Shown piece by piece: positions 1 through 64,000 of a stretch of DNA of 64,000 bases. The stretch is from positions 122,671-186,670 of the forward strand of contig NW_005434637.1 of assembly GCF_000315625.1 (NCBI RefSeq). Reading direction: 5' to 3'. The stretch comes from Guillardia theta CCMP2712. Lineage: Eukaryota; Protista; Cryptophyta. Position numbers and translations under genes: made by a program. The notes beneath the pieces were generated by a model. The model saw nothing but the letters and a program-made list of their open reading frames with translations. It did no database searches and was not told the DNA's origin. Every line of letters starts with the position of its first letter. Positions within the stretch are counted from its first letter, which is position 1.

Positions 1-981
1 GGTGAAGAGAGAGAAGAAGCAAGAAGGGGGAAGAGGAGGAGGAGCCTGACCCATCTTGCCGAGATACAAGGAGCCCATAGCCCAAGCAGCCAGGCAGCTG
101 ATCCTCTTGTCCTGGAAGAGATGCTCCGCTAGCCATGCTCCCACCGCACTGCACGGAGATCAGGACCCCCCTCCTCCTCCTCCTCCTCTTCGTTCTCCTC
201 CTCCTCTCTGTCCCTCCTTCTCTTCATCCTCGCCATTTCCTGTCCATCCCTCGCTCCCTCCCCTAGTCTCCCTCCGCTCTTCGTTGAGCGCACCTGGAGA
301 AGAGCACGAGAAAGGAAGGATAGATCCCCTTGAACTGGCAGTGGAGCTGAAGCTCGAGGACGGTAACGCCAACAGCATGGAGGATGAGGAGGAGGCCGTT
401 GAGCAGCTGGTTCTTGCTGACAGCGACGAAGCCGGGGATGAGGAGAGATACCACGATGACGACGATGAGAACCTGGAGGAGAAGAGCGAGCATGAGCAGG
501 AGGACAAGGAAAACTTCAGGATATCGGGCGAGGAAAGGACGGTAGGAGGAGGAGCGGGAAAGACACGAATAGGAAGGGGGAGAGGGAAAGGGGAAAGGAA
601 ACGGCAAGAGCAAAGCCGAACGGAAAGGGGGGAAGGAGTGATGAAAATTTACGGGAAGGTGGGAAGGGAAGGAGGAGCATGTACGGGGTTCACGGGAACA
701 GGAGGCGAGGACAGGGAAGGCCAACGAGCAGGCAGGAGGGAGCAGGAAGCCAGGGAGGAGCGAGGCATCTCACCATGCAAACATGCTTGAGGGACATGGG
801 CAGCGGGTGGAATTCGAAGTCGAGGAAGAAGAAAGTTTTCACGACGAACATGGAGATTATGATCCCGCTTGCCACCACAAAGGAGAGATAATCCTGCAGA
901 CTGAAACATCCCCACCATCAGCTTCCTTCCTCTCCCTCCCTCCCTCCCTCCCTCCCCTTCTCTCTGGTTCCACCGCCCCGT

Positions 982-1037
<56 letters not shown>

Positions 1038-1218
1038 CAGGTCCTTTCTTTTCACTTACTGTCTCTTGTAGTAGAACCGAACCCAGAAGAATCCTCCCAG
1101 CGCTGCCACCGGCATGGCAAACCTGCAAAGGAGATAAGTCCTTGTAGCCACTCCTGTTCCACCCATCCTCCTGTCGCCGCTCTCTCCCTTCGCTCCTGCT
1201 CCGCTTCTTCCTCTATTC

Positions 1219-1278
<60 letters not shown>

Positions 1279-3428
1279 CTCTCTTCAACGCTTTCCTTTA
1301 TCATCCTCATCATTCTCGCCGTCTTCGTCCTCATCGTCTCCTCTGACTCACCATGGCATTCCCAGCGCCAAGCAGCCGCTCACAGCAACTCCGACCGCCA
1401 TGATCGAGAGGAGGATCATGGCTCCTGCTGACTCCAAGTACCCAGCAAAGTGCGCGAGAACCTGGAAGGTTAAGGATGAGAGTAGAAGAAGAACCGTGTG
1501 AATGTAAGAAACAGGAGCTGGAGGCAGCACACAAAAGAAGGAAGACGGGAAGAAGGAGGGGAGCGGAGAAGGGAAGATTACGATGAAGGCGAAGAGGTAG
1601 ACGGCAACGGTGACAGCAATGAAGTTCCAGGGAGGAGCGAGTTTGATGTACTGGTTGAGAGAGTGAAAGATCACCCTTATCTGAGAAACAAGAACATCAG
1701 ATCTGAGCAAGGCATATTGAATGAACTTGCCTCAACACTCCCGACAACAATCAGAAAGATGACAGATTGAATAACCCTCCTTGTCCAGCTTATCTGTAAG
1801 AGATACATTCATCCCCATTGCCTCCTACTCCCCTCCCCATTGTCCTCCTCCTCCTCCTCATCCTTTCCCCACCATCTCCCAAAACTCTCCCTTTATGTCC
1901 CATTTTGCCAACCTGGTTGTTCGACATCCCACACCACCACATCGATCCCTGCGGTGAGTTGCTGACAACGACTCCGAGGGGAATGGAGACGAGGAGCAGG
2001 ATATCTTGAAGACACGATCTTCAGTGACAACTTACAAGCATCCACGTCAGCAGACCGGCAACGTCATCTCTCGATGCGATCAGGTGCGCGTGATGGATCG
2101 CGATCTTGAACATCACAGGCAGGAGGAGCTGAGGGTTGAACGTGAGAGGGGAAGCAGAGAGGTCGTCAACCACTGACGTATGCGAGCGTCTGAACTGCCG
2201 TCTCGTATCGTCCCAGCACCGTCTCGTCGAGATCCGTCATGGATGGGGTGATCGTTTTCGGCCTGTCAGGAAGAGACTGGGTAAGAGGACGAGGCGAGCA
2301 TGAAGGATGGCACAAGGGGAGGGAGAGGGGAGGAGGAAGAGAGGAGGAGGGGAGGAGGGGAAAATGAAGAGAGGGTGAATATGCATTTCAATCTGTGTTA
2401 CCTGTCCTTTCTTGGCATTCTGAACGAAGATCTCACCGGAAGCACCTATATAAGGATATCACGCATGAGACTTTCACATCCTCTCTCCACGTACAAACAG
2501 AAAGTAAGCAGCGGTCATAACTGCTAGCAACACGTATGGAGCAGCGGACATCCTGAAGAACAAGATCGAGTCAGCGGGGACACGATCGACGCATGCTCGG
2601 TGACGTTAAAAGCTCAAGATTCCCAGCAGCAGCACAAGACAGGCAGCAAGCTCTCACCCGTTCACTCCTATGATAGCCCATGTAATGATCACTGTCGGAG
2701 AGCAAGGAGTGATACAAAACAACATCCTGTAATGAAGATCAGAATAGCCATGCTGTCGAGTCGACTGTCACCTCTCGAACACGAGCACAAGTCGCGGCTG
2801 CTGCCTCTGCATGAACGAGAATTGCAAACTTGCCCAGATGCCTTTGAGAAATGTCAAGAAGAGAACAGGGTGAGATAGGAAAACCAAGGGATCCGGAAGC
2901 AATGAGCATGTTATATATGAGGGTGATGTTGAATGTGGTAACCTAACGAGGGTCTCAGTCAGACTGCCTACAAACAAACCCTCGAGTTGAGCACCAAGAA
3001 CAAGTGGATCGACGATATGAATAATGTGACAGCCTGCATTGCTATCAGATTTCGTGACAAACGTGATGGATTTACCATTGCAGCGATCGTAACCCAAACA
3101 GCTATGAATGTTGGTTCTTGATACCCCAGAAAATCAAGCATGTAGCAAATGATAGATCCCCCAATGACCGTTGCCAGCGTACTAGTATAAGAGTATCATC
3201 AGCTCGAGATCCTACCAAGACAGCGGGAAGAAGCAAGATTAAGCCGCGCAAAGGGGAGATGAGAAGCAGCATGGAGTGAGTACGGTACTCACGTTTTCCC
3301 TCCGTAAAGCAGGAGGATCGCGAGGGTAGGAACGAGAAACACAGCTGTGCGCATGTTGTATTCGAATTGGTTGAACTTGAAGAGGACTGCATCCTTCGGA
3401 ATGTCCGTCGGAGGCTCGTACCTGTCAT
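1..3428 (-). CDS. NEF1 (No Exine Formation 1)-like polytopic membrane protein; multi-exon, 3' end outside window, start uncertain
   Basis: Hand-spliced exons give QGSMWW...VIFLIVVGSVE|IRVIFHSLNQYIKLAPPWNFIAVT and GIYPSFLV, resembling plant NEF1 (RGALWW...LEIRVVFHSFGRYIQVPPPLNY). Many hydrophobic exons; GC-AG intron at 1681-1730. Confidence 0.7.
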
Positions 3429-4440
3429 GGAATGCCGGTCAAGCTTTCAAGTTTCGTCTCATGAAGAAACTCTCTTCCAACGGATTCAGAGTTCAACGTA
3501 ACGATCTCTTGGCATCGGTGTGATGCCTTCTACTATCTGTCTCCTCGAATCACTTCTCAACTCGTTTCTCATGCACCTCAAACAACTCTGATTATCCCCT
3601 GTCCCTCCTTCTCCCCCTTTCCGATGCTTCATTGACTTCCCCTCACGCTCCTCCTTCCTTGTTCGTCTTCCCCCTCCATGCTCCTCCTCTTCCTCTCCCT
3701 TCCCCGCCTCACCGCATTACCTGCTGCTCTCTTCCTCCTTGATTCTCCGCCGTGCTGCCATTACGTCACCCCGGAGTAACGGTTGGCAACGGTCAGATTT
3801 CCTGCAATCTCAAGTTCGTGGCCTAGCAGTAGCTGGGACACNNNNNNNNNNNNNNNNNNNNNNNNNNNNNNNNNNNNNNNNNNNNNNNNNNNNNNNNNNN
3901 NNNNNNNNNNNNNNNNNNNNNNNNNNNNNNNNNNNNNNNNNNNNNNNNNNNNNNNNNNNNNNNNNNNNNNNNNNNNNNNNNNNNNNNNNNNNNNNNNNNN
4001 NNNNNNNNNNNNNNNNNNNNNNNNNNNNNNNNNNNNNNNNNNNNNNNNNNNNNNNNNNNNNNNNNNNNNNNNNNNNNNNNNNNNNNNNNNNNNNNNNNNN
4101 NNNNNNNNNNNNNNNNNNNNNNNNNNNNNNNNNNNNNNNNNNNNNNNNNNNNNNNNNNNNNNNNNNNNNNNNNNNNNNNNNNNNNNNNNNNNNNNNNNNN
4201 NNNNNNNNNNNNNNNNNNNNNNNNNNNNNNNNNNNNNNNNNNNNNNNNNNNNNNNNNNNNNNNNNNNNNNNNNNNNNNNNNNNNNNNNNNNNNNNNNNNN
4301 NNNNNNNNNNNNNNNNNNNNNNNNNNNNNNNNNNNNNNNNNNNNNNNNNNNNNNNNNNNNNNNNNNNNNNNNNNNNNNNNNNNNNNGCTCCTGCTCCTCG
4401 CTCCTCGCTGCTTCTGCTCCTCCTCGCTCCTGCTCCTGCT

Positions 4441-4517
<77 letters not shown>

Positions 4518-4855
4518 GTCTATACCTTATATCTTCTCGTCTTGCCCCTCTTTCCTTCTTCCTCCCCTCGCATCATCATCCTCTCACACCCTCCTTCTTT
4601 CTCTTCATCCTTCACCCTCCTGCTCTCTTCGTTTCTTACTCAGCTTCTTTCGTGCATTTCTTTTCTCCTCTCCCTTGTTCAAGATCCATTTTCCCCTGAA
4701 TTCCCTGGTATAACATCCCGTCCTCCTTGACCTCCTTCTCTCAACCTCCTCATCCTGATGTTCCCTTGCTCTTGTTCGCCTTCCTTCCTCTGCCTCCCCC
4801 ATCCACGTGACCTATCATCTGCAATGCTGTTCTCTCGCAGCGCACTTGGAAAATT

Positions 4856-6632
4856 CATGACCATGTCAACAAGGGTCGCCACATGCTGCTTGTTCCTTCC
4901 GTGATCGACACTCCTTGACCTCGTCTGAGTTGACTCAACAGGAGATAGAATGACTCTGAACGAATCATTGAGGAGGAGCCTGAGGAATGCAGGAAAGAAG
5001 TGAGTGATTGCTTGAAATGTACATTCTACCTGACATATGTTCGAATCACCACATCAGGCCTGCCAAGTTCTATGCTGAGGACGATACGGAGGGGTTCAAT
5101 GCAATGGAAAAGTATCACATGACAGCTCGCGGGATTGTGTTTCTAGAGCAAATCACAGTAGAGCTTCAACAAGGAGAGGAAAATGCTCCGCTGGCGCGGT
5201 TCTGCACTTATGAAGACATCGAGGATACTTCAGAGAGGAATGACGACGAAACGATTTACATCTATGATGATGAGGTATTCCTCTTTCTCACAGCCTCTTC
5301 AGCTCTGTTCTCTACTCTTACCAAGGGATAACTTTGCCCTCAGGACCTCTACCGGCACTGTGATGTGCAGTCAAAGCCGAACGGAAGGAAGTACACTGCG
5401 CTGAACATCTTGTCGCCGATGGTTCAAGCTGAGTACGAGAAGGTGGCGAGAAGGTTCAGAAAGACAGGAAGAGACGTGGTGGAATGTATGAACATCGACG
5501 TGAAAGACTTGGAAAGGGGCGGGGAACACGACCTGATGACAATCCTGGAAAGGGTTCGTCAATGCAGTAAGGGACTGGTGAATCCGAAAATCTGCGTGAA
5601 AGAGATCTGCGATGTCGACCATCCAGCATTCAAGTCGCAGAATGTGCTGGGGGAGAGGGTGTTTGGGCTGTTTGCCAAGTGACCCTATTGATCTTGTCTT
5701 GGCAGTCACTGACTGTGTTGCAAGGGAGGACATAGCGCCGATGGAAGTGCTGGGGGAGTACGTCGGGGAAGTGATGATCGATGACAATCCTGATGAGGAC
5801 ATTGCAAAGTTAGCAAAGGAGGCAAACTACGACCTGAACCTGATGGAGTACTACGACGACTGCCCCCTCCCTCCCATGTACATCCGAGGGCGGAGGGTCG
5901 GGAATGAGATGACTTACGCAAACGACTTCCGCAACATTGCAGAGCAGGCGAACGCTCGGTACCTTCATGTGTGGATCAACGGTGATGGAGGAGGAGGAGT
6001 AGTAGTAGGAGTAGGAGTAGGAGGAGGAGTAGTAGGAGTAGGAGTAGGAGTAGGAGGAGGAGGAGGAGGAGGAGGAGGAGGAGGAGGGGGATGGGGGGGA
6101 TCTGACGTGGGTGCGAGCAGGTTGGCCCAGCATCGCCGTCCTCTCCTTGAGCTCCATCCGCAGGGGTCAGGAGATCGTCGTGGATTACGGGAAGGACTTC
6201 TGGTCCACGCGCGAACGAGCTGAGAAGGAGGGAAAATCTCCGACCCTGTCCACTCACACCACTCCCACGAGGAAGAGAGCTAGGAGCGATAGTCTTGATT
6301 CCAACAACCGGGAGGAGGATTGTTCGCAAGTCTCTGTGCTGCAGGAGCTGCGAAGGGATCATAACACTGCTGCTAAGGTCTGGACCAGCAAAGTGACAAG
6401 GAGAGGGGAGGAGGCAGAGGAGGCGTACAGGAGGCGTGTAGAGCCGCTGCTGCAAAAGGCTGCATGCGTGCTGAAGGTGCCAAGGGCAGCGGATCGCTGC
6501 TTCCGATCGCTCGTGAGGGAGGTGGAGGAAACGATCCAGCAACTATCACAGAAACTCTCGTCCTCCTCCGCTGACGTGCGGCAGCTCCATGAGCAGCTGG
6601 TTCGGCAATCGAAAATTTACATCTTGCGATGA
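4856..6632 (+). CDS. SET-domain protein (multi-exon; true start may lie in upstream gap)
   Basis: Motifs FGLFAK..EDIAPMEVLGEYVGEV, GNEMTYANDFR and IRRGQEIVVDYGKDFW across short introns. Confidence 0.8.
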
Positions 6633-6763
6633 CAACTAAGAAAAGACATGATCTCTGATATGAATAATCCCCTCGCTCCTCGCTCCTCGCTCCTCGCTCC
6701 CTCCTGATCGAACTACTGCGGGACAGTAGCGATGCCTGCAGCGACTCGCAGTTGCTTCCTCCC

Positions 6764-9668
<2,905 letters not shown>

Positions 9669-10357
9669 CATGCTGTCCCATGACCTCGTGTCTTCGTCCT
9701 GTCTTCCTTCTACCTCTCCCTCTCCTTCCCTCTCCCTCCTGCTCTCTCTCCCTCCTGCTCTCTCCCTCTCTCCCTCTCTTCTCCTCCCCTTCCTCCTCCT
9801 CTCTCCCTCGCTCGGATCTCGTCCTCCCTCCTTTCCTACCCGCAGCCTCCTCCTTGCCTGGATCCTGAGAGGTCACTGGGTGGGTACTTAGAAGGGAAAA
9901 GGAGGGGTACATAATCGAGTATCGACGCGATTCAGACTACAAACCCATTGGAAACGTTCATACGTCCACGTCTAATAGATAAACTTATGTCCACGTCTCT
10001 AATGAAACAATGAAAAGAGAGAAGAGAAGAGGTGAGAAGAGAAGAGACAAGGAGAGGAGAGACAAGGAGAGGAGAGAAGAAAAGAGGAGAGACGAGGAGA
10101 GGAGAGAAGAGAAGAGACGAGGAGAGGAGAGGAGAGGAGAGACGAGGAGAGGAGAGGAGAGGATAGAAGGGACGAGACTAGACGAGACGAGAAGAGGCGA
10201 GAAGAGACGAGACGAGACGAGACGAGATACAAAAAGGAGGGAACAACGGAGTGGTGAAAACAAGAGCTGGAGAAAAGATAAAAGTGTAATTTGCATTGAT
10301 TCGAATCGTTTTGATCTCATGCACAGTCAAACTTTCTACTAGCCTCAGGGAGGGCTT

Positions 10358-11461
10358 TCAAATCAGCTTCTTCTCGGCTTGGATGATGTACATGGGATCT
10401 GACGGGGGGGAGAAGATGCTCTTCTTCGGGGAGATATCGAATGCTTGAGCAGGGTTGAAGCCTCCAGCGTAGTGAAAGTACGAGCCGATGATAAAGATAT
10501 GCTCCAGGTCTGAGGAGTACAAGAAACATGATTCAGAGAAGAACGACTTGCTCATGCTCTCATCTCTCACCGTTCGTGTCCAGCCAGATTCTGATTGCCT
10601 TGCTGGGAAAACACCTGCGTGTGTGGTTGAGTGGGAGTGGGAGCGTTGAAGCAGAGCGAACCTGTTTGATTGGCTGATAATGAAACGTCCTCCCGGTCGG
10701 AGGACGCGAGACACTTCTTGGAAAATCTCCAAGGGCTTGATGAGGTAGTCCACACTCACCACGCATGTCACGACATCGAACGAGTTGTCCGGGAAGGGAA
10801 ACTTTGGGTTCTTGTTTAAGTTCTGCACGACGAACTCTGAGAGCTGCTCATTCTTCGACAGCTCAAACTGGTTCATCCCCAATCCTACCCTCTTTCCCAT
10901 CTTCTGCGGGAAGTCCTTGGGAAAATGAGATACCCAGCTCGAACAAATGTCCAGAATGTCGCTCTTCTCCGGTATAGTCTGTGATGTTCTTCATTCAGCC
11001 CACCTCGCCCAATATTCACAACTCATGTACCTTCGCATAATAATCTGTAAGCGCAGCGATGGCTTTATCATCGATATGGTACACCTGCAAGGGGACATGC
11101 ATCAGACAGTATCGTTGGGCATAATTTCACTTACCAGACGCGGAGTGTCATAGAAGTATTCATCCTCGCTCTCATCCGTTCTAGAAAAGTCCTTTGACGA
11201 GTATGGCCAAGACTGGGGCCATTTGGGATTCTTCAGGACGTCCTCCACAGACACCCTCTGACCAGACATGCTGAGTCCCCGCGCAAACCGTCCGGCCATA
11301 CCCTGTCTTCCAACAATCCTTCCCCCTTGGATGGAGGGAGACGCACTGAGAGCTCTGGCAGAAGGAAGAAAGCCGGGTTTCGAAGCGAGGAAGGCGGAAG
11401 ACAGCGGGAGGCTGGCGAAGATCAGCGCAGCACGAGTCGCCTGACGGGCGAGCGCAACCAT
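10358..11461 (-). CDS. SAM-dependent methyltransferase (type 11), probably plastid-targeted
   Basis: DFSRTDESEDEYFYDTPRL, DICSSWVSH, FPDNSFDVVTCVVSVDYLIKPLEIFQEVSRVLRPGG; leader ends in LSSA-F. Confidence 0.9.
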
Positions 11462-12319
11462 AGCGCGGTGCCTTATGACGTAGGGATCTTGACTTAATAC
11501 CCTCATTGTCAATGATGAGTGCCAGGATACTTCTTGTAGTCAACTGTACTATCAGTGCGGTCCGGCGTGGCCCGTGGTGCGACCGCCGGGCCCGGGGCCC
11601 GGTCGCCGGCTGGTAGCAGTGACGCCCGGCCGCCGCCGGGCGGTCTTCAAACCGGGGCCGCCGTTCGCTGAACGGTCCGTACCGTCAAAACGGCGTCAAT
11701 GAACTTCGGAATCCCCGGGCGGCCGAGTCCAAGGCGCCGCGGGCCCGCCGCCGGGCGCTCAGCGGCCCGGCCGCGGCAATAGGCCCCCTTAAAATATTAG
11801 CGGCCGGGCGGATTTCAGTAGCGTTCAGCTTATTTTTACTCAAAGTTAAGTTAAAAATCAGTACGAGCTGAGCCAGTCGGATGGCATCGGACAAGTTGAA
11901 AAATTCACTACAAGCCTGTAACGTATTGACTACAAGAAAGCACACCGTCCAAAAGAATTTGACTATAGGCGTTGAGGAGTTTCCATACGCGAAATCCAAT
12001 TGAATGGTTCCCAACGCCAGGGGCGGGAGGTGACAGAATCGGTGAGGAGGACGGTGTACAGGAGGAGACGAGCGTCCCCTGCGATTCTTTGTGAGCATCA
12101 GAACCATCAGGCAGTGTCTGCTGATTCGTGACAGAAGATCAAACGAGGTCGCCTTCAAACGACGTCAAAGCGGCCATTTTACTAGCGTCAGCCTGTCAGA
12201 TCGAGTGAGATTATATCCTTCGTGTTCGTGGAGGAGATCAACAAAACAATCTCGTCAAACACTGGATACAATTGACTGCTCGCTCGTCTTGGTGCAGGAA
12301 TGCAAGCCTGAGAGGGAAG

Positions 12320-13048
12320 ATGGGAACGAAGCAATCTAAGAGTACGTGCGTTTTTCCAGAGCCAGTCCCTCCACCGCAGCCGCACGATGGAGCGAGTGGC
12401 TTTCAAAGGGAGCCACAAAGGGCTCGAACACCTCGCACTAAACTGCATCAGTCATCTTCAAAGGGGGTGCAAAAAGTGAGTGATGAATCCATGGCCACAA
12501 AGCAGCCGATAGATTCGATGCAGAGAAGTCGCGGTTCGCACAGGGTACAACCCAACTTCAAAGACGACATTGACCCCTCCATAGCTGAACTGTCTCACGA
12601 TGAGGTTGCCAACGAGCTGAAGGCCTTATTCACTAACAGGAGTTCTATGGATGAAATCGAACAGGAACTAAGAGCGATGCGCTCAGGCGACGGCTGGGAT
12701 TTGAAGAACGGGGAAGTTCTTTTGGAAGCCATTCGCGCCCAGATAAAGACGAGCGAAAATTTCATGGATCAATGGCAAGCAGTGCTGGACCGAGAGCAGA
12801 TATCTGAAAGACTGCTCGCTATGAAGGATGGTATCAAGAGAATCCGCGAACAGGCTCAACTGAACTCATGCGACGACCTGTTGGACCAAATAGATGCGCT
12901 GATCAAGTCGAACAGCTCAGGTGTATCGCTGGAGCATGCTCAGAAAGAAAATCTCAGATGCACAAACAAAGATGACTCTCAAGCGCCCACCCGCCGGTCC
13001 TCCCGTCGAGTTCTCTGTGATGGCGTTCAGGAGATCAGGAACACGTGA
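12320..13048 (+). CDS. Hypothetical protein with possible N-myristoylation site (MGTKQS)
   Basis: Uninterrupted ~242-codon ORF of normal composition with a helical C-terminal half. Confidence 0.6.
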   Translation: MGTKQSKSTCVFPEPVPPPQPHDGASGFQREPQRARTPRTKLHQSSSKGVQKVSDESMATKQPIDSMQRSRGSHRVQPNFKDDIDPSIAELSHDEVANELKALFTNRSSMDEIEQELRAMRSGDGWDLKNGEVLLEAIRAQIKTSENFMDQWQAVLDREQISERLLAMKDGIKRIREQAQLNSCDDLLDQIDALIKSNSSGVSLEHAQKENLRCTNKDDSQAPTRRSSRRVLCDGVQEIRNT

Positions 13049-13347
13049 AGCAAACAGATTGAAGCAGAGTGCGGTTCCGGATATCTTGCTTCACAGAACT
13101 TGCGTATTATGTTTATCGGATGTAATTTCATGTCTGTGGTAATGTCATGCTAAGTGTTTGTTGGTTTATATATCAAAACGAAATGGGGGACAAGAAGGAA
13201 GTATTATGAATTAAATCATTAAAGATTTCCAAGGTTGAAAGGCACATCATCAAGAAAAATCTACAATCTGCTCTACCAAAAAATCAATTCAATCCTTGAA
13301 GATCGTACAAGAATACGAAACAGGGATCCACCAGTCAACCAAGCCAC

Positions 13348-13668
13348 TCAATTCCAGGCTCCCTTGTCGCTCATATTAAGTTCTTTCCTGCCGGAAGACG
13401 AGCCAGGCCTCTGAGGGGACAATGTTTGTTTGCTTCCTTGCACTCCTCTCATGTTGCTTTCAGCTGCGCGTCTTTCCGCCGCTGCTAGAGCGTTCTTCCT
13501 TCTCTCATCCGCATCTGGTTGATCATAGTTTTGTTGGGTTGCATACGTATTAGGTGCTCTTCCTCCAAGACCATCTTCTGCATCCGACTGAGTGTATCCA
13601 GATGTCGCTCCATGCCCCTGAAACTTACCGGATTTGCTTCCGAAGCATTTGCCAAAGCAAGTACCCAT
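13348..13668 (-). CDS. SVIP-like small VCP/p97-interacting protein
   Basis: MGTCFGKC acylation motif plus ERRKNALAAAERR (VIM-like) followed by RGV. Confidence 0.7.
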   Translation of the reverse strand: MGTCFGKCFGSKSGKFQGHGATSGYTQSDAEDGLGGRAPNTYATQQNYDQPDADERRKNALAAAERRAAESNMRGVQGSKQTLSPQRPGSSSGRKELNMSDKGAWN

Positions 13669-14582
13669 TTTAGTGCTGAAGAAAACTGCAATGAAGAATA
13701 GGCTGCTTTCACGCTGTTGCACTCAGTCAGTCTCGTGATGTTCAATCATTCAGATCAGTACATACCTGTTACAAGGCCTTCAAGGATGAGGCTGCGAGGG
13801 GTACAACTGCAACACTATTGACAGAAGGCGGGACGGCAGCTGATGCTCTTGAGGTACGATGAAAGCCTTGCAGAGCAAGAGAGAGATGTTCTAGGGAGAA
13901 AAGGAGGAGAGGATCAGAGTAGTTGAAAGGAGAAGAGGAGGAGGAGGAGATGAGCAGAGTAGTTGAAAGGAGAAGAGGAGGAGAAGAGGAGGAGAAGAGG
14001 GATCTGGTCTCCCAAGGTCAACAGGTGCGCTACCAGGTGTAGGAGCGATGAAGGGAGGAGGGTAGAATTATATGTTTTAGTTGATACTGGAATACGGTAC
14101 AAGAATCTATAAATATAACCTATCTATAGTCAAATAACATATTTTTAAAAATAATTTCATACAAATAGGTATAATTTCAATAGATTTCTCTATACTATTT
14201 TAAAAAACAATCATCCAAACATACGAGCAACATGTACAAAAGTATAAAACCTATGGTCAAATTTAGATAGTACTTCATCTCTCTATAACGAGTATGAAAA
14301 ACTTTTTGTAAGAGAATTTGCGCTATAAAATAAAAGTAATAATATTGGTCGATTGGGTCGGGCCCGGCACTGGGCCGCTAGTCACTCGCTGACCGTACGG
14401 CGCCGTGCTCGGAGGCCCCCCCCGCCGGGGCCCGGGCTCACTGAGGCGTGGGCGGGCCCAACCGTGACCGTCGGGTTTCAAGAGTCACACCAAGCCTTGA
14501 GTTTCGGAGCCGCCGCGAAGTATTCGCGGCGTCGAGTCGGGGACTCGGAGCCTGTCACAGTGTTGGCTGTGACGGCGACTCG

Positions 14583-15198
14583 AATGGCACTGTACTCCGT
14601 GGTCATCATTATCGTTGTTGCGGTTTGTATGCCTGCATGAACTTGGTCTTCCACTTCCCCTGCCTTGCTGTCTCGAACGCTCTTCTCTCTACCTCTCGCC
14701 GTTCCTTGTCAGCCGCTACGTTGTCCGACCAGGACGAGAAGCTGGCAAGAAGTGACTCTGTGAGCAGATGAAGAGCAAGCGGCAGAGACTTTCAGCTGAC
14801 ACGCACCAGGTTGCAAGCAGCACGTTGACCATCCTCATGGCGACCTGCGAGCGGCTCAGAGGGCGGGAGAAGCGGATGAATTAGTGGTGGGGACCTTTCT
14901 CTTGAGAGCTTTCAGTGGAAGGATGGAAGACGGGTCCTTAATTATCTGGTAGACGACCAGCACCGGTCAAGCTGGGGAGCGAGTTGGCTCGATAATTCAC
15001 CTTGTGCAGGGGGTTGCTCGAGTCAGTGAGCGCGAAGGAGGCGCTGGATACTTTGCTGGCTGTGATGTGGGAGAGCAGCTTCTGTCTCTGAGTGTTGGCG
15101 GCTCTCGTCAGCAGGAAGCGGGAGGAGCAAGGAGCATGTCGAAGTCACCGTCTCCTGTCGCAGTCGTGTTGAGTGCTGACGACGCGACGGCAGCTTGA
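14583..15198 (+). CDS. Possible small multi-exon hypothetical gene
   Basis: ATG plus hydrophobic MALYSVVIIIVVA then a GT donor downstream of a GC-rich island; downstream exon structure is ambiguous. Confidence 0.25.
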
Positions 15199-17821
15199 CT
15201 AGAACCTGGTGGGACTGTTCGTGTCCTAGCCCCTCAAGTCGATTTCTCACCTCAGCCAGGAAATTCTCCCACGAGGCCTGAGAAGACAAGTCATCGAGAG
15301 GAGAGGCAGACAAGTGGCACTCACGACGTTGGACAGGTTGAAGCGTTTGGAAAGCTCCTGTGCATGCCAATCATTTCAACATCGCAACATGTCAAAACCG
15401 TCAACCTGACACAACAAACTCCACTCGCCCTGAGTCAGCAAAGGAACCATCAGACATGGGAAGCGATGACCAACAGTCTTCACCTCTGTCATCACTTTCA
15501 TGCCCATCGACGATAGCTGCTTCCACACATCTACAGGATCAACAAGCATACTGCCGTCTCCAATCTCATGGGGAGGACGCAGCAACTCGATCTTGTCAAG
15601 ACTTTGTGACCCCGCGGGCTGTCTGACTGTCATGTCGCTCTTGCTCCTTCTCCCCAGCTCGACTCCAGCCTGGCTCGTACTTTCTTCGCTCCTCTGCAGC
15701 GATCGTGCTGATTGTGATCCCGACGAGGTTGCAGCTTGCCGAACAGGCGCAAGAGTCGCGATAAGAGCAGCTCCGTCAAGGTCGTCTCTGGACCGGGAAA
15801 GCTTCCCCAGCTGTACTTTGAGCCTGTCGTTGATCATGGGCAGTTGACAATCTTGACCCTTGAGCTGGATGTTGGAATGGAGGAACTTGACGGAACTGTC
15901 TTGCTTGACTGTCTGATACATTTCTTTACTCCTCACTCTTTTGTTGTCCTGCTCCTCTCCACCACTGCCATCTCCTCCTGATCCTCCAATTTCTTTCCAT
16001 CTGACACATGCCCTTAGCTCTGCCATCATTACGTCATGAGAAAATCCGTCAAAGTGATCTTCAATCATGCACGCAAACTTCAGTTGCAGCCAAGATCTCC
16101 ACTGATCATTTACAAGATTGTACACAACATTCACAAGCTCCTTGACAGTCATCTCTTTCCGCGCATCTTCTTGGCAACTCAGGCTGGCTGTACAGTGGAC
16201 GGAAACAACCTTGCGGTATTTCTTGCCGTCTTCCACCATCTGCTCCAATTGCAAGGAACTCGGAAAGATCTGGAAATATGCGAACCAAGACCTCAGTGTC
16301 TCATTGTCAATGTGCTTGACATCCAGTTGACTGAATCCTTTCCCCAGCTTCAAGGAAGCTCCCTCCAAGGTCTTGAAAACTGTCTCCACCAACGAAGAAC
16401 CTGGTTCGTCTCTCCACCCAGACATCCCAACCTTCCAGACCTGAAGCATGGCCGTCAGAAAGTCAACATGTCAGTCATCAACGTACAAGTTCAGACTTAA
16501 CTTCATTCCATGAGGGGAAATTCCCTGTGAAGAGAAAGAGTGAACAACAGCCAAATCATCCGAAACATGACAACACAGCATCACCGTAGAAGGTGAAAGA
16601 TGATTCTTTTAGCTGCTTGATATTTGCTTTCTCCTTCTTGGTATCTATTCTTTCTTCATCTTCTGACTTCTCTTCCTGCGCAGTCTCTCGCAACCCCTCT
16701 ATCGTCTTCATGTCAGTCTTGGTCCTCTTTTGCTTCAGAGATATCTGCCTCACACAATGAATTAGAAATGACGGTCGCCCGCATTCAAGGTCATATTCAT
16801 CACCAGATCCTTGAAGTTCTTCTTTCCTAGAGACAACTTTGAACTCAACACGTCATATCGTTGAGCATCTGTTGTTCTGGACTTCTGCTGGCTCGGCAAG
16901 GAACCGAAAAGCTCCCGATGGGTGTTATGCACTAAGACTTCCAATCTTTCTTTCGCATCTTCTCGTGATTGCGCTTCCTTCCACATGTGGGCCTGCCTTA
17001 GGTATGTCTACCAAACGTGTTCACCATCGGAAAGAGCATAATCGCACTCACATCATTCACCGAGTGTCTCTTGAAGCTGACACTTCGACTTGTGTTTGTA
17101 GTCACGATGTCACTCGTCTGGCCAGGTTCCCACTTCGTGTCCTCTGCCCTCCTGGTGGTCAAGCTATTGACCTGTTAGCAGGTGCAAGGACATGTTTTAC
17201 TTCAGCTTGGCATCAAGACTATAGGCTGACCTTTACCGATGATATGATGGGTCGTCGGGTCTGCATATGTTCCTTGTCATCTTTCGTGAACGGGATGATG
17301 ATCGGACAGCCCTCTGCCAAGCTGCCGTCCTCCCTGCCTTCCTGGTGCTCAGCCGACTGTCGGCCATGGATGTTTCTTTCTCTGCTCCCCACGAGTTGCC
17401 TTCTGTTCTCCTCACGGCGCTCAATCTTCCGGAAGAGATCGAACTTGTCGGATCTCTGTGACGATCTCAACATTTCTTCTGACTCTTGCTCCAACTCCCT
17501 CATCGTGTGATGAAAGCGGTTGGAGGTTGAGTTGAAAATCTCATCCTCCTGCACCTCGCCCTCCTCCCACTTATCTCCATCTTCATCCTTCAGCTCCACA
17601 TCTATCTCCGCATGCTTCCAAGGCTTGCCAGGCCAGCCGATACTGGTTGCGGCTGGGGCCATAGGAGGGATGGCAGCCTTGCCCAGGAAGCTAGTGGAGG
17701 CGAAGACATAGGCTGGCTCAGGACCAAAGGTGCCATCATCAGCAAGAAGGAAGTTTACAGCTTCAAGGCTGCTGGAGAAGGGAGACAGGTGATCTGACAC
17801 CGTCCCTCGTAGGCGATGCAT
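15023..17821 (-). CDS. Hypothetical multi-exon protein (possible degenerate EF-hand-like segments)
   Basis: Long ORFs 17219-17821 and 15376-16449 plus smaller exons with GT-AG boundaries; no family recognised. Confidence 0.55.
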
Positions 17822-17927
17822 CGTCGATGGGTCAGTGAGAACCGCACGAAAACGAGCCTTTCAGCCTCAGGTCAAGTCCCCATAGTCCTCACTGTCCAAT
17901 CTGATCAGCCGCCTCGCTATCATGTTT

Positions 17928-18177
17928 TCATCGCTCTCACTAGCATCTCCTCTCCTCATCATCGCTCTCACTAGCATCTCCTCTCCTCATCATCGCTCTC
18001 ACTAGCATCTCCTCTCCTCATCATCGCTCTCACTAGCATCTCCTCTCCTCATCATCGTTCTCACTAGCATCTCCTCTCCTCATCATCGCTCTCACTAGCA
18101 TCTCCTCTCCTCATCATCGCTCTGACTAGCATCTCCTCTCCTCATCATCGTTCTCACTAGCATCTCCTCTCCTCATC
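17928..18177. repeat. 31-bp minisatellite, 8 copies (TCATCGCTCTCACTAGCATCTCCTCTCCTCA)
   Basis: Head-to-tail near-identical units with no spacers. Confidence 0.95.
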
Positions 18178-18817
18178 TTTCTCCTTCTTCTCTCCGTCTG
18201 CCTCCCTGCCTTGTGGTGCCCTCAAGCCATGAGCGCATCGTTGACACGGTCGCTCAACGGCTTGCTGACCTTTAAGAGCCACTATACTGAAGGCTATTCA
18301 TTTTCACTGCCTTTCTATTTATTCCTGAGGCAGACTCGGAACGATTTCTTTGGGTATGCGGGGGATGAGGCACAGAAGCATGGGAGAGAAACGAGGGGGA
18401 GGGGCGAGGGAGGAGGAGGGAGGGAGGGGGCGAGCAGGAGAGAGGGAAGGGGGTCAGGCAGTGGGAAGCGGGAAGCGGGAGGACGCCAGTCAGATGGATG
18501 GCAGAGGAGGAGGAGGAGGAGGAGGAGGAGGAGGAGGAGGACGAGCAGGAGGACGAGGAGGAGGAGGACGAGGAGGAGGACGAGGAGGAGGACGAGCAGG
18601 AGCAGGAGCAGGAGCAGGAGGACTGAGCTACAAGTAGAAACCAGAAGGAGTACCATTGAAGTGATCCGAGAATCTGAGCGCAAAATTCGACGAATCATAG
18701 CAGCCAGTAGTGCGGGCGATGCATCTAGTCCTTGTCTTGTCTTCAGTACATCTGACTTCAATCGCACAGAGTAGAGCAACTGATTCCCCTGGATAATTCT
18801 TCGACACCTCTGAAACC

Positions 18818-20522
18818 ATGTCTGTCTTGATCGAAACCTCTCTGGGCGACATGGTAATCCTCTGTAAGAACAAGGAATGCAGGAGCTGACTTAGTTCCAG
18901 GTGTTTGATCTTCACACCGACGTGTGCCCCAACGCATGCACCAACTTCCTAAAGCTCTGCAAGATCAAGTGACGAGCCTCGTTCGCCTCTTGCCGCCTCT
19001 GATGCTCGCTGCAGGTATTACAACAACTGCATCTTCCATTCAGGTAGCATGAGGGACTGTAAGTGCTGTGTGTGTCTTGCTGAACGTCTGCAGTGGAAAA
19101 GGATTTCATCGCTCAAACGGGAGATCCGACGGGTACTGGGCAGGGAGGGGAGTCGATCTTCGCAAAGGTCCATGGGCCAGAGCGCCGATACTTTGAAGAC
19201 GAGATTCATGAAGAGATCAAGCACAAGAATATCGGGACCCTGGCGTATGTCAACAAGGGCCCCAACACCAACGCATCGCAGTTCTATATCACCCTGCGCT
19301 CCGACATCGACTTCTTGGATGGCAAGTACACGATCTTCGGCGAGATCGCGGAAGGGGAAGAGGTGCTGGACCGCATCAACGCTTCTTATTGCGACAAGGC
19401 AAACAGGCCCTATCGAAACATCCGCATCAAACACACCCACATTCTGGACGATCCCTTCCCTGACATTCTCAGCATCCAAGAACCAGCCTCTCCTCCGCCA
19501 GCGCGTGATGAGCGACCCGAGGCAGACGATGAGATTGTTGAGGGAGACGACATGACGATCGCCGAAGCAGAGAGAGCAACGAAAGCTGCAGAGGCCAAGT
19601 CACGAGCTGTTGTCCTGGAGATGATTGGAGACATCCCTGATGCTGAGATGAAGCCTCCAGAGAACGTTCTGTTCGTCTGCAAGCTCAACCCGATCACTCA
19701 GGACCCCGACTTGGACATCATCTTTGGAAGGTTCGGGCCTTGCACTTCCAACATCATTCGAGACAAGAAGACAGGAGATTCTCTCAACTATGCCTTCATC
19801 GAGTTCGAAACGCAGGAGGCAGCTGAGGTTGCGTACGAAAAGATGAACAACGTGATCATCGACGACAGGCGCATCAAGGTCGACTTCAGCCAGAGCGCGT
19901 ACAAGCAATGGCGTTCCTTTAACCTTGAGCGTCGTGAGAAGATGATCAACAAAAGGAGAGAGCTGGCCAAGAACCTCCAGAGTCAGGGCGGCATCACCGC
20001 TCCCTCCTCCCAGGTTGTCGGTGGCAACGACTACCAGCGAGAAGTCAGCAACAAGTGGCACTCGTCCTCTACCCATGGGTCGAAGCCTTTCAGTGCCAAC
20101 GCTGAAGCTCGACTGGGAGGCTTCCGAGACAGGAAGGACGCTAAGGTGAGGAGTGGCAGTGGCTGCTTGAAGTAAAGTGAAGCGTTTGCAGGGTCGAGGA
20201 GGGAAGTTCGACATCAGCGGGTCCTCGAAACCTGAAAACGACTCCAAGAACGACAGCCGAGAAGACGGGAGAGAGGGGGAGAGGAATCGTTACCGAGACA
20301 GGAGCAGGGAGAGAGACGGAGACAGGGACAGGTGAAGCGGCTCTCACGCATTTCAACTATCTAAGTGAGGAGCAGGAGACCTCGCGACAGGTCACGAGAC
20401 AGGGAGAGATCGCCGAGAAGAGACAGGTGGAGAGGATGAGAGTTGCGAGGAGAAACTTCCTGACTTGCATCAGGGACGAGCGCAGGAGGGATCGTTCGAG
20501 GAGCAGGGAGCGAAGAAGGTAG
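18818..20522 (+). CDS. PPIL4: Cyclophilin-RRM protein PPIL4/CYP59
   Basis: MSVLIETSLGD, NFLKLCKIKYYN, FIAQTGDPTGTGQGGESI, RRM PPENVLFVCKLNP...IDDRRIKVDFSQS, R/D/E-rich tail. Confidence 0.97.
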
Positions 20523-20743
20523 ATCCTCGATGCTCGATGGCCTTTCATGCAGATCCGTTCACGTTATGGGATGAAGCGGCAAATAGGCAGGCAGACAGCC
20601 TTCGTTGAAGTGCTTGCAGAGGAATTTGCTTTGTAGGATGAAAACTATTAGACTGCAACACCCATTAGGCTCGAATCGCGGATTAGACTCCGCATCCTGC
20701 TACTATTGCTTGTTGCACTCTGCGATGTTGTGAATCAGCAAAC

Positions 20744-21913
20744 TTACTCCTCATCGCTACAAGATCGCCTCACCCTCATTGTCTTCCTGCGATTCTGAGC
20801 TATGAAGTTCGTCCTGGTGCTCGTTGACTGGGTCTTGATCCTCTCCTTGGGGATGTAGAACTCGCCCTCTAGCAGAGACTTCATCAGGGGCTGCATCCTC
20901 GAGTTGTCGATCTCGCTTCTGCTGCGATCAGCTCTGCGCCACTGAGGAGAAGATCGGTCCCCGTAGTAGAACTTTCCTGAAGGAACATGGAAGTCAAACG
21001 GATATGCGGAGCGATGGCATGCGGAGAGTGAGGAACGAGACTGAGGTTGGGTTGGCATGACAACACACGGAGAAGGATGCCAACATAAGCAACCGAGAAG
21101 AATCCAAGGAAGGAGTAACAACAGTCCACACAGAGGCTTCGACGCAAGGGACCAGTGTGGAGTATGGGCTACCTTGCATGATGCTAGTTAGCAAGGGTTT
21201 TGTTTCCTGGGAGACGTCATCCAGCATCTGACAATAGTTGTTGTTCCAGGCCGTGGTCAGCCCACTCCTGGAGATCGGCCTCCTTCCCTGCGGACGCTGA
21301 GGCCTGTGGTCTAACTGAAAGCTCAGACTCATCCCGTCGGTGGAGGGCGGGAGAAGGTAGCTGCCGACTATGTCCTGGAACTCCTTGAAGTCGATCTTAC
21401 CATCTCCGTCCCTGTCAAACACAGCAAGGATTGCGTCCATCTCGGACTGATTCATCGAGATTGAAAATTTGTCGCAGAGGAGGTAAAACTCTTCTCTATC
21501 GATCACGCCATTCCTGTCCCTGTCGATGGCCCTGAACGCTGACTGAACTCTGTTCCAATGCTGGTGAGGAAACAAAGACAGAAGTTAGCCATCATGATAG
21601 GTCGATGGTGATATCGCAGCGATCACTTGCCTGCTGCATCTTGAATAGGAAGTAGGGAGGAAGAGTTGCTTTCTTGTTGTTGACCGAGGATAAATCAATG
21701 CTCATCTCTGATCCAGCTTGTTTGCGAAATTCGTAGAGACTCTTGGTCTGAACATAAAGGTAAGCTCAAGAGTCTCACAACCAGTTTCCTCACCGCCGAA
21801 GAATTTGTTGTGCTAGATGAAGGAACAGACGATAACCCATCATGGTCATGAAAGTAAATTTTATGTGGCATCATGGCAGATCGCGGTCGTTCAGCTGACA
21901 CAAATTGAGTCAT
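20744..21913 (-). CDS. EF-hand calcium-binding protein
   Basis: Two canonical EF loops, DRDRNGVIDREE and DRDGDGKIDFKE. Confidence 0.8.
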
Positions 21914-22181
21914 TTTCGAGGAATCGAGCTTGCGTTCTTACCAAGTCGAGTCATTCCCTTCCCTTGCGTTGTTACCATGGGATAAAAGAAAACAATATGA
22001 AGAAGTCAAGGACAACTGACGACAGAACTGTTGTATGCTAGAGTGCAAATCAGTGCAAATCAGTGCAAATCAGTGCAAATCAGTGCATCTGCGTTGGTCA
22101 ACTCCTCCATTCATTTCATGTCCTTGTACGACCATGTCTCTATGGCTCCCAATCTAATTGTTACCCTATTTTCTCGTGAAA

Positions 22182-22262
<81 letters not shown>

Positions 22263-23114
22263 CGCACCTTCTCCTGCTGCTGCTGCTGCTGCAGCAGCAG
22301 CTGCTGCAGCAGCTGCTGCAGCACCTCCTCCTCCTCCTCCTCCTCCTCTCCCCTCTTGAACCTCCAGGCATGGTGCATGAAGCTTCTTGCCATAGCATGG
22401 CACCACCCACTCTCGCAAAGTCGCAAAACGGTCAAAACTATTATCCCTTGCGCACAAGTTGGACCGGACATCCTCCCACCCCCCTGAAGAGCACTTCTTA
22501 CCCACCCCCTTCGCCTGATTGGAATACCCTTTCTCCCCTGTACCCCTGTTTTGGCTGTCATGAAAGGGATACCAGGACCCCCACCCACCCTGGTGTCACT
22601 AAAACTTCGGCAACTGCCCGACTCTCACTGCCGCATTCCTGCCGTAACCACCCCTACCCGTAACCTCCGAATCATGGGAAAACTACCGGTACGAGACCCT
22701 GATGATTTCTGGGACCCAAAACTTGCACGTCCGCCTCAGTAACGGCGAAGCCATACTGAATTTTAACTTAACTTTCAGTGAGGACTCTCGGCTCGGCGGG
22801 TTCTCACAAACCTGTCGGCCCGCCCGGCCCGGGCCCGGCACGAGTGGCACACCGTGACCCGGACATCAGCAAGCACTGAAGGGCGCACAGCGGCAGACAC
22901 ACGGACTCCGGGACTCGAGGCCAACGGCTGGTTGGGTGACTCGACCATATCATAGCACGGTACAAGAGTTCGGACACCCCGTGTCGGACCCGGCATCTCA
23001 AACTCAGTAAGGAGGGACAAATCAGAGTCTCAAATCGAATGATCGCTGTAGATTTCAAACCAACAACAGAGCATGGCATTTGAAAAAACACAACATTGAA
23101 GCCAAACGTACACC

Positions 23115-26100
23115 TTACTGACATAGCACGTTGCGGAAGTTCACGTACTCCTTGTGCACATGCTGCTTCACGGTGTACATCTCCTCTAGCAGCACCTGCC
23201 ACCCCTTGTCACCCCCTCTCCTCCTCTCACCCCCTCCCGCCATCGACCTGGACCTCGCAGATGTGTCGTCGCAGGTTGAGTGTCTCGTCCCATTGCTTAA
23301 GCGGGATGAAAGTGCATGAGCCGTTCTTAGCGTTGACCGTCCATCCTACCTGCCCTCCTCCAGTCACTCCCTCTCCCCTCCTCCTCCGGTTCCCTCTTCT
23401 CTCCCCTCCTCTTCCGCTTCCCGCCAAGTCCCTCCTTTCCTTTCTCCTCTCGTCTCCTCCCTTCCCGCCCCCCCGTTTCTCCTCTCTCTCCCTCTTGCTT
23501 GTCGCACCTCAACACATATGCACAGGTCCCGATACCCTCCGCAAGCTCGAAGATCGTACCTCCTGTCATACCTGCCCTTCAAAGTCATCTCTTCCTTCTC
23601 CTCCTCTCTCTCCCCTCCCCTCCCTTTCCCCTTCCTCTGACCTGTTCTTGATGCTCGTGATGTTCAAGTACACCCCGTCACCGCGTCCCCCTTTTCCTGA
23701 CTGTACCACACATCCATCACACCCCGCGCAAGCCCCCCCTCTCCTCTATCACCTCCACGCCCTGCCGCCTCATCCTTCTCCTCGCTCATCGGCCCGCTTA
23801 GCCCTGCCGCCACCGCCGACATCGACCGCACCTTACTCACCCACTCCAGCACCTCCTCCACCGACTTCACCACCACTGTACACCGCACCAGGTCCGTCAA
23901 GCACGACGGGTCCCGGTGGTACGACCTCACGGTCTTCTGGATGGCTCGCTCGCAGGACTTCACCTTCCCGTGCTCCGTCCTACCCACGGGGTTCCACCCG
24001 CTTACCCAAAGCTGGAACGCCGCGCTCACCTCGTGTGCTTCCTCGAACAGCTTCTCCAGGCTCTTGCTCTCCTGCCGGATCTTCTTGCTCCTCACCGAGT
24101 ACCGCGACGCCCGCTTGCCCATCGCCCTTGACCGCACCCTCTCCCACAAGCCCCCCTCCCGTCTACTCCATGCCCCGAGCTTCTGCGAGATCTCCAGCAC
24201 TTCCCTGCTGATCTCCTCCAGCTTGTCCGTTGACGAGGACACGACCTTGCTCCAGGTCTTCTCGAAGCCTTCCATCGCCGCACTGAGATCCTTATACGTC
24301 TGCCGGTACGACAGCGAGTACTTCACGACGATGACGATGACGATGATCCAGCAGATGATTCCCACCACCAAGAATATCGGCCTGATGTTCTCCCGTATCG
24401 TGAGGCCGTCTCTGATGCAGTAAGCTCCTTGCAGCACAAACACTACGATCCAGGCATAATGCTGCATGAAGTGCACAAAGTACAGCACGATCGAGACGCA
24501 TGCTATCAGTATGAACGACGACAGCCCGATACCAGTCGGCCATGAAACAGCATGCTTTGCATCGAACTGGATGAAGTCCGAAGTCAACGAGATGATCTTC
24601 AGCCATACAATCAGATGTCCGGATCCTACCAAGACACGCTTGGCGTTCAAGGGCGTGCTATACCTACACGTCACGATCGCAGACAGATACAGCGTACCCC
24701 ATAGGAAGGCAAGGAAGGAGTCGATCACTTTCGACACTTGCACCGTCCTCGGTGTGAGGGACTCGTTTGTTGCAGGATCTGTGATCCAGATAGAGGTCCC
24801 TTCTAACATCCGCTGTACCATCACTGCCCCGAACAAGAGCTGGATCACTCCTTCAAACGCGATGCAGCACTGCGCGGGCGTCTTCAGCAGCGCTGTCTCC
24901 AGCGCGTTGCTCGACCTCAGCGCTAGTATCCCGTCCACGTCGTCGTCCCGGTACACTCGCAGCCTCGTGTTCAACGGCAGGAAACGCTCGTCCTCCGCAC
25001 AGCCCCTCACCATCTCCCCTATCGCCTTCACCGCCTCGTCGTAGAAAGCCTCCTTCGCTCTGTTGATCCCCTCGCACGTCCCCTCGCAGTCCTCGCACGC
25101 CCTCGCCCTGCTCGTCGACGTCATCGTGCTCACAGCTGACAGCCGGTCAAGCGAGTCGATACTCCGCAGCGCAAAGAACTCGTGCAGCAGCTCGTACGTC
25201 TTCGTCTCTCGCAGCACCTGCAGCATCTCTATCCCCCGTGGGTTGTGCTTCTCGAAGTGCCATACCTGCCCTGCTATCTGGGCCCTCAGCTCCTTCACAA
25301 GATGCTCCTTCAGCATCCCCCCCGCTTCCTCCGCGCTCCTCCTCACGTCCTGCTCCTTGCCCACCAGGTACACCCCGCATGCTCCGCTCACTGCCTCCGG
25401 ACAAGCCTCAAGCCCTAGGCTCCCCCGGCTCGTGCATGACAGCAGCCTCACCACCGCGTCTCGCACAGACACGCTCCTCAGATACCCCAGCAGCTTCTCC
25501 CGCTCCTCCTTCACTCCCGCCCCCTGCAGAAGTCCGCACGCCCTCTCGCTGTTCACCCCCGACCCCCTCCCGCTCAGCCTCTCCACTGCCTCCCTCAGCG
25601 ACACGTGCCCTCCTCCCTCGTCTCGCAGGATCGGTAGCACAAGCCTCGCCCTCCCGGCCTTCTTCTCCAGCAGGTAGATCATCGCCAGCGCAAGCTGCAA
25701 GAAGTCGTCCTCCCTGTCCGCCTCCTCCCGGATCCCTTCCAGCAGCCCCAGCACGCTCGTCACTCTCCCCCACGTGATCACCGGCACGAACATGGTGCAG
25801 TTGCACACGAACCTCTCCTTGCTGAAAGCCTGCCGGTTCACAGACAGGTACGAGATGCAGTCCACGTCCAGGTATGTCTTCTGAGCGTAGATCTTGAAGA
25901 GCCACGCCTCCTCCTCCTCCAGCTCCTCGTGCACCACCCGATGCAGCTCGTCCCGCGAACGCCTGCTCGTCGAAGCCCCCCCGCTCGCCCCCGGGCCCTC
26001 CCGGCAGGGGTCGGAGGCGATCGGCTTTCTTGGTGGGGTGCCAGCGGAGGATGAAGAAGTGCACGTTATCGTCGTGGGTCTGGAGGGAGTGCTGGGATCT

Positions 26101-26160
26101 GCGCTGGAGGACGGTGAGGCGGGAGGGCTGCTTGAACCGAGCGAGAAGCTTGGAGCTCAT
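23115..26160 (-). CDS. TIR-like/SAM-like/6TM/RelA-SpoT-like protein, copy 1 (1-bp insertion at ~25953: pseudogene or sequencing error)
   Basis: Five exons; KVKSCERAIQK, LTDLVRCTVV, IKNR, GGYRDL, HICEVQV, HKEY motifs; frameshift relative to copies 2 and 3. Confidence 0.8.
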
Positions 26161-27590
26161 TGCGGCTCAGAGATTATAAGGTTAGTTGCGTTGTTTGAAG
26201 ACAGATATTTTCTGTCACTCGCGCCCAATCGGGATCATCTTTGGGTTAAACACCGAGCCTCAAGGTCTTCGGGTATGTGTAAAGAGCCGAAGGTCATTGC
26301 GAGGAGCTGAAGCGAAGGGAGATCCTTATCAGTATAAGAGGAGCAGGGTAGGAGAGCATGCGAAGGGGAGAAGGCAAGGAAGATGCGGAAGATGGGAGGG
26401 GACGAAGACAAGGGGATGTTGGAGGAAGCCGAGGCGGACAAGGAAGGGTAGAGGAGAGCAGNNNNNNNNNNNNNNNNNNNNNNNNNNNNNNNNNNNNNNN
26501 NNNNNNNNNNNNNNNNNNNNNNNNNNNNNNNNNNNNNNNNNNNNNNNNNNNNNNNNNNNNNGGTGGGGAGGAGGGAGGGTGAAGGGATGTTAGAGCAAGG
26601 AGGTGAAGTAGAGAGGGGGAGGAGTGAGGAATGGAGGAGACGTTCTGGGGGATAAAGAGATGGTAGGGTGGGTGGTGTGGCTCATGTAGGTGCTTCAAAG
26701 GGGGTCCTCAGTGTGAATCAGGGAGGGGTCTACTTGATTGGATGGGGTCGGGTGCGGGCTTATGATTTGATATATATATATATATATATATATATTAAAC
26801 ACAAACAACTTACTTATAAAACATACGGAAAATGCGTTGCTTACTATAACTTGTTTTAGTATTATTTTTGAATGCCAACATTTGAGGAGATCTCCTTTTA
26901 TTTTCAAAAGTTATAAATAAGTTTCAACTATTGTCCACCCGGTTGCTACAGATCTTTACAACTGATCGCATCCAATCCTCAAAAAAACAGACTGAAGGGG
27001 GTGGGGTCCTCTTTCCTCGCCCCTCTGGGGTGGGTCAGAAAGTTAAGTAGCTAGAGGGGGGTGGGTAGGATGGTCCGCTGCAAGTCAATTACCGGAACCC
27101 TGCCATGGCATGATGTGAAAGGACTCTCATGCTCGTCCGGCGCCGCTCTTCTAGTGACGGCTCAGTCCCTGAGGACCAGCAGCAAGCACTTGACCAACCG
27201 AGCCTCCGCCAGAGATCGATGCTCGAGTCTTGTACTTGTGCCGCGGGAGGAAGGATAGCGGTAGGGGTCTGGAGGCCTCTTCAGCCATGCTGGCCCGCGG
27301 ACTGGCACCACGATGAGCCCTGCATGACCTGAGACATCACGACCAAACCATATGTAAGGAGATCACAGGAATGATGTTCAGCCTGCAACTCTTTCTATGA
27401 TCCCTTGAAGCCACCGATAGAATGTAGAACGGCAGGAAGGAACAACTCAGCTGAACCCTAACGATACAGACAAGCATAACGCGTTGCTCTACGCGGCACA
27501 ACGAGCCATTTCCCCTCACCCAGTCACACTGTACGTATCTCAAGAGCCTTAAGGCAACATAACTTTATTCCCCAGACTCAAACTGACATC

Positions 27591-30500
27591 TTACTGACAT
27601 AGCACGTTGCGGAAGTTCACGTACTCCTTGTGCACATGCTGCTTCACGGTGTACATATCCTCTAGCAGCACCTGCCACCCCTTGTCACCCCCTCTCCTCC
27701 TCTCACCCCCTCCCGCCATCGACCTGGACCTCGCAGATGTGTCGTCGCAGGTTGAGTGTCTCGTCCCATTGCTTAAGCGGGATGAAAGTGCATGAGCCGT
27801 TCTTAGCGTTGACCGTCCATCCTACCTGCCCTCCTCCAGTCACTCCCTCTCCCCTCCTCCTCCGGTTCCCTCTTCTCTCCCCTCCTCTTCCGCTTCCCGC
27901 CAAGTCCCTCCTTTNNNNNNNNNNNNNNNNNNNNNNNNNNNNNNNNNNNNNNNNNNNNNNNNNNNNNNNNNNNNNNNNNNNNNNNNNNNNNNNNNNNNNN
28001 NNNNNNNNNNNNNNGTCCCCTCCCTTCCCGCCCCCCCGTTTCTCCTCTCTCTCCCTCTTGCTTGTCGCACCTCAACACATATGCACAGGTCCCGATACCC
28101 TCCGCAAGCTCGAAGATCGTACCTCCTGTCATACCTGCCCTTCAAAGTCATCTCCTCCTCCTCTCTCTCCCCTCCCCTCCCATTCCTCTGACCTGTTCTT
28201 GATGCTCGTGATGTTCAAGTACACCCCGTCACCGCCCTCCCCCCTTCCTGACTGTACCACACATCCATCACATCCCGCGTAAGCCCCCCCTCTCCTCTAT
28301 CACCTCCACGTCTCCTGCCGCCTCATCCTTCTCCTCGCTCATCGGCCCGCTTAGCCCTGCCGCCACCGCCGACATCGACCGCACTTGCCTCACCCACTCC
28401 AGCACCTCCTCCACCGACTTCACCACCACTGTACACCGCACCAGGTCCGTCAAGCACGACGGGTCCCGGTGGTACGACCTCACGGTCTTCTGGATGGCTC
28501 GCTCGCAGGACTTCACCTTCCCGTGCTCCATCCTCCCCACGGGGTTCCACCCGCTCACCCAAAGCTGGAACGCCGCGCTCACCTCGTGCGCTTCCTCGAA
28601 CAGCTTCTCCAGGCTCTTGCTCTCCTGCCGGATCTTCTTGCTCCTCACCGAGTACCGCGACGCCCGCTTGCCCATCGCCCTTGACCGCACCCTCTCCCAC
28701 AAGCCCCCCTCCCGTCTACTCCATGCCCCGAGCTTCTGCGAGATCTCCAGCACTTCCCTGCTGATCTCCTCCAGCTTGTCCGTTGACGAGGACACGACCT
28801 TGCTCCAGGTCTTCTCGAAGCCCTCCATCGCCGCACTGAGATCCTTATACGTCTGCCGGTACGACAGCGAGTACTTCACGACGATGACGATGACGATGAT
28901 CCACGAAATAACGCCAAGAACGACAAACATCGGCTTGGTGTTCTCCCGTATTGTGAGCCCGTCTCTGATGCAGTAAGCTCCTTGCAGCACAAACACTACG
29001 ATCCAGGCATAATGCTGCATGAAGTGCACAAAGTACAGCACGATCGAGACGCATGCTATCAGTATGAACGACGACAGCCCGCTACAACCCGGCCATGAAA
29101 CAGCATCCTTTACATCGCACTGAATGAAGTCCGAAGCCGATGAGATGATCTTCAGCCATACAATCAGATGTCCGGATCCTACCAAGACACGCTTGGCGTT
29201 CAAGGGCGTGCTAAACCTACACGTCACGATCGCAGACAGATACAGCGTACCCCATAGGAAACTCAGAAATGAGTCGATCACTTTCGACACTTGCACCGTC
29301 CTCGGTGTGAGGACCTCTTTTGTTTCGGGAAATTGCATCCAGATTGTGTGCCCTTCTAACATCCGCTGTACCATCACTGCCCCGAACAACAGCTGCGTAA
29401 TTCCAGCAAACGCGATGCAGCACTGCGCGGGCGTCTTCAGCAGCGCTGTCTCCAGCGCGTTGCTCGACCTCAGCGCTAGTATCCCGTCCACGTCGTCGTC
29501 CCGGTACACTCGCAGCCTCGTGTTCAACGGCAGGAAACGCTCGTCCTCCGCACAGCCCCTCACCATCTCCCCTATCGCCTTCACCGCCTCGTCGTAGAAA
29601 GCCTCCTTCGCTCTGTTGATCCCCTCGCACGTCCCCTCGCAGTCCTCGCACGCCCTCGCCCTGCTCGCCGACGTCATCGTGCTCACAGCTGACAGCCGGT
29701 CAAGCGAGTCGATACTCCGCAGCGCAAAGAACTCGTGCAGCAGCTCGTACGTCTTCGTCTCTCGCAGCACCTGCAGCATCTCTATCCCCCGTGGGTTGTG
29801 CTTCTCGAAGTGCCATACCTGCCCTGCTATCTGGGCCCTCAGCTCCTTCACAAGATGCTCCTTCAGCATCCCCCCCGCTTCCTCCGCGCTCCTCCTCACG
29901 TCCTGCTNNNNNNNNNNNNNNNNNNNNNNNNNNNNNNNNNNNNNNNNNNNNNNNNNNNNNNNNNNNNNNNNNNNNNNNNNNNNNNNNNNNNNNNNNNNNN
30001 NNNNNNNNNNNNCTCGCACAGACACGCTCCTCAGATACCCCAGCAGCTTCTCCCGCTCCTCCTTCACTCCCGCCCCCTGCAGAAGTCCGCACGCCCTCTC
30101 GCTGTTCACCCCCGACCCCCTCCCGCTCAGCCTCTCCACTGCCTCCCTCAGCGACACGTGCCCTCCTCCCTCGTCTCGCAGGATCGGTAGCACAAGCCTC
30201 GCCCTCCCGGCCTTCTTCTCCAGCAGGTAGATCATCGCCAGCGCAAGCTGCAAGAAGTCGTCCTCCCTGTCCGCCTCCTCCCGGATCCCTTCCAGCAGCC
30301 CCAGCACGCTCGTCACTCTCCCCCACGTGATCACCGGTACGAACATGGTGCAGTTGCACACGAACCTCTCCTTGCTGAAAGCCTGCCGGTTCACAGACAG
30401 GTACGAGATGCAGTCCACGTCCAGGTATGTCTTCTGAGCGTAGATCTTGAAGAGCCACGCCTCCTCCTCCTCCAGCTCCTCGTGCACCACCCGATGCAGC

Positions 30501-30712
30501 TCGTCCGCGAACGCCTGCTCGTCGAAGCCCCCCCGCTCGCCCCCGGGCCCTCCCGGCAGGGGTCGGAGGCGATCGGCTTTCTTGGTGGGGTGCCAGCGGA
30601 GGATGAAGAAGTGCACGTTATCGTCGTGGGTCTGGAGGGAGTGCTGGGATCTGCGCTGGAGGACGGTGAGGCGGGAGGGCTGCTTGAAGAGAGCGAGAAG
30701 CTTGGAGCTCAT
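27591..30712 (-). CDS. TIR-like/SAM-like/6TM/RelA-SpoT-like protein, copy 2 (~900 aa)
   Basis: Exons 30712-28304, 28251-28193, 28134-28071, 27825-27724 and 27671-27591 splice in frame at GT-AG sites; one N gap in exon 1. Confidence 0.85.
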
Positions 30713-32102
30713 TGCGGGCTCAGAGATTATAAGGTTAGTTGCGTTGTTTGAAGAGAGATATTTTCTGTCACTCGCGCCCAATCGGGATCATCTTTGGGTT
30801 AAACACCGAGCCTCAAGGTCTTCGGGTATGTGTAAAGAGCCGAAGGTCATTGCGAGGAGCTGAAGCGAAGGGAGATCNNNNNNNNNNNNNNNNNNNNNNN
30901 NNNNNNNNNNNNNNNNNNNNNNNNNNNNNNNNNNNNNNNNNNNNNNNNNNNNNNNNNNNNNNNNNNNNNNNNNNNNNGGCAAGGAAGATGCGGAAGATGG
31001 GAGGGGACGAAGACAAGGGGATGTTGGAGGAAGCCGAGGCGGACAAGGAAGGGTAGAGGAGAGCAGGGCAAGGAGGGAGGGAGAGAGAGAACGCGGCGTG
31101 AAGGATGTGGAGGATGTAGATAATGGAAAGATTGGGGAGGGTGGGGAGGAGGGAGGGTGAAGGGATGTTAGAGCAAGGAGGTGAAGTAGAGAGGGGGAGG
31201 AGTGAGGAATGGAGGAGGAGACGTTCTGGGGGATAAAGAGATGGTAGGGTGGGTGGTGTGGCTCTTGTAGGTGCTTCAAAGGGGGTCCTCAGTGTGAATC
31301 AGGGAGGGGTTTCACTTCATTGGGTGGGGTGGGGCCTGATTGGATGGGGTGGGGTGCGGGGGCTGACCTATTAACTCGATATATATATTTTAAAAACAAA
31401 CAACTTACTTTTAAAATAGGCTCACTAAAACTGGTTTTAGTAACATCGTCAACCAAGCTTGTTGTTACACATCATTACAACGGACAGGGCAGAAGGGGGT
31501 GGGGTCCTCTTTCCTCGCCCCTCTGGGGTGGGTCAGAAAGTTAAAAGTAGCTGGTCGAGAAGTTGGAGGGGGGTGGGTAGGATGGTCCCCTACAAGTCAA
31601 TAGCCGGAACCCTGCCATGGCATGATGTGAAAGGACTCTCATGCACGTCCGGCGCCGCTCTTCTAGTGACGGCTCAGTCCCTGAGGACCAGCAGCAAGCA
31701 CGTGACCAACCGAGCCTCCGCCAGAGATCGATGCTCGAGTCTTGTGCTTGTGCCGCGGGAGGAAGGATAGCGGTAGGGGTCTGGAGGCCTCTTCTGCCAT
31801 GCTGGCCCGCGGACTGGCATCTTGACGAGCCCTGCATGACCTGAGACATCACGACCAAACCATATGTAAGGAGATCACAGGAATGATGTTCAGCCTGCAA
31901 CTCTTTCTATGATCCCTTGAAGCCACCGATAGAATGTAGAACGGCAGGAAGGAACAACTCAGCTGAACCCTAACGATACAGACAAGCATAACGCGTTGCT
32001 CTACACTAAACATTGAGCCATTCACCCTGACCCAGCAACACTGTAAGTATCTCAAGAGCCTTAAAGCAACATAACTTTATTCCCCAGACTCAAGCTGACA
32101 TC

Positions 32103-35100
32103 TTACTGACATAGCACATTGCGGAAGTTCACGTACTCCTTGTGCACATGCTGCTTCACGGTGTACATCTCCTCTAGCAGCACCTGCCACCCCTTGTCAC
32201 CCCCTCTCCTCCTCTCACCCCCTCCCGCCATCGACCTGGACCTCGCAGATGTGTCGTCGCAGGTTGAGTGTCTCGTCCCATTGCTTAAGCGGGATGAAAG
32301 TGCATGAGCCGTTCTTAGCGTTGACCGTCCATCCTACCTGCCCTCCTCCAGTCACTCCCTCTCCCCTCCTCCTCCGGTTCCCTCTTCTCTCCCCTCCTCT
32401 TCCGCTTCCCGCCAAGTCCCTCCTTTCCTTTCTCCTCTCGTCCCCTCCCTTCCCGCCCCCCCGTTTCTCCTCTCTCTCCCTCTTGCTTGTCGCACCTCAA
32501 CACATATGCACAGGTCCCGATACCCTCCGCAAGCTCGAAGATCGTACCTCCTGTCATACCTGCCCTTCAAAGTCATCTCCTCCTCCTCTCTCTCCCCTCC
32601 CCTCCCATTCCTCTGACCTGTTCTTGATGCTCGTGATGTTCAAGTACAGCCCGTCACCGCCCTCCCTCCTTTGTGACTGTNNNNNNNNNNNNNNNNNNNN
32701 NNNNNNNNNNNNNNNNNNNNNNNNNNNNNNNNNNNNNNNNNNNNNNNNNNNNNNNNNNNNNNNNNNNNNNNNNNNNNNNNNNNNNNNNNNNNNNNNNNNC
32801 CTCGCTCATCGGCCCGCTTAGCCCTGCCGCCACCGCCGACATCGACCGCACTTTNNNNNNNNNNNNNNNNNNNNNNNNNNNNNNNNNNNNNNNNNNNNNN
32901 NNNNNNNNNNNNNNNNNNNNNNNNNNNNNNNNNNNNNNNNNNNNNNNNNNNNNNNNNNNNNNNNNNNNNNNNNNNNNNNNNNCCTTCCCGTGCTCCGTCC
33001 TACCCACGGGGTTCCACCCGCTTACCCAAAGCTGGAACGCCGCGCTCACCTCGTGTGCTTCCTCGAACAGCTTCTCCAGGCTCTTGCTCTCCTGCCGGAT
33101 CTTCTTGCTCCTCACCGAGTACCGCGACGCCCGCTTGCCCATCGCCCTTNNNNNNNNNNNNNNNNNNNNNNNNNNNNNNNNNNNNNNNNNNNNNNNNNNN
33201 NNNNNNNNNNNNNNNNNNNNNNNNNNNNNNNNNNNNNNNNNNNNNNNNNNNNNNNNNNNNNNNNNNNNNNNNNNNNNNNNNNNNNNNNNNNNNNNNNNNN
33301 NNNNNNNNNNNNNNNNNNNNNNNNNNNNNNNNNNNNNNNNNNNNNNNNNNNNNNNNNNNNNNNNNNNNNNNNNNNNNNNNNNNNNNNNNNNNNNNNNNNN
33401 NNNNNNNNNNNNNNNNNNNNNNNNNNNNNNNNNNNNNNNNNNNNNNNNNNNNNNNNNNNNNNNNNNNNNNNNNNNNNNNNNNNNNNNNNNNNNNNNNNNN
33501 NNNNNNNNNNNNNNNNCGCATGCTATCAGTATGAACGACGACAGTCCGCTACATTCCGACGTAAAACCAGCTTCCGATGGATCGCACTGGATGAAGTCCG
33601 AAACCGACGAGATGATCTTCAGCCATACAATCAGATGTCCGGATCCTACCAAGACACGCTTGGCGTTCAAGGGCGTGCTNNNNNNNNNNNNNNNNNNNNN
33701 NNNNNNNNNNNNNNNNNNNNNNNNNNNNNNNNNNNNNNNNNNNNNNNNNNNNNNNNNNNNNNNNNNNNNNNNNNNNNNNCACCGTCCTGGGAATGATGAC
33801 CTCCTTTGTAATAGAATCTTCCATCCAGATTGAGTGCCCTTCTAACATCCGCTGCACCATCACTGCCCCGAACAAGAGCTGGANNNNNNNNNNNNNNNNN
33901 NNNNNNNNNNNNNNNNNNNNNNNNNNNNNNNNNNNNNNNNNNNNNNNNNNNNNNNNNNNNNNNNNNNNNNNNNNNNNNNNNNNCAGCACTGCGCGGGCGT
34001 CTTCAGCAGCGCTGTCTCCAGCGCGTTGCTCGACCTCAGCGCTAGTATCCCGTCCACGTCGTCGTCCCGGTACACTCGCAGCCTCGTGTTCAACGGCAGG
34101 AAACGCTCGTCCTCCGCACAGCCCCTCACCATCTCCCCTATCGCCTTCACCGCCTCGTCGTAGAAAGCCTCCTTCGCTCTGTTGATCCCCTCGCACGTCC
34201 CCTCGCAGTCCTCGCACGCCCTCGCCCTGCTCGCCGACGTCATCGTGCTCACAGCTGACAGCCGGNNNNNNNNNNNNNNNNNNNNNNNNNNNNNNNNNNN
34301 NNNNNNNNNNNNNNNNNNNNNNNNNNNNNNNNNNNNNNNNNNNNNNNNNNNNNNNNNNNNNNNNNNNNNNNNNNNNNNNCATACCTGCCCTGCTATCTGG
34401 GCCCTCAGCTCCTTCACAAGATGCTCCTTCAGCATCCCCCCCGCTTCCTCCGCGCTCCTCCTCACGTCCTGCTCCTTGCCCAACAGGTACACCCCGCATG
34501 CTCCGCTCACTGCCTCCGGACAAGCCTCAAGCCCTAGGCTCCCCCGGCTCGTGCATGACAGCAGCCTCACCACCGCGTCTCGCACAGACACGCTCCTCAG
34601 ATACCCCAGCAGCTTCTCCCGCTCCTCCTTCACTCCCGCCCCCTGCAGAAGTCCGCACGCCCTCTCGCTGTTCACCCCCGACCCCCTCCCGCTCAGCCTC
34701 TCCACTGCCTCCCTCAGCGACACGTGCCCTCCTCCCTCGTCTCGCAGGATCGGTAGCACAAGCCTCGCCCTCCCGGCCTTCTTCTCCAGCAGGTAGATCA
34801 TCGCCAGCGCAAGCTGCAAGAAGTCGTCCTCCCTGTCCGCCTCCTCCCGGATCCCTTCCAGCAGCCCCAGCACGCTCGTCACTCTCCCCCACGTGATCAC
34901 CGGTACGAACATGGTGCAGTTGCACACGAACCTCTCCTTGCTGAAAGCCTGCCGGTTCACAGACAGGTACGAGATGCAGTCCACGTCCAGGTATGTCTTC
35001 TGAGCGTAGATCTTGAAGAGCCACGCCTCCTCCTCCTCCAGCTCCTCGTGCATCACCCGATGCAGCTCGTCCGCGAACGCCTCCTCGTCGAAGCCCCCCC

Positions 35101-35278
35101 GCTCGCCCCCGGGCCCTCCCGGCAGGGGTCGGAGGCGATCGGCTTTCCTGGTGGGCTGCCAGCGGAGGATGAAGAAGTGCACGTTATCGTCGTGGGTCTG
35201 GAGGGAGTGCTGGGATCTGCGCTGGAGGACGGTGAGGCGGGAGGGCTGTTTGAAGAGAGCGAGAAGCTTGGAGCTCAT
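32103..35278 (-). CDS. TIR-like/SAM-like/6TM/RelA-SpoT-like protein, copy 3 (many N gaps)
   Basis: Same start (MSSKLL) and same terminal exons as copy 2; distinct loop sequences. Confidence 0.8.
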
Positions 35279-36158
35279 TGCGGCTCAGAGATTATAAGGT
35301 TAGTTGCGTTGTTTGAAGACAGATATTTTCTGTCACTCGCGCCCAATCGGGATCATCTTTGTGTGAACACCGAGCCTCAAGGTCTTCGGGTATGTGTAAA
35401 GAGCCGAAGGTCATTGCGAGGAGCTGAAGCGAAGGGAGATCCTTATCAGTATACGATCAACAGGGTAGGAGAGCATGCGAAGGGGAGAANNNNNNNNNNN
35501 NNNNNNNNNNNNNNNNNNNNNNNNNNNNNNNNNNNNNNNNNNNNNNNNNNNNNNNNNNNNNNNNNNNNNNNNNNNNNNNNNNNNNNNNNGGAAGGACTTT
35601 AATTTTAAAAACTACATTTTACGCTATAACTATCTAAATTGATTTTATTTATAGAATTGATGAAACGATTTATAAACGAAACGTTTCCTGAAAATGCAAG
35701 ATTGGCGGTCATTTTCACCAATCGAACGACGTACCCACGTCGGGGTAGGACCCTTGGTCAGGTGGGGTATCAAAGGGAATGGTGGGGGGTAGTCAACCAT
35801 CGATGGAGGGGTAGTAACAAGGTCATAAGGATTATGGACATTTTCCCTGAGGTGGGCTGGAGTTTGCTACGTGAGTAAAAAAACAAAGAGGTCGGTATGA
35901 GATGGGATGAGGGTAACCTGGAAGGTTGGGGGTTGAGGGGGATGATGGTGAGGGAATGCCGTTGGTGGTCAACCTACCCCACCCACCCCTACCCCTACAA
36001 ATCAGCGGAGTTACCCCATCGGAGTTCCTCATACCCCCCTTTTCCTCCTCAAAAGTTGACGTGCAAACGGGGTGAGAGGGAGGAATGAAGGGGTAGTGTT
36101 TGACCATCGGGGTGGTGGTGGTGAGGTAGGTCTGAAGGGGGGAGGGTTCACGTCTGAT

Positions 36159-38794
36159 ATGGCTGCAGCCATGCCGGAGACTCCAACGAGGTATGGAGGT
36201 GGAGCAGGGTTCTCCTCCTCCTCCTCCTCCTTTAGAGGGCCAGGATTCTCTTCATCCGGAGGAACTGCAGGGTTCTCCTCCTCCTCCTCCACCACCACCA
36301 CCACCACTCCATCTCATGGCATGTCCTCCCCTTCTCCTGCCAACGTTAACAACGCAGTCGGCACCTTTGCCCCCCCCCGCAGAACCTCGAGCTCCGACGG
36401 TTCTCAAACGGCTCGAGCGCATCCACCACGAGCATCGATGCCGTCTGCTCAGGGGCGGCTGCAAGCTAGTAACTCCTGCGTCAATCGCGCTAGAATGTCC
36501 TTGAGAGACGTTGCGGGAGGGGTAGCAAGCAAAGGCGGAGGGCTGACGCTGAGTGAGAGCATCCGAAATAGCGGGCTGGTGCTGGAAGAGCAGGAGCAGA
36601 AGATACGACGCTTGAACGATCAGGCAGAGGTAAAGTAATTGTTGGAGCAAGGAATGCCATGTTTGTATGTTGTGCTGCCGGGCAGACCTGTGCATGATTT
36701 GGTGGCAAGCATGACGCTGTGAAGTTGGCCTTCTTTCTCACATCATCGCTTGCGCAGGAGCTGTCTGAAAGGCTCACAGCGAAGGAACAAGAGATGCAAA
36801 CGATGAGCTCGGTGTTGCAGGACAAAATATCTTTGAAGGATAAGGAGCTTGAGGGTCTAAGAGAAATTGCACGAGCATCTGAGATGACGATACGTGGGCT
36901 AGAGGAAGAGGTGAGCAGCTTGAATGTCGATATGATTTGCTGAACCTGTCGTGAGCAGATCAAGCTTCTTCGCAAGCAGAACAATGAAATAGACAAGCAC
37001 TGGCGCCAAAATTCTGAGAAGAACTTGCGGGATGAAGCGAGTGCCAGGGATCGGTCCAGCAACGGAGATGCTGAGAAACTAGCAGCTGCCGAACAGCAGC
37101 TCCGTCAGCTTCGGAAGCAAGTGCAGCAAGGCGAGATGGAGGCGAACGAGTTGAAACAAAGGCTGTTGGCCCTTGAAGGCAAATCAGTGGACAAGGAAGG
37201 CAGCCAGAAGGCTGAGAAGGCAAAAGAGAAGATCGCGGCCTTGGAGAAGATAGTCTCCCAACGTGAAAACGAAGCGAAACAGCTCAAGAGTGAGATATCG
37301 AAGCTGAAGAGTGACTTGTCGAACAATGATGATAAGAAGAGAACAGAAGCCCTTGTGAATGAGCTGAAGGAGCAGGTCAGGGAGGCGAATGAGAAGGTTG
37401 AACGGGCGGGGCAAGAGCACAAGAAGGCAACAGAAACGCTGATGAAGGATCTTAAGGAGGCAAAGGAAATGCTCTCATCTGAGAAGAAGAACTCGACCGA
37501 TCTGATCGCCTCCAAGGCTACGCTGGAGGAGAAGTTGAAGGATTGTCAACATCTTCTTAAGACCTCTCAACAGCAGGCCGAGAGTATAGAGAAAGAGGTA
37601 AAGTCGAAGAAGCAAGAGCTAGAGAGCGTTCTCTCCTCCTTGAATCAGAAGGATAAAGAGTTGAAGGAACATCAGGCCTTGATCGCTTCGCTGAGACAAC
37701 AGCTGAAAGAGGAGGACAAAACCAGTTTGCATGAAGAAATGAAGAACCTCAAGGCCGAGTTGGAGAAATCAGAACGTCAGAACAAGGATCTGCTGCTGGC
37801 TATGAATGAAGCCGTATCGTCTGCTGAAGAGAACAAGAAGAGGGTTATCGAGCTGCAGACAAACTTGAGCTCGGCGGAAGAGAGCCTGTCCAAGGCAGAG
37901 GCGACCATGGTGGAGATGAAGAAAAAGCTGACGCTCCTGGAGGCGTCCGATTCCGAATCTCTGGCTAGACTTTGCCGTAAGTGGGAGGCAGAGCGAGAGG
38001 ATGTGGGAGAGGAGGGGGAAGGGGAGGGCGGAAGCCGATGTTGATTTGATTGCAGGCATCCGGGAGCTGGAGGCGGAGGTCAGGACAGAGCGGGGGCTCC
38101 AGGAGGAAAAGGCAACCATGCTGTACAAGTCCAGGGAGACCTGTCATGAGCTGGAAGCAAAGCTGAGAAAGGCTCAAGAGGAGCTGGACGCTTTGCGAGC
38201 GAAGGTGAGGGGCTGGCGGAGTGAGGGCGGCGCGTGAAGGCTGAGCAGGCTGAGCAGGCGGAGATGCCAGCAGACGTGAAAGCGAAGATGGAGGAGCTCG
38301 AAAGCCTTAAGGAGAAGAATGCTTTACAGGTGCTCCTCCCTTCTTCCGCTCCCCCCACCCTTCTTTCTTGACTTCACCGCCGCACGCACCCTTCCCCCTC
38401 TTTCCCTTCCTCCTCCTGCCAGCCCCCCTCCCCCCCGCTCACTTTGGTGCAGTTGCAGATCCACAAGATTCAGATGCTGCTGAGGATGGCAGAGATCACG
38501 AAGCTCGAGGAGTACATCAAGTGCTCCCGCAAGTGCGACGCGATCAAGGAGGAGAAGCTCGGGCTGCTGACGTACAATCTCGCGTCTGCCGAGAGCCAGA
38601 TCTCGGGAGAGAGCGAGGAGGCGACTAAGAAGCGGCACGCGGTGAGGGAAGAGAGGATGGGAGTTCTCAACAAGAAGCAGAAGGCGGAAGAGGAGAAGAT
38701 CAAAGTCAACGAGGAGAGTTTCAACACTCAATCTGTACGCCTCAAGGAAAAGCTCAAAGCGTTGGACTCACAACTCAAGGGCCTGGCCGGTTGA
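36159..38794 (+). CDS. Long coiled-coil protein (multi-exon), function unknown
   Basis: S/P-rich N-terminus followed by E/K/L heptad-rich exons joined by short GT-AG introns. Confidence 0.8.
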
Positions 38795-39080
38795 TGGCAA
38801 CAGCAAAAGAAGTGTCAACCTTGCCTCCTCACTCCCTCTCCTCCCCTCCGTCATCCCTTGCCCCGACTCCTTCCTCTTGTATCTATCAGCCTCTTCGTTC
38901 CCTCCTCACTCCCTCTGTCACTGTAACAATCCCTCCTCCCTCCCCTTGTGTTTTTCTACGCTCCCGATGCCCTCTATGTAGACTAGATGTAAAATTTCAA
39001 CGATGGTTAATTCTTTGCTTCAAGATCAAGACTATCAGATTTCATCTGCACAAGGCCATCACAAACACACACGATCGCTA

Positions 39081-40771
39081 TCATACCTCACCTTCATCGC
39101 CGTCTACAACTATCTCCTCAACCTCCAAGTCATCGGAGTCTGATGTCACTGCGTCGTTACCTTCCTCCTCGTTTCCATCGTCGCCAACGTACTCGATCCC
39201 ATCAGCGTTCTCCGCCTCTCTCAGCATCTGCTCTCTCCTCCTCCTTTCCTTCTCTCTCTCATCCTGCTGCTGCTCCTGCTTACCTCCTTCCCAGGACTTG
39301 CTCATCTTTCCATCCCTACCCACATTCACTCTATTCTTCTTCTTGTCTGCTCCTCCCTTGGCTTCAGCTCTCGCTCCTGCTCCTCCTCGAGCCTTCACCC
39401 TCCTCTCTGACCTTTCTTCTTTGAGATCTTTCTCTTGCCCCCTGCTCTTGCTCTGCTTCGTTATTGGCTTTCTCTCCGTCACTTTCGGATGTTTCTTCAG
39501 CTTGGCGAGTTTGGTCTTCTTGCTGATGACGTCATCTATGAACCCTCCCAAACTCTCTTCGCTCCATTCGCCCCCCTTGTACGATTTACCCGAGAAACTT
39601 TTCTCTCGAGTTTTCTTCTCCTTCCCGTCTGGATTCATTTCCATGTAAACCAACCTGGCAAGACAAAGTAAGAACATTTGACAAGAAACAATCAGATATG
39701 AAAGATCAGCGCATAGACCAAGAGACAACATGTATACACGCGCCAATCCATCCATCCATATACCGTCACATACATCACATCAGCACATACATCGCAAACG
39801 TCACATCATAACATGCATGCACCAACAAACATACCTAGGTTTCCCGTTGCTCACAGGAAGAGCATCCTCTAAAGAGAACTGAAGCTTGCGGCTATCTACC
39901 TGCACGAACGCGATCCCTCGGAACTTCGGAGCTAAGGAGAGAACAACAGCCCGCTCCTGCCCTGAGTAGTTCCCATCATGCAGAACGAGAGCGCACTGCT
40001 TCCTCCTCAGACACTCTTCCCTGCCATGATCGCCTTCAGGTCCTCATGTTCCTCCTCACTCCTCCCTCACCTGAGATCCTCTTGGTTACTGATGTTCGAT
40101 ACCACAACTGCTGTCGTGTTGACCGCGAACTGGACGACAAAGTCCGACGTGACGTGCGATCGGATTGTGAATGAGCGAGGGAGACGCTTGTTGGCCACTA
40201 TGAAGAACAGGGGGTCATGGAGCTTCTTTCCCTTGAAGAACCTTTCTACCACCGTCTTCCCCGACGGCAACGTCCCGTTGCAGTCCATAGCAGCTGGGGT
40301 GATGCTGGACTCGACCAGGCCGGCCGATGCGTCCACAAATGTCTTGTGGAGAGGCTCGAGGGGTCCTGCGCACTGGACGAAGTAGGGGTTCCCGCTAAGG
40401 AAAACTTCGTGAACCATGGCTGCGTCGTCGGTCTCAATGGTCTGGATCCCCGTGAGATCTCGCTGCTGCGTGCTGGTCCTCTTCATGACGTCGAAGAACG
40501 ACTCCTCGATCTTCTCCTGCTCTCTCCTCAGCATCCACAAGAGCTTCGTCAACTCCCTGCTCGACCTCTCCCTCTTGTTCTCCCTCACGCTATTCAGCTC
40601 CTTCGCTATCTCCTCGCTCAGCCTGATCACTCCCTTCATCTCGTCCTCGCACTGGAGCTTCCCGTCGTCCTTGCTCTTCTTGCTGCCATAGAACGCCGCT
40701 GCCTCTCCCACCATCGCCCCCACCATCGTCGCTACCATCAACGTCACCATGAGCCGCCTCATGTTCCCCAT
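39081..40771 (-). CDS. Signal-peptide protein with possible redox-inactive thioredoxin-like folds and acidic tail
   Basis: MRRLMVTLMVATMVGAMVGEAAA-F leader; IAFVQVDS and YKGGEWSEESLGGFIDDV resemble PDI b-type domains. Confidence 0.6.
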
Positions 40772-40902
40772 GCCCGAACTACTACCCCTACCCCCTATCA
40801 ATCGATATTTTGATGGTCACCGGTGCGAAAACTAGATAGACGGGGAAAGTAGACCCCTTCATGTATAACCCCCACCCCGTTCAGTCTCTTATAAGGGGGG
40901 CG

Positions 40903-42102
40903 ATGAATGCATGGGCGAGCGAAGAGGATGCATGGTGGTGGAGCTTGTGGAAGCCCGGGATGCTGGGAGCGAGACAGGAGGAGGAGGAGGGAGACGAGAA
41001 GATAGAGAGGGCGCGGAAGGAAGAGGAGAAGAATAACTCATCATCACATGCACCATCTCATCAAGATCAACAAGGCTACCACCACGAGAGCGACGATAAG
41101 CGTCTCGATGTTGATCATGGTACGAGCCGTCTGATGAACATGGCGGATCGCTAACGCCTTGTCCTCTTTCCCCGCTCATCAGCATCAAGGGGATACGACA
41201 ACTGGATAGCCGTGCAGTCAGTTCAGTCCCATTCGTCCGAAGGAACTGAGACAGACTTCGATAGGCACTCGGGATGGGGAGTAAGTCAGAGAGGAGGAGG
41301 AGGAGGAGGAGGAGGAGGAGGAGGAGGAGGAGGAGGAGGAGGAGGAGGAGGAGGAGGAGGAGGAGAAGGAGGAGGAGGAGGAGAGGGAGGAGGAGAGGGA
41401 GGGTACATGGTGATGCTGATTGTGCAGACGCATCCGGGAACAGTGTGTCCTCTTGTTCATTGTCCTGAAGAAATCTTCGATGAGATCTTTGAGCTCGCTG
41501 CGCTCACTGATACCGATGTTCTTCTGGACGTTGGTTGCGGTGATGGCAGGTATGCGAGTGCGGTAGGTCGGTGATGGTAGGAGAAAAGAAGGAGATGGAA
41601 GAGGTGGACGAAGGAGATGATGACGATGATGGCCATGGCCATGGCTATGACGATGATGACCACAATAATGATGATGTTGATGATGTTGATAGGGTTGTTC
41701 TCGCCGCTTGTCGTCGAGGGGCACGAGGCATCGGAGTAGACATCAACCCTGCTCTCGTCCGTATCGCTCAGGTCAGCCCGAAAGTTTGCGACGGCAAACT
41801 CTTGACTTGCGATGAAGAAACTTGCGCAAGAACAAGGGCTGGAGTCACGAGCGACCTTCGAAGTTGTTGACATGATGAAGTTGAGCCTCGACGATCCGAT
41901 CTTGACCTCAGTGACAAAAGTGAAGCTGTGATAAGTATTGGTGACAAAGTTTGATGCTCACTGTTCAGGTCTACATGTACTTGCTGCCAGAGGTATTGCA
42001 GGTAAGGATTTTCCTCCTTGATGAATGTGTCTTCCACTTGCGAATGCTGCGATCAAAACCCTTCCAGCATCATCATCCATCACCACCACCACCATCGTCA
42101 AC

Positions 42103-42169
<67 letters not shown>

Positions 42170-42550
42170 TCCATCATCATCATCTCCATCATGATCCTCC
42201 TCCTCCTCCTCCTCCTCATCATCATCATCATCATCATCATCATCGTCATCATCATCACCCCCAACAATCACACAATCATCATCGGGAGATATCATAGTTG
42301 TCACATCATCATCATCATCATCCCTCCTCTGCTCATGAACTATTTGCTCTACTCACACGATCTTGAGGCAATGGATCCGATCATTCAGCATCTGCTTGCT
42401 CGGGGGGTGCAAGTGATCACGCTGAACCATCACCTAGAGGAAGAGGCGACAAGCAGCGGCTTGTGCGGAGCCTTGAGACTCTACAGTCACAGGGGGGAGG
42501 ATGAGAGAACGAGAGGGGGAGGAGGAAGGCAAGGAGAGGAAAGGAGATGA
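40903..42550 (+). CDS. Class I SAM methyltransferase (FAM173/ATPSCKMT-like); start approximate
   Basis: CPLVHCPEE, VLLDVGCGDGR|VVLAAC, GIGVDINPALV, VYMYLLPE. Confidence 0.8.
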
Positions 42551-42715
42551 GGAGAGAGGAGGAAAGGAAGCTGAGGAGAGAGAGAGGAGGAAACAGCGAT
42601 TGGAGGAGCAGGCAGACGTCGGATGAAGCGAAGAACAAGATGTAAGAGTTGGAGACATGTGAAGGATCTTGAGCGTGTTCAACATGTACTGCAAACTTGA
42701 TTATCAGCCTAAAGC

Positions 42716-45700
42716 TCACCCTGTGCTCAAACTGAATCCTCCTCCTGTAAACCGCTGGCCTCCCGGCGCCTGATGGACGGGAAAACCTTTGCTGTCCCTC
42801 TCCCCCGTTGACTTGGCCAACTGTACAGCAGTGAGTAAACGGAGAACGTCGAGGAGGACGGAAGGTGGTTATGGTGGTGAGGAGGAGAAGGAGGAGGGAG
42901 CGGAGGAGGAGGTGGTAGAAACCATTCTCACCTGCTCTCTTCTCTTCTGCTCGTAGTATCTTCTCTTCACGTCTTGAAGCTCGCGCGTGAGCCTCTCGAT
43001 CTCGAACTTGTACTCGTTCACTTGAGCTTGATACATGTTGAGCTCCGACGCCATCGCCTATCTCCTGATCAGCAGCTGATCCTCTCCTCCTCCACACCAT
43101 CCCAACCCCCACCACACACACACACCAAGAATGCATCTCCGTCTCCCAACCCTCCTCCGTCTCCCTTCCACTCTCTGTCTCCTCTCCTTTCACCTTCATC
43201 TGCCTTGTCTTCTCCCTCAAGTTCTGCTGGTAGATAGAGAGCTGTTCAGCCACCTCTGGCCCGGGCTGGCGAGCAAGAATGTTCTTGAGCTCCACATAGA
43301 GTTTCTCCTTCTCTTGAATCAGAAGGTCCTTCTCTACCACCTCCTCTGCAGCACCCGTCAGCACCACGACACTTTCGCATTGCTCCTCCCTTCTCCCTCC
43401 TCCACCCCTCTCCTTCCCGCCGTTGTTCCCGCTCACTGCTCCCTCCCCCACTCTCTCCAGCCGTCGTTCCCGCTGCCTCGCTGCTCCGTCCTCCTATCCT
43501 CCTCTTTCCCTCCTACCTGTCTTTGCGATCAGCCTCTTCTGCAACGTCTGGATCTTTTGAATCATCTCCAACGTCCCGGGGTCGCTCCCTTCCAACTTCC
43601 TCCACCTGTGCACATTCATAGGGTTCTCCAGCTCCTCGCTCAGCGCCTTCACTTTCGTCCTCTCCGACAGCAGCTCGCGCTGCAGGTGGTAGACTTCATT
43701 CCTCAGCACGTCGATGTTGGACGTCTGCTGCTTCAGCATACCCAACTTCCTCTTCAGATCGCTGATCTTGAGCTTTAGCATCCGGATGTCCTCTAGCCTC
43801 TCCCTGTACTGCACCTCCCCCTTGTTCAGTGTCGACTGTTGGATCTTGATCTTTTCATACAGCAGCGCCAGCTCGTCGTTGCGGCGGATCAGTTGTGTGC
43901 CCAGGATGTCTCGCTCGTTGATCACCTGGTCATATTCTTTCTTCATCGCTCCTCTCTCCGCATCGGCCTCGCTGATGATCTTGTTCAGCTTGTTGATCTC
44001 CGACGCCTGCCCCGAGATCGTCTCCTCCCCGTCCTGCACCTTTTGCCGCAGCTCCGTGAGCTCGTTCTTGAGAGCTTCCAGCTCCCTGTCCACCTTCTTA
44101 TGGTCAAAGTGCTCCTTGACCAGCGCGTGGTCCTTGGCCTGTATCTCCTCCTTCAGCTGCTCAATCTGGTGGTTCATGATCTTGAACTTCCTCTTCATCT
44201 CATCGATCTCGTCCTGGGCCTCGATCAAGTTCTTCGAGTAGAGGTTCCTGTCCGACCGGACGGCCTCGTACAGCGCCTGCTGCTGCTTCAGCTTCTGCTC
44301 TCCTTCCTGGATCGTCTTCTGCAAGTCGATGATCGTCATCTGCCGGATCTTAACCTCCTCTAGAGCCTCCAGGTACTTGGCAGTGGCGTCAGACGCCTGT
44401 TGCCCGTACTTCTCCCGCTCCTTCTCCAGCGAGTAGATGATCTTTCTCTGCTTCTGCGCCTCCGACTTGAAGCCTATGATCTCTGCCTCGAGGTTCTTCT
44501 TTGTGTTCTCCTGCACCTTCACCAAGTCTGCCTGCTTCTGGGTTGCCGTTTGAGTCTTCTCTGTTGACAACCAAAGTCAGCCGCCGCTTTAAGTCTCGAG
44601 GACGAGGATGACAGGAAGAGAATGGGACAAGAAGGAAAAGATGGGACAGAGAGGAGATTAAGACAGGGACAGCAGGAGGAACAGAGGAAGGAGGGAGGAG
44701 GAGTCAGACTCACTCAAGTTGCTCTGCAGCAGGTCCTTCTCTCTCGCCATGTCCTCGATGTTCTTCTTGTCCACCTCGATCTGCTTCTGTTGGATCTCGC
44801 TCTCCTTCACCAGCTTCGAGATCTGCCCCTTGAGCTCCTCCTTCTGCACCTCCACATCATGCTTCTTCTGCTCTACCTCCTTGATCTTCTTCAGCAGCCC
44901 GTCCTTCAGCCGCGACTCCTTGGTTGCTGCCGAGCGCAGACGGTTAATCTCGTCCTCCTTGGACTTGATTTCGATCTGCCGGTGGGCGTTCTCAGCCAGC
45001 AGCTGGGTGTTGGTGCTGATCTGCTCCTCCAGGTCCTGCTGCAGCTTCTGCGTCTTCTGCGTCAGCAGATCGTTCTCCTTGTGCGCCTTCTGAACTGTCT
45101 GCTCGAACTCCTTGATCTTCGTGTCAAGCCGCTGCAGCTCCTCCTGGCCCTTGGCGATCGCCTCCTGCTTCGCCTTCACCTCCTCCCCCTTCTTCTCCAG
45201 CGACGACTTGATCTCCTTGATCTCCTTCTCCAGTCGCTCCTTCTTGCGGACTTCTCTCTCCACGTCGCTCTTGCTCTTGTTGATCTGCTCCTTCAAGGTC
45301 ATGATGTCTGCCTCGTAAGCCTGTTTCTCTGTGTCCAGAGTCCTGCACTTCTCCTGCAAGTCCACGATCTCGTTCCTCGCCGTCACGAGCTGCTGCGTCA
45401 GGTTGTCTCTTTCTGCTGTCAGCTCGTCCTTCTGCTTTGTAAGCTCGTTCACAGTGTTCTCCTGCCCCAGCGTCAGCCCAGCCCCTTGCTCCACGAGCCT
45501 GCTGAGGTTGGTGATCTCGAGCTTGAGCTGTTGGATGGTTTCCTTCGCTCGCTGCTCCTTCTCATGGGAGGCATCAACCATCTTCCAGGCCTTCTCAATC
45601 TCCTTCTTGAGCGAGGCGATCGTGTTCTGATCCTCCTGCGATAACTTGAGCGCTGTCTGGACCTTGGCCGCGTTCGCAACGATCTCCTGGTTGAGCTCGC

Positions 45701-45899
45701 GGCATTTCTTGATGAGCCTCTTCTCGCTGTCGTGTGACTTCTTGAGAGCTCGATGGAGCTTCTCATACTCCACCTTGAAGCGCTCAAGAGACTTGTCTCC
45801 CACAAGATCCTGCAGAACTTCCTGGAAGTCTCTCTCCAGCGCCTCGAACGCGCTACCCTCCAGCCCCATGTCGTCCAGACCATCTTTCTTGTCCGTCAT
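42716..45899 (-). CDS. CFAP58: Cilia- and flagella-associated protein 58 (CCDC147/FAP58)
   Basis: AFEALERDFQEVL..EYEKLHRALKKSHDSEKRL, ERDILGTQLIRRNDELALLYEK, LENPMNVHRWRKLEGSDP, C-terminal RFTGGGF. Confidence 0.96.
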
Positions 45900-46662
45900 C
45901 TCGTCGCCTTGACTTCAGCGTTGGGTCTCGTGCTCTGCGCTCTGGCCTCTGCAAATTAATCCTGCATGCGTCTTCCAATCCTGGAACAATCTAACAGTCA
46001 GTCACGAGCTCAGAAACCTATGAATTCTCTCTAAAGCACTTTAATTATATCGGGACAGACTCTCTAGTTGTCACAAAGACAATCATTCAGTATATTCTTA
46101 TGGCACAGATAAGGCAAGTCTTCAACTGAATACAATCTCATAACTGCCTCTTTCGGTTTCAAGTTTTGCACGCTATCATCGCACAATACTCCTCCACACC
46201 ATCGCCACAACAATGAGGCACGAAACCTTGCTCCACACACAAGATCACATGATGAGTCATCAAACAGTTTCCTCCATGTCTGCATGTTCTCAGTCTCTCT
46301 CCTCTCTCCTCTCCTTCTCTCCGCCTCTCCTCGCATCTTCACCCCCTGCTACTATACGCCATCCAACGGGAACTTGATTCCAACGCTGAGTACCCCCTTG
46401 GTTTGACTACCCACTTTGCCCCCATACCCCTTGGAATGTGAAGTACCTGGTTATTTGACTGCAATTCAGAGTATGATTGACCCCTACATCCAACGCAACA
46501 CATGCACCCTACCATGTAAAATCATGACCCCACCCCTGATCATCCACACTCGCAACCGCACCAACTGCTATTGCCGTTACGAAAGTCGTTTTTGTTAACG
46601 AAGTCTATAACGGCTTTTGAAATGAGACCATCGGGCAGAGTTTTGTTACTTGCACGGAAGGA

Positions 46663-46686
46663 GGGAGCAGGAGCAGGAGCAGGAGT

Positions 46687-46718
<32 letters not shown>

Positions 46719-46779
46719 CAGGAGCCGGAGAAGGAGCAGGAGTAGGAGCAGGAGCAGCAGGAGCAGCAGGAGCAGGAGC

Positions 46780-46823
<44 letters not shown>

Positions 46824-46824
46824 A

Positions 46825-46859
<35 letters not shown>

Positions 46860-46860
46860 A

Positions 46861-46898
<38 letters not shown>

Positions 46899-46950
46899 CA
46901 GGAGCCGGAGAAGGAGCAGGAGGAGCAGGAGCAGCAGGAGCAGGAGCAGG
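46663..46950. repeat. (GCAGGA)n hexamer microsatellite; same family at ~983-1037, 1222-1278, 4387-4516, 22183-22262
   Basis: Direct inspection. Confidence 0.95.
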
Positions 46951-47130
46951 CATGCAGAGATAAAAGAGATGAGACAAGATCAGGCATGCAGAGATAAAAG
47001 AGATGAGACAAGATCGGAACTTTTATCCTTAACAACCTCCTGATCGCTCTGCCTTTTTGCTCCTGTAAAAACTCATCATTAGCACTGTTTTCACAGGATT
47101 TCTACCTGCATGATTGATTAGTCTTGCAAC

Positions 47131-49349
47131 ATGGGAGTGCTATACCTTTTCGTACGTGACGGAAAAGTCTTCATCCCTCCCTCCTTTTGGAAGGTTTCCT
47201 GGTTCAGTGCAGGTACAGCAACTCTTATGCGAACAGGAGTCTTCCTCATAATTCCGCATTTTGTCTGCAGGCGGCAGCTCCGGGGTTCGGCTATCCCTCA
47301 GCCGGCTGTCTGTTTGCGTCCTCGCCTTGTGGTCTCTAGGCGCCATCATTTTTTACGAGCTCGAGCAAGAGTATACGTGCGAGGATGCAGGTGAAACTTT
47401 CAAGAGCGCTCGGGAGTGCACCAAGAAGGTCAAGCTGTTCGATGCGTTTTATTTCGTGTTTATCACACTCACTACCATCGGGTATGGCGATGTCGTGCCG
47501 TCCAGCGTCTACAGCAGGTTGTTTGTTCTTGTGTTCACCCTCCTTGGCCTCGGGCTCTTCAGTACCTTTCTGGATGTCATGGGAGCATGGCGAACGAGCA
47601 TGCTCCAGCAGCTCAAGCAAAGCGCTTCCTTCGGCGACTTCCTTGAGGCCACCATCGTCCTGCTGGTGGTGCTGGGTGCTGGCACGATGGGGTTGAGTTG
47701 GATCGAAGATCTTGAGCTAGTGGACGCGCTGTACCTGTGCGTTACAACCGTGACGACTGTGGGGTATGGTAAGAAGCAACAAGTTCTTGTGCCATGTAGA
47801 ATGATTGTGGTTGCCCTTCCCTCGTTGACGCAGGTGATCTCAAGCCTGTAACATTCTGGGGGAGAGTGTTTGTCATCATGCTTGCCATGTGCTCTATCAG
47901 GCAAGCTTTTATGGCTGTGAGCTGTGTTTGTAACGTGAACCAGCACCATCGGGTATGTCACTTCATGTATCGGAGATCTCATCCAACCGGATTCAGACAC
48001 TGCCGTAACCGTCCGATCAAGTGGCTGGCAAGTTTGAGTTTCCATTGCTAGATTGGATTTGGTGGAGATGAGACGCAGTGGAACTTGTCATTTCTCGATC
48101 GCTTCTTCGGCAGGAAAGTGAGTTGTGTGGTCAGGTTACGAGCTCCTTTGTTTCCTCAACTTGCATTATTTGTTAGGGCGGAGAGAAAGAATTTTCACTT
48201 TCAGCCTCTTGGAAGATGAAGTAAATACAGCAAAACCGTTGCGGAAATTTGGCCTAATAGTTTGCCTTCAAGATTTTTCTTGTTTTCCAAGATCTTTCTT
48301 CTCCTCTTCTCTTCAGTTCTGGGTGACAACGCATATATTCTTGTCTCTTTTTCAGCTGATTGGTCTCTCAGTCATGAGATACTTTGAGCCTCACATGGTA
48401 TTCTTCTTTCATTCAGCCAAAGTGACGCCAAAGTGACGCTACCAAAGAGTTTCACCGATTGCTTCTACTGGAGCGTGATGACATTCACTACTATCGGTAA
48501 GACCACATTCTTGACCATCCTTGTTTTATGATTCTTGTGTTTCAGGTTACGGAGATTTTGCACCTTTGTCGACCGGAGGGAAGGTAATAGAACTCACAAA
48601 CCAGCTGAACATGTCGACTGGAGTGGATGAGCTGGACTGGTAGATCGCTCAGGTCGTCCTCTGTTTGCTGGGGTTGGGTCTCTTCTCCGTCTATACTGGA
48701 GTACTCGGCGAGTGGAGGAAGAGGTGGTTTCAACTCTCCCTTGACCATATCAGAGTAACTTCATGAGCCTCAGTATGAGCAACAAGAGTGTGTGGAACGA
48801 AAGTCTGCTAGGTTTGATTCACCGCTAGTCCTGTGATCTACCGCTCATGCCACAGGCAAGGATTGCAAGCGATATTCATAGCAGGGATGTTGGTCTTTCA
48901 TGTCGTAGAGGGACTTTCGATCAGTGAGAAACAATAAGCGGTTCACGCAAAAGTTCCTTGACGTTTCTTTGGGAGCAGATGATTCCTGGTATCTGACTTT
49001 CTGCTCAGTCACAACCATAGGAAAGCGTGTCTCATTCTCTTCAGTCAACGATATACGAGTTCCTGACGGCTAGCATTTCTCATTCAAACAGGTTATGGCG
49101 ACCTGTACCCCAAAACGACGCTCGGCAAACTTTTGACGTGAGTTGCATCTGTCTCGTGCTGTAACTCATTCAATGGTCAGTTGCCTGCTGGCTTGTTTGA
49201 GCATCTCCGTTGTCGGCTTCGTGTCCTCAACTATCGGAGATTTGATCCAGGTAGAGCAGAAGCCAACTGATATAACAATTGTGACACCCGTGCAGGAGAC
49301 TCTTTGTGCTGATTGGCGCAAGGTGAAGGATTCCGACAAGAAAGATTAA
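47131..49349 (+). CDS. Potassium channel with four pore domains (tandem K2P/TPK-like, predicted 8TM/4P); start approximate
   Basis: Four selectivity filters: TTIGYGD (~47472), TTVGYG|D (~47753), TTIG|YGD (~48488), TTIG|YGD (~49011). Confidence 0.85.
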
Positions 49350-49423
49350 AGATGAGGGTTCAGTCAAAAAATTATGAGAGAGAAGGAAGTTCGCAACGAA
49401 GTGATCAGAAGGCGTTATACGTT

Positions 49424-51115
49424 CTACTTCGACGAATTGTCTTTCTTCGCCTTGGCTTTGCCGTCCTGATGGGAGTTCAGCTCGACAGTCACAAACCTAT
49501 TTCTCACTTCACCTTGTCCTTCTCTTCCGAGGATTCTTTGGAGTTTTTGTCCTGCATCACGGTTTCATCAGGACTCCACTGCACATAGATTCATTTGAAT
49601 AAATACTTTTTCGTTCTTTTCTTTGCCGGCCGCATCGTCTGCAGATTCGTTCTCCGCATCCTTCAATGCGATCTTGTTGTTGATCAAATTGTGAAGGGCA
49701 AGGACTGAACGGATCAAAGAGGAAATATAGATGACCTGCAGATCGAAGTCATGACGACTGTTAAACATGAGTTCACAGCACCAGCATCATATCATTCGTC
49801 TTGACAGAGAATGACCTGACCAACTCTTCCACGTTCAGATTGGGCAACAGATTGAACACCTCCTGCATCCCATTCAGCAATAACTACGAGCAAAGCAGCA
49901 ATGAACCTGCATGAGATACGTAATTTCATGATTTACAGGCATGCTTCCATCGGCAACAAGCTTCAGGTAGGCATGAATGTCTTCGAGTCGAGCCTAATTC
50001 ATCAAATCAGAAAACATTTTTTGGACTTCCGTTCAATATATTACCTTCAATCCTTTTAGAGAGTTCAGTTTTGAGTGCACACGCTCGGCTAGGGTGCTGA
50101 CCTAAAGTCGCAAACGTCAATTTTTATCCAAACAAACAAGGAACTTACTGAAGCATCCTTGATGTCTCGCAATAAATGCTCTACACCAATCTCTTCAGCT
50201 TCTTCCGCTCCAATTTCACTACACGACAAGCAATTCAATACAAAAGAAAAAGAAGAAAAAGACATTGAAACCTTTGGAGATGTTGAAAGGATCTCCTGGT
50301 AGGGGTGCCGTCCTGTAGGACAACCCTTTGAGAACTTGGAATCCAATTTTTCAAGACAACTCACGTCCTTGACTTCCTCGATCGAGATGTATGCATCAGT
50401 TGGAATGTCTAACTCATCCTTGGGCTGAACATTGATGATGACCAGAACTGGATTCTTGGTGTATTTCTTGAAGACTTCGTTGATTTCAAGATCTGAAGCT
50501 CTGATTTTAGGACCAGTACTGTACCATCCAACTATCTTTTCACGTGCTAAAGGATAAAAAGGTCAAAACTATCCAAGATTGTTAAGTTGGGTACCGTTCA
50601 CTTTCTTGAACATTCCAAACATGTTTTCCAAGTAATTGTGATCAAGAAACCAGATTCCGGGATTATTTTCATCCTCTTCGAAAGGCAACGCAAACTATTC
50701 GTGATATTTACAACGCCAGCTTGCGAATACTGCGAAACACATCATTACTCAGTCAAACAAACGACATTCCAGAACCTGGTTCTCGTGGGTAGACAGCCTC
50801 CATGAGTCACGCTCCCCCGCTATCTCTCTTGCTCCCAGAAGCACTCCAACCACGCGCTTGTTTGTATCCTGTACATGCGCGATCAGTGATCAGATTACAA
50901 CTAACAACTCTCTCATGAGCTGATGATTCGCATCACCTTGGCGACTCGCATGTAGTGATCGGTCGCGGACAGCAGAACCAGCGGATGAACTATCGCACAC
51001 GAAGGGAACAATGGCGGAGCTGCTGTTGCTAATCGAGGAACGTTTCAGCGAAGGAGAAGAAGAAGTTTGATGTTGGAGAACCTGGCGCATTCTGCCCCGA
51101 AGACTGGTTCGCCAT
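49424..51115 (-). CDS. RPN8: 26S proteasome lid subunit RPN8/PSMD7
   Basis: [81 protein letters not shown]. Confidence 0.97.
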
Positions 51116-51566
51116 CTCGTTGAGAAGCCCTGTTTCCACAGCAGTCAGCCAGTTGGAGACAGTGAGGACGATATCTCATCATTGATATGATTTTTGATAA
51201 ACGGACATCGGACATGCAGGAATAATGAAAGATAATAGGAGCTAGTTGTCTTTGGAACCAATCCTTGTTTTAAAACATCCTTCTTGTGGGATCAATCACT
51301 TTCTGTCGCTCTAGAATTTCTCCCCTCTCTTTCTTCGTCTCTCATCTCGTCAATTCATTGATATTCATCTTGCATGCTTCTGCTTCGCTGCTCAATGCCC
51401 CCCTCCCCCTCCCCCTTCCCTTCGCTCCCTTCGCCTCTCGCTCCTTCCATAGCAGGGACAGGTCAGTCTTTCCCAATTAGTCAACTCTCTATAAATTGAT
51501 TTAGCTTGTGAATAAATTAATTGGCCAGCTAACTTGATTTCAAAAAGCAATAGTGGGGGCCGAACC

Positions 51567-52258
51567 ATGCCTGGGCGTCGGATATCACAGGGATCGATGG
51601 CGACATGGTTCGCGCTCGCAATGGCAGCGATGGTGATGATGGGAGAGCCGAGCCATGCTCTCCCTTCAAACTCCTTCCTGGGCAACCTGGCGAATCTCTA
51701 TCACAAGAGCGTCGCCGTAAGCCCTCTTGCTACCCACTGCCTCCAGGGCGCAGGGATCGCGGGGCTCGGCGACCTGTGCAGTCAGTTCATTGAGAAAGAG
51801 AAACGTGTGAGCTCGGGAAGAATTGCAAGAGCATCGGCCACAGGCGTATTCTACAACGGCCTCCTCCTGCCTTACTACTACGACGCCATTCAGGGCGTCT
51901 TCCCGAGCCGCAAACCCGTGTTTGTGCTTATCAAGGTGCTGATTGACAGCTTCCTCTGGGGATTCTTTGGCAACTTTTCGCTCGTCGCAGGTATAAGTCA
52001 TATCATTTCTCTCTTTGTGCTGATGTTGGTCTTGCAGTCCGACGGTATCTCGAAGGGTCCCCAGCAGTAGAATCAGTTCGATATGCTCAAAGTGTTATCT
52101 GGCCTGTCTTCAAGTCAGACTTCACTGTCTGGACCACCTACAACGCTCTCTGCTATGGCGCAATACCGCGAGAATATCAACCTCTTTCCACTGCTGTTGT
52201 GTCGGCGATGTGGTCTACATATATCAGCTTCATTTCGACCTCGGGTCTGCCGAAATGA
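51567..52258 (+). CDS. Mpv17/PMP22 family protein with N-terminal leader
   Basis: PLATHCLQGAGIAGLGDLCSQ, KVLIDSFLWG, VWTTYNALCY..IP, MWSTYIS; one intron. Confidence 0.85.
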
Positions 52259-52630
52259 AAGCAAAGCTGGAAGGCATCAGTTTTGTTGTTGTTTGCTGTA
52301 TTGTTTTATGAGTTTAAGTGTAACTATCAAAGAAATTGCCCTTCGATTGTGTGGGATTGCTCGACCTTTGTTGCAGTATGCTTGCATGTGGAGAGTTGAG
52401 GCAAATCGTATCCATCGTACCGAGTCTATATTTGTGAAATCTCACTCATAGGTATAGGTAGTCCTTCGATGGGATGACTGGGGTAGTAGGTCGATACTCA
52501 ATTCTTTCAGGAACAGCATCGAGCTCAAACTTTCAGTGAATAGCTTCTTCCTTCCGTCTGCCTGCATCACCGTTGCTGCTTCCTTGGCGCTAGCTTTCCA
52601 CCTCCTTGAGCTCCTCGACTCTTGGGCTGG

Positions 52631-54572
52631 TTAGTATGGGATCACCGTCGTGAAGTCTTTTCCAGGGAAGCAATCCGGGGGAGGCTGAAGACATGTCAGT
52701 TGAGGGGGAGAGAAATAGACGCCTCTTCTGACCTCGATCTCAATGTAAGGTGCAAAGTCATAAGTGTATGACTTGGTGAAGTCTTGGATCAGAAGCTGAG
52801 GCGAACATGATTACGCAGGAGAAGAAAGGAGGAATAAGGACAGAAGGGTAGAAGTGAAGAGGAGACGTCGTCCCGTAAAAGAAACAATTGAGGCATGAGC
52901 GAGAAAAGCAAGAGCAAAGAAGATGGAAAGGAAGAGTTCCAAAGGATCCGTTTCTTGCCTTCTGTCCTGGAACGTGTTCGGCAGGAACAGTCAGCTTCCA
53001 ACTATCGAGTATCGTCAGATGCCGAGCAACCCTCAGACCATGTTGTATTACTGTGACCCCGCAAAGTCGCTGCCCAAGTACACCTGAGCTGTCGTCATCG
53101 AAACTGACACGTCTGACATGCTCAAGTTTACACCTGCTGAGAGACTGGTACGGGCTTCAGCACCGTCTTCCTTGATGTTGGAGCAAGCTTTGCATTGTTC
53201 CACCTGCAGAGCCTCCTCAGGAGAAGAACGGCCGATCGATCATCTCACGGCCCATTGCCGAACGCATCTATGTTGAGACGCATCTGCTGAATCTCTGAAT
53301 ACATCCTATTCAAGCTCAGCACCTGTCTCCTCCTTCCACTCTTCTCACTTCACTTCCGAGCCAGCAATGGTCATCTCATCGAATGGAAGTTCATAGTTGT
53401 AGACAGGAGCAGATCCTCCTGGACCGTATTGCCCGCCCTGCAATTCAAACCTGAGATTTCTTCCCCTTGCTCACTTATCAAATTCTACTTCTGTGCTCGG
53501 GGAAAATCGACTGCCTGAAGGCCAAGCCTGTCCTCCAGCTTTCTTGAGTTCTGTGTGGGGTACAGTGTTGGACATTTCTATTCAACCCCTTAACCCTACC
53601 GCGTTGACTGTTTCTGATGATAATCTCCCTCCTTTCCTGGCATTGGAAACAAACATTAGCTTCCAAACAAGATTACTCATCTTCTACCTGCTGTAGTGCA
53701 CATGTCGAGCAACACAGCGTTGTCATACAGTCGAGGCCAACGTTGGGCTGCAGGACACTCCAACGGTTGCACAACATGGGAAGCTGATCTGACCTTGATG
53801 TTGTACAACCGACGTGTAACACTTCTCAGCTTTGTGTGGTACAAGCACAACCTGTTGATGAAGCGCGTAGTCAAAGTGTTTTGAATCGATCGATTGAGAT
53901 GCAAGCTCACAGAGGACATGCTAACCCAGCATACACCTTGTTTCCACTGCACGGAACGTCTTCAACGTAGATATCAATATCCTCTTGGGCATCCTAGATG
54001 CAATTGTTACACAAGATTGTTATTAGCCCAAGTCAATGGACATGAAGAGCAGAAATCCTATCCCGTAGCATCTCCGCATTGTACCCAAAGATCACGCAAG
54101 GACAGAAACAAGTCGAGAAAAACAGGTCAGCAGATTCCAGACAACCTTCTGCACGAGATCGAATCAAGTCAACCACTCTAATTGAGGTCAAAGAAATTCC
54201 AAACCAGGATGCGAAGTGAAGCTGAATAGCCCAGTTGACCATTTTTCTGCTTCGGCCATGACTCTTAGATGTCAGTTCTGGGGTTACAGTATCGCTTTCA
54301 TGAGTGCGGCAAAGTTCTGGAAACAAAAAGTGTTACACCACTTCTTTTCACAAGTTGATTCCAGATGTGGTTTGAAAATCAAGAAGCATCTACCAACTCT
54401 CTCAAGTCTAAATTGTCCGCTTGCCCTTCCTGAGTAGCCTGCCTTGTATTGGTTTCGGAAGTTGTGCATATCCGCCGACGATGGTCCATTTGTTTTGTAA
54501 ACAAGGGCATATCACCCGTACGCCCCATCTCTCCACCCCCTTGCCCATCTGCCCGTAAACTTTCTTTGACAT
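52631..54572 (-). CDS. PLAC8-domain protein with C-terminal extension (boundaries uncertain)
   Basis: EKWSTGLFS, STCFCPCVIFGYNAEML, LRSVTRRLYNIK. Confidence 0.65.
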
Positions 54573-55134
54573 TCACGTGAGATCCACGAGTTGAACTTTC
54601 AGCTGGAATCTCACTGAAGTATTCTCAGCTCAGAGCCTTCGCTATCTGACTCTCAGCCGGACTCCTCGTCCTTTCTGCCTCATTCCTTTGTCTCCTCCTC
54701 ACAGGCTTTGTTGACAAGACAAGTTTGATGCCCGTTATCACCGCCGTAACGGCCAGTGAGGGCTGGAACCGTTGACGGACTCGTGACTCAGTAGTGACGG
54801 CCGCCGCGCGGCGGGCCGCCCCCGGCGGAGAGTTGCTTGAGGTCTTGGAAGTTGTATATAGCGGCTTCAATTGGTCTGCCACCGTTACTACGTGACTCTT
54901 CTCACAAGTTGTAATATTCCAAAGTTCTCTTACTATCGGTGATCTCTCAACTTCTTCCTTCCGCCGGGGCCTCAGTTCTCCCGGGCGGCACTGCTCACCA
55001 AGTTGCCGCGGTGGCCAATCTCCGACATTTACCTTTGATGGAACATATGCCAGCCGTGCCAGTCAGATAGCGCCGAGTTAACAAAAACTCTCCTGTAAAC
55101 CAAGACGACTTACGTGGCGAGGCGGCATGTAGTA

Positions 55135-55735
55135 CATGGAATGAAGAGGGGACTTTCCTAGCCTTCTTGCTAAGGTCCTCTCATGTCTGGATGCTTGGGT
55201 TTCACATCCTAGCATACAGTCTATCTCTCATGTGCTCCTCAATTCTGTTTTTGTGTGCATTAAACTCGGTCTTGAGCAAAAACTGTCTTGTTACAACTGA
55301 GGTCGATGTGATGTCTGCGTGACTTTGGACTAGTACAAGTCTAACAAACTTGTATTCCGTCAACCTTCCTATCCTTCAAGGCACTGTACTTCATAAACGA
55401 GGCTCTATCATGGCACTGCCGCTGATCGGCATTGAATGGTTGTAGTGGGACGAAGAGGGGGCTTTCCTAGCCGTCTTACTAAGACGGTCCCCTCATCAAC
55501 GGTCCGATCTGGATGGCATGGGGTTCACATCCTAGCATACAGCCTATTTCTCATGTGCTCCTCAATTCTGGTTTCAAGCCAAGTTGTGTGCATTCAGTAC
55601 TCGTAAACTCGGTCTTGAGCAAAACGTCGGACTCAGTGTCTTGTTACCGTACAACTAAGGTCGATGTGATATCCGATCTCATCAGCGTGACTTTGGTGAC
55701 TAGTACAAGTCTAACAAACCGTTGTATTCCGTCAC
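55135..55735. repeat. Imperfect direct duplication (~55143-55362 versus ~55452-55734)
   Basis: Shared blocks such as TTCACATCCTAGCATACAG, TAAACTCGGTCTTGAGCAAAA and GACTAGTACAAGTCTAACAAAC. Confidence 0.9.
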
Positions 55736-56328
55736 GATGATTCCGTCGCCCGGCCGAGTCCGACTCGACTGAGTAGCCTCACTGTGAGAGCGCGGCCGCG
55801 GCGTGGCACCGGGCCGGCCGGAAGTTGGCCGCGCCGGCGGCCCCGCGGCGGGGGCTAAAATCATCTACCGTGGCACCTACCGGCGTGGTCGGATGCCCGT
55901 GGATGCGAAATTCCGAAGTTCCAGATTTCAAAGTTTCAAGTTCTGGTAAGAATATCAGTTAAATTTAAATCTCATCACCAAAATTTGAACTTGGCACACT
56001 GCTACCCGGTACTCTATCGGACCTTCCGGTCAGGCTGCCAGCTGTGAGCGGCTCGGCTCGGTTTGAATTGAACAATCGGAGAGATAACGAAGTGACGATA
56101 TTGACTATAGAACTTTCTAAGTCAGGTTGGGACTCCTCGATATTGACTACAGACTTTTAGTCACAGTGTTGTTCTTCTCTCAGATTTTGACTACATGTTC
56201 GATTTCTTGACTATAAAGCTGATTGTTTCTGTTTGTAAATTTGACTATAACACAATCATGTCTTATAGTCAAGGGGCCACAACTCGCCTGTTTGAAAATC
56301 CCGCCCTCCCCCGCCCGTCCGCAGCAGC

Positions 56329-57340
<1,012 letters not shown>

Positions 57341-57572
57341 GTTCGCTGGTTTGCCTCACTTCTCAACCGCTGGACAACGATTTGTGGATATATCCAACTA
57401 CACAATTTTGGGATTTTGGTTAACAGTGTTTGTTGGTACCTTGATTTCCAGTGATCAGTCACTTTGACACAACTAACTCTGAAAAGATAGTTTTGTTTTA
57501 ATTAATAAATAATTCTTCCTTTCATTCGGGTCTCTTCCAGCCTTTCTGTTGACAGCACACCATGTCAACACC

Positions 57573-58121
57573 TCAGAAGCCCTTTGACTTCTGCCGTGCC
57601 TGCATAATCTTAGCAAAATACGTTCGGCTCCCTGCAGTAGATGGTCTAGCATTTGAAGTCTGAGGTCGTGGAGTGGGAGATTCGGTTTGACACTCAATAG
57701 CTTGTGTCTCGATCCTAGCAGAGATAGGCCTTTGGTGCCTATTGGAAAGATTGTCATCATTTTCAAAAGTGTTCTGATTTTGCTCAGTTGGTGATGCTGT
57801 AGATGCTCGACTAGCCGACGACTCGCACAACGCGACGGTACTCGAGAGCTTCACCGCATCTACTGCCGAAAATGGGATGGCCGCTACTGTCGCTGAAAGC
57901 TTCTTGCTTGATTTGACGAATTCTTTGACACTGTTCGCCCCTCGCAAGGCCCCTGCTCTGCCATTGATCCATACGCTGCCTGTTCCGTTCCTCTGGACCA
58001 AAGCACTTCGTTTTTTTCGCTCCTCTTCCATGCTCTGTTTCAAAGATCGGAGTTTTTCCTCCATCTCAAGCAAGTCTTTGCTTGTAGCTTTCCCCTTGAT
58101 TACACTGACTGGTTTCGACAT
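57573..58121 (-). CDS. Hypothetical protein with ZBBX-like N-terminal motif
   Basis: EMEEKLRSLKQSMEEERKKR...WINGRAGAL. Confidence 0.55.
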   Translation of the reverse strand: MSKPVSVIKGKATSKDLLEMEEKLRSLKQSMEEERKKRSALVQRNGTGSVWINGRAGALRGANSVKEFVKSSKKLSATVAAIPFSAVDAVKLSSTVALCESSASRASTASPTEQNQNTFENDDNLSNRHQRPISARIETQAIECQTESPTPRPQTSNARPSTAGSRTYFAKIMQARQKSKGF

Positions 58122-59414
58122 GTTTTCTCTAGGCCAGCGAGTAGTGCCAGCGATGCAGTCTCGAAGTCCAATTTGAGCAAGACTAAGGGAAATCAATTTC
58201 TCACAAAATGTTCTAGTGACCGATCTGATCCAGACGGTTATGCCAAAAATGCAAATCAATGTTCGATGCTTTCTTGCCCTTGAATTGCGAACACCTGCTC
58301 TTCGCAATCGCTCTCTTCCTCCACCAGTTCACTGATGTCGTTTCCTACGTTGAAGTCGCCGTTGTTCTTTCTACTCTACAGGTCTGCTCAACCCGTACTT
58401 GCCTGCCAGCTTGCTCTGGCCCTTCTTTCTGTTGGATCCTCCTCCTGATTTCACAGGAGACTACCGGGCACCCGGTCTTCTTTCAACCACGTGCCGGATT
58501 TGAGTTGGTGGGTACTTGTACCCACCCCATACTACCCTAAGATTATCCATGATTGTTTGGGGGTAGTTGAGGGATTTGAGGGTCCTGCACCGGCACTTGA
58601 AAAAGAGCTCGATAGAAGGGGGGTGGGGTTGTAAAGCCAACGGCAGGGCGGTTGATGGGTCACAGTCCCTCTTCCCCGCACATACCCACTATCGTTGTTT
58701 TCCGTTATACAACCGTTATTTGAATCACCGTTTCAAGACCGTTATCCATCCAACGGTTTGACCCATAAATGGAAGAAGCTGATTGCTCGCCGCAGGTGAT
58801 CGTTTGTCCACGTGGGGTCGTATGAATAAGGCAACACTCGCAGCCAAAGGGGTGGGTCAAAACATACGGTTGATAGGGGTACATCAAAATTACCAGGGGT
58901 AAAACTAACCCGAAGGTCCCCGGGGGAAGTGGGGTGGGGGGTCGTCGTCAGCCTCCATATATGTGTCCGAGTGGTTGTATCCGTCTGCCCTCCATGGGTG
59001 GGGTGGGAAGACTACGATGAGTAGGTGGGGGTACAGGGACAGGGGTCTTGTTGAGCAACTACACGCGGAAAAGGACGGGGTCTTTGAACCTGCACGAGGG
59101 TATTGGAATATGAGGGTGGGGGTTATAGAAAGAAACAGGATCACTGGGGATGAGAGGGGTGGAGTGAAATAAGTGTCCAATTTCAGTGAGTATCCGACGA
59201 ATTTGATGGGTATGGGTAGAAAATGTGGCATTCAAGGGGGTGATTTCTCTGTCAAGCAGAGGGTTGAGAAGTAAATTGAAGGGTTAAGGAAATATTTCCA
59301 GGGTACATGAAATGAGAGGGGTAGGCTGTGAAGCGGGGTAGGTAGTACCACCCCAGTATCAAAGAGCTATGTATAGTCCAGGAAGGTGGGTGGGCAAGGC
59401 GAAAGAGGCGGAGG

Positions 59415-60041
59415 ATGCGGTGGATGGTTTATGTGCTGGCGGCGCATGCGATCGTTGCGATGGTAGACAAGGGAGAAGGAAGAAAGGGTGCAGCAATCGT
59501 GATTTCCACCCTCTGTCTACTCTGTCTCCTGTGTCGAAGTGATCTCGTTTCCTGGGCTTCACGTCAAGGATCGTTGGTGTACTACGGAGTGGATGGATTG
59601 CGTCGGTACCTTGAAGATAAGGGGGTCGCCTTTGTGGACGTTGGCATTGCGCTGTTCTGCTATGAAATGCTGGGGGTTTTGGTCCTGCTATCATTTTGGT
59701 TGGCATGCTTCGTAATGCAGCCTGTGAAACAGTGCTTCTTACAACCTATTGGGACACTGGTTGGGGTGACGCGGGATATATTCGGCCAGGGCTTTATGCG
59801 AACAGCCGAAGACTCTTACAAGCTTGTGCTAGAGAAAGTGCACTCCAAGTTTGCAGATATCGCTAAGCGGATGCAGGTGGATCCAGTAAGGCTAAGTACA
59901 GCATATGCGGAGGGTGCGATATGCCGGGGGTTGCTGAAACCATTGCTGGTTCCTATGAAACTTTACGGTGCATATTTGCTAGTAAGAGGGTGGAGACATG
60001 TCATGATGAACTTATCAAGCTTGCAAAAGCAAGTTTTATAG
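59415..60041 (+). CDS. Hypothetical membrane protein
   Basis: Intronless 208-codon ORF with several hydrophobic helices; AYAEGAICRGLLKPLLVPMKL near the C-terminus. Confidence 0.65.
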   Translation: MRWMVYVLAAHAIVAMVDKGEGRKGAAIVISTLCLLCLLCRSDLVSWASRQGSLVYYGVDGLRRYLEDKGVAFVDVGIALFCYEMLGVLVLLSFWLACFVMQPVKQCFLQPIGTLVGVTRDIFGQGFMRTAEDSYKLVLEKVHSKFADIAKRMQVDPVRLSTAYAEGAICRGLLKPLLVPMKLYGAYLLVRGWRHVMMNLSSLQKQVL

Positions 60042-60469
60042 CTTCATTTTTTCATTCTTTCTTCCTCTAAAACCAATGTATATTTTTCTGTCCATACACC
60101 CCGAATAAACTTAGCTTTCGCATGAATGTTGTATTCACCGTTGGTGCCAATTCCAATCAGCTTCACACTGAAAGTGTGAGCTTATGGTGATGGCAAGATT
60201 GTGCCATAAGCGATGAGAAGTGTCTGGTATCCGATTCCTTTTCAAACTCTCGACTGTTTTCACTGCGAAATACAGCGTACATTTCTCATCTTCGCAAGGA
60301 TTGACAGATACAGTTCAGCACCTTGGAAGGTAATTACGAGATTTATCAACAGTTTGTAAAGATTTGAGAAAGTCAACATCAAAATTAATGCGGCAAAGCG
60401 CAAAGCATATCACTGTAAGCGGACTAAAATCCTCGCTGGGATTACAATCATTCCTTGTTGGGCTTGTGA

Positions 60470-61758
60470 TCACTCGAGATCCCTTTGCCTTCCCTGGTGG
60501 GGCTGAGAGTTTGTTAGTTCCAAGCCAGTTCCTTCACTGTCCAAGAAGCGCTGCAAGAACACCCGTTACAAATGCAACGGATCGGTGAGATAGCAAACCT
60601 GCCAGAGCCTGAGCAAACCCCGCTTCCCTGTGGAGGGAAATTCTGGTATGACAGAGCCAACTTCTCTGTCGCCGAGTTTGTCAAAAAACGTATCAAGTAG
60701 ATCATTTTGAGATTGAACAGTTCCAACAACATCTCTTAGCCCATCCCAGAGCTCATCCCGCAATCGAAGTGAAGTGTCAGATGAAGGCATTAGACTACAA
60801 AGCAAAAGTCATGGTGTTTCAGAAACATGTTGAAGCAAAATCACCTGTTGACTGGCCTTGACATCACATACTCCGCGAGACGTTTTGCAGAACGGGAGAA
60901 CGCTTTGCTGTTCTTCTCATCTAGGATGAATTGAATCATTTGCTCTACTGCTGGTCGGCTTTGGGTGCCCAGGAACTCTTTGACTTGTGGTCCAAGACTG
61001 TTGTCCAATGCGTCACGAAGAGCTTTGTTCACTTCCTGACGGATTGGACCGATGACCGGCAGCTGATTGACAATGTTTCCCAGGATATCAGCACGCTGCA
61101 TGAACTCCAGGATCCCTGTGTAAAGGATTGCTCCCGCCATGGATTCTACTGCCGGTGTCCTCATGAATGCCTGTGCCAGCCAAATATTTCACAAGGTATC
61201 AACAATAAACAACGAATCAAACACAACATAAATCATTGTTGACGAACCTTCAAAATCGCAGGATCAATCTCAGAATTTTCAACTTGTTTGTAGATCTGAA
61301 ATGTCCAACAGTGTCAGAACAGGCTGAAGGTAGAGCTGCAACCAAAGCCACACCTTGTTTGAGAAGTCAGCGGATAATATCTCATTGAGAGGTCTCTTCT
61401 CAGTACGTAGCCATTGGTCAATCTCTTGGTGAAGATCGTTAAACTTTTGCCTCTGATCTTTCCAGTACTGATCATCTTCTGACAGCTCCGTGAGGAGTTT
61501 CCTGACTTCCGCCTTGTCGAGAAGCTCGTTGAACGTCTGCCCCCTGACCCACAGATCCACCCGATCTACAACAGTTTCGGCTGATGCAGATTTCATCATT
61601 ACATTGGAAGTTCTTCTCATTGTTCTGCAACTGCTACACTGATTGCTGCGCACTGAACCTGTTGTCCAACTAACTGTTGGCATCCATCCACGTACAGCAG
61701 TCGACAAGCAAAGGACGAAGAAGACAGCAGCTCTGCAAGAGAGCATACTCGTCGTCAT
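60470..61758 (-). CDS. Hypothetical protein with bipartite leader, probably plastid-targeted
   Basis: Signal peptide ...LSTAVRG-W followed by an S/T/R-rich segment; exons such as GAILYTGILEFMQRADILGNIVNQLPVIGPIRQ. Confidence 0.7.
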
Positions 61759-62987
61759 GTTAAAAAATCTATCCTCTCTGCAGGAAAAATGTGTAAGCAA
61801 TGCGCCATTCAACCTTGTTTCAGCAAACTGTTTCAAGAACACATGATTCCATGAAAATTCGACAATTGCATCCACGCACAAGTAACAATCATTTCACTTC
61901 AACCCCTTCTCACAATCCCTTGTCCTTCTGCATGCAGCTACGAATTCCCTAGCCCTTGTGACCCAACACTGCATTATGGGACACAACTAGCGCACCGTGC
62001 ATGGCTGTCCTTTTGCTCATGTCGGCTTCACTAGAGGGTGGAACTTGTGGATCAAGCTGCTGCCTCCCTCAACACAACCTCGTCTACCCATCTTCCTCTC
62101 TCTTCTCCCGCCCTCGGGGTCTGCATCAAGCTCTACCCTCCTCCTCACCTGTCCTTCCTCCTCCTCCCTGACCCCTCATCCCCCTTTGGTCGTCTCATTC
62201 CAGCCCTCATCCCCACTCACTCGGCTCGGCTCCGGCAGGTCTCCGGGCCCCGGTCTTGGCCCAGTAAATGCTATGTACCTCATCCCCACCATTGACCAAA
62301 TTGGATGACGGGGATCGATGGAGATGGTCTAGAGAGGTGAGTGGAGGAGGAGGNNNNNNNNNNNNNNNNNNNNNNNNNNNNNNNNNNNNNNNNNNNNNNN
62401 NNNNNNNNNNNNNNNNNNNNNNNNNNNNNNNNNNNNNNNNNNNNNNNNNNNNNNNNNNNNNNNNNNNNNNNNNNNNNNNNNNNNNNNNNNNNNNNNNNNN
62501 NNNNNNNNNNNNNNNNNNNNNNNNNNNNNNNNNNNNNNNNNNNNNNNNNNNNNNNNNNNNNNNNNNNNNNNNNNNNNNNNNNNNNNNNNNNNNNNNNNNN
62601 NNNNNNNNNNNNNNNNNNNNNNNNNNNNNNNNNNNNNNNNNNNNNNNNNNNNNNNNNNNNNNNNNNNNNNNNNNNNNNNNNNNNNNNNNNNNNNNNNNNN
62701 NNNNNNNNNNNNNNNNNNNNNNNNNNNNNNNNNNNNNNNNNNNNNNNNNNNNNNNNNNNNNNNNNNNNNNNNNNNNNNNNNNNNNNNNNNNNNNNNNNNN
62801 NNNNNNNNNNNNNNNNNNNNNNNNNNNNNNNNNNNNNNNNNNNNNNNNNNNNNNNNNNNNNNNNNNNNNNNNNNNNNNNNNNNNNNNNNNNNNNNNNNNN
62901 NNNTTCCCCTCCTTCCCCTCCTCCCCTCCCTCCCCTCCTCCCTCCTCCCGAACCTCTCTCGTAAGCAGCCTCATTGAGATCCGGTAG

Positions 62988-64000
62988 GTTCTCTTTGTCG
63001 AGCATCGAGCTCTGGAGGAGACCATTGCTGCCTTGCACAGATTTGCCGCGCACCCCGACGTCCTGGTGGGTCCTTGGCAATGGTGGAAGACTGTTGCGAT
63101 GAAAGTCTTGGACAGATCCAAGGGTTCAAGGCGCTGATCAACATGGGGAAGAACGACAGAGGTGAGCGAAGACAGAGAGTGCGTGTTTTATGATGACGTT
63201 GATGTCTGGCAGCCAAGTCGATCATCGGAGCGCAGGGAGCGCCCGCGGTCATTGTGCAGGCGATGCAGGACTTTAAGGTGAGTTCATGTTTCATGTTCGC
63301 TAGAGACTGCACGTGTAACTTCACAAGCCTCCCTGCCTGATGGCATTGTTTGATGCTCCTGCTCATTGTTGTATTGCCTCCAAATGACTTCTGTTCTGAT
63401 CTCACTCGCTGTTGTCAGGACCTGGCAGAAGTTCAGCAGGTCGGGACTTGGTGTCTCGGTATTGATACAGTGGGTTTGATCTTTGGTATGTGACGTGTTG
63501 CGGTATGTCGCAGGAAGCATTGTTGTTGTGCATATGGAGAACAAGGTGAGAGGGTTGGGATGATGGTGTTGATGCAGACTTGTTGTTCCTGTTGTTCTTG
63601 TTGATGATCATGATTGTCATGATATAATGGAGATGGAGATAGAGATGATGATGAAAAGATTATGTCATCAGAAAATTACAACACCTTATTTAACGAGAAA
63701 TTGGTTTTGGGTACCAACAAAACTTGCTGATTGCCCTGATGTATTTGGCGCCTCATAGAAATATTAACAGAGATATTCTAGCACATTGCAGGCGAAGCAA
63801 ACGCTCCTGAGGCGATTTTGGAAGTAATGAAGGTAAGAATGTTGTAAATCACAGCCTTTGACATTGCGTGGCACGACATGACGCGATCTGATGTGATGTG
63901 ATCTGATCTGATCTGATCTGATGTGATCTGATCTGATCTGATCTGATCTGATCTGATCTGATCTGATCTGATCTGATCTGATCTGATCTGATCTGATCTG
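62988..64000 (+). CDS. Armadillo-like repeat protein, partial
   Basis: Spliced exons ALEETIAALHRFAAHPDVL|IQGFKALINM and GAPAVIVQAMQDFK|DLAEVQQVGTWCLG. Confidence 0.65.
63885..64000. repeat. (GATCT)n pentamer microsatellite, probably intronic
   Basis: Follows a GTAAG donor at ~63833. Confidence 0.9.

What the first reader, a model, noticed from the sequence alone, without database searches (positions are those of the whole stretch)
24350..33840. Paralog divergence is concentrated in the three alternate (exoplasmic) loops of the 6TM domain
Seen: the soluble domains differ by only a few residues, but TM1-2 loops read GTSIWITDPATNESLT / GHTIWMQFPETKEVLT / GHSIWMEDSITKEVII. TM3-4 loops read FDAKHAVSWPTGIG / CDVKDAVSWPGCSG / CDPSEAGFTSECSG. 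TM5-6 reads ENIRPIFLVVGIIC / ENTKPMFVVLGVIS (gap in copy 3). The intervening loops (STPLNAKR, HFMQHY) are essentially unchanged where sequenced. With six helices and both termini cytosolic, the variable loops all lie on the opposite face. Inference: diversifying selection on a ligand-binding surface, with homogenisation elsewhere, as in polymorphic immune receptors. Copies 2 and 3 carry a Cys pair in loop 2 (possible disulfide).
Basis: partly seen in the sequence, partly recalled or inferred. Interest (0 to 1): 0.88.

Follow-up and report, generated by a model that had tools for sequence, protein, structure and literature searches.

The report
Old variable patches in homogenised receptor paralogs
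Three neighbouring copies of an undescribed membrane receptor-enzyme gene in the alga Guillardia theta are kept almost identical by copy-correction, except for three short, much older patches on the outer face of the membrane domain; whether selection for diversity or mere weak constraint preserves those patches is not settled.

Summary
The window is Guillardia theta CCMP2712 nuclear DNA with three tandem genes on the minus strand, period about 4.55 kb. Each encodes a TIR-fold domain, a SAM-like domain, six TM helices and a RelA/SpoT-type (Tas1/SAS-like) synthetase domain.

- **Divergence pattern:** The copies differ by 0.1-2% over coding, intron and most spacer DNA. They differ by 17-32% in three short blocks, copy-2 codons 436-470, 524-545 and 585-603. 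The TM domain holds 56 of 70, 39 of 50 and 35 of 45 nucleotide differences (P 1e-18 to 1e-23).
- **Location:** Amino-acid variation sits mainly in the loops opposite both termini: 24 of 54 loop positions, 11 of 116 helix positions, 1 of 13 cytosolic-loop positions.
- **Correction:** The third "loop" is mostly the outer half of TM6. It changes conservatively.

Homogenisation elsewhere is strongly supported. Synonymous divergence in the blocks is also 10-40 times higher (dS 0.15-0.4, up to 1.3, against 0.01). Some blocks are closer to a sister-lineage contig than to their array neighbours, so they are old lineages that escaped gene conversion. dN/dS in the outer loops is 0.7-1.5 and not significantly above 1.

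Two other paralog pairs in the genome show the same TM-centred mosaic. All three loop 3-4 variants occur in independent DNA and RNA-derived assemblies.

The parts
23115..26160 (-). Copy 1 gene (GUITHDRAFT_109014). One long exon plus four short 3' exons that carry the SAS catalytic motifs. It has one extra G and a 2-nt deletion relative to copies 2 and 3.
   Evidence: Raw RNA reads and spliced contigs confirm introns at about 23194-23245 and 23348-23505.
27591..30712 (-). Copy 2 gene (GUITHDRAFT_109015). It contains N runs at 27915-28014 (a placeholder; 13 nt by homology) and 29908-30012 (exact length, in frame).
32103..35278 (-). Copy 3 gene, not represented among the protein hits. It is broken by seven N runs. 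Two of the three variable blocks are readable.
24750..24854 (-). Variable block V1 of copy 1 (codons 436-470: middle of TM1 to loop 1-2). Homologous blocks lie at 29303-29407 (copy 2) and 33789-33883 (copy 3; its start is lost in a gap).
   Evidence: 17-20% DNA divergence among the copies. Copy 3 is 9.7% from the sister-lineage contig.
24525..24590 (-). Variable block V2 of copy 1 (codons 524-545: outer end of TM3 and loop 3-4). Homologous blocks lie at 29078-29143 and 33545-33610. Copy 1 lacks the conserved Cys pair.
   Evidence: 17-32% DNA divergence; dN/dS 0.93-3.6, not significant. Three variants are seen in independent runs.
24351..24407 (-). Variable block V3 of copy 1 (codons 585-603: loop 5-6 and outer half of TM6). 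The homologous block of copy 2 lies at 28904-28960. In copy 3 it is unread (N run 33150-33516).
   Evidence: 29.8% DNA divergence between copies 1 and 2, dS 1.28, dN/dS 0.17. Copy 1 is 5.3% from the sister-lineage contig.
24408..24524 (-). Homogenised stretch between V2 and V3 (TM4, loop 4-5, TM5). There are no differences among the copies, synonymous sites included.
   Evidence: 0 of 27 synonymous sites differ.
25952..25954 (-). Extra G in copy 1 (GCGGGAC against GCGGAC), which shifts the frame after residue 70. It could be real or a base-calling error.
   Evidence: Contigs of three other runs lack it, but they carry copy-3 letters, so it remains unresolved.
26161..27590 (.). Spacer between copies 1 and 2. 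It is 99-100% identical to the copy 2-3 spacer near the genes. Its centre is 92-95% identical and includes about 170 unalignable bases.

Best explanation
The three genes are old tandem paralogs of a cryptophyte receptor-enzyme. Its inferred layout is a cytosolic TIR-fold domain, a SAM-like domain, six TM helices, a coiled linker and a cytosolic RelA/SpoT-type (Tas1/small-alarmone-synthetase-like) nucleotide pyrophosphokinase domain.

Interlocus gene conversion, or unequal exchange, keeps nearly the whole 4.5-kb unit identical, including introns and promoter-proximal spacer. Three short segments have stayed unconverted since before the split from the nearest sister lineage: loop 1-2, loop 3-4, and loop 5-6 with the outer half of TM6. 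They lie on the face of the TM domain opposite the termini. Each copy therefore keeps a private outer surface on a shared signalling body.

- Shown: the mosaic, the greater age of the islands, their position in the six-helix layout, the folds of the terminal domains, and the presence and transcription of all three variants.
- Inferred: the outer face is the sensing or specificity surface. Convertants that erase the differences are removed by selection. This is functional differentiation of the paralogs rather than ongoing positive selection detectable as dN/dS > 1.
- Also inferred: sensing is relayed to TIR/SAM-mediated assembly and to the synthetase domain.
For: - Identity: G. theta proteins GUITHDRAFT_109014 and 109015 match at 99% and 85% over the compared ORF.
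- Mosaic: there are 0-1 mismatches per 100 nt over most of the unit, against 7-17 per 100 nt in the TM region.
- Rates: dS in the blocks is 0.23-0.39, against 0.012-0.019 outside the TM domain.
- Age: flanks are 0.1-0.4% apart within the array but 4.2-4.5% from the sister-lineage contig. In contrast, V1 of copy 3 is 9.7% from that contig against 17-19% from its neighbours. V3 of copy 1 is 5.3% from the contig against 29.8% from copy 2. V3 of copy 2 shares the residues MFVVLG with the distant paralog on C42 and evolves at dN/dS 0.17, so it is an old constrained lineage and not mutational noise.
- No donor: no other locus in the assembly is closer than 72% to the blocks.
- Replication: the inverted pair on contig C117 has 0 differences in 1350 nt but 59-62% in two patches on the same outer face. 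The pair on contig C4 has its differences mainly in TM helices.
- Reality of the copies: three V2 variants occur at about 1:1:1 depth in an independent DNA run, and all three occur in spliced contigs.
- Domains: Tas1 (6ox6) at E 5.9e-7; the top 50 Foldseek hits are all SAS/Rel synthetases; the catalytic-type motifs are invariant; TIR domains score Z 8-10.6.
- Precedent: mosaic divergence through interlocus gene conversion is documented for tandem HMA4 genes (bioRxiv 10.1101/2025.10.29.685298).
Against: - dN/dS in the outer loops is about 1 (0.70-1.52, none significant). It is 0.50 in a conversion-free orthologous comparison. Selection for difference is therefore not demonstrated.
- The loops are the least constrained part of the protein, which alone could seed islands.
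- The spacer also contains a less homogenised centre where no selection for diversity is expected.
- In the C4 pair the islands lie in helices of both leaflets, not in loops.
- The sister-lineage contig has a 40-nt terminal overlap and is probably a collapsed tandem unit, so its blocks may come from different copies.
- Copy 3 is incomplete.
- Copy 1 may be damaged (an extra G, loss of the Cys pair). This would make part of the non-synonymous excess relaxed constraint.
- Membrane orientation is inferred, not measured. Counts of positive charges in the loops are not decisive.
Confidence: 0.6

Rival explanations
1. The mosaic is the same, but the islands are neutral. The outer loops are weakly constrained, so they diverged fastest after the old duplication. 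Once locally too divergent, they were excluded from conversion tracts by heteroduplex rejection. No selection for diversity is involved.
For: - dN/dS is about 1 in the loops within the array.
- In the single-copy C31 ortholog pair the loops have the highest dN (0.144, against 0.047 in soluble parts and 0.020 in helices) at similar dS, and dN/dS is 0.50.
- The spacer has its own less homogenised centre.
- Effective conversion rates that vary within genes give mosaics in the HMA4 model.
Against: - Islands fall in the TM domain in three independent paralog clusters.
- V3 and the C4 islands lie in constrained helices, not in free loops (dN/dS 0.17-0.3).
- The 117-nt and 160-nt stretches between islands were converted cleanly, so tracts do reach into the region.
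- Deep comparisons show that the loops are constrained (dN/dS 0.14-0.35 against C31; conserved Cys pair, Trp and Pro).
Confidence: 0.33
2. The array is young (duplication at dS of about 0.01). The blocks were changed afterwards by a local process: targeted hypermutation, or import of foreign cassettes by ectopic conversion.
For: - dN/dS near 1 together with high dS is what untargeted local mutation would give.
- Block edges are sharp, most extremely in the C117 pair: 0/1350 nt and then about 60%.
Against: - No donor closer than 72% exists in the assembly.
- Blocks are shared with the sister lineage.
- V3 of copy 2 keeps residues found in distant paralogs and has dN/dS 0.17, which is not expected from random mutation.
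Confidence: 0.04
3. The pattern is an assembly artefact. Reads of a collapsed or allelic repeat were sorted wrongly, so flanks look identical and blocks look copy-specific.
For: - Copy 3 is riddled with N runs that abut the blocks.
- Consensus calling in near-identical repeats can erase low-level differences.
Against: - Three V2 variants occur at about 103:97:81 depth in an independent 2021 DNA run. Two exact variants occur in a 2011 run, and all three in a spliced assembly.
- An assembler cannot turn 20% divergence into 0%.
- The same mosaic appears in gap-free pairs on other contigs.
Confidence: 0.03

Closest known systems
Mosaic divergence of tandem paralogs under interlocus gene conversion (for example the three HMA4 copies of Arabidopsis halleri; MHC and plant R-gene clusters, the latter from general knowledge)
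   Same: Tandem copies are homogenised over most of their length, non-coding DNA included, with short islands of high divergence. Paralogs are closer to each other than to orthologs in the flanks.
   Different: The islands here sit on one face of a six-helix membrane domain. They recur in other paralog pairs of the same family. Some are older than a lineage split. dN/dS above 1, typical of MHC peptide-binding sites, is not shown.
Tas1 and toxic or small alarmone synthetases (RelA/SpoT homologue synthetase fold; RelQ/RelP, FaRel2)
   Same: The C-terminal domain matches Tas1 by profile (E 5.9e-7) and SAS/Rel structures by fold. The Lys/Arg, Asp, Gly-Tyr/Phe-Arg and Glu-x-Gln motifs are invariant in the family.
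   Different: The protein is eukaryotic. The domain is split over five exons and fused to six TM helices, a SAM-like domain and a TIR-fold domain. The window's own proteins do not reach Pfam PF04607. Substrate and product are unknown.
SARM1-type and plant TIR immune proteins (TIR plus SAM oligomerisation modules)
   Same: The N-terminal domain has the TIR fold: the top 11 VIA hits are all TIR domains at Z 8.0-10.6, and plant TIRs lead the Foldseek list. A SAM-like segment follows.
   Different: There is no Pfam TIR or SAM hit for the window proteins. The domain order differs. The protein is membrane-embedded with a synthetase effector. The catalytic state of the TIR-like domain was not tested here.

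Membership tests
Concerted evolution by interlocus gene conversion with divergence islands | Near-identity of paralogs at synonymous and non-coding sites over long tracts | tested here: met
   dS is 0.007-0.017 in the soluble domains. Introns, 3' exons and promoter-proximal spacer show 0-1 mismatch per 100 nt.
Concerted evolution by interlocus gene conversion with divergence islands | Paralogs within the genome are closer to each other than to the homolog of a sister lineage in the converted parts, but not in the islands | tested here: met
   Flanks are 0.1-0.4% apart within the array against 4.2-4.5% to contig L001. V1 of copy 3 is 9.7% from L001 against 17-19% from its neighbours. V3 of copy 1 is 5.3% against 29.8%. 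Caveat: L001 is probably a collapsed tandem unit.
Concerted evolution by interlocus gene conversion with divergence islands | Formal tract test (GENECONV or GARD) | not tested
   Only a binomial clustering test was run (P 1e-18 to 1e-23).
Diversifying selection on a receptor surface (polymorphic immune-receptor model) | dN/dS significantly above 1 at the variable sites | tested here: not met
   Outer loops give 1.30, 1.52 and 0.70 (Fisher P 0.40, 0.27, 0.87). Loop 3-4 reaches at most 2.58 (P 0.21). Block V3 gives 0.17. The sample is small, so power is low.
Diversifying selection on a receptor surface (polymorphic immune-receptor model) | Variable sites lie together on one exposed face | tested here: met
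   24 of 54 alternate-loop positions vary, against 11 of 116 helix positions and 1 of 13 cytosolic-loop positions. The six helices come from the AF2 models and hydropathy. The side of the membrane is inferred, not measured.
Diversifying selection on a receptor surface (polymorphic immune-receptor model) | The variable surface binds a ligand or partner | not testable with these tools
   No data.
RelA/SpoT homologue synthetase (small alarmone synthetase, Tas1-like) | Sequence-profile match to a characterised member | tested here: met
   The family profile matches Tas1 (6ox6_A) at E 5.9e-7. One relative hits PF04607 at 1.8e-5. The window proteins alone give no Pfam hit.
RelA/SpoT homologue synthetase (small alarmone synthetase, Tas1-like) | Synthetase fold | tested here: met
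   AF2 model with pLDDT 88. The top 50 Foldseek hits are all RelP, RelQ, Rel, Tas1 or FaRel2 (E from 9e-5; TM by target 0.5-0.59).
RelA/SpoT homologue synthetase (small alarmone synthetase, Tas1-like) | Conserved catalytic and nucleotide-binding motifs | tested here: met
   K-x3-R-x3-K-x2-R-x-Y and D-[LI]-V-R are invariant in 40 of 40 sequences. The Arg of G-[YF]-R is present in 36 of 36. E-x-Q is present in 33 of 33 (Glu) and 32 of 32 (Gln). The correspondence to the canonical RSH motifs rests on my own knowledge.
RelA/SpoT homologue synthetase (small alarmone synthetase, Tas1-like) | Pyrophosphoryl transfer from ATP to a nucleotide or tRNA | not testable with these tools
   This needs an enzyme assay.
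TIR domain | TIR fold | tested here: met
   In VIA-align the top 11 hits are all TIR domains at Z 8.0-10.6 (RPS4/RRS1, RPP1, Cat1, SARM1, IL-18R-beta, MyD88, TIRAP). In Foldseek the top 13 are plant TIRs, but E is only 0.011-0.15.
TIR domain | Sequence-family match and catalytic Glu | not tested
No Pfam TIR hit was found for the window proteins. The catalytic position was not examined here.
SAM domain | Profile match | tested here: inconclusive
   The family profile matches Eph-receptor SAM domains at E 0.005-0.9. One relative scores 20.4 bits on SAM_2 against a cut-off of 20.5.

The most novel reading that the evidence does not exclude
The family is a cryptophyte surface-receptor repertoire for innate immunity or self/non-self recognition. 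Hypervariable exoplasmic segments of the six-helix domain determine specificity and are protected from gene conversion by selection. Engagement drives TIR/SAM-mediated assembly and switches on a Tas1-like synthetase, which makes an alarmone-type nucleotide or depletes ATP. This would be a eukaryotic counterpart of bacterial toxSAS defence wired to a membrane sensor.
Probability: 0.25. Interest if true: 0.85.

Novelty: new variant of a known kind. Interest (0 to 1): 0.6.

Why it matters
Mosaic divergence under gene conversion is known. Here it marks, without any prior annotation, which part of an undescribed eukaryotic receptor-enzyme is allowed or required to differ between otherwise identical copies. 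That part is the membrane domain, mainly its outer face, and this holds in three independent paralog clusters.

This gives a concrete, testable pointer to the specificity-determining surface of a TIR-fold/SAM-like/six-TM/RelA-SpoT-type family. The domain combination recalls immune and conflict systems of bacteria, plants and animals. If the islands are selectively maintained, cryptophytes would have a receptor repertoire built on an alarmone-synthetase effector. If they are neutral, the locus is a clean natural example of how weak constraint and conversion limits shape paralogs.

Tried and rejected
- Pfam on the window ORFs and on the JGI models gave no significant family. phmmer of a paralog against PDB gave nothing.
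- The ESM Atlas feature search with the TM region gave no usable hit, so the six-helix domain remains unassigned. The Foldseek list for that model was filled by the synthetase domain.
- A search of the whole assembly for donor cassettes of the blocks found only the three copies and paralogs at 68-72% identity. Import from an archive of silent copies was therefore rejected.
- The reads could not settle the extra G of copy 1. The only contigs across it carry copy-3 letters.
- The raw RNA run is a 3'-end library. It confirms two introns but does not reach the blocks.
- Counts of Lys and Arg in the loops do not decide the orientation (my reading of the sequence).
- My first cut for structure prediction missed TM1, so the TM domain is split over two models and no six-helix bundle was modelled as a whole.
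- Literature searches found no description of this family or locus.
- PAML, HyPhy and GENECONV are not available here. Nei-Gojobori counts with Fisher tests were used instead.
- One protein look-up (P0013) was not on record.

Full report
**What the locus is.**
- The window is nuclear DNA of the cryptophyte Guillardia theta CCMP2712. The long ORF of copy 1 is 99% identical to GUITHDRAFT_109014, and copy 2 corresponds to GUITHDRAFT_109015.
- Three copies lie head to tail on the minus strand, with a period of 4553 and 4566 nt.
- Each gene has one long exon and four short 3' exons.
- Raw RNA reads and spliced contigs confirm introns at about 23194-23245 and 23348-23505, with GT..AG ends on the minus strand.
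- The same genome holds at least a dozen further paralogs on other contigs. Relatives occur in Hanusia phi and in unnamed transcriptomes and metagenomes.

**Gaps.**
- The program's warning was tested first. Both sides of every N run align collinearly with the gap-free copy 1.
- N runs of 105, 128, 367 and 114 bases have exactly the length of the homologous stretch, so they behave like masked sequence and keep the frame.
- The 100-N runs, and one of 119 N, are placeholders. By homology 13 to 81 bases are missing there.
- All codon comparisons were therefore made by projecting each readable piece onto the frame of copy 2, and codons with N were dropped.

**The observation.**
- At the DNA level the copies show 0-1 mismatch per 100 nt over most of the unit. 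This includes the 3' exons and introns and the promoter-proximal spacer. Across the membrane domain they show 7-17 mismatches per 100 nt.
- The variable codons form three blocks in the numbering of copy 2. V1 is 436-470, V2 is 524-545 and V3 is 585-603. A few extra sites lie at 481-484 and 500. Codons 546-584 are identical, synonymous sites included.
- The TM domain holds 56 of 70, 39 of 50 and 35 of 45 nucleotide differences for the three pairs (P 3e-23, 2e-21, 2e-18). Within it the alternate loops are further enriched (P 5e-3 to 1e-10).
- At the amino-acid level, 24 of 54 positions vary in the alternate loops, 11 of 116 in helices, 1 of 13 in the other loops and 11 of 629 in the soluble domains.
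- One correction is needed.

**Are the copies real?** Reads and contigs from independent public runs were laid on copy 1.
- A 2021 DNA run shows three loop 3-4 variants at depths of about 103, 97 and 81.
- A 2011 run holds the copy-1 variant exactly, beside a second variant.
- An assembly with spliced contigs, which is therefore RNA-derived, holds all three at 6.2, 4.2 and 3.9.
- The blocks are therefore not assembly artefacts, and all three copies appear to be transcribed.
- Copy 1 has an extra G in a short G run (25952-25954). It also has a 2-nt deletion just before the first intron, which the JGI model compensates by a shifted acceptor. The contigs that cross the extra G carry copy-3 letters, so its reality is open.

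**Topology and domains.**
- Two AlphaFold models built on family alignments were obtained: pLDDT 88 for TM2 to the C-terminus, and 76 for the N-terminus to TM2. Together with hydropathy they give six helices.
- The helices are joined by tight turns on one side (STPLNAKR, MQHY). On the other side the loops are longer: a beta-hairpin in loop 1-2, 8-18 residues in loop 3-4 and 5 residues in loop 5-6.
- With six helices, the variable loops lie opposite both termini.
- The C-terminal domain is a RelA/SpoT-type synthetase.
  - The family profile matches the (p)ppApp synthetase toxin Tas1 (6ox6) at E 5.9e-7.
  - The 50 best Foldseek matches are all small alarmone synthetases, Rel enzymes, Tas1 or FaRel2.
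  - The basic, Asp, Gly-Tyr/Phe-Arg and Glu-x-Gln motifs are invariant in the family.
  - One relative reaches Pfam PF04607.
- The N-terminal domain has the TIR fold. In a Foldseek-independent search the 11 best hits are all TIR domains at Z 8.0-10.6, and plant TIRs head the Foldseek list at weak E-values.
- A SAM-like segment follows the TIR-fold domain (E 0.005 to Eph SAM domains).
- There is no signal peptide. All known TIR, SAM and ATP-using synthetase domains work in the cytosol (general knowledge). Loop 3-4 carries a Cys pair conserved through the cryptophyte members. The variable face is therefore most probably exoplasmic, but this is inferred.
- In other proteins the synthetase-like domain is joined to TIR_2, F5/8 type C, kinase plus HEPN, TPR or ankyrin modules. 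This context recalls conflict and immune systems.

**What the divergence means.** The key result is that synonymous divergence is raised as much as non-synonymous divergence.

| Region and comparison | dS | dN | dN/dS |
|---|---|---|---|
| Soluble domains, within the array | 0.007-0.017 | 0.003-0.004 | 0.21-0.48 |
| Soluble domains, array copies against contig L001 | 0.08-0.10 | 0.024-0.033 | 0.26-0.33 |
| Alternate loops, within the array | 0.15-0.40 | 0.19-0.42 | 1.30, 1.52, 0.70 |
| Block V3, copy 1 against copy 2 | 1.28 | 0.218 | 0.17 |

- None of the loop ratios is significantly above 1 (P 0.27-0.87).
- L001 is a metagenome contig of a sister lineage. Amino-acid selection cannot raise dS, so the blocks are older than the flanks.
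- The sister-lineage contig shows this directly. It is 4.2-4.5% from all three copies in the flanks. Its V1 is 9.7% from copy 3, while copy 3 is 17-19% from its neighbours. Its V3 is 5.3% from copy 1, while copies 1 and 2 differ by 29.8%.
- V3 of copy 2 shares residues with the distant paralogs on contigs C31 and C42. It is therefore an old, constrained lineage and not mutational noise.
- No other locus in the assembly is closer than 72% to the blocks, so recent import from a donor is unlikely.
- One caveat applies. The sister contig has a 40-nt terminal overlap at a length close to one repeat unit. It is probably a collapsed tandem unit and may mix copies.

**Replication elsewhere in the genome.**
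- An inverted pair on contig C117 has 0 differences in 1350 nt. It has 62% and 59% differences in two patches of 16 and 23 codons. The first patch covers the end of loop 3-4 and the outer half of TM4. The second covers the outer end of TM5, loop 5-6 and the start of TM6. The 19 codons between the patches differ by only 4%.
- A pair on contig C4 is near-identical except for small patches, most of them in TM1, TM2, TM5 and TM6.
- In three independent clusters the membrane domain is thus what stays different. In two of them the outer face stays different; in the third it is the helices themselves.

**Selection or neutrality?**
dN/dS is about 1 within the array.
- A comparison free of conversion is available: the single-copy paralog on C31 against its ortholog on a metagenome contig. 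There dS is fairly even (0.15-0.29). The alternate loops have the highest dN (0.144, against 0.047 in soluble parts and 0.020 in helices), with dN/dS of 0.50.
- The loops are therefore the least constrained part of the protein. This alone could seed islands that later resist conversion.
- The spacer also has a less homogenised centre.
- Several points argue against a purely neutral reading:
  - The islands recur in the TM domain in three clusters.
  - Some islands lie in constrained helices.
  - The short stretches between the islands were converted cleanly.
  - The loops are constrained in deep comparisons (dN/dS 0.14-0.35; conserved Cys, Trp and Pro).
- Copy 1 and copy 3 contribute most of the single-copy loop changes: 7 and 8, against 2 for copy 2.
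- Copy 1 alone has lost the ancestral Cys pair and gained an N-x-S sequon in loop 1-2. Together with its possible frameshift, this leaves room for relaxed constraint on that copy.

**Verdict.**
- The mosaic is best explained by concerted evolution through interlocus gene conversion, with old islands on the outer face of the membrane domain. Confidence in this part is about 0.9.
- That selection for distinct outer surfaces preserves the islands is plausible but unproven, and a neutral barrier model is a serious rival.
- Mosaic divergence under gene conversion is a known phenomenon (HMA4 in Arabidopsis halleri). The family in which it occurs, and the recurrence of TM-centred islands, appear to be undescribed.
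- Earlier notes of this scan on the same window already proposed the domain architecture. It was checked independently here.

Noticed in passing
L006 and L011 (G000 contig C117, 82709-84955 minus and 86962-88950 plus): Inverted pair of paralogs of the same family. There are 0 differences in 1350 nt, but about 60% differences in two patches of 16 and 23 codons at the outer ends of TM4-TM6. L011 also seems interrupted after the TM domain.
   Followed up: partly
L013 and L014 (G000 contig C4, 1071666-1073756 minus and 1077142-1079232 plus): Another near-identical inverted pair. Its few differences cluster in TM1, TM2, TM5 and TM6 and in one short stretch of the N-terminal region. Loops 1-2 and 3-4 are almost unchanged.
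   Followed up: partly
L001 (ENA metagenome contig, 4411 nt): The contig has a 40-nt terminal overlap at about one repeat length. The sister lineage therefore probably also carries this gene as a tandem array, collapsed by the assembler.
   Followed up: partly
window 25952-25954 and about 23760: Copy 1 has an extra G (frameshift after residue 70). It also has a 2-nt deletion just before the first intron, which the JGI model offsets by an acceptor 4 nt downstream. Copy 1 alone lacks the family's Cys pair in loop 3-4 and has an N-E-S sequon in loop 1-2.
   Followed up: partly
proteins P0026, P0037 and other relatives: The RelA/SpoT-like domain of this family also occurs with TIR_2, F5/8 type C, protein kinase plus HEPN_DZIP3, TPR and ankyrin modules in unnamed eukaryotic and metagenomic proteins.
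   Followed up: partly
window 22100-22500: Long CTG/CAG and GA/TC microsatellite tracts lie just beyond the 3' end of the array.
   Followed up: no
window 32681-34379: In copy 3, several N runs have exactly the length of the homologous sequence, and readable islands of only 55-167 nt lie between them. This looks like masking of ambiguous consensus rather than true scaffold gaps.
   Followed up: partly
L015 (ENA metagenome contig, 1482 nt): This is an ortholog of the single-copy paralog on contig C31. It carries two in-frame stops and small indels, which are probably assembly errors. Its synonymous distance to C31 (0.18) is about twice that of L001 to the array copies (0.09).
   Followed up: no

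Follow-up and report, generated by a model that had tools for sequence, protein, structure and literature searches.

The window analysed here is a 64,000-nt stretch of the Guillardia theta CCMP2712 genome (contig NW_005434637.1, positions 122,671 to 186,670). At positions 23103-35367 of the window lie three direct repeats with a period of ~4.5 kb that carry paralogous genes, all on the minus strand. Each gene is composed of one long exon and four short exons, in line with the three tandem five-exon genes of the initial annotation, and all four introns are of the GT..AG type (4/4). Copy 1 (23115-26160) is gap-free, terminates at a stop codon at 23117-23115, and corresponds to the public model GUITHDRAFT_109014 (P0001); its exons are located at 26160-23753, 23700-23642, 23571-23508, 23349-23248, and 23195-23115. 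Copy 2 (27591-30712) is the best preserved of the three and corresponds to GUITHDRAFT_109015 (P0003), with exons at 30712-28304, 28251-28193, 28134-28071, 27825-27724, and 27671-27591. In copy 2, exon 1 has an open frame of 803 codons, and the sum of 803 + 41 + 34 + 26 = 904 codons agrees with the ~900 aa protein predicted earlier, provided that a 105-N gap in this exon is true to length. No public gene model was found for copy 3 (32103-35278), which has its start codon at 35278, its last exon at approximately 32183-32103, and six internal assembly gaps. Exons were translated singly by coordinates; the spliced sequences used in the searches were the public models P0001, P0003, and P0004.

The assembly gaps at 26462-26561 and 30878-30977 are intergenic, and the gap at 27915-28014 falls within intron 3 of copy 2. 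The 105-N gap (29908-30012) in exon 1 of copy 2 masks ~aa 235-269 of the TIR-fold domain described below. The offset between copies 1 and 2 is 4553 on both sides of this gap, indicating that the gap has the length of the copy 1 sequence and that the frame is kept. The six gaps of copy 3 amount to ~930 nt in total, and the offsets shift across them (4425, 4512, and 4566), so that the frame and intactness of copy 3 cannot be judged. The copy 1 reference carries one extra G at ~25954 compared to copies 2 and 3, which breaks the frame after codon 69, and it is 2 nt shorter than copy 2 near 23760.

RNA reads and transcript contigs were compared on the synthetase-encoding stretch of copy 1 (23118-23969). 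Stranded RNA reads (X19) contained the joints 23193/23246 and 23347/23506, and transcript contigs from three further runs contained all four splice joints that had been predicted from the genomic DNA. A Glu variant and an Asp variant of exon 5 were both found in the RNA reads. The frameshift in copy 1 and the many gaps in copy 3 could be read as signs of decaying pseudogenes or mis-modelled genes. We consider such an artefact very improbable in view of the long open exon 1 of copy 2, the spliced transcripts, and the conservation of homologs down to 25-40% identity, including a transcript-derived ortholog in Hanusia phi.

RSH enzymes are known as stress and toxin enzymes in bacteria and as plastid proteins in eukaryotes. 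As judged from its structural model and its motifs, the C-terminal domain of the array proteins is a RelA/SpoT-type synthetase fold closest to the Tas1 toxin and to the small alarmone synthetases (SAS). In copy 2 the domain is encoded at 27594-28645 (minus strand) by the end of exon 1 together with exons 2-5. The motifs GKVKSCERAIQK (28522-28487) and LTDLVRCTVVV (28453-28421) are in exon 1, and GGYRD, HICEVQ, and HKEYVNFRN are found in exons 3, 4, and 5, respectively. The corresponding domain of copy 1 (23118-23969, minus strand) carries GKVKSCERAIQK at 23969-23934 and LTDLVRCTVVV at 23900-23868, with the other motifs in exons 2-5.

A profile of 33 homologs searched against solved structures gave Tas1 (PDB 6OX6) as the sole significant match (E = 6e-8); the single-sequence PDB search returned Tas1 at a non-significant E of 2.4, and significance required the profile. 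The model of the C-terminal domain has a pLDDT of 84.6, and its top Foldseek matches were all SAS, Rel, or Tas1 structures. Fold comparison by VIA gave Z scores of 14.8 for RelQ (rmsd 2.4 over 145 residues), 11.3 for CapRel, 10.8 for Tas1 (24% identity over 141 residues), and 7.5 for FaRel2. The Pol X nucleotidyltransferases scored no higher than ~7, well below the RSH synthetases. These results bear out the proposal of a C-terminal RelA/SpoT synthetase. The window protein itself is below every Pfam, PADLOC, and NCBIfam threshold; the window ORFs and four full-length models yielded only noise in the Pfam scan, and the PADLOC and NCBIfam scans of the 33 domain homologs yielded no match. Seven of the 33 homologs in the profile touch PF04607, and one G. 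theta paralog passed Pfam RelA_SpoT (PF04607) at 35.4 bits (cut-off 27) and aligns with the family profile at E = 7e-26.

Nine columns (K, R, K, R, D, R, R, E, and Q) are invariant in the 33 homologs, and all of them are kept in the window exons. They belong to the Lys/Arg helix, an Asp-x-x-(Gly)-x-Arg strand, a Gly-Tyr-Arg motif, and a Glu-x-Gln strand, and align to Tas1 and YwaC. The C-terminal domain might still be a pseudo-enzyme or nucleotide-binding module that regulates or scaffolds the membrane part, a possible channel or transporter; the sub-threshold Pfam scores of the window protein and a membrane domain of no known family with conserved polar residues would fit such a role. Invariance of all catalytic-motif columns across 33 diverged homologs is unexpected for a dead enzyme, and we regard this explanation as improbable.

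Tas1 of Pseudomonas aeruginosa is a (p)ppApp synthetase toxin that is delivered by type VI secretion and paired with an immunity protein. It shares the highest identity with the window domain among the structural matches, and its Lys/Arg helix and Asp-Leu-x-Arg strand are nearly identical to those of the window domain. Tas1 is a secreted bacterial toxin, whereas the window domain is predicted to form the cytosolic tail of a multi-pass membrane protein in a eukaryote. The best fold matches were RelQ and RelP (SAS1/SAS2; 5DED, 6FGK, and 6EWZ), with Z of 12.4-14.8 and rmsd of 2.4-3.3. A GYR-type motif and a Glu-x-Gln strand are common to them and the window domain at 13-18% identity, but these bacterial (p)ppGpp synthetases are free-standing tetramers that, unlike the window proteins, lack membrane and TIR parts. 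CapRel, FaRel2, and PhRel2 are toxic SAS that act as tRNA pyrophosphokinases in phage defence. They have the same fold as the window domain, and the logic of a sensor fused to an RSH-type effector is shared. In CapRel, however, the capsid protein is bound by a soluble antitoxin-like domain at the C-terminus, which serves as the sensor. The window proteins match no PADLOC model, and no antitoxin-like part was seen in them.

The same enzyme superfamily includes the plastid RSH1-4 proteins of plants and algae, two genes for which are present in G. theta. These carry HD, TGS/ACT, or EF-hand domains and plastid leaders, and the window proteins have none of them: Pfam scans detected no HD, TGS, ACT, or EF-hand domain, and the N-terminus is unconserved among the paralogs and carries no hydrophobic signal, so that the earlier statement on missing hydrolase, regulatory, and leader parts holds. 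HD_4 was found in the G. theta genome only at the two canonical RSH genes (C47 and C24), and no dedicated small hydrolase was found in this genome. Identity with a plastid RSH was ruled out on the grounds of the missing HD/TGS/ACT domains and the canonical genes elsewhere in the genome. A membrane-anchored housekeeping enzyme of nucleotide metabolism with no receptor role, for example at an organelle membrane, is also quite improbable. The plastid membranes of G. theta are complex, and the N-terminus of copies 1-3 is Ser/Lys/Arg-rich and poorly modelled, both of which would suit an organellar enzyme; the unconserved leader, the dozens of divergent paralogs with variable loops, and the presence of HD-bearing RSH genes at C47 and C24 do not.

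Upstream of the enzyme, hydropathy analysis of copy 2 identified six hydrophobic segments at 28877-29428 (~aa 429-612, minus strand), matching the six helices initially annotated. A helical linker at 28643-28876 (~aa 613-690, minus strand) connects the last membrane helix to the enzyme domain, and residues 16-37 of the C-terminal domain model form a helix in this region. The membrane domain has no relative in Pfam or the PDB; single weak matches to SLATT_6, MASE4, and Peptidase_M50 were treated as noise. With a topology taken from hydropathy only, the N- and C-termini should both be cytosolic. The loop preceding the last membrane helix is Arg-rich, a poor fit to an outside position.

Divergence between copies 1 and 2 is concentrated in this part of the protein. 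Copies 1 and 2 differ in 2 of the first 361 codons and in ~41 within codons 362-529, nearly all of the differences being in alternate loops of the membrane domain. About 30 of the changes in the loops are non-synonymous and 13 are synonymous. Given the synonymous changes among them, the loop differences could be explained by patchy gene conversion rather than by positive selection.

The N-terminus of the window proteins has, in the structural model, a TIR fold (copy 2, 29843-30616, ~aa 33-290, minus strand), with the strand motifs HFFILRW (30613-30593), FVPVITWG (30343-30320), and LVLPILRDE (30196-30170). The 22 best rows of the VIA comparison were all TIR domains, with Z of 11.1 to 8.1 over ~150 residues, and flavodoxin folds reached at most 7.9. 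The Z scores were 11 for the plant TIRs L6 and RUN1 and 7.7 for SARM1. The N-terminal model has a pLDDT of 68.9; the Foldseek E-value for TIR taken alone is weak (0.018), and the N-terminal profile gave only chance ribosomal matches in the PDB. The window family itself has no Pfam TIR match. A homolog, P0041, passes Pfam TIR_2 at 34.2 bits, and hhalign of the window family against it gave E = 1e-10 over 290 columns.

NADase-active TIRs carry a catalytic Glu. The corresponding column is occupied by Glu in P0041, P0027, and P0013, which we take, on the basis of the motif, to be the catalytic residue; the window copies have Leu at this position, and other paralogs have His. In copy 2 the column lies within DDFLQLAL (30262-30239) and reads Leu, preceded by Gln. 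With Leu in the catalytic Glu column, the window TIR probably serves as a scaffold rather than as an NADase. The TIR-like N-terminus of the initial annotation is thus upheld as a fold, with its catalytic Glu replaced.

Between the TIR fold and the membrane domain of copy 2, the stretch 29429-29806 (minus strand) holds a putative, degenerate SAM-like helical region from HNPRGIEML (29800-29774), and a conserved juxtamembrane motif from DERFLPLN to ETALLKTP (29545-29429). The SAM models (SAM_1/SAM_2) matched below threshold (E = 0.003-0.03) in 2 of 12 family members. The matches occupy a shared position in relatives, cover model positions ~5-56 of 64-66, mostly the first half (5-45), and lend the SAM assignment weak support. 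SARM1 and the plant TIR immune receptors resemble the window proteins in the TIR fold and possibly in an adjoining SAM-like region. The order is TIR then SAM-like in the window proteins, whereas it is ARM-SAM-SAM-TIR in SARM1; the window proteins differ further in the replaced catalytic Glu and in having an RSH synthetase as the output domain.

The RSH-like domain is strongly expanded in G. theta: the genome encodes ~15 full-length paralogs, and matches to the enzyme profile, counted at the exon level, number at least 171. In relatives the N-terminus is swapped for a kinase plus HEPN, and in one relative the first outside loop carries a discoidin domain. Expansion and domain shuffling are also seen in ordinary signalling families, a point against a defence role.

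We found no description in the literature of an architecture that combines a TIR fold, a six-helix membrane part, and an RSH synthetase. Atkinson et al. (2011; PMC3153485) noted divergent eukaryotic SAS ("divRel") in fungi, Dictyostelium, and diatoms; like the window domain they are non-plastid, synthetase-only RSH domains. Guillardia is not named in that survey (0 occurrences), which describes no membrane or TIR fusion. In fungal NLRs an N-terminal RelA_SpoT domain is the presumed effector (Dyrka et al., 2014; PMC4986451), which, as in the window proteins, places a eukaryotic, non-plastid RSH-type domain in the position of presumed effector of a recognition protein. The fungal NLRs are soluble STAND proteins (NACHT/NB-ARC) with repeat sensors, whereas the window proteins have a six-helix membrane domain and a C-terminal enzyme. 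The TIR, six-helix membrane, and alarmone-synthetase-like design is undescribed in the literature searched and may represent a protist defence or signalling receptor.

We tentatively interpret the array as cryptophyte-expanded multi-pass membrane proteins that act as receptor-coupled nucleotide pyrophosphokinases in defence or conflict, and put the probability of this reading at roughly 45%. The splices and, with the above reservations on the TIR and SAM parts, the domain anatomy of the initial annotation were retained in this interpretation. Its mechanism of sensing, oligomerisation, and immunity is one that we infer from circumstantial evidence, namely lineage-specific expansion, domain shuffling, and loop-focused divergence. 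In such a mechanism the variable outward loops of the six-helix domain would sense a ligand or a membrane disturbance, and the signal would be relayed via the helix after the last membrane segment, aided by TIR/SAM-driven clustering. Once switched on, the enzyme would use ATP as pyrophosphate donor and the 3'-OH of a purine nucleotide as acceptor. From the likeness to Tas1 we would first guess an adenosine-type product; the alternative acceptor would be a tRNA end, as in CapRel. The outcome could be a cytosolic alarm signal, or arrest or death of the infected cell. The TIR lacking the catalytic Glu means that one classic immune output is missing, which counts against the defence reading. Further points against it are the scores of the window protein below all family thresholds, the sub-threshold SAM matches, the Arg-rich loop before the last membrane helix, the possible gene conversion in the loops, and the failure to find a dedicated small hydrolase.

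The same anatomy, a synthetase domain coupled to a membrane domain, would also fit an ordinary environmental or developmental receptor, in which the membrane domain senses a nutrient, ion, light-linked, or mating cue and the enzyme makes a cytosolic second messenger in the manner of receptor guanylyl cyclases. The array genes are expressed under no known challenge, receptor-enzyme families are often expanded in protists, and the TIR has no NADase residue, all of which are compatible with such a role. However, the nearest sequence relative is a toxin (Tas1), the fusion partners in relatives are the typical conflict domains TIR_2 and HEPN, and recognition repertoires are the more usual setting for tandem arrays that diverge mainly in their loops. 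We consider the ordinary receptor possible and on the whole doubtful.

The wider significance lies in a Tas1-like RSH domain, apparently catalytically intact from its residues, on the predicted cytosolic tail of a eukaryotic membrane protein that also carries a TIR fold, in a strongly expanded family whose members have exchanged conflict-type domains. An active domain would mean that alarmone-type nucleotides, or RSH toxin chemistry under the control of a receptor, could occur in the cytosol of eukaryotes. The list of bacterial immune modules reused in eukaryotes would become longer, and the array would offer a testable entry to protist antiviral immunity, a little-known field.

A broader proposal, which we think rather unlikely at present, is that cryptophytes hold a large transmembrane innate-immune repertoire, shared with other protists to judge by the spread of homologs, that links non-self recognition to Tas1-like synthesis or tRNA pyrophosphorylation. 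Recognition of viruses or other non-self would fall to the outside loops or to inserted lectin-type domains, and the cytosolic Tas1-like domain would synthesise (p)ppApp/(p)ppGpp-type nucleotides or add pyrophosphate to tRNA, so that the infected cell would be arrested or killed. If true, it would give eukaryotes their first example of an alarmone-type pathway that is coupled to a receptor and is not of the plastid. The word-based search with the enzyme region returned cryptophyte relatives only, and the ESM Atlas gave hints of distant homologs in ciliates, foraminifera, and diatoms.

The three paralogous genes lie on the minus strand of the window at 23115-26160 (copy 1), 27591-30712 (copy 2) and 32103-35278 (copy 3). 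Direct-repeat analysis gave three copies over 23103-35367 with a start-to-start period of 4.43-4.57 kb, which bears out the tandem array described in the initial annotation. In a sequence search, the long minus-strand ORFs of the window matched GUITHDRAFT_109014 and GUITHDRAFT_109015 (hypothetical proteins of Guillardia theta CCMP2712) at 99 and 85%, the latter value being depressed because the public model skips an assembly gap. We tabulated every N run of the window and checked the gaps against copy-to-copy offsets. The gaps at 26462-26561 and 30878-30977 are intergenic. The gap at 27915-28014 falls in intron 3 of copy 2, touches no codon, and is written ∼87 nt longer than copy 1 implies (offsets 4476 vs. 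4563). Exon 1 of copy 2 contains the gap at 29908-30012, inside the TIR-fold domain. The offset to copy 1 is 4553 at either flank, and the written length of the gap fits because exon 1 stays open across it (803 codons without a stop). The gap leaves ∼35 residues of the TIR fold unread, and these are missing from the public model of copy 2 (P0003), in which the gap is modeled as an intron. Copy 3 has six internal gaps, across which the offsets shift. Copy 1 has none, and carries one extra G at ∼25954 relative to copies 2 and 3, which separates the first 69 codons from a 757-codon ORF; this G represents a genuine lesion or a homopolymer error. A long low-complexity tract (22100-22400), immediately downstream of copy 1, encodes poly-Leu, Ser-Arg, Ala-Gly and Glu-Gln runs in all frames.

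Mapping the public models back onto the window gave, for each copy, a long exon followed by four short ones, in agreement with the predicted five-exon structure. The junctions of copy 1 were read as GT..AG introns of 52, 70, 158, and 52 nt; intron 2 of copy 2 is 58 nt. The short exons were translated singly. The predicted splices were also found in RNA: stranded raw reads (X19) fell on a single strand over the 3′ exons and contained the joints 23193/23246 and 23347/23506, and contigs from three further RNA runs contained all four joints within one record. At position 23181, 19 RNA reads have the letter of copies 1 and 3 (Glu) and 13 have that of copy 2 (Asp); therefore at least two copies are transcribed. 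The transcript contigs joined a copy-2-type exon 1 end to a copy-1-type exon 2 (23700-23765), a region in which the copy 1 reference lacks 2 nt, with its extra G upstream. Such mixing suggests that the copy 1 reference has small errors, that the strains differ, or that the contigs are chimeric. P0003 runs beyond the conserved stop into an extra 57-residue exon, which recurs within the array (27154-27324 and 31666-31836). This extension is probably a modeling artefact, since the other paralogs and all homologs stop at Leu-Cys-Gln.

A Pfam scan of the window proteins gave no match. Exhaustive search with a complete paralog (P0004) returned 173 relatives of many architectures, most aligned only to residues ∼680-896. 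In an alignment of 33 enzyme domains (A3) a set of columns is invariant: Lys, Arg, Lys, Arg, Asp, Arg, Arg, Glu, and Gln. The A3 profile matched Tas1 (6OX6; E 6e-8), and a weak match to YwaC spans the Gly-Tyr-Arg motif. PF04607 was touched by 7 of the 33 members. The AlphaFold model of the C-terminal domain (pLDDT 84.6), a check proposed in the initial annotation, retrieved RSH synthetases only in fold searches (Foldseek E 1e-5; VIA Z 14.8 for RelQ, 11.3 for CapRel and 10.8 for Tas1, with Pol X enzymes at ∼7). On contig C1, a G. theta paralog scores above the Pfam RelA_SpoT threshold; it aligns to A3 at E 7e-26. Membership of the RSH synthetase superfamily, as first read from motifs, is thus well supported by the profile matches, the modeled fold and the bridging C1 paralog. 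Judged from sequence, the window copies keep the catalytic motifs intact, and enzyme activity is predicted. HD_4 was absent from G. theta beyond the two canonical RSH genes.

The model of residues 1-470 was of middling quality (pLDDT 68.9). With residues ∼33-290, the top 22 VIA rows were all TIR domains (Z 11.1 to 8.1, including L6, RUN1, SNC1, RPP1, and SPARTA); SARM1 ranked 25 (Z 7.7) and flavodoxins reached at most 7.9. Foldseek by itself gave a match below significance. The relatives P0041 and P0062 score above the Pfam TIR_2 threshold, with SAM_1 matches at the corresponding place, and an alignment of the family profile with P0041 (E 1e-10) spans the second TIR strand to the juxtamembrane motif; these results support the TIR reading independently. 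Of the annotated TIR-like and SAM-like parts, the first is borne out as a fold; the second remains a weak assignment, with sub-threshold matches covering the first half of SAM models. At the Glu position of the hydrophobic-x-Glu-hydrophobic motif the window copies have Leu, preceded by Gln, and other paralogs have His (P0041 alignment and N-terminal family alignment A4). By comparison with known TIR motifs we take this Glu to be the catalytic residue; P0041, P0027, and P0013 retain it.

Hydropathy analysis gave six membrane segments, matching the six hydrophobic helices noted earlier, so both soluble ends would face the same side. The membrane domain has no relative in Pfam or PDB; it retains polar residues, two Gln being invariant. 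Copies 1 and 2 are 99% identical, and nearly all differences fall in three alternate membrane-domain loops (24350-24880 in copy 1 vs. 28900-29430 in copy 2): 2 codons differ in 1-361, ∼41 in 362-529 (clustered at 362-393, 450-470, and 511-529) and ∼7 in 530-725. The loop changes comprise ∼30 non-synonymous and 13 synonymous codons. Because synonymous changes also occur there, gene conversion around older divergent patches is possible. In P0041 a membrane helix is followed by an F5/8-type-C (discoidin) domain in the first alternate loop, a placement that supports a predicted outward-facing, ligand-binding side.

G. theta has a greatly enlarged set of RSH-like domains: we counted ∼15 full-length paralogs, and the enzyme profile gave at least 171 exon-level matches at some 60 or more places (examples are L013, 2646-7001; L014, 2636-6019; L015, 1490-4546; and L016-L018). 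Intron-poor ORFs of 1000-1500 codons hold many of these domains, and several ORFs have two domains ∼2.1 kb apart. Among these loci the C1 ORF alone reaches the Pfam RelA_SpoT threshold. A second architecture (L008, 974-4192; L009, 1043-4255) has a Cys-rich, zinc-finger-like N-terminus in place of the TIR fold, then SAM-like, membrane-helix and RSH-like parts, the enzyme domain lying mostly in one exon. Environmental homologs vary further. P0041 runs TIR_2, SAM_1, membrane helix, discoidin, a Cys-rich stretch (presumably C-type-lectin-like), more helices and RSH-like domain; in others HEPN and kinase replace TIR, as in P0022 (HEPN_DZIP3, protein kinase, SAM, six helices, RSH-like domain). Neighbors in the ESM Atlas were eukaryote-only, with TPR or ankyrin fusions.

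Literature searches found no description of a TIR, six-helix and RSH-synthetase architecture; divergent eukaryotic SAS were recorded in 2011 with no comparable architecture among them (PMC3153485). Our results show the fold, motifs, domain order and expression. In the mechanism we propose, the outside loops would receive a signal; the helix after the membrane part, together with clustering of TIR and SAM, would pass it to the RSH domain, and this domain would then transfer pyrophosphate to a purine nucleotide or to tRNA. The resemblance to Tas1, fusion to conflict-type domains, the expanded family and the divergence of the loops lead us tentatively to favor a conflict or defence role (probability about 0.45) over plain signaling, which we consider rather unlikely. 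A precedent exists in fungal NLRs that bear RelA_SpoT effectors (PMC4986451).
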